From a candidate division WOR-3 bacterium (GTDB lineage Bacteria; SDB-A), in NCBI GenBank assembly GCA_016934535.1, contig JAFGSQ010000062.1:1-36946 (forward strand): DNA of 36,946 nucleotides, given 5' to 3'. The position numbers were made by a program, and so were the translations under genes. Every line of letters starts with the position of its first letter. Position 1 is the stretch's first letter. Below the pieces are notes generated by a model. The model did no database searches. It was given only the letters and a program-made list of their open reading frames with translations, and had not been told where the DNA came from. Positions 1 through 36,946 of this stretch are shown here, in pieces.

Positions 1-88
1 AAAGTCCTTCTCCCTGAGATTGCTGTATCAATATTATTATTATAAGCACAATAGAAACTATTATGTGCAGTGATATAATTACACCCAT
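1..88 (-). CDS. secG: Preprotein translocase subunit SecG (5' part; runs off the window edge)
   Basis: Not in the ORF track. Manual translation from ATG at 88 gives MGVIISLHIIVSIVLIIIILIQQSQGEGL, a TM helix followed by the SecG-type LIQxxxGxGL motif. GGAG lies upstream, and tpiA-secG is a common gene order. Confidence 0.85.
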   Translation of the reverse strand, partial: MGVIISLHIIVSIVLIIIILIQQSQGEGL

Positions 89-93
89 AAAAA

Positions 94-846
94 TTATTCT
101 CCTTTTTTACTCAATTGGATAAGTTTTCTGAAATCTGTAGGTATTAAGCTTACACCACCGACAAGTGCGCCGTCAATATCCGGTTTTTCGTTGAGTTCAC
201 CCCAATTTGACGGTTTGACGCTCCCTCCGTAAAGTATTCTGAAAGAGGCTCCATTGAATCTGCCTCTCAAATAATTTCTAATGAAAAAGTGCACTTCCTG
301 TGCGATTTCTCCGGTGGCAACTTTCCCTGTTCCTATCGCCCACACCGGTTCATACGCTATATCTATATTTTTTAATGCGTCCGTAGCAACAGAAGCGAGA
401 GATTCGTCGAGCTGTTTTTCGACTGTTGCAGTCGTTTCGCCCTTATCTCTCTCACTTTCTGTTTCGCCGACACAGAGAATAACTTTCAGACCTTCTTCAG
501 CGGCTGCGGCGATTTTTTTCGATATTTCCGGGCTTTTCTCTCCGAAAATAGTCCTTCTCTCGGAGTGTCCGAGTATAACAAAATCACAACCGATATCTTT
601 CAAAAACCGTGGTGAAACCTCTCCCGTGAAAGCTCCGCTTTCTTTCCAGTAGCAATTTTGAGCTCCAACCAGGACGCCTGAATCCCCGGCAATTTTAACT
701 GCAGTTTCAAGATATACGAAAGGAGGGGAAATGCCCACGTCTACAGATTTAAATTCAACGGCAGCATCCATCGCGGATTTAACCCACAATGCGGTTTCCT
801 CAGAACTCCCGTTCATTTTCCAGTTTCCGCAGATGAATTTTTTCAC
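94..846 (-). CDS. tpiA: Triosephosphate isomerase
   Basis: Motifs GNWKMN, GHSERR, AYEPVWAIGTG and YGGSVK; part of a gap-pgk-tpi cluster. Confidence 0.98.
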   Translation of the reverse strand: MKKFICGNWKMNGSSEETALWVKSAMDAAVEFKSVDVGISPPFVYLETAVKIAGDSGVLVGAQNCYWKESGAFTGEVSPRFLKDIGCDFVILGHSERRTIFGEKSPEISKKIAAAAEEGLKVILCVGETESERDKGETTATVEKQLDESLASVATDALKNIDIAYEPVWAIGTGKVATGEIAQEVHFFIRNYLRGRFNGASFRILYGGSVKPSNWGELNEKPDIDGALVGGVSLIPTDFRKLIQLSKKGE

Positions 847-2066
847 TGTTTTCTTCTCGTCAGCGCTTCGAGCGCTGGCATAGGAAGTCCCGCCATAAAT
901 TCCAGAGAAGCTCCTCCTCCTGTGGAAATATGTGAATACTTGCTTTCCATACCGAAACTTTTAACTGCCGATGCTGTGTCTCCGCCTCCGATTACCGAAA
1001 GGGCTCCGTTTTGTGTGGCTTTAGCTACGGCTACGGCAATTTCATTGGTTCCGGCTGAAAATTCACCGATTTCAAATATGCCCATTGGCCCGTTCCAAAT
1101 AATTGTTTTCGCGCTTTCTATGGCTCGGGAGAATATTTTTCCGGTTAAAGGACCTATGTCCACTCCTATTTTATTATCAGGTATTTCGTTGTTGTCGCAT
1201 ATCTCGGTAGAAACACCTTCTTTTATCTCATCAACTATAACGCTGTCCACAGGCAATACAAAATTTACCTGAGCCTCTTTTCCTATTTTTTTCACTATTT
1301 CTTTTGCGGTTTCAATTGCGTTTTCATCCAATATGGATTTACCTATCCCGCGGCCTTTTGATTTCAAAAAAGTGTAGACCATTCCGCCGCCTATTAGAAT
1401 AGTGTCGGCGAAATTGGCAAAATTCTCAATCAGTTCTATTTTACCCGTAATTTTCGCCCCACCGATAATTGCCACGACAGGTCTTTCAAAGTATTTCATG
1501 GCTCTGGTGAGATATTCGACCTCGCGTTTCATCAGGCAACCTGCTACGGCGTAGCTTTTTTCCCTGAACAAAACGGCCGTTCCCTGTGTAGAGGAATGCG
1601 CCCGGTGGGCAGTTCCAAAAGCGTCGTTAACGTAAACATCTGCCAAATCGGCAAGTTTCTCTGAAAATCCCGGGTCGTTTTTCTCCTCTTCTTCGTGAAA
1701 TCTCAGATTTTCAAGCACTATCATTTTTCCGGGAGAGAGTTTCTCCACCTCTTCAATAACTATCTTTCCAACGCATTCTGAGACAAAACCGACTTGTTCT
1801 CCCAGCAATTCCGAAAATCTCGCGGCTACAGGCTTCAAGGAGAACTCCGCGACAGTTTTTCCCTTAGGCCTGCCCAGATGACTGCAAGCGATGACAGCGC
1901 ATCGCGATCCGAGAAGTTTTTTCACAGTTTCGAGAGATTCGATGATTCTAGTGTCGTCGCTTATTGCGCCTGTTTTTTTGTCTAAGGGGACGTTGAAGTC
2001 CCCTCTCAACAAAACCTTTTTTCCGGAAAAATCGACGTCATCCAAAGTGAGAAATTCAAGTTTCAT
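843..2066 (-). CDS. pgk: Phosphoglycerate kinase
   Basis: Motifs DFNVP, SHLGRP, LENLRF, NDAFGTAHRAHSS, GGGDT and HISTGGGASLE. Confidence 0.98.
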   Translation of the reverse strand: MKLEFLTLDDVDFSGKKVLLRGDFNVPLDKKTGAISDDTRIIESLETVKKLLGSRCAVIACSHLGRPKGKTVAEFSLKPVAARFSELLGEQVGFVSECVGKIVIEEVEKLSPGKMIVLENLRFHEEEEKNDPGFSEKLADLADVYVNDAFGTAHRAHSSTQGTAVLFREKSYAVAGCLMKREVEYLTRAMKYFERPVVAIIGGAKITGKIELIENFANFADTILIGGGMVYTFLKSKGRGIGKSILDENAIETAKEIVKKIGKEAQVNFVLPVDSVIVDEIKEGVSTEICDNNEIPDNKIGVDIGPLTGKIFSRAIESAKTIIWNGPMGIFEIGEFSAGTNEIAVAVAKATQNGALSVIGGGDTASAVKSFGMESKYSHISTGGGASLEFMAGLPMPALEALTRRKQ

Positions 2067-2071
2067 TTGCG

Positions 2072-3076
2072 TTACATTTTACCGGATATCATTTTTATCA
2101 GATGGATGACTGTGTTCGAGTAACCCAATTCGTTGTCGTACCAGGACAGAACTTTTACCAAATCCCCCAAAACCATTGTAGAAAGCAGATCCACTGTGCT
2201 CGATGCTTCGTTCCCTATGTAATCGCAAGAAACCAGGGGTTCATCGGACACCTGGAGATAAGGTTTCATGGCGCCTTCCGCGGCTTTTATCAGAGCATCG
2301 TTTACATCTTCCTTTTTCACAGTTTTTTTCAGGCGCACGACAAGATCGACGAGAGAAGCGTCCGGAGTAGGCACACGGATAGCTATTCCGTTTAATTTTC
2401 CTTCGAGATCCGGTATTACAAGTCCTAACGCCTTTGCGGCTCCGGTTGATGTCGGGATCATTGACAATGCAGCGCTTCTCGCCCTTCTCAGATCTTTATG
2501 AGGAAGATCGAGTATTTTCTGATCGTTGGTATAGGAATGGATAGTTGTCATCAATCCGCTCTCTATACCGAAATTATCGTGAAGGACTTTTGCGACCGGA
2601 GCGAGGCAATTTGTCGTACACGAGGCGTTTGATATCACGTGATGTTTTGAATTGTCGTAACCCAGATGATTGACTCCCATAACAATTGTCGCGTCAACCT
2701 CTCCCTTGGCAGGAGCTGAAATTATAACTTTCTTCGCACCGGCATCCAGATGCATGGCCGCTTTGTCTCTCGAAGTGAAGATTCCGGTCGATTCTATCAC
2801 AATATCTATACCGAGATCTTTCCAAGGCAGTTTCGAAGGATCTTTTTCAGACAGAACTTTCACGGATTTTCCGTTAACTTTTATTTCGTTGTCAAAAGCT
2901 TCAATTTTTCCCTGAAAAATTTTGTGAACGCTGTCGTATTTAAGAAGATGAGCCAATGTTTTCGGGTCCGTTATGTCGTTTATGGCGACAAAATCAATTC
3001 CGTCCTGAAAAATCCCTTTTCTCAGGACCAGCCTGCCTATCCTTCCAAAACCATTGACAGCAACTTTTACTGGCAT
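2072..3076 (-). CDS. gap: Type I glyceraldehyde-3-phosphate dehydrogenase
   Basis: Motifs NGFGRIGR, catalytic [12 protein letters not shown], and SWYDNE. Confidence 0.98.
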
Positions 3077-3088
3077 GATTGAATTCCC

Positions 3089-3361
3089 TTATTCAGCTGA
3101 TTTCTGATGTTTTACATGAAGCTTGGCTATTTTTTCATCCACTATTTTCGCAACATCCTCTTTAAAATTCTCAAATTTATCCTTGGCATCGCCGTATAAA
3201 TCCACTCCTTTAGTAGACAGATCAGTCGCCATTCCTTTTATCCTTCCTCTTGTCTCCGATCCGCTGTATGGTGCGAACAACAATGCGACACCGGCTCCCA
3301 CGAAAGCTCCGGCCAGAAAACCGATCATAATCTCTCCGAAGCAATTTGAATCCCTTGACAT
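3089..3361 (-). CDS. YtxH-domain protein
   Basis: GFLAGAFVGAGVALLFAPxSGxETR signature followed by an amphipathic helix; AGGAGG RBS. Confidence 0.85.
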   Translation of the reverse strand: MSRDSNCFGEIMIGFLAGAFVGAGVALLFAPYSGSETRGRIKGMATDLSTKGVDLYGDAKDKFENFKEDVAKIVDEKIAKLHVKHQKSAE

Positions 3362-3363
3362 TA

Positions 3364-3798
3364 TTACCTCCTTCTTTTACGTCTGTTTTTTAAAAATCCA
3401 TAAAACTTCTTGATTGCGCTCACCGTTTTGTAAGCCACTACGGCTGCTCCTATGACATTCCTGATTTTCCCGACTTGAGGAAGCAGGTTAAAAGCAGTGT
3501 ATCCGGCAATTGATTGCTGATGCCCCTTGACCAAAGATCTTGAAACTGTGTCGCTTATGCCGTGAACGATAACTTTGGCTTCATTGGACAAGCTTTTCAG
3601 TTCGTCTATCGTTCCTTCAATCTCTCTTATTATTTTAGGAAGTTCTATGTTCGCTATGTAAACAGTCTTTCTGGCTTCCTCCAGTATATTTTCAGTTTTC
3701 CTTATGAGGAAAAAGAGCCTTAAAATAACTATTGTCAGCGCTAGCGAGATAAGAGTTATGTCAATCGCTATAAACCATTTAAATGTATCCATAGACAT
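3364..3798 (-). CDS. DUF948/YoxC-like membrane-anchored coiled-coil protein (true start may be the ATG at 3792)
   Basis: N-terminal TM helix followed by a heptad-rich helix; adjacent to YtxH, a common pairing. Confidence 0.6.
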   Translation of the reverse strand: MSMDTFKWFIAIDITLISLALTIVILRLFFLIRKTENILEEARKTVYIANIELPKIIREIEGTIDELKSLSNEAKVIVHGISDTVSRSLVKGHQQSIAGYTAFNLLPQVGKIRNVIGAAVVAYKTVSAIKKFYGFLKNRRKRRR

Positions 3799-3799
3799 A

Positions 3800-3828
3800 A
3801 AGTTATATTAAAAAGAAATTTATGTCAA
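3800..3828 (-). promoter_or_regulatory. Sigma70-type promoter, probably giving a leaderless mRNA for the DUF948-ytxH-gap operon
   Basis: TTGACA (3828-3823), 17-nt spacer, TAACTT (3805-3800). An in-frame ATG at 3792 follows 7 nt later, with no SD. Confidence 0.55.
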
Positions 3829-3905
3829 TGAAATTGCTTATACCGGTGTATTTGCAGGGTTAAAAGGCGAGGAGTTCAATCATTGCGTATTTTATCAGAT
3901 GCAGT

Positions 3906-4166
3906 TCAGAAACGGATCTCAAATGAGCGGCAGTTTTCGTCGGGAGTATCGGTGACCAACACTTCTTCAACTTCTCCCGGAGAATTTCTTTTGACGATCT
4001 CTATAAATTCTCCCGTATCTGTGCCTTTTAAATCAACTGTTATCTCAACAGAACCGTCGGACAGATTTCTGACCCAGCCGCAGTAATTCATGCGCCTGCA
4101 ATACCTGGATACAAAGTAGCGGAAACCCACTCCCTGCACGGTGCCGGAGACAATAATTTTTTTCAC
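3906..4166 (-). CDS. acyP: Acylphosphatase
   Basis: Signatures VSGTVQGVGFR and GWVRNLSDGSVE; GTG start. Confidence 0.95.
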   Translation of the reverse strand: MKKIIVSGTVQGVGFRYFVSRYCRRMNYCGWVRNLSDGSVEITVDLKGTDTGEFIEIVKRNSPGEVEEVLVTDTPDENCRSFEIRF

Positions 4167-4172
4167 GCGCTA

Positions 4173-4201
4173 ATTATACATACAAGGCAAAACATTTTCA
4201 A
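4173..4201 (-). promoter_or_regulatory. Sigma70-type promoter for leaderless acyP
   Basis: TTGAAA (4201-4196), 17 nt, TATAAT (4178-4173), 6 nt, GTG start; no SD. Confidence 0.7.
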
Positions 4202-5721
4202 CTCTCCGAAAATTCGATTTTTTTCCTCATGCTCGAAGGCAGTATGTTCAATACGGCTCTGTATTTTGCAACTGTCCTTCTTGCGATTTTGAAACCGCGG
4301 GATTTCAATATCTCGGCCAATTTGTCATCCGTGAAAGGCGAGGAGGGTTTTTCAGATTCAACTAATGTCTTGATGATTCCCCGAACTTCAGCGGATGATG
4401 AATTTGTCTGAGAATCCGTTTTGACAGGACCGGTAAAAAAATGTTTTAATGCAAAAATTCCGTCACCAGTCTCTATATATTTATTCTGGACTATTCTTGA
4501 AATAGTCGAGGGGTGAAGTCCGGTTTCTTCGGCGATTTCCTTTTCAGAGAGAGGTTTTAAAGGACCTGTACCCTTAAGAAAATCAAACTGGCGGCTGACT
4601 ATCGCTCTGGCAACTTTTTCTATGGAGTTTTCTCTGTCTTTGATGTATTTAGGCAATCTGCTCAAAAAAAGGGCTTCGTTGTATTTTCTCTCGAAATCTA
4701 CGAGATCGCTTTCTTTTCTCTTTTTCGCCAGTATTTCTTCCGTCATCTTTCTGACAACATCTGCGTGCTGGGATCTCGATATAGTCAACCTGACGAACGG
4801 AATTTCAACGTTGCTCCAAAGCGCCGACAGAACAAGTTCTCCCCGCTCTTCTTTGAGAATAAAATCCGGTGTTATGTGCTGGACATTTGTTTGCCATCTT
4901 CCTGAAGCCGGTCTCGGGTTGAGTTTTTTTATCCTTTTCGAGGCTTCGATGACTTCTTGCAACCCCGTTTTAAAAAGCCTCGCTATTGATTTATAGTCGC
5001 TGTTTTTCAGAAAATCGAGCCCTCCCTCGCTGACAATTCTGAAAGCGAGAGTGCCTGCTTCCCCTGATCTTTCAAGTTGTATCGCCAGGCTTTCTTCCAG
5101 ACAGGAAGCGCCAATTCCCGGCGGATCAAGCTTTTTTACGAAGGACAACGCCTTTTTCAGTTTCTCAAGTGACTCTCCGGCGATTATAGAAAGGTCGGCA
5201 AGATTGATTGTCAAATAACCGTTTTCTCCAATAGAATCTATTATAAGTTCACCGGCAGTGTAAAGCGACTCATCGTCGCAATTTACATGATACTGAAGTT
5301 TTAGATTATCTTTAAGACTTCTCGGACTGGACAGATAAGAAAACGGTGAAAATTCGTCCTGGTTTCTGTCCCATTGTGTTTTTACACAATCGTTGAAAAC
5401 TTCCTCCAAATCTATATCGCTGTTTTTCTCGTAATTTTCTATGGAGGCTTCGGTTTTTTCCTCCGTTTCTTCTTTTTCTAATTCATCTTCGTCTTTTGTA
5501 TCGTCTCCATCGTTTTCAGTAGGGCTTTCTTCGATTTCACACAATGGGTTTTGTTCTGCTTTAGCCGTCACTTCCTGTATCAAGTCAAGGTTTGTAAGAG
5601 GGAGAAGCTCTATGAAAAGCTTTTGATGCAGAGTAAGTTTTAACTCGGGTCTGACCAATAATTTTGCTGAAAGAGAAGTATTTAGCCCCGAAGGGGGAAA
5701 GTTTCGGCTTTTTCCCGGCAT
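4198..5721 (-). CDS. rpoN: RNA polymerase sigma-54 factor (probable start ATG 5721, just after the lptB stop)
   Basis: RpoN box ARRTVAKYR, HTH LHPSTISR and core-binding LDPPGIGA; lptB-rpoN synteny. Confidence 0.95.
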   Translation of the reverse strand: MPGKSRNFPPSGLNTSLSAKLLVRPELKLTLHQKLFIELLPLTNLDLIQEVTAKAEQNPLCEIEESPTENDGDDTKDEDELEKEETEEKTEASIENYEKNSDIDLEEVFNDCVKTQWDRNQDEFSPFSYLSSPRSLKDNLKLQYHVNCDDESLYTAGELIIDSIGENGYLTINLADLSIIAGESLEKLKKALSFVKKLDPPGIGASCLEESLAIQLERSGEAGTLAFRIVSEGGLDFLKNSDYKSIARLFKTGLQEVIEASKRIKKLNPRPASGRWQTNVQHITPDFILKEERGELVLSALWSNVEIPFVRLTISRSQHADVVRKMTEEILAKKRKESDLVDFERKYNEALFLSRLPKYIKDRENSIEKVARAIVSRQFDFLKGTGPLKPLSEKEIAEETGLHPSTISRIVQNKYIETGDGIFALKHFFTGPVKTDSQTNSSSAEVRGIIKTLVESEKPSSPFTDDKLAEILKSRGFKIARRTVAKYRAVLNILPSSMRKKIEFSES

Positions 5722-5722
5722 T

Positions 5723-6451
5723 TCACATTCGGAAGTTGTCGCCGAGATAGACTTTTTTCGCCTGCTCGTCATTAATCAGAGTTTGAGCGTCTCCAGAGAG
5801 CAGTATCCTGCCTTCATACATAATATATGCTCTGTCCGTGATCTCCAGTGTCTCTCTGACATTGTGATCAGTTATAAGAACTCCTATCCCCTTATCTCTC
5901 AGTTTAAGGATAATTCTTTGGATGTCCGCTCTGACTATAGGATCTATTCCCGTAAAAGGTTCATCGAGGAGAAGAAATTTCGGCTGAATCACTAAAGCTC
6001 TGGCAATTTCCACCCTCCTCCTCTCACCGCCTGAGAGGGAATCCCCTCTGCTCTTTTCAATATGTTTTATGTCGAGTTCCTCCATTATGCCGGTAAGCCT
6101 GTCTTCTGTTTCTTTTTTGCCAATGCCTCTCAACTGCATTACAGAAACAATATTGTCTCTCACGGAAAGTCCTCTGAAAATAGATGCTTCCTGAGGAAGA
6201 TATGATATTCCTTTGCGAGCTCTTTGATACATTGGCGTTCTTGTTATTTTTTCTTCGTCGAGGAATATGTCCCCTGACAAAGGCTTGATTATGCCTACCA
6301 TCATGTAAAAAGTGGTCGTTTTGCCTGCTCCGTTGGGTCCGAGAAGACCTACAATTTCACCGGTCGAAACTTCCAGAGAAACGCTGTTGACAACTTTTCT
6401 GTTTCCGTATTTTTTTTCAAGACTTGTTGTAAAAAGCTTTTTAGGGTCCAT
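5723..6451 (-). CDS. lptB: LPS export ABC transporter ATP-binding protein
   Basis: GPNGAGKTT, YLPQEASIFR, LSGGERRRVEIAR, LLDEPFTGIDP, ITDHNVRETL and C-terminal VYLGDNF. Confidence 0.97.
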   Translation of the reverse strand: MDPKKLFTTSLEKKYGNRKVVNSVSLEVSTGEIVGLLGPNGAGKTTTFYMMVGIIKPLSGDIFLDEEKITRTPMYQRARKGISYLPQEASIFRGLSVRDNIVSVMQLRGIGKKETEDRLTGIMEELDIKHIEKSRGDSLSGGERRRVEIARALVIQPKFLLLDEPFTGIDPIVRADIQRIILKLRDKGIGVLITDHNVRETLEITDRAYIMYEGRILLSGDAQTLINDEQAKKVYLGDNFRM

Positions 6452-7409
6452 TTTCTTCCTTTTGTCCGGTTCTCTGGGAGCCGGTGACGTTTCCCAGGAC
6501 TTCGAGCATGCGGGGTTTATTCCTTAAAAAATCGAGAATTATCGTGTTCCCGTAAACTTGATTTACACTTTCATCCTCGGTGAAGGTTCCTCCAGCGTTT
6601 CTCCAGGATTCGAGGCGGGATATCTCTTTTCCGTCAAGCCACATGACTATCGAATCACCCCATATTTTTGAGTATTCGTTACTAATCCACGGCAATCTCC
6701 CGTAGACTATCACTTTTTCCTCGTCGGGAAAATAAATCAGCCTGTGACTTTCAGCCCTAACGGTTCCCCTCTCAACTGAAATATTACCCGTTACAGAGTA
6801 AAATCCGCTGTCAGCAAAATTTTCCATTGTATCGCCTCTGACCGAAAACGTATCGTTTTCAGATATAGACAGCATTTTGCAATCTCCTGTAAGTATTCCG
6901 TAGTCGGTTTCAAGAAAATAATTCCCGGTGTCTCCGAAAAGATAAGTGTTATTTTGGGGATCGAACATGGAGACATTTCCGGAAGCAGAGCTCATTTTTC
7001 TGTTTCTGTCATATTGAAGCTTGTTGGCTGAAATTTCCTGGTCCCGGCTCACGAGTTTGGCGCTTCCGATGGCTTCGGCTCTCCTTGAATCCCTGTAATA
7101 TATAACCGCCGATGAAGTTATTGTGACGTCCCCGTCTCTAACCGTAACTTTTCCAAGCACTTTAACTATACCTTTTTCCTGATCGGCGTACCCTGAATCT
7201 CCTGTTATAACTGCCGAACCATGAATTATTTCAACTCCGTTCATGAGTTGGACGATGTATCCGCTGCCGAGTATCTGAGTCGTCATCATGCCGGCGTTAA
7301 TTGAAAACGGTTCATCAGAAGACATCATACTTTCAGGATCTTCAATTGCCTGACCTGAAAGGCAAAAGAAAAAAACAAGCGCTGCGGCATGTGTGAATTT
7401 AAATATCAT
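6441..7409 (-). CDS. lptA: LptA/OstA-family periplasmic LPS transport protein, extended (322 aa)
   Basis: Signal peptide and repeated beta-jellyroll-type motifs (GDS/AxGNV); lies between lptC-like and lptB. Confidence 0.75.
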   Translation of the reverse strand: MIFKFTHAAALVFFFCLSGQAIEDPESMMSSDEPFSINAGMMTTQILGSGYIVQLMNGVEIIHGSAVITGDSGYADQEKGIVKVLGKVTVRDGDVTITSSAVIYYRDSRRAEAIGSAKLVSRDQEISANKLQYDRNRKMSSASGNVSMFDPQNNTYLFGDTGNYFLETDYGILTGDCKMLSISENDTFSVRGDTMENFADSGFYSVTGNISVERGTVRAESHRLIYFPDEEKVIVYGRLPWISNEYSKIWGDSIVMWLDGKEISRLESWRNAGGTFTEDESVNQVYGNTIILDFLRNKPRMLEVLGNVTGSQRTGQKEENGP

Positions 7410-8154
7410 CTGTTTTAATTTTACCCGACACTGCGTTGAAAACTCTAATATTTTTCATTTCCTGATCGCTTTCAAAACCAACCCCTTCGAGTATGTTGTT
7501 TCTTTCAACATATACTATTCTGCCGTCCGTCGTAAATGTTTTCCGTTCTTCGTTGTAATAAAGACTTTCGGTTGACAATGAGCCTCCTGATGCAAGCCTA
7601 ATAACAAGATTGCCTCTTGCTCTGAGGTCTTTGCTGAATAAAAAATACGAACCCGAATCCGCTGAAATCACGGCAATATCTTTTCCGGTTGAATCAGACA
7701 TCTGAAGATCGAGACAGAATATGTCTATTCTTCTCTGCCTGTTCCTCTGCCAGACACTGTCGGCTGAAATCCGCCATTTTCTGAATCCGTTTTCGAAGAT
7801 GTCAATCAGAAGGTCGCCCGACGCGAACATGTCCTGGGTTGTGACAACCTGCTTTCCTGAATCAGCGATAATCAGAGAACTTCGGAACCCGTTTTCGTCA
7901 AAAAAACTGAGTTCTATTCCGTATACATCATTCGTGTCAAGGATGCCCGAAATCAAACTGTCAGCCTCAAGAATCCACGAAGTTTTGCCGTTTTCCGTTG
8001 AAACCACTGTCATACCCTGTACGATACCGTTAACACCCGTTCTGCTCTTGGCTTCCGATATATTTTCTCTCGAACATGAAAGAACGGCATGAAGGATACA
8101 AAAGAAAACCAGCGCTGTTCTCTGAATATGCTTAAAACGGTCACTTGACGACAA
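7399..8154 (-). CDS. lptC: LptC-family protein, probable lipoprotein with an internal duplication
   Basis: Lipobox-like VLSC; LptC-like motifs ISADSG, ARGNLVI, LSTESLYY and GVGFESDQ; position in an lptCAB cluster. Confidence 0.8.
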   Translation of the reverse strand: MSSSDRFKHIQRTALVFFCILHAVLSCSRENISEAKSRTGVNGIVQGMTVVSTENGKTSWILEADSLISGILDTNDVYGIELSFFDENGFRSSLIIADSGKQVVTTQDMFASGDLLIDIFENGFRKWRISADSVWQRNRQRRIDIFCLDLQMSDSTGKDIAVISADSGSYFLFSKDLRARGNLVIRLASGGSLSTESLYYNEERKTFTTDGRIVYVERNNILEGVGFESDQEMKNIRVFNAVSGKIKTDDI

Positions 8155-10630
8155 AACTTATCATCCTGTGCGGTACAAAAATATTTTTAACCATCTTCTT
8201 GCCTTCGAGATACTGTCTCACGTTAGGCGATTCAGCGGCTGTCCTGAGAGCGTTTTCTTTTGTGATGTCTGACGACAGACTTAGGACAGCCCTCAATTTG
8301 CCGTTGACCTGAACTGCTATCTCTTCAGATTCGGATCGGATTGACTCAAGGTCGTACTCCGGCCAGCCTGATTTTAAAACAAGTTTATCGGCGCCTGTTT
8401 TTTCCCACAACTCCTCAGCTATGTGAGGTGCGAAAGGTGCCAGGAGCAGAAGAAGATTCCTGAATGCCTCGCGGAAAATTCTCGATCGGCAATCTTCGAA
8501 CGGTACAAGTTCGTTGACAAGCTCCATCATGCTGGCAATGGCAGTATTAAAACCCCAGTTTTCGATGTCCTCAGTGACTTTTTTTATTGTCAGGTTCATT
8601 GTCTTTCTCAGTTTATTTTCGTCGTTTTCAGAAGTTTTTTCGTCGTAAACTTCGACTGTGTATTTTTCTCCCAATCTCCATATCCTGTCGAGAAATCTTT
8701 TCGCCCCGGCAACTCCCTGCTCGCTCCAGACAGCATCTCTGCCAGGAGGAGCCAAAAATAAAGTCGTGACCCTGCAGACGTCTGCTCCGAAATTTCCTAC
8801 AAATTCACCTGCTTCAACGCCATTGCCTTTTGATTTGGACATTACAGAACCGTCTGCACCGCAGACCATACCATGATTGAAAAGCCTCAGAGCCGGTTCC
8901 GCGCATGGCAGATATCCTATTCTGTGAAGAAATTTTGTTATAAACCTGAAATAGATCAAATGACCGGTGGCGTGTTCTATTCCTCCTATGTATTTATCTA
9001 TGGGCAGCCATGATTGCGCTTTAACGGGATTGATTATTTCCGAATCATTGCCCGAATCCGGATACCGGAGCTGATACCAGGAAGAATCGACAAAAGTGTC
9101 GAGAGTGTCGGGATCTCTTTTTGCCGGTATTCCACACTTTGGACAGGGCACATTTACGTATGAATCGACTGCCGCGAGAACAGATTTGCCTTTCGGCGTG
9201 TAATCCTCTATGTTGTCTGGCAGGATGACTGGCAGGTCTTTCTCCGGGACGGGTACAACTCCGCACGAAGGGCAATGAATAACAGGTATCGGTGCTCCCC
9301 AATACCTCTGTCTGCTGACAAGCCAGTCGTGAAGTTTGTAGTTCACTTTTTTTCTTCCGGTTTTCTTTTTCTCAAGACTGTTAATTATCAGGGGGATGGC
9401 TTCTTCAGATTTCATTCCGGAAAATTCACCGCTGTTCTCCAGAATTCCATAGCCGGTGAAACAAGTTTCACCGCCGGTGAATACTTCACCGTTGTTGAAA
9501 GCTTCATCGTCAGTGGCAACTTCCGGATTGTTTACGGAAGGATTTATAACTTTCTTTATGTTCAATTCGTGTTTTTTTGCAAAAGCGAAATCCCTGGTGT
9601 CGTGAGCGGGAACACCCATGACTATACCGGTACCGTAAGAAGCCAGTACGTAATCGCATACGTAAAGCGGAATTCTTTCTTCTGTAACAGGATTTATAAG
9701 GTCTACTCCCGAATATACTCCGGTTTTTTCCTCCGCCGTCGAAAGCCTTTCGATCTCTGTTCTGAGGACTGATTTCTTCACGTATTCTTCCACTTCTTCT
9801 CTACGATCAGATTCAGAGACGATTTTTGACAGATTTTTGTGCTCGGGCGCTATGGCAGTGTAAGTGACTCCCCATAAAGTGTCCGGTCTTGTTGTGAAAA
9901 CAGACAGCTTGACATCTGTCCCCGACACGCAAAAATCTATCTCTGCCCCTTCGCTCCTTCCTATCCAGTTTTTCTGAGCCGTCACAACCGGCTCCGGCCA
10001 TCCATCTTTGATCGTTTCGAGATCGTCGAGCAGTGTCTGCGCAAAATCTGTTATCCTGAAGAACCACTGCTTTAATTCCCTTTTTGTTACTTCAGAATGA
10101 CAGCGCCAGCATTGACCCCCCTCGACCTGCTCGTTAGCCAGGACTGTCTGACATTTGGGGCACCAGTTGACCAGAGAAGTATCCTGGTATGCCATATCTT
10201 TTTCCAGAAGTTTCAGAAAAATCCACTGTGTCCACTTGTAATAATCGGGATCGCACGTCATTATTTCAGTATCCCAGTCATATCCAAGGCCTATGGATTT
10301 AAGCGTGTTTCTGGACTTTTCTATGTTTGCGACAGTCCATTTACGGGGATGTATCTTGTTCTTTATTGCCGCTTCCTCTGCGGGCAGACCGAAGGCATCC
10401 CATCCTACGGGATGTAAAACATCGTAACCTCTTTGCGCGTAGTATCTGGCCAACAAATCCACTATTACGTAATTTCTCAGGTGCCCGACATGAAGGTCTC
10501 CCGAAGGGTAGGCGAACATTTCGAGAACATAATACTTATTTTGAGGATTTTCGCTGGTTTTGAAGATTTTTTCGGTCTTCCACTTTTCCTGTATCTTTTT
10601 TTCAACATCGGCAAATGGATATTCAGACAT
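8141..10630 (-). CDS. leuS: Leucine--tRNA ligase
   Basis: MFAYPSGDLHVGH (HIGH), GWDAFGLPAE, editing FTTRPDT, SRQRYWG, GGIEHA and VMSKS. The start overlaps the purQ stop (TGATG). Confidence 0.97.
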   Translation of the reverse strand: MSEYPFADVEKKIQEKWKTEKIFKTSENPQNKYYVLEMFAYPSGDLHVGHLRNYVIVDLLARYYAQRGYDVLHPVGWDAFGLPAEEAAIKNKIHPRKWTVANIEKSRNTLKSIGLGYDWDTEIMTCDPDYYKWTQWIFLKLLEKDMAYQDTSLVNWCPKCQTVLANEQVEGGQCWRCHSEVTKRELKQWFFRITDFAQTLLDDLETIKDGWPEPVVTAQKNWIGRSEGAEIDFCVSGTDVKLSVFTTRPDTLWGVTYTAIAPEHKNLSKIVSESDRREEVEEYVKKSVLRTEIERLSTAEEKTGVYSGVDLINPVTEERIPLYVCDYVLASYGTGIVMGVPAHDTRDFAFAKKHELNIKKVINPSVNNPEVATDDEAFNNGEVFTGGETCFTGYGILENSGEFSGMKSEEAIPLIINSLEKKKTGRKKVNYKLHDWLVSRQRYWGAPIPVIHCPSCGVVPVPEKDLPVILPDNIEDYTPKGKSVLAAVDSYVNVPCPKCGIPAKRDPDTLDTFVDSSWYQLRYPDSGNDSEIINPVKAQSWLPIDKYIGGIEHATGHLIYFRFITKFLHRIGYLPCAEPALRLFNHGMVCGADGSVMSKSKGNGVEAGEFVGNFGADVCRVTTLFLAPPGRDAVWSEQGVAGAKRFLDRIWRLGEKYTVEVYDEKTSENDENKLRKTMNLTIKKVTEDIENWGFNTAIASMMELVNELVPFEDCRSRIFREAFRNLLLLLAPFAPHIAEELWEKTGADKLVLKSGWPEYDLESIRSESEEIAVQVNGKLRAVLSLSSDITKENALRTAAESPNVRQYLEGKKMVKNIFVPHRMISFVVK

Positions 10631-11430
10631 CACTCCTCCATAGTCCTGAAAAACAGTTTCATAAAAGTAATACCCAGGGGTTCTTTGAAAGTTTCTCCTC
10701 TGAAAGGGTACTGTCGCAGATCGAGAAATCTTTCCGGATGGGGCATGAGTCCGAGTATGGAACCGCTCGGGTCAGTAATACCGGCTATTCCCATTTGAGA
10801 TCCGTTCGGATTTTCAGGATAATTGACAGTTGGTTCCTTTTTACCGTAAAAGAAAACCGCCTGTCCGCCCTCGACAACTCTTTCAATCGCCTTTTTGTCG
10901 CTAAAAGTGACCCTACCTTCCATGTGAGCGACTGGAAGATAAAAACTCTCCGGAATATCTTTGAAACTCCTTACTTTGGAATCGTTTCTGAGAAGCGGGA
11001 TCCATCGGCATTCAAATCTCCCTCTTTCGTTCTCTTCCAATGACACGGTTTGAGTTTCACCCGGAAAAGGAAGAAGCGAGAGCCTTACAAGTATCTGAAA
11101 TCCATTACAAATGCCGAGGATTTTGCCTTTCTTCTCTGCAAATTCTGCAAGTGAGTTTTCAAGTCTCGTTCTGACAATGAATGAGAAAATGACTCCGGAA
11201 CCAAGATAATCTCCATAAGTAAAGCCGCCCGGAAATATCAATCCTCTCATCTCAGAGAGAAGGTCTTTGGAATATATACAATCGTTCAGCTTGACGAAAA
11301 ACGGTTGGAATCCGGCATTGGACACACAAAAATAAGATTCCCTGTCGCAATTCGTTCCGGGAGCTTGTATGATTGCTATTTTCTTAGAGTCTTTTCGAGA
11401 AATAAGCTTCCTCCAGTTTTGATATATCAT
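10630..11430 (-). CDS. purQ: FGAM synthase glutaminase subunit PurQ (start uncertain)
   Basis: PGTNCD, PGGFTYGD, catalytic GICNGFQ, NPNGS and MPHPER. Confidence 0.95.
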   Translation of the reverse strand: MIYQNWRKLISRKDSKKIAIIQAPGTNCDRESYFCVSNAGFQPFFVKLNDCIYSKDLLSEMRGLIFPGGFTYGDYLGSGVIFSFIVRTRLENSLAEFAEKKGKILGICNGFQILVRLSLLPFPGETQTVSLEENERGRFECRWIPLLRNDSKVRSFKDIPESFYLPVAHMEGRVTFSDKKAIERVVEGGQAVFFYGKKEPTVNYPENPNGSQMGIAGITDPSGSILGLMPHPERFLDLRQYPFRGETFKEPLGITFMKLFFRTMEE

Positions 11431-14179
11431 AAGTCATGTTTTTTTTATCACTGCTGATCTCAAGAATTGGTTCTTCCAAGACTTTTCCGATTTCAGTACA
11501 GACAACACCCTTGAAAATATCAACGTCTGCTTTTTCGCTAACGGTCACGACGAACCTTGAAGGCGACTCAGAGAACATGAAATCCAACAGATCTTGATCG
11601 GACGGTTTGACGATCGCCGCTCCAAAACCGCTCCCTATAGCCATTTCCGCGAGGCTAACAGCCAGGCCGCCTTCGGAGACATCGTGTATAGAGCTGAATG
11701 AATCGAGGTTAGAAAACACTTTCCAAATGACATCTTTCGAAGTTTTAAGGTCAATTTCAGGCAGGAGTCCGCATTGAACACGTGCTCTTTTTTCGAAACA
11801 GCTGCCTCCCAACCCTTTCGGTTCAGGACCTAAAACATATATCCTGTCACCGGGACAGTAAAAAGAATTCAGGGGTGACAGATCGCCTTTTACGGAAACG
11901 CAAGTTATAAGAAGGGTCGGAGGAATGCTTACTGATTTTCCATCGGATTTAAAGGTGTTGTTCAGGCTGTCTTTACCGCTTATGAAAGGCGTACCGTAAT
12001 TCATTGAAGCATCGTGACACGCTTTACAAGCAGACACAAGATCTCCCATCGCCTCGGGATCGTCTGAACTGCCCCACGAGAAATTATCGAGCAGTACAGC
12101 TCTTGAAGGGTCGCCGCCTGAACAGACCAGGTTTCTCAGAGCTTCCTCCACTGAAAAAAGAGCCATTTTGTAACAATTGTATTTGCCGATGTTGACATTG
12201 ATACCCAGACCTACGGCCAGGCAATTCTTTTTTGAATAGTCAATAAAAAAAGATGCTCCGTCGCTGTGGCTTTTCTGTTTTTCTCCCGAGAAAGGTCCGG
12301 TTACCGTCTTCCCCTGAACCTGATGATCATATTGTCTAATTATCCAGTCCTTACTGGCAATGTCAGGCATGGAAAGTAGATCGATCAAAGCTTTTTCCGG
12401 GTCTGTCTCCATTCTGACAGAGCGGTCTATAGGAATTTGCTTTTCTCTCGCCTTGATGTGTCTTCTTGGAACGCCTTCGTGAAGAAATTTCATGTCCAGA
12501 TCGATGATTTTTTCCTCGTAATAATACACTTCGAGCTTACATGTCTCGGAAAATTCTCCTATGACGCTTACGTTGGTCTGCTCTTCATCGCAAATTTCAA
12601 AAACTCTGTCAATATTTTCAAGAGGGACGGCTAATACCATTCTCTCCTGAGATTCGCTGAGCCATATCTCCCATGGAGATATGTACTCGTACTTGAGAGG
12701 GACATTTTCGAGACGGGCTATCGCACCTGTTTCCGCCCCCATCTCTCCGACCGCCGAGGAAAGCCCTCCCGCTCCGCAATCCGTCACTGCGTTCAGGAGG
12801 TTTTCTTCCCTGATCCTGATCACAGCTTCTATGATTTTCTTCTCCTCTATCGGATTTCCTATCTGAACGGAACCCTGCGATTTTTTTTCTGATTCGGAGT
12901 CGAGAGTCACTGAGGAAAAAGTAGCCCCGTGCAATCCGTCTCTGCCTGTTTTACCGCCTACGAGTACTATTCTATCTCCCGGAGAGACTTTTTTATTAGC
13001 GGCTTTAACAGGCAGGACTCCGATACATCCGGCAAAAACCAAGGGATTGCGTAGAAATCCGTCGTCAACGACAAGAGCTCCACTGACAGTTGGTACCCCG
13101 ATGCGGTTTCCGTAATCCCGCACGCCTGAAACCACTCCATTCAATATCCTTCTCGGATGCATCGTCCCTTCAGGAAGAGATGAATAACCGGCGTCAGGAT
13201 TTCCTGTGCAGAAAACGTCTATTCCGGCGACCGGTTTTGCTCCGAGGCCAGTTCCGAGAATGTCTCTTACAACTCCTCCAAGACCTGTTCCTGCTCCTCC
13301 GTAAGGTTCGAGCGCTGAAGGATGATTGTGTGTTTCGACTTTAACGCAATATGCCGTATCACCGTCAACAGACACTATCCCGGCATTGTCCTTGAATACG
13401 CTTACGCAGTCTTTTCTCGCTATCTCACGTGTTGCCTTGACGATGGTGCTTTTCAACAAATCGTCGATTATCTCGGATTCGAAATGGAACAGCCCTCTTA
13501 GTGTTTTATGCACGCAATGCTCAGACCATGTCTGCGCAATTGTTTCGAGTTCAGCGTCCGTGGGAAGTCTTCTCAGAACGGAAAAATATTTCTGAATTTC
13601 TATCATTTCATCCGATGAGAGACTTAGTGTCATGCTTCGTGATATTTCGAGCAGTTCTTTTGAAGTTCTGTCTTCTATGTTGAAGCGGTTTACAACTGGG
13701 TTGTGAAAGTAACTTCCTCTTTCAGGCAGAGTGCCGACAGGCACTTCTTCTTCAATTATAGGATTTGAAAGAACCCTTTTAATAATGTTTGTCCGGTCGA
13801 AATCACCTTTGATTAAAAATAATTTCCGTGTCTGAATTTCCGTGTCTTTTCTGAAACAGTCTCCCAAGATTTTTTCGAGAGTTACAGCGACGGGATCCAT
13901 CACACCCGGCAGGTATGCGATCTCAATAATTTCTCCCTCCCACACGGGAAGGGCATCCTCGAAAATGTCTTCCGTGAGAAAATTGTAAAACACTGCGCTT
14001 TTGATTTCGTCCAGTTCTGCACCGGTCAATCCTTTTATGAGGTAAATCTTACCTTCGACGATGTCTGAAATCCCCTTTTCTCCGGAAAATTTGGCCGATT
14101 CGAAAAGTTCCCGGTTAGAAGGCAGATTTTTTTTAAAATTGGCTATTCTTTTCCATTGATCTCTGATGTGAACGCTCAA
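11384..14179 (-). CDS. purL: FGAM synthase PurL with an N-terminal PurS-like extension
   Basis: AQTWSEHC, KVETHNHPSA, GRDGLHGA, DCGAGG, SESQERM, ISGKDS and HDVSEGG; TTG start with GGGAG RBS. Confidence 0.96.
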   Translation of the reverse strand: MSVHIRDQWKRIANFKKNLPSNRELFESAKFSGEKGISDIVEGKIYLIKGLTGAELDEIKSAVFYNFLTEDIFEDALPVWEGEIIEIAYLPGVMDPVAVTLEKILGDCFRKDTEIQTRKLFLIKGDFDRTNIIKRVLSNPIIEEEVPVGTLPERGSYFHNPVVNRFNIEDRTSKELLEISRSMTLSLSSDEMIEIQKYFSVLRRLPTDAELETIAQTWSEHCVHKTLRGLFHFESEIIDDLLKSTIVKATREIARKDCVSVFKDNAGIVSVDGDTAYCVKVETHNHPSALEPYGGAGTGLGGVVRDILGTGLGAKPVAGIDVFCTGNPDAGYSSLPEGTMHPRRILNGVVSGVRDYGNRIGVPTVSGALVVDDGFLRNPLVFAGCIGVLPVKAANKKVSPGDRIVLVGGKTGRDGLHGATFSSVTLDSESEKKSQGSVQIGNPIEEKKIIEAVIRIREENLLNAVTDCGAGGLSSAVGEMGAETGAIARLENVPLKYEYISPWEIWLSESQERMVLAVPLENIDRVFEICDEEQTNVSVIGEFSETCKLEVYYYEEKIIDLDMKFLHEGVPRRHIKAREKQIPIDRSVRMETDPEKALIDLLSMPDIASKDWIIRQYDHQVQGKTVTGPFSGEKQKSHSDGASFFIDYSKKNCLAVGLGINVNIGKYNCYKMALFSVEEALRNLVCSGGDPSRAVLLDNFSWGSSDDPEAMGDLVSACKACHDASMNYGTPFISGKDSLNNTFKSDGKSVSIPPTLLITCVSVKGDLSPLNSFYCPGDRIYVLGPEPKGLGGSCFEKRARVQCGLLPEIDLKTSKDVIWKVFSNLDSFSSIHDVSEGGLAVSLAEMAIGSGFGAAIVKPSDQDLLDFMFSESPSRFVVTVSEKADVDIFKGVVCTEIGKVLEEPILEISSDKKNMTYDISKLEEAYFSKRL

Positions 14180-14272
14180 ATGAAACTCCCGTGGCTTATT
14201 TTAAAGTTTGAAGACTTCGAAATATTAACAAGACTAAAACAAATCGCGCAAGGATTATACATAAAATTGTGT

Positions 14273-15124
14273 TTAAAGAGAAATTCTCGCTCCGAGCGAT
14301 AAAATCCATTTTTCCCCAGTCATTCCGAATTCCGCGTCCGCGCTCAAAAGGGGAAACAATGAAATCTCTGTTCCGGTTCTCCATACAAAACTTTTTACGT
14401 ATTTTTTTACGGAACCCCGCGAAAAAGCCGTTACGTGCGGGTCGCCGGATGCCGGATAAATGCTGAATTCGCCGTTTATGTCAGACAAATTGATCCCGAC
14501 TCCAAAATACGGGCACAAATAAAAAAGCCTTTTCGAGACGTCTATAAATACTGAAACAGCTTCCGGTTTAACCGAGACTTCGAAAGTAGTGTCCGCGGCT
14601 GACCTCGGTAATGAAAAAAGATCTATCTCGGACGATTTCGTATATACTGCGGTCAATGAAGCATCCGGGAAAAGAAGCCCTCCTTGAATTACACCAACCT
14701 TTATTCCGGCGGAATAATAAGGTACAATTGATCCGCTTTTTCCTGATCCGACGGCTCCCGGCACAACAACCACTCCGTATCTTCCGACAAGTGCCGTTTT
14801 AAAAAAAGTCACGCCCGACATCGGCATGTGCCGTCCGTTCCAAATTCCGATCTGAATCTCACCGTGAATCGAAGGGACTCCCAAATTATAGGACGAACCT
14901 TCCGAAATCGGATTCTCAATTTCAAATCTGACCATACTGGCGCCGGCGCTGGCGGAAAAATGCCCGAATCCAGGTGTTTTGCCCGTCGAAAGACCATAAC
15001 CTGCGACCAAAGCGCCAAACGGAGTTGAAGCATTTTCGAGCGAATGTACGACTTCATCGGTAAGAGAAGCGAAACAAGATGTAATGAACATAAAAAAAAG
15101 CGCTGTCATCATTGAAATTTTCAA
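14273..15124 (-). CDS. Exported hypothetical protein, probable outer-membrane beta-barrel
   Basis: TTG start with AAGGAG; signal peptide; alternating beta-strand pattern; C-terminal strand LSLGARISL. Confidence 0.55.
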   Translation of the reverse strand: MKISMMTALFFMFITSCFASLTDEVVHSLENASTPFGALVAGYGLSTGKTPGFGHFSASAGASMVRFEIENPISEGSSYNLGVPSIHGEIQIGIWNGRHMPMSGVTFFKTALVGRYGVVVVPGAVGSGKSGSIVPYYSAGIKVGVIQGGLLFPDASLTAVYTKSSEIDLFSLPRSAADTTFEVSVKPEAVSVFIDVSKRLFYLCPYFGVGINLSDINGEFSIYPASGDPHVTAFSRGSVKKYVKSFVWRTGTEISLFPLLSADAEFGMTGEKWILSLGARISL

Positions 15125-15186
15125 GAGCTCTCCTTTTAAAAAACAAGATTTTATAACTCAATTATTTTACCTAAAATAAACGCAGC

Positions 15187-15217
15187 TTGACAGAAAGATT
15201 TAATTCTGGAATATAAA
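15187..15217 (+). promoter_or_regulatory. Putative promoter for a leaderless DUF47-pit operon
   Basis: Perfect TTGACA starting 35 nt before the ATG at 15222; AT-rich but imperfect -10 region; no SD. Confidence 0.45.
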
Positions 15218-15221
15218 AAAA

Positions 15222-15896
15222 ATGAACACTTCCATTTTCAAGAAATTATTTCCTCAGAACGAACCGCTCAATTTACTGATTGAACACGCTCTGCTGCTTG
15301 ATGATTCCATAAAAATTCTAAAACCGATGTTTGAATTGTACTTCAATGACGAGAACATAGATAAGTATTCATCCGTAATCTGCACCAATGAAAGTCGCGC
15401 CGACGACGTAAAATTTAAAATCAGGGAAATAATCGCCACTGGAATAAAAATTCCTTTCGACAAGAGCGACTTTCTGGATTACCTGTCCATGCAGGAAAAT
15501 CTAATAGACCTTACAAAAGACATAGCAAAAAAACTCTCTCTCAACAGAGTCAAACTTGGCGAGAACCTGACCGCTGAATTTTTCGTTCTGCTCGATGAAG
15601 TAATAAAGGCTGTTGACTATCTCGAAAGCGCTATAAGATCTCTAAAATCTCTTCTTTATTTTTCATTTTCGGCAAAAGAATCCGACATTGAAAAAGAAGA
15701 GATTTTCATGGTCGAAAGACTCGAATCATCCGTCGACAAAAAATCGATTGAAATTGCTAAAAAGTTATACTCAATGAAAAACGACATTAATCCTGTCGAT
15801 CTATATTTCATAGAAAGTGTTTTAATAATTCTATCTAAAATGGGCGACTACGCTGAAAACGGCGCCGAACTTCTTCTGAGATTCATTAAAGGCTGA
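15222..15896 (+). CDS. DUF47/TIGR00153 PhoU-like phosphate transport regulator
   Basis: Duplicated ExxAD/ExxxD motifs and GDYAEN; TGATG-coupled to pit. Confidence 0.88.
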   Translation: MNTSIFKKLFPQNEPLNLLIEHALLLDDSIKILKPMFELYFNDENIDKYSSVICTNESRADDVKFKIREIIATGIKIPFDKSDFLDYLSMQENLIDLTKDIAKKLSLNRVKLGENLTAEFFVLLDEVIKAVDYLESAIRSLKSLLYFSFSAKESDIEKEEIFMVERLESSVDKKSIEIAKKLYSMKNDINPVDLYFIESVLIILSKMGDYAENGAELLLRFIKG

Positions 15897-17125
15897 TGAG
15901 CGTAATAGTCTTTTTAGCTTTGGCTTCAGGTTTTATAGTCGCCTTTGCCATTGGGGCTAACGACGTAGCAAATTCGATGGCAACCGCCGTCGGAGCAAAA
16001 GCTATTACAATAAAACAGGCAGTACTTATCGCCGCAGTATTAGAGTTTTCCGGTGCTTTCTTCTTCGGTAAAATGGTCACCGAGACCATCTGCAAGGGGA
16101 TAGTTCCGATGACAAATTTCAGCAGTCCTGAAATCCTTATCGCGGGTGCTTTTGCCGCCATATTGGCTTCGGCAATTTTCATTTTAGCCGCGACCAGATT
16201 CGACATGCCGATATCTACAACGCATTCCATTATTGGAGGACTGATTGGATTCGGCCTCGTCGCCGGAGGAGTTAAGTCGGTAAGCTGGATGAAAGTTCTC
16301 GTCATTGTATTTTCCTGGATAATTTCCCCCGTCCTCGGAGCGATACTTTCCTACACGGTCTTCAAGATTCTTTCAATAATCATTTTGAGAAAGGACGACC
16401 CATTCAACTGGACAAAAAAAACCGCTCCGTTCATCATCGGATTCACATTTCTGACCATATCTTGGCTTTTCACCGTCAAAACTCTCTCAAAAGGTGTTTT
16501 GTTCGCATTTGTCACGGCTTTACTCATCGCGATTACAACGACGATTTTAAGTTTTCTTTTATTGAGAATCGTCAAATTCGAAAAAAACGAAGAGTATTCG
16601 GTCGAAAAAATATTTCGCAAGATGCAAATACTCACATCCTGTTATGTATCTTTCGCACACGGAGCAAATGACGTCGCGAACGCCATAGGGCCGATAGCTA
16701 TAATATTGATGGTCGCAAAATCAGGAGTTATCGCCTGTTCACTCCCCGTGACAGTCGATAAATCCATTCTAGCGCTTGGAGGAATAGGAATCGCCCTCGG
16801 AGTCGCTCTGCTCGGATACAGAGTAATGCGGACAATAGGAGAAAAGATTACATCCCTCAACAACACAAGGGGTTTTACAATAGATATTTCAGTCGCGACA
16901 TCAGTCATTATAGCTTCGTTTTTTGGATTGCCAGTATCGTCAACGCACACTGTGGTCGGAGCGGTCGTCGGAGTCGGATACGCCAGAGGATTCGGGGCGG
17001 TTAATTTTGGAATCATAAGAAGGATACTTATCTCCTGGCTCCTGACAGTTCCAGCCGCGGCTTTGCTTTCTGCGCTGTTATACAAACTGCTGCTGTTGAA
17101 TTTGATAACAAAATTGTTGCTTTGA
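15896..17125 (+). CDS. pit: PiT-family inorganic phosphate transporter
   Basis: Two GANDVAN signatures, PISTTH and PVSSTH, and many TM helices. Confidence 0.96.
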   Translation: MSVIVFLALASGFIVAFAIGANDVANSMATAVGAKAITIKQAVLIAAVLEFSGAFFFGKMVTETICKGIVPMTNFSSPEILIAGAFAAILASAIFILAATRFDMPISTTHSIIGGLIGFGLVAGGVKSVSWMKVLVIVFSWIISPVLGAILSYTVFKILSIIILRKDDPFNWTKKTAPFIIGFTFLTISWLFTVKTLSKGVLFAFVTALLIAITTTILSFLLLRIVKFEKNEEYSVEKIFRKMQILTSCYVSFAHGANDVANAIGPIAIILMVAKSGVIACSLPVTVDKSILALGGIGIALGVALLGYRVMRTIGEKITSLNNTRGFTIDISVATSVIIASFFGLPVSSTHTVVGAVVGVGYARGFGAVNFGIIRRILISWLLTVPAAALLSALLYKLLLLNLITKLLL

Positions 17126-17153
17126 AAACCGTTCGATAAAAAGGGGTGCCGCG

Positions 17154-17696
17154 TTGAAAACGATGATTATTATCGCGGATGGTTTCGAGGAAATCGAAGC
17201 GGTAACTGTTATTGATCTTTTTCGCAGAGCAGGAATTGAAATTGAGGTCACCGGTTTCAATTACGATACAGTTATAGGAGGGCACGGCGTCGTACTGAAA
17301 ACAGATTCCGTGTTTGATCCGGCATCTGCTGGAAAATTCGATCTTCTGGTTCTACCAGGCGGTTTGAAAGCGGTCAATGCATTGGCCGAATCCGAAGCGA
17401 TATTGGATACAGTGAGGATTTTTGACCGCGATAATAAACCTATATGCGCAATATGCGCGGCTCCAGTAATATTGGATCGAGCGGGGATATTGGAGAACAG
17501 AAAATACACTTCTCATCCTTCGGTTAAAAACAGCATAAACGGCGGATTTTACCAGAAATCCCGCATCTTTATCGACGGGAACATTGTGACGAGCCAGGGT
17601 CCCGGAACCGCTTTTGAATTTGCACTTTCCATTATAGAAAAAATTAAAAACAAAACCGTCGCGGATGAAATATCATCTGCATCCCTGATCCGATGA
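17154..17696 (+). CDS. DJ-1/ThiJ/YajL-family protein
   Basis: DGFEEIEA, LPGG, nucleophile AICAAP and TSQGPGTA; TTG start. Confidence 0.93.
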   Translation: MKTMIIIADGFEEIEAVTVIDLFRRAGIEIEVTGFNYDTVIGGHGVVLKTDSVFDPASAGKFDLLVLPGGLKAVNALAESEAILDTVRIFDRDNKPICAICAAPVILDRAGILENRKYTSHPSVKNSINGGFYQKSRIFIDGNIVTSQGPGTAFEFALSIIEKIKNKTVADEISSASLIR

Positions 17697-18328
17697 AAAT
17701 CTGCATATCCCTCGCCGGAGAAAAAACGAAAAGAGAAGACGCGATAAATGAGATGTCAGACTCCGATTTACTCATCGCCGCAGACGGCGGCTACGACATA
17801 CTCAGAGAATACGGAATAGAACCGGACTTTTTCATAGGAGACATGGATTCTACAACTTTTGGAGATATACCCGAAAAAACAATCACAATATTAGCACCCG
17901 CCGAAAAAGACCAAAGCGACTCTGAGCTCGCGGTAGATTTCGCCCTTTCCAAAAAACCAAGTAAAATTGTACTTATTAACGCCCTCGGCAAGAGACCGGA
18001 TCATCTTTTTTCCAACATCTCTTTGCTCTTTAAAAAAACGGAAACAATAGAGATTCTCGACGATCACTGGACAATAACAGCCCTTTCAGGTCCTTGCTCT
18101 TATCGCCTTCAAAAAGCGTTTGAGAAACAGATGTTCTCAATTTTCGCTTTCGGCGATTCTTTGAAAGGGCTGACGATGAAAGGATTCAAATACGAACTCG
18201 ACGACTGCGATGTTGACCCAGGAAGCAGGGGATTGAGCAATCACATGATTTCAGATATTATAGAAGTATCATTCCGCGAAGGCAAAGCCGTAATATTCAT
18301 TGAACGTGACCCTGGCGGATATGAGTAA
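17693..18328 (+). CDS. thiN: Thiamine diphosphokinase
   Basis: IAADGG, GDMDS, EKDQSD, GKRPDH, GFKYEL and GLSN. Confidence 0.93.
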   Translation: MKICISLAGEKTKREDAINEMSDSDLLIAADGGYDILREYGIEPDFFIGDMDSTTFGDIPEKTITILAPAEKDQSDSELAVDFALSKKPSKIVLINALGKRPDHLFSNISLLFKKTETIEILDDHWTITALSGPCSYRLQKAFEKQMFSIFAFGDSLKGLTMKGFKYELDDCDVDPGSRGLSNHMISDIIEVSFREGKAVIFIERDPGGYE

Positions 18329-18363
18329 GAAAACCGGAATAAAAAACTCAAAACGGAGGTAAA

Positions 18364-19470
18364 ATGAACAATTCGTACCTTTTTGAAAAACCTATAGGAG
18401 GCTTGATCGGACTCACCGATTTTACGGACAGATGGCAAGTCACCCTGGATTCTTTCAACAAAAAGAATTTCAGGGAAACTGTAATAAATTTCCTGAATTA
18501 CCTGGACCCTGAAGTTGTAAAAAAACACGGAAATAAAAATAAAGACGAATTCGACATTCCCCACGGTTCCATTGTCATAAAACTTAAACTCACCGACAAA
18601 GAACTGGATATAAACGCCCCGTTTTTGAGTGTACCTGAGAAAAAAGTAAACGCCTTGCTCAGGCAGATCGCAGAAATAAACTTCTCAGTTCTTTTTTTAA
18701 CTCAAATCGTCCTTGAAGAAGACAAGCTGTTTTTCAGGATAAAACTTCCCCTTGAATTGTGTGAGCCTTATAAACTTTACGACATTCTTTATGAAATATG
18801 CATTAACGCTGATCATTACGACGACCTCTTCATAGAAAAATTTCAGACTCAGAGGATATACACTCCAAAATTCACTCGCTATTCCGACAAGGAACTCAAG
18901 GATTATTTCGAAAAGTTCAAACTGCATGTTAAGGAAAGTCTTGATTTTCTTACATATTTCAAAGAAAAAAGATGGTTCGACATCGGAGTTGAATCTGCAC
19001 TCATTTCGATGATGAAATTAGATTACATTTTTTCTCTTCAGGGGTTTTTGAGAACAGAAATAGAAAAAGCAATAAATGAATCCTACGCAAAAATCCCCCC
19101 GGCAGAAAAATTGGAACACGCGTACAGTTTTTTTGAAAACCTTGGATCAATTTCATATGAAAAATTCGCAGATTCAACGTACAAAACTGAGTTCTTAATT
19201 TCTGTGAGAAAACACGCCACTTTGCCAGTTGTCAAAAAACAACTTGAAAATTACTACAACAACGCTGAAAAAGACATGGCTTCTTCTGCGCACTTGAGCG
19301 CAGTTATATTCCTTCTTTACGACATATACAATTTATACTACAGGTTTCTTGTTCCTAAAAACATAGAAGAAACACTTAATCAAGGTTTGAAAAATTCTTC
19401 GGGAAAAGATTGGAAAACAGCCGCTGAAGAACTTTTCAAATCGATGACAAAAGTAATGAATTCTCAGTAA
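18364..19470 (+). CDS. Uncharacterised protein: YbjN/T3SS-chaperone-like domain plus an alpha-helical C-terminal region
   Basis: GGAGG RBS. Residues ~60-160 (IPHGSIVI...APFLSVP...ADHYDDLFIEKF) parallel the C-terminal domain of the next gene. The fold call is pattern-based. Confidence 0.6.
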   Translation: MNNSYLFEKPIGGLIGLTDFTDRWQVTLDSFNKKNFRETVINFLNYLDPEVVKKHGNKNKDEFDIPHGSIVIKLKLTDKELDINAPFLSVPEKKVNALLRQIAEINFSVLFLTQIVLEEDKLFFRIKLPLELCEPYKLYDILYEICINADHYDDLFIEKFQTQRIYTPKFTRYSDKELKDYFEKFKLHVKESLDFLTYFKEKRWFDIGVESALISMMKLDYIFSLQGFLRTEIEKAINESYAKIPPAEKLEHAYSFFENLGSISYEKFADSTYKTEFLISVRKHATLPVVKKQLENYYNNAEKDMASSAHLSAVIFLLYDIYNLYYRFLVPKNIEETLNQGLKNSSGKDWKTAAEELFKSMTKVMNSQ

Positions 19471-19485
19471 TCTACGGAGGAAAAA

Positions 19486-20574
19486 ATGGCAGACATAAAT
19501 GAAATCTTCAATCTGGTTTATAAAATCAAGACTTCAAAAGGAAGCGGATCAGGGTTCTTTTCAAAAAAGCACGGTGTAATAATAACGAATCACCACGTGA
19601 TTGACGGAGAGAGAGAAGTCTCTGTCGAAAATTCCGACAAAAAGCCTTTCAAAGCCGATGTCATTCTAATCTCTCCGAAATACGACCTCGCTTTTCTCAA
19701 GCCTTCGCGCGAAATTCCGTCTCCTGAAATCAATTTTTCAAGTACCGGAAATCTTAAAAATATGGACAAGGTTCTAGTTCTCGGCTATCCGTTCGGTTTT
19801 CCTTTCACGGTAACAGAAGGGATAATCTCTAACATGAATCAACTAGTCAACGGTCAATGCTACATACAGACAGACGCCGCGATAAATCCCGGCAACAGCG
19901 GCGGACCAATGGTTTTACCGGAAGGTAAAATAATCGGGATCACTACTTGCAAATTCAAAGAAGCTGAAAACATGGGTTTTTCACTCCCGGCGGACATCAT
20001 TATGAAAGAGCTCGAGGTTTTTGAAAAGAAAATGCCCCATAAGTATTCGGTCAAATGCCCGTCGTGCAGTTTCCTGCTTGAACAGGAAGACGAATACTGT
20101 GAAAATTGCGGCGCCAAGCTTGACGCGAAAAAACTGTTCGGCAAAACTCCGATGAGCGCTTTATCATTGTTTATAGAAAAAACAATTCAAACAATGGGAA
20201 TAGATCCGATCCTCGCGAGAAACGGCTATGAATTCTGGGAATTTCACAAAGGCAGCGCTCTTTTGAGGATATTCGTCTACAGAACAAATTACCTGATAGC
20301 AACCTGCCCTCTTGTCAAACTGCCCCAGGAAAATCTCACGGAGTTATACAAATACATACTCAGCAATCCGGCGCTTCCATTTTATCTCGGAGTTGACAAA
20401 GGAATTATATACGTATCTTACAGAATTCATCTCACCGACATCAATTCAAGTTTTTCGGAAAAAATAATGAAAAACATCCTGGAAATATCTTTGAAAGCCG
20501 ACGAACTGGACAATTATCTCATCGAAAAATTCGGCTGCGTTTTGTCTGACGAAGCGGACAAGACGGCGGTATGA
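19486..20574 (+). CDS. Cytoplasmic trypsin-like (S1C/HtrA-type) serine protease with a zinc ribbon and a C-terminal YbjN-like domain
   Basis: Triad motifs GSGF, TNHHV, YDLAFL and QTDAAINPGNSGGP; CPSC...CENC; no signal peptide, TM helix or PDZ domain. Confidence 0.88.
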   Translation: MADINEIFNLVYKIKTSKGSGSGFFSKKHGVIITNHHVIDGEREVSVENSDKKPFKADVILISPKYDLAFLKPSREIPSPEINFSSTGNLKNMDKVLVLGYPFGFPFTVTEGIISNMNQLVNGQCYIQTDAAINPGNSGGPMVLPEGKIIGITTCKFKEAENMGFSLPADIIMKELEVFEKKMPHKYSVKCPSCSFLLEQEDEYCENCGAKLDAKKLFGKTPMSALSLFIEKTIQTMGIDPILARNGYEFWEFHKGSALLRIFVYRTNYLIATCPLVKLPQENLTELYKYILSNPALPFYLGVDKGIIYVSYRIHLTDINSSFSEKIMKNILEISLKADELDNYLIEKFGCVLSDEADKTAV

Positions 20575-20575
20575 A

Positions 20576-20848
20576 ATGCCTCAGATATTTGAAGGGGTCA
20601 TGCTTGTCTGTTTCGGCTCAGCTTGGCCGTTTTCCATTTGGAAATCGTTCTCGTCCAAAAATAACGAAGGGAAAAGCCTCCCTTTCCTTTGGATAATTTT
20701 TATCGGATATCTTTGCGGGATAACTCACAAGATACTGGCAGTGCCGGACAAAATTACGTTTCTTTACGCGTTAAATGCTCTTATGGTCCTGACCGATATC
20801 ACTCTTTTTTACAGGAACAGAACCTTTGCAAACAAAAGCGCGGCGTGA
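20576..20848 (+). CDS. SemiSWEET/PQ-loop-like small membrane protein (3 TM)
   Basis: 90 aa with three hydrophobic segments and a WPxSIxKSxxSKxxxGKS pattern; starts 1 nt after the protease stop. Confidence 0.7.
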   Translation: MPQIFEGVMLVCFGSAWPFSIWKSFSSKNNEGKSLPFLWIIFIGYLCGITHKILAVPDKITFLYALNALMVLTDITLFYRNRTFANKSAA

Positions 20849-20865
20849 CTTACGCCCCGCCGCGC
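20838..20865 (-). terminator. GC-rich hairpin between convergent genes; probable intrinsic terminator for argF
   Basis: 8-bp stem GCGCGGCG / CGCCGCGC with a 12-nt loop, followed by TTTTGTTT on the minus strand. Confidence 0.55.
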
Positions 20866-20884
20866 AGATTATTCTCAGTAATCA

Positions 20885-21886
20885 TTAATCCCCTAAAGAA
20901 GCTACCATTACTGCTTTTATTGTATGCATTCTGTTTTCTGCCTCATCGAAAACGACGGAAGCAGCAGATTCAAATACTTCCTCTGTGACTTCAAGACCGT
21001 CGAGATTGTATTCCTTGAATATCTTTTCTCCGAGTGAAGTTTCCCTATTGTGAAAAGAAGGAAGGCAATGCAAAAAACGAACATTTTTGTTCCCTGTTTT
21101 TTCGACGAGAGTCTTGTTCACCTGATAGGGTAGCATCTTTTTTATCCTGTCTCTCCACAAGTCTTCGGATTCACCCATTGAGAGCCAAACATCCGTGTAA
21201 AGAAAATCCGCCCCCTTGACCGCTTCCTCGGGATCCTCGGTCACGGATATCTTTGCTCCATTTTCTCCCGCCAGTTCTCGGCATTGTTTCAACAGTTTTT
21301 CATCAGGGTGTCTGTCTTTAGGACCGGCAGCCCGGAAATCAATTCCCATTTTTGCAGATCCAACCATCAGAGAATTCGAAACGTTGTTTCTGGTGTCTCC
21401 AAGAAAGCAAAGCGACATTTTGTGCAGAGGTTTTTCGTTATGTTCGATCATCGTCATGAAATCAGCGAGTACCTGTGTCGGATGAAATTCATCGGTCAAT
21501 CCGTTCCAAACCGGAACGTTAGAATATTTGGCGAGAGTTTCCACTATGTTTTGTCCAAAACCCCTGTATTCTATTCCGTCGAACATCCTTCCCAAAACCC
21601 TTGCAGTGTCTTTTATGCTCTCCTTTTTACCCATGTGAGAGCCTTCGGGTCCGAGATAGGTGACGCAAGCGCCTTGATCGAATGCGGCGCTTTCGAAAGC
21701 GCATCTTGTCCGCGTCGAAGCTTTTTCGAAAATCAGGGCGATCTTTTTTCCTTTAAGTCTCTGCTGTTCACAACCGGCAATTTTCGCTCTTTTCAGGTAA
21801 AATGAAAGGTCAAGCAGGTACTTTATTTCTTCCTGAGTAAAATCGAGAAGTTTAAGAAAATTCCTGTTCCGCAAATTGAATGACAT
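20885..21886 (-). CDS. argF: Ornithine carbamoyltransferase
   Basis: [24 protein letters not shown] and AENR; AAGGAG RBS. Confidence 0.96.
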
Positions 21887-21946
21887 TTGAGCTCCTTTTG
21901 TATTGCGCTTTTTATTCCGTACAATGTTTCGGGAAAATTGCGTTCG

Positions 21947-21975
21947 ATAATATCAGAAATTGAGGGATTTTTCAA
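21947..21975 (-). promoter_or_regulatory. Sigma70-type promoter of argF
   Basis: TTGAAA (21975-21970), 17 nt, TATTAT (21952-21947) with an extended -10 TG. Confidence 0.6.
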
Positions 21976-22049
21976 CCCTTGAAAAAAAGATTTTTCTTTT
22001 TGCACTTTCAAGTATAATAGCTTTGCAAGCGGATTGGAAAAAGAAAAAA

Positions 22050-22589
22050 ATGACTGGATTTACAAAAAATTTCACAAATCATAAGCATCTTGCAGCGACA
22101 ATATTATTTGTTGTGTCCCTGCCGGCTCATGCAATAACATCTGATTTGCCAGCTGAGGAACCGGAATTCGTATACAAAAGAGTTTTCCCATATAACATCG
22201 CCTTGACGTATAACGAAAAAATCGGAATAAATGCTGAGATAAATCTTTATATTCCTAGAACAGTCAAACTCTCGTGGCCGTATATAGTCAATTACAGTAT
22301 AATGGACGGACCATTCCTCTCAATAAATGCAGGGTATAGAGCCGCGGGTATTGGCCTTGGATACGGCTTATTTACAAGATCTTTGGGCACGACAGGAACC
22401 AATTTAGCCGTCAAACTTCTTTACTCATACGGCTTATCCGAGCACATCGTAATGCATTCGTACTACTTGAATACCGAACTGGAATCTATCGTCATGTTCT
22501 TTTGTTTCGAAGCAGGTCATTTAAAACGCATCAATAGCCGGGAAGAGACGAGAAACCTGTTTTATTTCGGCTGTGGCATAAAATTGTAA
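22050..22589 (+). CDS. Exported hypothetical protein, possible small outer-membrane beta-barrel
   Basis: Probable start ATG 22050, downstream of TATAAT at 22013; signal peptide ending AHA; beta-strand pattern; C-terminal FYFGCGIKL. Confidence 0.5.
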   Translation: MTGFTKNFTNHKHLAATILFVVSLPAHAITSDLPAEEPEFVYKRVFPYNIALTYNEKIGINAEINLYIPRTVKLSWPYIVNYSIMDGPFLSINAGYRAAGIGLGYGLFTRSLGTTGTNLAVKLLYSYGLSEHIVMHSYYLNTELESIVMFFCFEAGHLKRINSREETRNLFYFGCGIKL

Positions 22590-22781
22590 AAATTTATTCT
22601 TAATTTTATTGACACAATCCACGTTTCCTCAGTGAATACTTGCTATTTACGATAATTACCTTTACCTTTAGCGATTCATGCTATTTTAATTTTTCTTTTC
22701 AAAACCGGGAATATTTGATAGAATGAACTTTAATTTACCGCATTCCCTATTAAACATTTAACAGTTGTGCATGTTGTTGTT

Positions 22782-25499
22782 ATGAAAAAAAAAATTAAAA
22801 CGAAAAAAAAACATCCTCTTGTTCTCTTTTTTACTGACGGTAAAAAATCTTCATCTAAAATCATAAAAACGCTTGAAAACCAAGGCTTTTCAGTCCAAGT
22901 TTCCAAGGACAGGCCAAAATGCATCGCCATATCGGAAAAGATTAAACCAGATCTGGTGATTTTCAGTGCTTACGAAAGAGGAGCAAAAAACGCTTCTTCC
23001 TTCAGAAAGTTTAAATTGAACGCCAAATTGAGATCGACGTCGCTTATTTTTATTCTCGCATCAGAGAAACAAACAGTTGACGTAACCCCTGATCTTGGTA
23101 CAATCGACGATTTCATATTGGCTCCCTTTAAACCTGCTGAATTGGTAGGCAGAATTACAAAATGCCTGGATAAAAACAAGTCTTCACCGAAAGCAAAAAA
23201 GAAAAGCAGAATTTTATCTTCCCGTATTGAGAAAATCGAGAACGATTACATGAGGCTCATCGAATTCAATCCGGCTGCTATAGCTATTCATTCGGAAGGA
23301 AAAATCATATACGCTAACAAAAGAGCCGCCTTTTTGACAGCGGCAAAATCACCGGATGATCTTATAGGACGTCCGGTTTTCAGCTTTGTTCATACTGATT
23401 TCAGACAGATAGTCTCGGAAAGAATTAAACTCGCCCAGGAACATGATAAACATTCTGATCCAATTGTGGAGAAATTTCTCAGACTCGACGGAAGAGAAAT
23501 TGACGTCGAAGTCGCCTCTTTTCCTATAACATTTAAAAACAAGAAATCGAGCATAGTGGTCGTATGGGACATAACTGACCTGAAAAAAGCAGAGAGTGAA
23601 CTGAAAGAGTCGGAAAATAAATTCAAGCTCCTCTTCGAAAACCTCCCAGACGCCGTGATATTGAGTAAGATAGGAGGAGAAAACAGCGGATTGATTGTTG
23701 ACGCAAACAAATCCGCCGAATCCCAAACTGGATACACCAAAGATGAAATAATAGAAAAAAACGTACTTTCAGACCCGTCCGTCAGAGTAGCTGACAAAGA
23801 ATCGATTCCGGAATTCATGGAAAATCTCTCCAAAGGCATCCCTGTTCTTTACACGGACGAAAAGACAAAAAAAGACGGAACCCGGTATTGGGTGGAAGCT
23901 CTTACCACGCTTCTCAATCGAGGCGAAGATTCTTTGTCGGTATCCGTATGCAGAGACATAACTCAGCAGAAATTGACAGAAGAAAATGTTCTGATGCTCT
24001 CTCACGCTGTCGAGCAAAGCCCGACCCTGATCATGATAACCGACAAAAACGGTTCAATAGAATACGTCAACCCAAAATTTACTGAAGTTACAGGGTATTC
24101 TCTTGAAGAATCCGTCGGCAAGAATCCGAAATTTCTTAAAACCGGCGAAACCGATGAAATTGAATACAAGGAGCTATGGGACACTATTAACTCGGGAAGG
24201 ACGTGGAAGGGAGAATTCAAAAATAAAAAGAAAAACGGCGACACATATTGGGAATCGGCGACCATTGCGCCTGTCAAAAACGACAAAGGCGAAATAATCA
24301 GATTTTTCTCGGTAAAGGAAGACGTCACAGCAATCCGCCAGCTCAATCAGCAGCTGGCTCAAGTTCAGAAACTTGACTCAATCGGCACTCTCGCAGGTGA
24401 TATGGCACATGATTTTAGGAACATAATTTCTGTAATAACCAATTTAGCCGAGATCATCAACATGAAGATCGATTCCGGAGAAGCGGTAAATCAGGAATTG
24501 ATGTTTATAAAGGATTCATGCAGAAAAGCTTCTGACCTGACAAACAGACTGCTCACTTTCAGCCGAAAACAGGACTTCTCGCCCGTATTTCTAGACCTTA
24601 ACGAGTCGATAAGAAATTTCAAGGAGATGACGAGCCATCTGGTCGGCAGTGACATAGAGATAGAACTCAGGCTTTCCGCTGACATTGAACCGATCAAAGC
24701 AGATCCTCTTCAGCTGGAACAAATACTAATCAATCTGACTGTGAATGCCAGAGACGCCATATTACAAAAACATGACGGCGAAAAGAGAATCATAATTGAG
24801 ACGAAAGGCATCTGGCTCGATGAATCTTACTCAATGATGCACATAGGCATAACTGAAGGGGATTATATCCAGATCTCAATCAGCGATACAGGCATCGGTA
24901 TGCCGGAAGATGTGATTCAGAGGATTTTCGAGCCTTTTTTCACGACGAAAGAAAAGGGTAAAGGATGCGGTCTGGGGCTTTCCATCATATACGGGATAGT
25001 GAAACAAAACCATGCGGGCATAAGCGTATACAGCGAAAAGGATCACGGAACTACATTAAAAATTTATTGGCCTGTCTCTAACGGAAAACACCTGAAAACT
25101 TCCATAAAAAATACAAATATCAAAGGCGGGAATGAAACAATTCTTATCGTAGACGACAACGAATGCATCAGAAATTTTTCTTTTATATTACTTAAAAAGC
25201 TTGGTTACACAGTGCTCGAAGCCAAGAACGGAGAAACTGCTCTAAAACTTCTCGAATCGTCAGACTACGCGGTAGATCTTGTGCTGACAGACATCATCAT
25301 GCCTGTAATGAACGGCAAAGAATTATCAAATATAATCGCCGAAAAAAATCCAAAAGTTAAATTTCTGTTCTGTTCCGGATATCCCAACGGACACATTCCT
25401 GTGAAAGAGGGATTCGAAAACGGGACGAATTTCATTCAAAAAGCTTTTTCAGAGGAGAAACTGGCCAGAAAAATCAGGGACGTCCTCGACTCTGATTAA
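22782..25499 (+). CDS. Cytoplasmic hybrid histidine kinase: pseudo-receiver, 3 PAS, HisKA, HATPase, receiver (CckA-like)
   Basis: H-box AHDFRN, NLTVNARDA, DTGIG, FEPFFTTK, GxGLGL, receiver LTDIIMP, and three PAS motifs ending WDIT/RDIT/EDVT. Start uncertain (22767 or 22782). Confidence 0.93.
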   Translation: MKKKIKTKKKHPLVLFFTDGKKSSSKIIKTLENQGFSVQVSKDRPKCIAISEKIKPDLVIFSAYERGAKNASSFRKFKLNAKLRSTSLIFILASEKQTVDVTPDLGTIDDFILAPFKPAELVGRITKCLDKNKSSPKAKKKSRILSSRIEKIENDYMRLIEFNPAAIAIHSEGKIIYANKRAAFLTAAKSPDDLIGRPVFSFVHTDFRQIVSERIKLAQEHDKHSDPIVEKFLRLDGREIDVEVASFPITFKNKKSSIVVVWDITDLKKAESELKESENKFKLLFENLPDAVILSKIGGENSGLIVDANKSAESQTGYTKDEIIEKNVLSDPSVRVADKESIPEFMENLSKGIPVLYTDEKTKKDGTRYWVEALTTLLNRGEDSLSVSVCRDITQQKLTEENVLMLSHAVEQSPTLIMITDKNGSIEYVNPKFTEVTGYSLEESVGKNPKFLKTGETDEIEYKELWDTINSGRTWKGEFKNKKKNGDTYWESATIAPVKNDKGEIIRFFSVKEDVTAIRQLNQQLAQVQKLDSIGTLAGDMAHDFRNIISVITNLAEIINMKIDSGEAVNQELMFIKDSCRKASDLTNRLLTFSRKQDFSPVFLDLNESIRNFKEMTSHLVGSDIEIELRLSADIEPIKADPLQLEQILINLTVNARDAILQKHDGEKRIIIETKGIWLDESYSMMHIGITEGDYIQISISDTGIGMPEDVIQRIFEPFFTTKEKGKGCGLGLSIIYGIVKQNHAGISVYSEKDHGTTLKIYWPVSNGKHLKTSIKNTNIKGGNETILIVDDNECIRNFSFILLKKLGYTVLEAKNGETALKLLESSDYAVDLVLTDIIMPVMNGKELSNIIAEKNPKVKFLFCSGYPNGHIPVKEGFENGTNFIQKAFSEEKLARKIRDVLDSD

Positions 25500-25522
25500 G
25501 CACTTTCCTGTTATATCCCATG

Positions 25523-25560
25523 TTCATTCACAATGATCCTTCAAGGACATTGGTTATGAA
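25523..25560. terminator. Imperfect hairpin between the convergent kinase and ATPase genes
   Basis: Nested inverted repeats TTCAT/ATGAA, CAATG/CATTG and TCCT/AGGA; no clear U-tract. Confidence 0.3.
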
Positions 25561-25579
25561 AGCGCAAAATCACTCGGAT

Positions 25580-27976
25580 TTATTTAGTCGGTTCCCAGGC
25601 CAGGCAAGTCAAATCTATGAAAATGTCTTTCTTTTTCGGAAAAATTTTCTCTCTCACCACCTCAAGTTCCGAAGAATCGAATTTTTTCTGTAAAATCGAA
25701 ATATCATTCTCAAGATCGGTGTTCAGAGATTTTTTTTCGGCCAGTATCTTTTCATAGTTTTCTTTAGCCCTGCCAGCCTCTTTGTTTTTTTTTGTCACTC
25801 TTGAAACGCTTCTCACTGAGGATGCGGCTCTGCTCAAATTTGAAGCGCTGATTCTCCTGCCTCCCAAAAATGCACCGATAAATGTGGAACCGAATGAAAT
25901 CGCCGATTGTGATTTTTGATCAGACACTTCGTCCTTTTTTTTCTCAAATACATGCAATGCCTTTCTTTCTCTTTCTTCAAGCTTAGTCATTTTTGAAGCG
26001 TATTTCGATCTGAGTTTTTCGACTTCTTCGTCTCTTTTTTCACGAAGGTGTTGAATCATTCTTATTCTGAAATCTCTTTCGTCCTCATCGATACCGGACA
26101 CTTCCCCCAGAGTAGGAATTCGTTTTATCTCGGCAAAGACGTTCCTCTGAGCCCAGTCTTTGATTGCTTTTTCCGAAACTGAAAAGAATTTGGCATTAAA
26201 AGCTTCTGGCGGGACACTGGAAAACTCCGCGTCTTCTTTGTACGGTTTGTCATTGAGATCTTTTAAATTCAACTTCATCTCTTTGATAGATTCAATTTCT
26301 GGTCCTTGATTGATATTTGAAAAAGGAGCGACAATAATGCATTTTTTTTCGTGAGTTTCTTCGGATTTTTCCTCTTTAAAAAACAATCTTCCGATCGAAA
26401 GAATTACGGGTCTGTAAACCAATTTGCCTGACTCGGATACGCTTTCGCCGAGCGGAATAAAATACTCTTTTATGCTTTCGGGAATGAACGGTTTGGAGTG
26501 AGCTGAAACTGATTCGACAGAATCGACGGCTGCCGGCTCAGGTAAATTGTCTTCAGTCCTGACAGGAGTTTCTTCCTTCGGCGATAAAATTTTTATCTGT
26601 TCTTTCGTTATCGGACCTCTGAGATACGAAAGCGCCCATCTCGTCTTAAAAAGTTTGGGTTTTTCTTCGTGAATATTTCTCATCAAAAAGACCCTTTTGC
26701 CTATGCCGGATATCAGGTTCGATATCTCGTTTTTTGTCATCTGAAAATCCGAAGCCGAACTTTCAAGACCTTCGAGCAGTTTTTCCTTATCTCTCGCAGT
26801 TTGAAGTTTTCCAATAAACCATGTGCCTATGTTTGACAGACCTTTGTAATCAATGTCCGCGGGATTTTGAGTCGCCAAAACCACTCCCAGGCCGAAAGCG
26901 CGAGCTTGTTTCAGCAAAGACATCAATGGCGGTTTGGACGGAGGATTCGCCACGGGGGGAAAATATCCAAATACCTCGTCCATGTAAAATATTACTCTCA
27001 AACTGGATGTGCCTTCCTGCGATCTGGTCCACTCAAGAAGGCTGGTCAGAAAAAGAGAAACAAAAAACATTCTTTCTGAATCATTGAGATGAGATATCGA
27101 AAAAATACTCACGCGCGGTTTTCCGTTCTGTCCGTACAGATATTTTTCAATTTCCAGAGGGTTGCCTTGCGTCCAAGCGGAAAAAACCGGCGAAGCCAGA
27201 ATGTTGTTGAACTTCATCGACAGTGCAAACCTGTCTTTGGAAGGGAAAAAAGATTCAACACTCACTACGCCGACGTTCGTCATCGGAGGTTTTTGAATGG
27301 ACCTAATAATTGTTTCCAGGCTCATGTCCTCTTTATTACTCCAATAATAATCGAATATGTTTGTTAAAAGAATGTGTTCTCTGCTGTTCAAAGGATCTGC
27401 TTCAATACCGACGAGATTTAAAAGTCCCGTGACCGTGGAATTAATCTTTTCTGCGAGAAATTCACGGTCGGATGCTGTTTTTTCGCCTGGTGCCTGAAAA
27501 GATTTCAGAAAAGAAACCGGATAACCGGCACTGCTTCCCGGCGTATATATTCTGAACTCCGCTGAATCTTTCAAGAGTTTGATTCTTTCAGGATTCTGCC
27601 CCCATTCTGAAATGCCTTTTCTCCAAACGTCCGCCTGCTTTTCAGCAAAATCTTTTTCTGTCATTTGTTCTTTTCTGGCCTCGTCATAATTTATCCAAGG
27701 TAAAAAATCTTCGGTTTTCAAATCGGGAAAAGTGAGTAGAAGATTTGAGATGTCTCCCTTCGGATCGATCACCAGCGCAGGTATGCCGTCAATGGCTGCT
27801 TCTTCAAGCAGCGTCACGCACAATCCTGTTTTCCCGCTTCCTGTCATTCCAAGGCATACGGCATGCGTTACTAAATCTCTTGAATCGTACAGTAAAAAAC
27901 CGTCCGTAGTTTTTTGATTTTTTGTGTCGAATTCTTTTCCCAAATAAAAAAGACCCAACTTTTCAAAATCCTGCAT
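25580..27976 (-). CDS. HerA/FtsK-superfamily (DUF87-like) ATPase with a C-terminal coiled coil
   Basis: Walker A GMTGSGKT, IDPKGD, Walker B FYMDE and ARAFGLGVVLATQNP. GGAG precedes the ATG at 27976. Confidence 0.85.
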   Translation of the reverse strand: MQDFEKLGLFYLGKEFDTKNQKTTDGFLLYDSRDLVTHAVCLGMTGSGKTGLCVTLLEEAAIDGIPALVIDPKGDISNLLLTFPDLKTEDFLPWINYDEARKEQMTEKDFAEKQADVWRKGISEWGQNPERIKLLKDSAEFRIYTPGSSAGYPVSFLKSFQAPGEKTASDREFLAEKINSTVTGLLNLVGIEADPLNSREHILLTNIFDYYWSNKEDMSLETIIRSIQKPPMTNVGVVSVESFFPSKDRFALSMKFNNILASPVFSAWTQGNPLEIEKYLYGQNGKPRVSIFSISHLNDSERMFFVSLFLTSLLEWTRSQEGTSSLRVIFYMDEVFGYFPPVANPPSKPPLMSLLKQARAFGLGVVLATQNPADIDYKGLSNIGTWFIGKLQTARDKEKLLEGLESSASDFQMTKNEISNLISGIGKRVFLMRNIHEEKPKLFKTRWALSYLRGPITKEQIKILSPKEETPVRTEDNLPEPAAVDSVESVSAHSKPFIPESIKEYFIPLGESVSESGKLVYRPVILSIGRLFFKEEKSEETHEKKCIIVAPFSNINQGPEIESIKEMKLNLKDLNDKPYKEDAEFSSVPPEAFNAKFFSVSEKAIKDWAQRNVFAEIKRIPTLGEVSGIDEDERDFRIRMIQHLREKRDEEVEKLRSKYASKMTKLEERERKALHVFEKKKDEVSDQKSQSAISFGSTFIGAFLGGRRISASNLSRAASSVRSVSRVTKKNKEAGRAKENYEKILAEKKSLNTDLENDISILQKKFDSSELEVVREKIFPKKKDIFIDLTCLAWEPTK

Positions 27977-28009
27977 AATAAACTCCATTTTATGAAAACA
28001 TTCAAAAAC

Positions 28010-28018
28010 ATTATATCA
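28010..28018 (-). promoter_or_regulatory. Extended -10 promoter of the HerA-like gene
   Basis: TG-A-TATAAT ending 33 nt upstream of the start codon. Confidence 0.5.
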
Positions 28019-28123
28019 TGCAAAAAGAAAATCCGACTTCTTAACTTTGCACCGAACAAAATCGCATTTGCATAAAAACCGATTGTTTTGTTTAATTATA
28101 TAAACACAAGAAAAGGAGTATCC

Positions 28124-28360
28124 ATGAGATATTTGTACTTGGTTCTAATAATATTGTTTTTTTGTACAATCATCGTGTTCGCTGTTCAAAACAGAGAAAC
28201 CGTGACGCTTTCCTTTCTGGGGTGGAAGACAACTTTGCCTTTGGCTTTTCAGGTCATCATAGTATATTTTCTTGGAATGCTGACCGGTGGAAGCGTCATC
28301 GCGTTTTTAAAAAAATCCTTTGAGGGCTTCAAAAAACCTAAGGACAAACCGGAGAAGTGA
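28124..28360 (+). CDS. LapA/DUF1049-family small membrane protein
   Basis: AAGGAG then ATG 28124; FAVQNxxxVxLSFLGW...LPL motif; two TM helices. Confidence 0.8.
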   Translation: MRYLYLVLIILFFCTIIVFAVQNRETVTLSFLGWKTTLPLAFQVIIVYFLGMLTGGSVIAFLKKSFEGFKKPKDKPEK

Positions 28361-29378
28361 TATACTCTTTCAGAAGCGTCAAAGTATTTTCAATACCCTC
28401 TATGTGAGTTCTTTCGTAGCCATGCGAAGCTGAAACCCCCGGACCAACCAGTCCGTGCCTAATGTCGAATCCGGCACGCAAAGCCGCGTCAGCATCTGAA
28501 CCGTAATAAGGATATATATCAACCGCGTAGTTCAGATTTTTTTCCTTCGCAATTTCCAGCAACTTAGATGTAATTCCGTAATCGTATGGTCCGCTCGAAT
28601 CTTTCGCGCATATCGATACTTTAAATTCGTCGGTCTCGAGGTCATCTCCCACCGCCCCCATATCTACTGAGATCATCTCGACGGTGTCTTCAGGCAATCC
28701 TGAAGAGGCTCCGTGACCAACTTCTTCGAAAGTAGTGAACAGCAAATACACTTTTCTTTCCGGTGTGACTTTTTTTTCTTTGACGTATTTCGCAAGAGCC
28801 AGCAAAATCCCGGTACTCGCTTTATCGTCAAGGTGTCTGCTTTTTATGAAACCGCTCCCGGTTTGCACGGTTCTCGGATCGAAAGTGATAAAATCACCTG
28901 CTTTTATACCCAAAGCGCAAAGATCTTCTTTATTCTTTACTTTTTCGTCTACGACTACTTCAAGATTTGAATCGTCTCTTTTTACTTCTCCGACGTTTCT
29001 GTTGACGTGCACGGATGATTTTATCAATTGAACAGTGCCCGGAAAAGATTTCCCGTTACGTGTGTGAATGGTGCAATTTTCACCCTCGATGAAATTCTCG
29101 GGATATCCTCCTATCTTCGTCAGCCTGAGTCTTCCATTAGGTTTTAAAGCGCGTACCATTGCGCCTAGCGTGTCTATGTGTGCGGCTAAAACGAGAGAGT
29201 CTCCTGAACCGCCAATATTAGTTATAACAGACTTCTTGTTCGTGTAGACTGATTCAAATCCCGTAGCGCTCAATTCGTCGAAAATATACTTTTCTATGTT
29301 TTTCGTGAATCCTGAAGGGCTAGGTATTTTGCACAGTTCAATAATTTTTTTTACTGCGTAATCAGTGTATTCCTTCAA
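28338..29378 (-). CDS. M42-family metallo-aminopeptidase
   Basis: PSPSG, AHIDT, SRHLDDK, FEEVG, VDMG and SHGYERTH; TTG start with GGAGG. Confidence 0.93.
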   Translation of the reverse strand: MKEYTDYAVKKIIELCKIPSPSGFTKNIEKYIFDELSATGFESVYTNKKSVITNIGGSGDSLVLAAHIDTLGAMVRALKPNGRLRLTKIGGYPENFIEGENCTIHTRNGKSFPGTVQLIKSSVHVNRNVGEVKRDDSNLEVVVDEKVKNKEDLCALGIKAGDFITFDPRTVQTGSGFIKSRHLDDKASTGILLALAKYVKEKKVTPERKVYLLFTTFEEVGHGASSGLPEDTVEMISVDMGAVGDDLETDEFKVSICAKDSSGPYDYGITSKLLEIAKEKNLNYAVDIYPYYGSDADAALRAGFDIRHGLVGPGVSASHGYERTHIEGIENTLTLLKEYITSPVCP

Positions 29379-29436
29379 AAAACCTCCCCAAAAAGCAGGT
29401 CATAAAATCGCCGGTTCGAATAGAGAAAACAATGAA

Positions 29437-32400
29437 TCATCTGACTACTATGAATTTGTCTCCTGAATAACTGTTTCCCGAGGTCACTCTGTAAAAATAA
29501 GTTCCGGAAGAAACCAGTTCGCCTCTGTCGTTTCTGCCGTCCCACTCTATGGCGTATCTTCCGGGTGTTTGCTCTCCCTCGTACAATTTTATAACTTCTC
29601 TTCCGGTCAAATCGTAAACAGAAACCTCGACGAACGAAAAACTTCCCAAAGCATAAGAAATCAATATCCTGCCGAACGTCGGATTTGGGTACGCCCTGAA
29701 TACTTCAAAACCTCCGTTATATACCGGTACTTCAGGTTCTTCAGCGCCGGTTAATCCCGATGAAAGCGCAACGGAAACGTCGTCGAAATAATACCCTTCG
29801 GCGTTGTCGACCGGATTTGAGAAAAACAGCCAGCACAAAAGGACATCGCCCTCGTAGTCCAGCACGAAATCCTGTCTCTGCCACGAGGATTGACTGCCGG
29901 TGTATATCGAATCGTACGGAGCGTAAGCCCATTTTCCCGTGTATCCCTGAACCGGATTGACAAGTATCCAAGTTGAACCGGCGTCTGTCGAGATCTGGAC
30001 CTGAACTTTGTCCTTGTTGTCATATATCTCATATTTATGCCAGAAACTTAATTCACTTCCGCGCGATATGGTCAGCGTCGGAGTGACAACCCTGGAATTC
30101 ACTACTGAATTCGCGTAAGTCCATATATTCTCAACACCGCTGTACATCGAATTTACAGGACTGTTCGAAGAATGCTGTGTGACGTGCCAGCAAGAAGGGC
30201 CGGAAAAAGTCCAATCCGCTATGGTTCCTTCGAAATCTTCTGTGAAAGCGTCCCCGATATAGACAGTGAATGTGTCGTAAAAAACATCGAGACTTTCGGT
30301 TTTAAGTTCGAACACCAAATCTATGTATGAAGGTTCGGGGCAATTCTCGGATATTGAAATTGAAAACTGCCTGTATAATTCCACTGTTGATCCCGAATTA
30401 ATGCTTTGAATGTTTTCAGAGGAATCCAGGACGGTCGCATAAGGATTCGAACATCTTAGTTTGACAGCGGGATTGACAGCGTCTGCGCTTCCGTTGTTTC
30501 TGATAACAGGCGTCAGAAGCATGGTGTCGCCCGGACCCGCTGTTTGAGGGCCTTTCAGATATGTAAAATCAATCTCAGGCGAGTTTACTGATATCTCGAA
30601 TGAGCTTTGCCAGGAACTGTCGTTCTGGTCAAAACAGACAAGATCGATGACGAAATTTGTTCCGTCAAAAATGTTGTTGTGAACTTGAAAAGCCGCGCTG
30701 TTCGAAGACGAAGTTGTGTCCAAAGGATTTATGTCGCCGAACATCATAGTGTCGGGAGAAAAGACAATCCCCGTCTCAGAACAGGACAAAACTCCTCTGA
30801 CTCCGTTTGCCGTCTGCGAACCGAAATTCGACACGTTAAGCTTCACTGAATAATTACAGCCTGTATTTATCTGGCCGTTCTGATAACCGCCCTGAAGGGT
30901 TTCTATGCCTGTGAAAGCTATGAAGGACGAAGAACTCGTCACGATTATCGTGTCCAAAAAAGCTCTGCAGTCCTGCGCTGTGACCGTCAAAACTGCGTCC
31001 GTCGCTGATACGAAATTACAATTGATGACGGCGTTTCCTGAGGCATCCGTGAAAGCGCGGTATTTTAAATCCTGATCGTCTTTATCGGACAAACAGCATA
31101 AAGCTCCTGAAACAGGACCTCTTGCGGAAACAACCGACACAGTGTACTGAACCGGTCCGAGGTTGACAACAGGATTATTTGATACGTTCAATCCCGAAGG
31201 TTCCATTGAATAAATGGGAGTCTCAGGGTCCGCGAAAAGGTTCAGTTCAGTGACGCACCAGTGCTCCCCCTGACTCATACCCGGAACCATTCTGTCCTTG
31301 CTCAGACCGTGCGCAGCGCCAATGTTCCAAGTCTGATCTACAAAAATAACTTCCGCGAGCCAAATGCAAAGCCATTCGGAAGGGCCGAAAGAAGGAGGAG
31401 AGCCCCAGCCGTACCTTGCGTTGAACTGAACGGCTATGGCTCCGCCGTTTGCGGCGTTAAAAAGTTTTTCTCCCATACATTCATTGTTGTCGAACCATCC
31501 GGGTTCGCAAGCCATGGAATGTATTACTCCGAGTTTCGAGCCATTCGTAGTCGTCGAAGCGGTTGAACCGTTCAACATTGCGCCTCCCGGTTCGTACCAG
31601 TAAACTCCGTCAATGTTTCCGTGTCCAGCCAACTGACACCAGGCATAACCCTGACTGAATGAATCCGGGAAACCCTGTGGAAAAGACAAAGTGTCAGTCT
31701 GATACATTTTATTGTGCTGCCAGGCGACGGGAAGACAGTTGTCGGTGATGTAATTGCAAACTCTGTTACCGTAATAATTTACATTCGGCCAAAGACCGGC
31801 TCCAGCCATGAGCGATCTTTCATGATAACCGGTTGACGGATTTCTCTCGTACTCAATGACTTTATCAGTCCATCTTTGAACTTCGGAAGCGGAATTGAGT
31901 GGAAACCTGCCAACATATACATCGCTGTACCAGTCACAGCCGTCTCCGCTGTATTCTCCGTATATGTGATTCCCATTGGCGTCCCAGTTCGAAGCGTAAG
32001 GAACAACGTCCGAAAAATACAAGTCGGCAGGCGTATTTTCCGTTGTCGAGTAATTCCTTATGGGGATTATTCTCGCTCCGAGATTGTCGTAATCCCCAGC
32101 CAGAACTAAATAAATGAGACCGTGATTCTGATGCATGTCCTGGATAAAGTTCCTTATTTTTTCCATGTTGTCGTAACCGCTGTAATTGGCATAAATCCAT
32201 TCTGCAGAAACGACTGAAGAAGAAAATCCCTTTCTCGACTTCCATTCCAGAAGTTCATCGAATTCTCCGGCGAGGTTCTGGGGTGTCACTATTATGTATT
32301 CGTTCGCAGAATCCCTGAGTTCCTTTACCAAAGGCCTGAATGCTGCAGCGTCCAAGGGATTTTCGACAATATTTTCCACGTCTCTTATGAAAATCCGTGA

Positions 32401-32952
32401 CTGATTTTCCGTCAGGAAAATATTTTCTCCGAGTCCTTCATCATAATGGATGACGACCTGACAATCGTTGAGAAAATAAAGTTCTCCGGTCACTGGATTA
32501 AACTTGAACGGACACAATTCAAAACCGCATATGGCAAAACCGGATTTGTTGCCGGTTGAAAATCCCCCTATGGTCGCATCCGGCGTAAACGCGTCTTTTG
32601 AATATATTTCGGGATTTTCAGGTACGAAAGTAAAATATTCACCTGCTCTCACGAATCCCTGGGAAGGGAAAATCCTGTAATTGCCAAGGTACAACCAATT
32701 CTCGTCCATTGTTTCAACTTTCCTGACTACAGAACCCGTCGGGATACTGTACTGGAGTTTCAACGCGGGAAGAGAAGGAGATCCTTTTTCAGCCGACACA
32801 AAACCGTCACTCATTTCAATAATACTTCTGCCTTCAATTTCCCTTATCGAATAATCATTATCCCCAAAAAATAGATTGTATTTCAGTACCCCCGAATTAA
32901 TTGAAGAAAACGTCAAAAGGGTTAAAATCGCCGAGGCTAATATCAGTTTCAA
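29437..32952 (-). CDS. Secreted C25 (gingipain-family) cysteine peptidase with Ig-like, adhesin-like beta-sandwich and FlgD-Ig/CTD domains
   Basis: Signal peptide; propeptide (GSPSLP); YLVLAGD, ADLYF, VGRFP; dyad AGHG and SMAC; NLFADP; tail AYPNP...YDLTGR...WDGR...GTYFYR. Confidence 0.9.
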   Translation of the reverse strand: MKLILASAILTLLTFSSINSGVLKYNLFFGDNDYSIREIEGRSIIEMSDGFVSAEKGSPSLPALKLQYSIPTGSVVRKVETMDENWLYLGNYRIFPSQGFVRAGEYFTFVPENPEIYSKDAFTPDATIGGFSTGNKSGFAICGFELCPFKFNPVTGELYFLNDCQVVIHYDEGLGENIFLTENQSRIFIRDVENIVENPLDAAAFRPLVKELRDSANEYIIVTPQNLAGEFDELLEWKSRKGFSSSVVSAEWIYANYSGYDNMEKIRNFIQDMHQNHGLIYLVLAGDYDNLGARIIPIRNYSTTENTPADLYFSDVVPYASNWDANGNHIYGEYSGDGCDWYSDVYVGRFPLNSASEVQRWTDKVIEYERNPSTGYHERSLMAGAGLWPNVNYYGNRVCNYITDNCLPVAWQHNKMYQTDTLSFPQGFPDSFSQGYAWCQLAGHGNIDGVYWYEPGGAMLNGSTASTTTNGSKLGVIHSMACEPGWFDNNECMGEKLFNAANGGAIAVQFNARYGWGSPPSFGPSEWLCIWLAEVIFVDQTWNIGAAHGLSKDRMVPGMSQGEHWCVTELNLFADPETPIYSMEPSGLNVSNNPVVNLGPVQYTVSVVSARGPVSGALCCLSDKDDQDLKYRAFTDASGNAVINCNFVSATDAVLTVTAQDCRAFLDTIIVTSSSSFIAFTGIETLQGGYQNGQINTGCNYSVKLNVSNFGSQTANGVRGVLSCSETGIVFSPDTMMFGDINPLDTTSSSNSAAFQVHNNIFDGTNFVIDLVCFDQNDSSWQSSFEISVNSPEIDFTYLKGPQTAGPGDTMLLTPVIRNNGSADAVNPAVKLRCSNPYATVLDSSENIQSINSGSTVELYRQFSISISENCPEPSYIDLVFELKTESLDVFYDTFTVYIGDAFTEDFEGTIADWTFSGPSCWHVTQHSSNSPVNSMYSGVENIWTYANSVVNSRVVTPTLTISRGSELSFWHKYEIYDNKDKVQVQISTDAGSTWILVNPVQGYTGKWAYAPYDSIYTGSQSSWQRQDFVLDYEGDVLLCWLFFSNPVDNAEGYYFDDVSVALSSGLTGAEEPEVPVYNGGFEVFRAYPNPTFGRILISYALGSFSFVEVSVYDLTGREVIKLYEGEQTPGRYAIEWDGRNDRGELVSSGTYFYRVTSGNSYSGDKFIVVR

Positions 32953-32973
32953 AATTTTCTCCTTGGTAATTGA

Positions 32974-35900
32974 TTATCTGATCAGAATAAGTTTCTCTCC
33001 GGCACTAAAAGATCCTGCTGTCATTCTGTAAAAATACGTCCCGCTTCCGACGAATTGACCGAATTCATCCCTGCCGTCCCATTCGGACCTGTAAGTGCCC
33101 GGCTTCAGGACAGCATCGACTAATGTCCTGACAATTCTTCCTGAAACATCATAAACAGAAACGCTGACCATTGATTCCTCTCCGATGCTGTAAGCTATTA
33201 CCGCGCGGTTTCTCATGGGATTGGGATATATTCTGTTTATAGCAAACACATACGCACGTTCCACCGGAGTCTCTTCTTCTTCGGCACCCACAAATCCCGA
33301 ACCAAGAGACAGAGTTACATCGTCAAAATAATAACCTTCTGCGGATATCGTCGGATTCGAGAAGAAAAGCCATGATAATTTCATCGTACCTTCTCCGTAA
33401 AGCCTTATGTTCTGTTCCTGCCATGCGGTCTGGGAACCGGTGTAAATTGAATCGTAAGGAGCGTAAGCCCAGGCACCCGTATAGCCTTCTTCGGGATTTA
33501 TCAGAGTCCAGATCGTTCCTCCGTCTGTGCTGTATTGAAGCTGAACTTTGTCATAATTGTTGGCCATTTCGTAACGATGCCAAAAGGACAGAACGCTGTT
33601 GCTGACGTAATGAAGATCCGGGGAGATTACTCTTGAATTGGCCACAGAATTCGAATATTGCCATGAGTTTTCGTTGCCGCAATACATGGATTTAACCGGA
33701 CTGTGGCTTGCATGCTCTGTAACGTGCCAGGACGAAGGTCCGGAATGGGACCAGGTTGGCCCTCCCGTCTCAAAATCTTCAGCAAAAGCGACGCCAGCCC
33801 CAATCGTAAATGTGTCTGAAAAAACCATTCCTCCCTGAGAACGGGCAGTCAATATCATTTCCGCAAAACGTCCCTGGGGACACGATGGAGCAACTATAAT
33901 TCTGAAAGCACTGTCCAAAATCACTTCTTCCTGGCTCAACAGACTGTCTATTAAAGCATGCGAATCAGGAACCGAAAAGTAGGAGTCATTAATTTCACAT
34001 GAAAATTCGATTTCATAAGCCGTTCCGGAGCCAGAATTCTTCAGACCGGCAGAAATTCTGAAGTCGTTTCCGGGTTCGATTGTTTCAGGTCCCCCGAGAG
34101 ATGAGACTGAAAGGTCAGGAGAGTTCGACATAACAATTACTTGACTCGTCCATTCAGAATCGTTTGAATCGAAGCATCGAATCTCGAATAACACCGAAGT
34201 GCTGTCAGGGATTGAATTCGATAATAATATTCCCAGGGTCTGCGTTGTCTGGGTTGTGTCCATTGAGTTAATTGAACCGTAATTTACAGTGTCGTTGAGA
34301 ATTGTAACATTTGGGTCGGAACTTGTCAGATACCCCAAAACATTTTGCGCGGTGACCCCGCCCCAATTAGAGACCTGAAGCGTGAGAGAATATGTCTGTC
34401 CGGGATTAAACTGTCCGTTGCTGTTTCCACCCGTCGTGTCACTGATGTGAGAAAAGACTACAAAAGGTAACGAGGCTGGTACGACCATGAGTTTTCTCGT
34501 GTATCTGTAAAAATTCTGAGATATAACGGCTAACTTGATTGTGTCGCCTGCATTTTGAGGTTCTATGGAGTAAAATTCAAGCGATCCGGTCCCTTCTCCC
34601 CTTCCGATCACGTTTGCCCCCCTGGAAAACGCCACAATGCTTCCTGCGGGAGCCTCAACGGCGAAAGAATCAACTCCTGCCAATACTGCGTCAGGGTGTG
34701 TGACTGTGAGATGCTGGGGCACTTCAGAACACATTCTCATGTAAGGGTCGCCAAAATGATGCATGAGATGATAAGTTACCGGTTTTGATGTTGAACCGCA
34801 CCAGCTTGAATAACTAAGATAATATTTGGCATACATCATAGCCCATCCCGGTCTGACGTCAGCTTCACTGCCTGACCCCTGATTGGGATCGAACCAGGGC
34901 CAGAGATAATCATATAATCCCCAAGCGTAGACATCGTTGACAAAAGAATATGATACTTCGGAGGCGGCGTTTACTCCCACTGCGCCTTTTTCCGTGATTC
35001 TGTGAAATCTTTCGGCAAAAACTTCGCTCGAGTTATTGTATTTTCCTGTCAAGCAGTTAGTAGACATCACAAAAGGATATTTATTTGGAAGGTTTTGAAG
35101 CTGATTTATGTTGCTTATATTAAAACCAGGCTCACCCCACCCGTCCACACTTCCGTGATCCCTGTGCTGAAGCATAAAAGCACCAGAGTTGACCGAGTTC
35201 ACTATGTCGGCCGCAGTTCCGTACCAGTTAATTCCGTTAGGCACAGTCATTTCTATATATCCGAGCGCGTTAAAGTAATTTACAACCGTAGAAGTGTATG
35301 CCGCCGAAGACCAAGCCATGCCCGGCGCAGGATTCGGCGCCTGGTAAATCGCGTAAACTCTCACTGGATCTTTCGAAAGCGATTTATCCCAAAATCCCCA
35401 AATTACTTCAGCGCAGAGCTGAAACCATCTTTCGTACTGCCATCCGCAAGCGGATATGGGGTTGTCATAAAAAAGCGCTTCCGTCGTCGGATTTCTTTCG
35501 AGTTCAAAATCCTTTGTTATCATTTCCCTGAGCTGATCTTCATTCTGAGCGCATATTCTGCCTATTGCCATATCTGGCAGATTATCGCCGTCTACATCGG
35601 CGTAAATGTTATCCGAGACGCAATAACTGTTATACATGGGAGAAGTTATCCCGTAATCTTTTCCGCTGGCAGGATAATCCGACAAAATCAGGACGGCTTC
35701 AGGAGGTATTGTCCAGTTGTAGTAGGCGTCGCTTATAAAATTGTCTATTATTGTCGAAGTCGATCCTCCTATGTCAGTCAGTGTGAAAACTTGCGTGATG
35801 ATACCCTCTTCGATTCTGAAATCTCTAATGCTTTCAGCCCAGACAATGAATATCGAATCGTCAGGTACTAAAATAATAAACTCGGCATTATTTTTTGAAT

Positions 35901-36615
35901 CACTGGAAACCAATGCGGTTCTGGCGGCGTAATCAATCTTTGGAAGATCGGAATAATTGATTATGAGTGATCTCAAAACTCTGTCCCAATTTTGCGTTCT
36001 CAGCCTGTCTTCACCGATTTTCCCTTGTCCTCCGGAAAATGAAACTGAAAAATCAATTTTGTTATATACCGTGAGTATTTCTGATTCAGAATTCCAGCTG
36101 AAGGGCATGACTGTTATTGTGACAAGATCAACTCCTCTGAGGCTCCATTTTTCAGAAATGAAAACGTTTTGAGAAGGATAAGTTTTATTTCCCAAATAAA
36201 TTTCTGAATCTGGTATGTAACGCAGGGGCGAATCATCGTTGTCTGAAGGAATCTCAAAAGCTGGAACTGGCAATACCCCTTCGTATATCTCGGTTTCAGC
36301 GCTGCTGACATTTAACATGACTTCAGCGCCTTTTGGAACGGCTATTACCTTAGAAAAAGCAGGGAAACCGGGTTTTCCAGGTTCTCCTGGAAGAACTATG
36401 CCGGATGCTGAAACTTCCTGGTATATTATCCCATCGGCTTCAAAATCAGCGATTTCAAAAAATCCGAGTACAAAATTCATATCGAGTCCTGTAATGTCAG
36501 ATCTGCTGATATCCAAACGCATGATGTCCCGTCTGTTCGTCTGAGAAATTGCCTGAGAATTTACAGTTGATGTCGTAATGATTATCATTAAAAGGACTTG
36601 TAATAAATATTTCAC
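32974..36615 (-). CDS. Secreted C25 (gingipain-family) cysteine peptidase with the same C-terminal domain set
   Basis: GTG start with AAGGAGG; propeptide (GKPGFP); SDNIYAD, IGRI; dyad RDHG and TNC; HFGDP; tail YPNP...YDVSGR...WDGR...GTYFYR. Confidence 0.9.
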   Translation of the reverse strand: MKYLLQVLLMIIITTSTVNSQAISQTNRRDIMRLDISRSDITGLDMNFVLGFFEIADFEADGIIYQEVSASGIVLPGEPGKPGFPAFSKVIAVPKGAEVMLNVSSAETEIYEGVLPVPAFEIPSDNDDSPLRYIPDSEIYLGNKTYPSQNVFISEKWSLRGVDLVTITVMPFSWNSESEILTVYNKIDFSVSFSGGQGKIGEDRLRTQNWDRVLRSLIINYSDLPKIDYAARTALVSSDSKNNAEFIILVPDDSIFIVWAESIRDFRIEEGIITQVFTLTDIGGSTSTIIDNFISDAYYNWTIPPEAVLILSDYPASGKDYGITSPMYNSYCVSDNIYADVDGDNLPDMAIGRICAQNEDQLREMITKDFELERNPTTEALFYDNPISACGWQYERWFQLCAEVIWGFWDKSLSKDPVRVYAIYQAPNPAPGMAWSSAAYTSTVVNYFNALGYIEMTVPNGINWYGTAADIVNSVNSGAFMLQHRDHGSVDGWGEPGFNISNINQLQNLPNKYPFVMSTNCLTGKYNNSSEVFAERFHRITEKGAVGVNAASEVSYSFVNDVYAWGLYDYLWPWFDPNQGSGSEADVRPGWAMMYAKYYLSYSSWCGSTSKPVTYHLMHHFGDPYMRMCSEVPQHLTVTHPDAVLAGVDSFAVEAPAGSIVAFSRGANVIGRGEGTGSLEFYSIEPQNAGDTIKLAVISQNFYRYTRKLMVVPASLPFVVFSHISDTTGGNSNGQFNPGQTYSLTLQVSNWGGVTAQNVLGYLTSSDPNVTILNDTVNYGSINSMDTTQTTQTLGILLSNSIPDSTSVLFEIRCFDSNDSEWTSQVIVMSNSPDLSVSSLGGPETIEPGNDFRISAGLKNSGSGTAYEIEFSCEINDSYFSVPDSHALIDSLLSQEEVILDSAFRIIVAPSCPQGRFAEMILTARSQGGMVFSDTFTIGAGVAFAEDFETGGPTWSHSGPSSWHVTEHASHSPVKSMYCGNENSWQYSNSVANSRVISPDLHYVSNSVLSFWHRYEMANNYDKVQLQYSTDGGTIWTLINPEEGYTGAWAYAPYDSIYTGSQTAWQEQNIRLYGEGTMKLSWLFFSNPTISAEGYYFDDVTLSLGSGFVGAEEEETPVERAYVFAINRIYPNPMRNRAVIAYSIGEESMVSVSVYDVSGRIVRTLVDAVLKPGTYRSEWDGRDEFGQFVGSGTYFYRMTAGSFSAGEKLILIR

Positions 36616-36740
36616 TTTGCCTCCTTATTTAATTATTCTTTTAATTTTACAATCTTTTAATAATTTGTCCATTTATAAATGACTGTTTTTAATTAAAACA
36701 AGTTTAATCTTGCCGTCTGAAAACAATACTTTTGAATCAA

Positions 36741-36763
36741 ATTCGCGTCCATTCGTGGTTAAA
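36741..36763. repeat. Short REP-like tandem decamer ATTCGCGTCC-ATTCGTGGTT-AAA
   Basis: Two imperfect 10-nt units forming a GC-richer island in an AT-rich spacer. Confidence 0.4.
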
Positions 36764-36784
36764 TCTTCTTTTTCTTTCTATTTT

Positions 36785-36817
36785 AAAATAAAAGAGGGGA
36801 GCACAGCTCCCCTCTTT
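36785..36817 (-). terminator. Intrinsic terminator after the partial CTD-bearing gene
   Basis: Perfect 12-bp inverted repeat AAAGAGGGGAGC-aca-GCTCCCCTCTTT (36791-36817), followed by TATTTT on the minus strand. Confidence 0.85.
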
Positions 36818-36840
36818 AGTTCAAGTTAAAGTCTTTTTTC

Positions 36841-36946
36841 TTATCTCACTACCACTATCTTGTTGGCGTCCTGGAACGAACCGGCCACTATCCTGTAGAA
36901 ATATGTTCCCGATGAAACAAGAGATCCTCTCTCGTCTCTTCCGTCC
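36841..36946 (-). CDS. 3' end of a third protein with a FlgD-Ig/CTD tail (partial)
   Basis: Manual translation DGRDERGSLVSSGTYFYRIVAGSFQDANKIVVVR* matches the tails of both C25 proteins. Confidence 0.88.
   Translation of the reverse strand, partial: DGRDERGSLVSSGTYFYRIVAGSFQDANKIVVVR

Follow-up and report, generated by a model that had tools for sequence, protein, structure and literature searches.

A two-gene module of a predicted cytoplasmic HtrA-type protease and a partner protein with a related TY-chaperone domain

The locus and its two proteins

The two genes described here lie on a contig from a candidate division WOR-3 bacterium, of which a stretch of 36,946 nucleotides is called the window in the following. 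The upstream gene encodes a protein that we refer to as the partner and the downstream gene a protease; their features are collected in Table 1. As the preliminary description of this DNA had stated, the genes are co-oriented, stand 15 nt apart (19471-19485) and are each preceded by the motif acGGAGG, all of which is borne out by the coordinates of the open reading frames and by the sequence. The neighbours of the pair in the window are housekeeping genes, for phosphate transport, a DJ-1/PfpI protein, thiamin pyrophosphokinase and ornithine carbamoyltransferase. Scans of positions 17000-21500 returned nine promoter candidates against a shuffled expectation of 8.3 and nine terminator candidates against one of 4.7, counts that are near those expected by chance, and defined no end of the operon. 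A 90-aa open reading frame that follows the protease gene (20576-20848) was considered as a third component and rejected, being present only in the closest relative (L001).

Table 1. Features of the partner and protease genes; positions are those of the window
Feature	Position	Strand	Description
Ribosome-binding site (acGGAGG) of the partner gene	18353..18359	+	4 nt before the ATG; read from the sequence
Partner gene	18364..19470	+	368 aa; N-terminal tail, TY-chaperone (YbjN/T3SS class I chaperone-like) domain, C-terminal all-helical domain
Partner TY-chaperone fold (alpha-beta3-alpha-beta2-alpha)	18463..18846	+	Residues 34-161; assigned from structure and profile matches
Partner helical domain	18877..19467	+	Residues 172-368; conserved; modelled as helices only
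Ribosome-binding site (acGGAGG) of the protease gene	19474..19480	+	5 nt before the ATG; read from the sequence
Protease gene	19486..20574	+	362 aa; HtrA-type protease domain, zinc ribbon, TY-chaperone domain
Chymotrypsin-fold HtrA-like domain	19486..20031	+	Protease residues 1-182
Catalytic codons	19594-19596 (His37), 19684-19686 (Asp67), 19897-19899 (Ser138)	+
CxxC...CxxC zinc ribbon	20047..20121	+	Protease residues 188-212
Protease TY-chaperone domain	20131..20571	+	Residues 216-362; homologous to that of the partner, by profile comparison

HtrA proteases are textbook quality-control enzymes of the cell envelope, gated by PDZ domains. With this family (MEROPS S1C: DegP, DegQ, DegS, AlgW, MucD, HtrA1/2) the window protease shares the protease fold, the motifs TNxHV, DLA and GNSGGP and the catalytic triad. 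Its residues 21-152 match Trypsin_2 (E 3.6e-26), and its AF2 model (pLDDT 91.7, pTM 0.87) finds DegQ, DegP, DegS, HtrA1 and MucD in Foldseek at E values of about 1e-15 to 1e-16. Across 35 aligned family members the triad His37/Asp67/Ser138, with the serine in NPGNSGGP, is invariant, as are Cys191, Cys205 and Cys208 of the ribbon, Cys194 being nearly so; the ribbon (residues 190-212) matches Zn_Ribbon_1, DZR and Zn_ribbon_3 weakly, at E values of 1e-3 to 5e-3 that lie below the gathering thresholds. The best 120 homologues listed are 339-377 aa long and cover the same span.

Beyond the catalytic domain, the protein departs from the HtrA family in lacking a signal peptide, a membrane anchor and a PDZ domain, in having the zinc ribbon and a TY-chaperone domain instead, and in coming with an obligate partner gene. 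No PDZ domain was found at E <= 1 in the whole protein or at E <= 10 in residues 216-362. None of the 12 HtrA-type models reaches its cutoff, and all of them align within the protease domain alone, the Do-family model TIGR02037 (NCBIfam) reaching 150.6 bits over residues 15-181 against a cutoff of 416.2. Set beside the S1C family as a whole, the protein thus has the protease domain and the triad, and lacks the PDZ domain, the extracytoplasmic location and the full-length family score. Averaged over 19 residues, Kyte-Doolittle hydropathy peaks at 1.42 in the protease and at 1.29 in the partner, and neither the N-terminus of the protease, MADINEIFNLVYKIKTSKGSG, nor that of the partner is hydrophobic, which argues against a signal peptide or membrane helix in either protein; judged from hydropathy, both are predicted to be cytoplasmic. 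Alignment, profiles and hydropathy therefore agree with what had first been read from the letters, namely an intact His/Asp/Ser triad and a CxxC-CxxC ribbon in a protein with neither export signal nor PDZ domain.

The partner has 68 homologues at E <= 0.001, whose names in the source records include 'YbjN domain-containing' and 'type III secretion system chaperone'. Its AF2 model (pLDDT 91.7) places a conserved N-terminal tail, residues 1-33 with the invariant W24, outside the fold; residues 11-20 form a stretch of lower confidence (mean pLDDT 66). The helical half matches no Pfam family and has no atlas match above 0.76, and in the structure comparison of the partner model it returned generic four-helix-bundle matches only (Z <= 7).

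A shared TY-chaperone domain and its predicted pairing

What links the two proteins, apart from the proximity of their genes? The preliminary description had aligned, by eye, the N-terminal half of the partner with the C-terminus of the protease. Plain BLASTP between the two does not detect the shared domain at significance, its best match (E 0.095) falling in a different region. Profile comparison by hhalign gives 59.7 % (E 8.9e-5) for the full-length partner against the protease and 92.7 % (E 4.4e-7, 106 columns) for the domains taken by themselves, and the latter alignment pairs exactly the three stretches that had been matched by eye. A profile of the protease C-terminal domain also finds the N-terminal domain of six partner open reading frames, at E values of 5e-9 to 5e-6, and both domain profiles lead to one and the same PDB sequence, 2plg_A (E 1.4e-5 for the protease domain, 6.4e-5 for the partner domain). 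The profile comparisons and this common match put the likeness well beyond chance, and on their evidence the two domains are homologous. Free-standing short forms of the protease C-terminal domain are limited to four matches of 125-150 aa, which are possibly fragments.

The structure 2plg is that of Tll0839, a member of the YbjN family; no other solved structure is nearer in sequence to either domain, and it is also the best Foldseek match of the partner (E 6e-4). In VIA-align, the partner model matches 20 chains of T3SS chaperones and the YbjN family at Z scores of 7.6 to 12.6, 19 of them at Z >= 9, with VecA at the top (Z 12.6, rmsd 2.6 Å over 121 residues), the class I pair SycN-YscB (PDB 1xkp) at Z 12.2 (rmsd 2.5 Å over 118 residues to 1xkp_C) and 2plg likewise at Z 12.2; YbjN (6vu7), AmyR and DR1245 are among the fold matches. 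For the protease C-terminal domain, sequence profiles and the AF2 model, in which the elements follow the same alpha-beta3-alpha-beta2-alpha order as in the partner, point to a TY-chaperone fold as well. The original assignment of the shared domain to a YbjN/T3SS-chaperone-like fold has thus stood up to the 2plg matches, to HHalign and to Foldseek and VIA-align of the partner. Among Pfam families, TY-Chap1 (PF22551) is the best-matching model for the partner domain, although the window proteins remain below its gathering score (partner E 2.3e-5, 24.5 bits against a cutoff of 27); it is listed above the cutoff for the relatives P0129, P0147 and P0185, and a further relative, P0334, scores 39.3 bits. 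The CesT model (PF05932) matches the protease domain at E 0.24, with 12 bits against a cutoff of 22.

None of these known proteins is built like the pair. YbjN, Tll0839, AmyR and DR1245 are small proteins (about 150 aa) that stand alone, without an enzyme, and their functions are poorly defined. T3SS class I chaperones share the fold, whereas the domains of the pair sit in larger proteins, one of them fused to an enzyme, and the loci of the pair have no visible link to a secretion system, as judged from the neighbours examined rather than from a targeted search for T3SS genes. A role in type III or other secretion was accordingly rejected, both proteins being predicted to be cytoplasmic. TY-Chap1 domains have been proposed to bind peptides, and the portions of the paper drawn on here describe no trypsin/HtrA fusion and no such partner (Iyer, Burroughs, Aravind and co-workers, Viruses 2022, PMC9503650). 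Unlike the conflict systems of TY-Chap1, the pair has no ADP-ribose-processing genes beside it in the loci examined. The literature searched yielded no paper on the pair, and to that extent the earlier designation 'undescribed' holds.

Do the two domains bind each other? Complex prediction with the two domains given as alignments, carried out for the heterodimer pairing only, returned an ipSAE of 0.85 (0.84-0.85 in three runs) against 0.01 for the best of three controls. Of 157 solved complexes, 116 attain this mark, as do 2 of 215 mismatched pairs; these figures are a rough guide here, since we used our own alignments. Contacts agreed to 100 % across the runs, and the partner chain has a pLDDT of at least 86. 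The predicted interface comprises partner residues 95-140 and protease residues 265-323, stretches that include many of the invariant or nearly invariant residues of both families, and it uses the alpha2-helix with the adjoining strands, a face that we take to be the canonical one of T3SS chaperone dimers. As many such dimers have been solved, the prediction may simply reproduce known structures.

Natural fusions provide a second line of evidence. In P0237 (521 aa; three members on three contigs) a whole partner (E 5e-98) is followed by the TY-chaperone domain of the protease type, hereafter the protease-type domain (E 1.8e-32), and the same arrangement is seen in P0251 (537 aa; E 1.6e-88 and 1.1e-32). 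Fusions of this kind are rare. For a fusion in an uncultured Alistipes genome, the protease profile found no protease adjoining it and none elsewhere in the 1.9 Mb assembly, so the chaperone-like pair can persist without the enzyme. Homodimers are the rule among T3SS class I chaperones and YbjN proteins, and each of the two domains could accordingly pair with itself, the proteins sharing an operon through a common pathway without any mutual binding; the predicted complex would then reflect the general propensity of the fold to dimerize. We regard this as very improbable, given that the heterodimer scores 0.85 and the controls 0.01, that the fusions put both domains in one chain, and that both genes show identical presence and absence across 151 genomes (see below). 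From the complex prediction and the fusions together, partner and protease probably pair through their shared domain; the heterodimerization put forward when the locus was first described is, as a prediction, supported.

Co-inheritance and distribution of the pair

The preliminary description had named co-occurrence of homologues as a check. Among 80 partner-centred loci, 65 have the protease directly downstream in the same orientation; of the other 15, five have little or no DNA left downstream and ten are non-adjacent. Among 80 protease-centred loci, the partner directly precedes the protease in 71, and two more lack room for it. All five genomes tested among those with a lone partner carry the protease type on another contig. 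Within one bacterial family, the partner is present in 10 of 151 genomes, and the protease-type domain (E <= 1e-20) occurs in the same ten, adjacent and co-oriented. The pair is a strictly co-inherited two-gene module. Its order is always partner before protease, and in the loci compared no further gene accompanies the two across phyla. As the genes are non-adjacent in ten of the 80 partner-centred loci, tight translational coupling is not required.

The fixed order, with the partner gene always upstream, would also suit a partner that is a regulated substrate or inhibitor, comparable to an antitoxin or an anti-sigma factor, and that blocks the enzyme via the shared domain until it is degraded. 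Direct contact between the two domains is predicted, as such a mode of action would require, and the conserved tail of the partner (residues 1-33), with its low-confidence stretch 11-20, could be a pseudo-substrate. However, at least five genomes that keep both genes have them on separate contigs, which would be unusual for a toxin-antidote pair, and the Alistipes case is a natural fusion of the partner domain without any protease. On balance, we find a substrate or inhibitor role of the partner rather improbable.

The module is present in a single copy per genome, crosses phyla and is patchily distributed, as seen in the 10 of 151 genomes of the family above and in one of three genera of the window's own family. 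By the titles of their records, carriers belong to the Bacteroidota, to the Leptospiraceae and other Spirochaetota, to relatives of Fermentibacter/Hyd24-12, and to Peregrinibacteria, Omnitrophota, Myxococcales and others. Cultured carriers are Maribacter sp., Allomuricauda sp., [Muricauda] lutisoli, Aureibaculum marinum, Aureibaculum luteum and Fulvivirga kasyanovii; their existence makes the module directly testable. Such patchiness is no less compatible with an accessory or conflict role than with general quality control.

Conflict system or regulated proteolysis

A role in conflict would mean an anti-phage or abortive-infection system in which the paired domains, as a platform, sense a foreign or unfolded segment and unleash the protease or, in relatives, a TIR NADase. 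The patchy, cross-phylum distribution at one copy per genome would be in line with such a role, and it was among ADP-ribose-centred conflict systems that TY-Chap1 was defined, according to the portions of the source drawn on here (PMC9503650). Two independent proteins, P0334 (306 aa, E 4.5e-18) and P0337 (294 aa, E 6.3e-18), have the protease-type domain fused to TIR_2, but each comes from a single short contig. A search of genome contigs with P0334 found seven loci, matching in the TIR part only and none with a match to the profiles A1 (partner), A3 (protease-type domain) or A4, and a metagenome search for the TIR fusion gave three weak loci, all TIR-only. The protease domain resembles, at the domain level only, the PADLOC RT-protease (RT-Protease_XI), LmuA and PDC candidates (PDC-M35A, PDC-S45); however, no model of PADLOC-DB 2.0 covers either whole protein, the best match of the partner being AbiEi at E 0.036.

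The gene neighbourhoods lend themselves to the same comparison. A defence-like neighbour is found in five of 32 loci, in the form of AbiEi/AbiEii, an OLD/Gabija-like ATPase, a mad3-like ATPase, a Cas4-like nuclease and an SoFic fragment, but the other 27 have no PADLOC match among the four flanking genes, these being raw counts without a background rate. With housekeeping genes around the pair in the window as well, the enrichment in defence islands that had been raised at the outset is not supported, and a conserved third component is missing. Taken together, we consider a conflict system unlikely.

In a broader variant, the TY-chaperone heterodimer would serve a new class of prokaryotic immune or stress effectors as a general, exchangeable sensor platform, one that clamps an unfolded segment, foreign or damaged, and thereby switches on whichever enzyme is fused to it. 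It would cover the exchange of enzymes among relatives, from the HtrA-type protease in most lineages to the TIR NADase elsewhere, TPR arrays in some and the loss of the enzyme in fusions of the Alistipes type. Proteases with a TPR extension do exist (P0204, P0207 and P0225), and none is found among the 139 strong domain matches in the collected loci. We rate this generalization as quite doubtful.

How, then, would a protease of this kind choose its substrates? The scenario that we favour, with moderate confidence, is a two-protein cytoplasmic protease complex in which a heterodimeric TY-chaperone platform selects or gates the substrates. In its evolution, an HtrA-type protease would have lost the signal peptide and the PDZ domains, and it carries instead a zinc ribbon together with a TY-chaperone domain that would bind peptides. 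The two TY-chaperone domains would pair via helix alpha2 and its adjoining strands, the face by which chaperones of this fold usually dimerize, into an asymmetric heterodimer that resembles SycN-YscB and is tethered to the protease. Standing in for the PDZ domain, this platform would hold an extended stretch of the client and so select or gate the cuts made by an ATP-independent protease, the helical domain of the partner presumably being the adaptor or sensor end. Of these steps, we infer the formation of the heterodimer from the modelled complex and the natural fusions, whereas peptide binding and gating are carried over, by analogy, from T3SS chaperones and from HtrA proteases with PDZ domains. 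The module would then be an accessory one, single-copy and horizontally spread, for regulated intracellular proteolysis.

The protease represents a broadly distributed form of HtrA, predicted to work in the cytoplasm, in which a domain of the secretion-chaperone type replaces PDZ and an obligate partner is at hand. If the heterodimer model is true, it would constitute a second, independent route by which an ATP-independent protease attains substrate selectivity, and the YbjN/TY-chaperone superfamily, which is poorly understood, would acquire a specific biochemical task beyond secretion.

The gene pair and its distribution

Do the partner gene and the protease gene belong together? When the ORF calls and acGGAGG sites were re-read, the coordinates and layout of the preliminary description proved right: two co-oriented genes, 15 nt apart, each preceded by its own acGGAGG (see the table). 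They lie among genes for PhoU-like/PiT phosphate transport, DJ-1/PfpI, thiamin pyrophosphokinase and ornithine carbamoyltransferase. A 90-aa hydrophobic ORF (N-terminus MPQIF; no Pfam family) starts 2 nt past the protease stop codon; as its only counterpart is in the closest relative (L001, 69 % identity), it apparently lies outside the module. Two further ORFs in the window start with a signal-peptide-like segment and match no Pfam family at E <= 0.001.

Features of the window and of homologue loci (L numbers, contig stretches around the module)
Feature	Position	Strand	Remark
Partner ORF	18364..19470	+	368 aa
Protease ORF	19486..20574	+	362 aa
acGGAGG before partner ORF	18353-18359	+	read from sequence
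acGGAGG before protease ORF	19474-19480	+	read from sequence
Hydrophobic ORF	20576-20848	+	90 aa
ORF with signal-peptide-like N-terminus	14273-15124	-	283 aa
ORF with signal-peptide-like N-terminus	21960-22589	+	209 aa
Partner-domain fusion P0237	L172:1818-3383		521 aa; uncultured Alistipes assembly
Free-standing ORF	L042:4212-4664 and L118:1334-1786		151 aa; match to protease C-terminal-domain profile, E 2.4e-6; Cytophagaceae-labelled contig
AbiEi/AbiEii, complete pair	L062:3278-4794	-	PADLOC E 1.8e-40 and 9.6e-92; directly upstream of module, Deltaproteobacteria-labelled contig
OLD/Gabija-like ATPase	L025		flanking-gene defence match
mad3-like ATPase	L010		flanking-gene defence match
Cas4-like nuclease	L005		flanking-gene defence match
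SoFic fragment	L002		flanking-gene defence match

Both families are widespread. Homologues of the protease number at least 7627 at E <= 0.001, many of which may have just the protease domain in common; the best 120 listed all fall within 339-377 aa and share 46-100 % identity with the query across 90-100 % of its length. Partner homologues amount to 68 proteins. In a partner-centred scan with one genome per species (155 relatives found, 80 loci kept), a protease homologue lies immediately downstream on the same strand in 65 loci; the remaining 15 comprise 5 with little or no downstream DNA and 10, all Bacteroidota-type by record title, with unrelated genes there. Whole-genome searches for five of these 10 loci located the protease type on another contig in all five cases. 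The protease-centred scan, which used the C-terminal domain of the query (218 relatives, 80 loci kept), places the partner immediately upstream in 71 loci; 2 have no room for it and 7 are non-adjacent, 5 of which stem, by record names, from assemblies that also gave partner-alone loci. In the family holding a Maribacter genome, 10 of 151 genomes match the partner profile, and these very 10, with no others, also match the C-terminal-domain profile of the protease (E <= 1e-20), some 1.3 kb from the partner and on its contig and strand; as related genomes are not independent, this is a pattern rather than a statistic. Partner and protease form one unit.

Clustering of all ORFs in the 80 partner-centred loci yields no third family common to several phyla. 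The next commonest neighbour, in 24 of the 80, is a LuxR-type response-regulator-like gene, which may represent lineage synteny or a local regulator, since it is limited to loci labelled Chitinophagales, Saprospirales, Sphingobacteriales or unclassified Bacteroidota/Bacteroidetes. It encodes 197-272 aa and lies about 750 nt upstream of the partner, divergently on the opposite strand (e.g. L015, L021, L027). Other neighbours are lineage-specific housekeeping genes.

A PDZ-less protease and a shared chaperone-like domain

Trypsin_2 matches protease residues 21-152 (E 3.6e-26), and matches of NCBIfam Do/HtrA/DegS/MucD-type models are confined to residues ~15-181, far under their full-length cutoffs (TIGR02037: 150.6 bits; cutoff 416.2 bits). 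In the AlphaFold2 model (35 family members as input; pLDDT 91.7, pTM 0.87), the N-terminal half retrieves DegQ, DegP, DegS, HtrA1-3, MucD and AlgW by Foldseek at E ~1e-15 to 1e-16. H37, D67 and S138 (within NPGNSGGP) are invariant in the 35-sequence alignment, as are C191, C205 and C208 of the CxxC...CxxC ribbon, with C194 nearly so. PDZ models have zero matches in the protease, and hydrophobic N-termini and membrane-helix-like stretches are absent from both proteins (maximum 19-residue hydropathy 1.29 for the partner, 1.42 for the protease). Invariant triad, missing PDZ domain and missing signal or membrane stretch together argue for an apparently active, cytoplasmic, PDZ-less HtrA-type enzyme.

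The domain that the preliminary description had paired by eye between the two proteins escapes BLASTP of partner against protease but is detected by profile comparison. Partner 47-174 aligns to protease 239-362 when full-length family profiles are compared (59.7 %, E 8.9e-5), and domain-only profiles (partner 1-172, 32 sequences; protease 216-362, 36 sequences) align over 106 columns (92.7 %, E 4.4e-7), returning the identical three pairings, FDIPHGS/WEFHKGS, APFLSVPEKK/CPLVKLPQEN and ADHYDDLFIEKF/ADELDNYLIEKF. The HMM of the protease C-terminal domain also makes direct matches to 6 partner ORFs, in their N-terminal domain (E 5e-9 to 5e-6), and the single PDB sequence found by both domain profiles is 2plg_A (Tll0839; E 1.4e-5 and 6.4e-5). 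Foldseek matches of the partner model (pLDDT 91.7) are 2plg, SigE, VecA, SycN-YscB, CesT, SicP, YbjN and AmyR; in an all-against-representatives VIA search, residues 34-161 reach Z 7.6-12.6 against 20 T3SS class I chaperone/YbjN-family chains, the next rows being unrelated structures at Z <= 7. In the protease model, the secondary-structure elements of the C-terminal domain follow one another as in the partner: helix, three strands, helix, two strands, long helix. The second half of the partner (172-368) is conserved and helical, with no family recognisable by Pfam, atlas or structure search. Among Pfam models, TY-Chap1 comes nearest to the partner (24.5 bits, under the cutoff of 27); the family was defined by a survey, published in 2022, of ADP-ribose conflict systems (PMC9503650).

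An exhaustive search with the protease C-terminal-domain profile gathered 350 representative proteins at E <= 0.001 (130 at <= 1e-10, 42 at <= 1e-30). Among them, protease, ribbon and domain are followed by long C-terminal TPR arrays in P0204 (548 aa, 8 members), P0207 (870 aa) and P0225 (840 aa), and TIR_2 is joined to the protease subtype of the domain in P0334 (306 aa) and P0337 (294 aa), two independent sequences, 45 % identical, each on one short contig. A DUF1993-ribbon-domain protein (P0194) is possibly an assembly artefact, as it occurs once. Free-standing proteins of ~150 aa matching TY-Chap1 or CesT_Tir_1 are also among the relatives; on one Cytophagaceae-labelled contig, a free-standing 151-aa ORF that matches the protease C-terminal-domain profile precedes the partner gene by a few hundred bases.

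Predicted heterodimer and natural fusions

Do the two domains bind each other? With the two chaperone-like domains, each entered as an alignment, complex prediction gave an ipSAE of 0.85 (0.84-0.85 in three runs), the best of 3 controls reaching 0.01, with 100 % contact agreement between runs and a partner-chain pLDDT >= 86. Of 157 solved complexes, 116 attain this ipSAE mark, as do 2 of 215 mismatched pairs, counts that are approximate because our own alignments were used. The predicted interface (partner 95-140, protease 265-323) is made up, in each domain, of the central helix and the strands next to it, the face through which T3SS chaperone dimers pair. As such dimers are already solved, the score may echo this likeness.

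The prediction is backed by natural fusions, in which a complete partner precedes a protease-type domain: P0237 (521 aa; partner profile over 1-370, E 5e-98; domain E 1.8e-32; 3 members on 3 contigs) and the singleton P0251 (537 aa; 1-357, E 1.6e-88; E 1.1e-32). Both are devoid of protease and ribbon. There is no protease gene beside the P0237 fusion at its Alistipes locus, and the sole match of the protease profile in this 1.9 Mb genome is the fusion itself; conserved partner-family motifs are altered there (e.g. HGQ for HGS, DKYHH for ADxYDD). The lack of protease and ribbon and the altered motifs suggest a protease-less derivative. Taken together, prediction and fusions, two indirect lines of evidence, make the heterodimerisation originally postulated likely.

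Physiological role

A possible anti-phage function had also been put forward. PADLOC matches in the protease fall on its protease domain only, and in a scan of 127 flanking proteins (up to two per side, 32 diverse loci) a defence-like neighbour turns up, in raw counts, at 5 loci and at none of the other 27. Since the module in the window is also flanked by housekeeping genes, residence in defence islands is unsupported. The module is nevertheless clearly accessory and patchy: of the 6 genomes in the small phylum to which the window belongs, 4 carry the partner (4/4 in the window's genus, 0/2 in two other genera), with one copy in the window's genome. This patchiness, the TIR fusions of the same domain and the fact that TY-Chap1 comes from conflict systems (PMC9503650) leave some probability to a conflict role, which we regard as the minority reading.

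For the protease itself we propose that the two chaperone-like domains pair as an asymmetric heterodimer tethered to the HtrA-type protease. Where ordinary HtrA enzymes have PDZ domains, this platform would do the same job, holding an extended client segment and so selecting or gating substrates, while the helical domain of the partner would act as an adaptor or sensor. Anatomy, domain homology, conservation of the active site and joint inheritance of the two genes are shown, and binding is predicted with backing from the fusions; peptide binding, gating and a physiological client are what we infer. A full-text search of openly accessible literature, mostly at the level of titles and abstracts, returned no published account of this pair. 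The system amounts to an HtrA-type protease whose regulatory module is new and whose partner is obligate, and as cultured Flavobacteriia or Cytophagia carry the module, it is readily testable.
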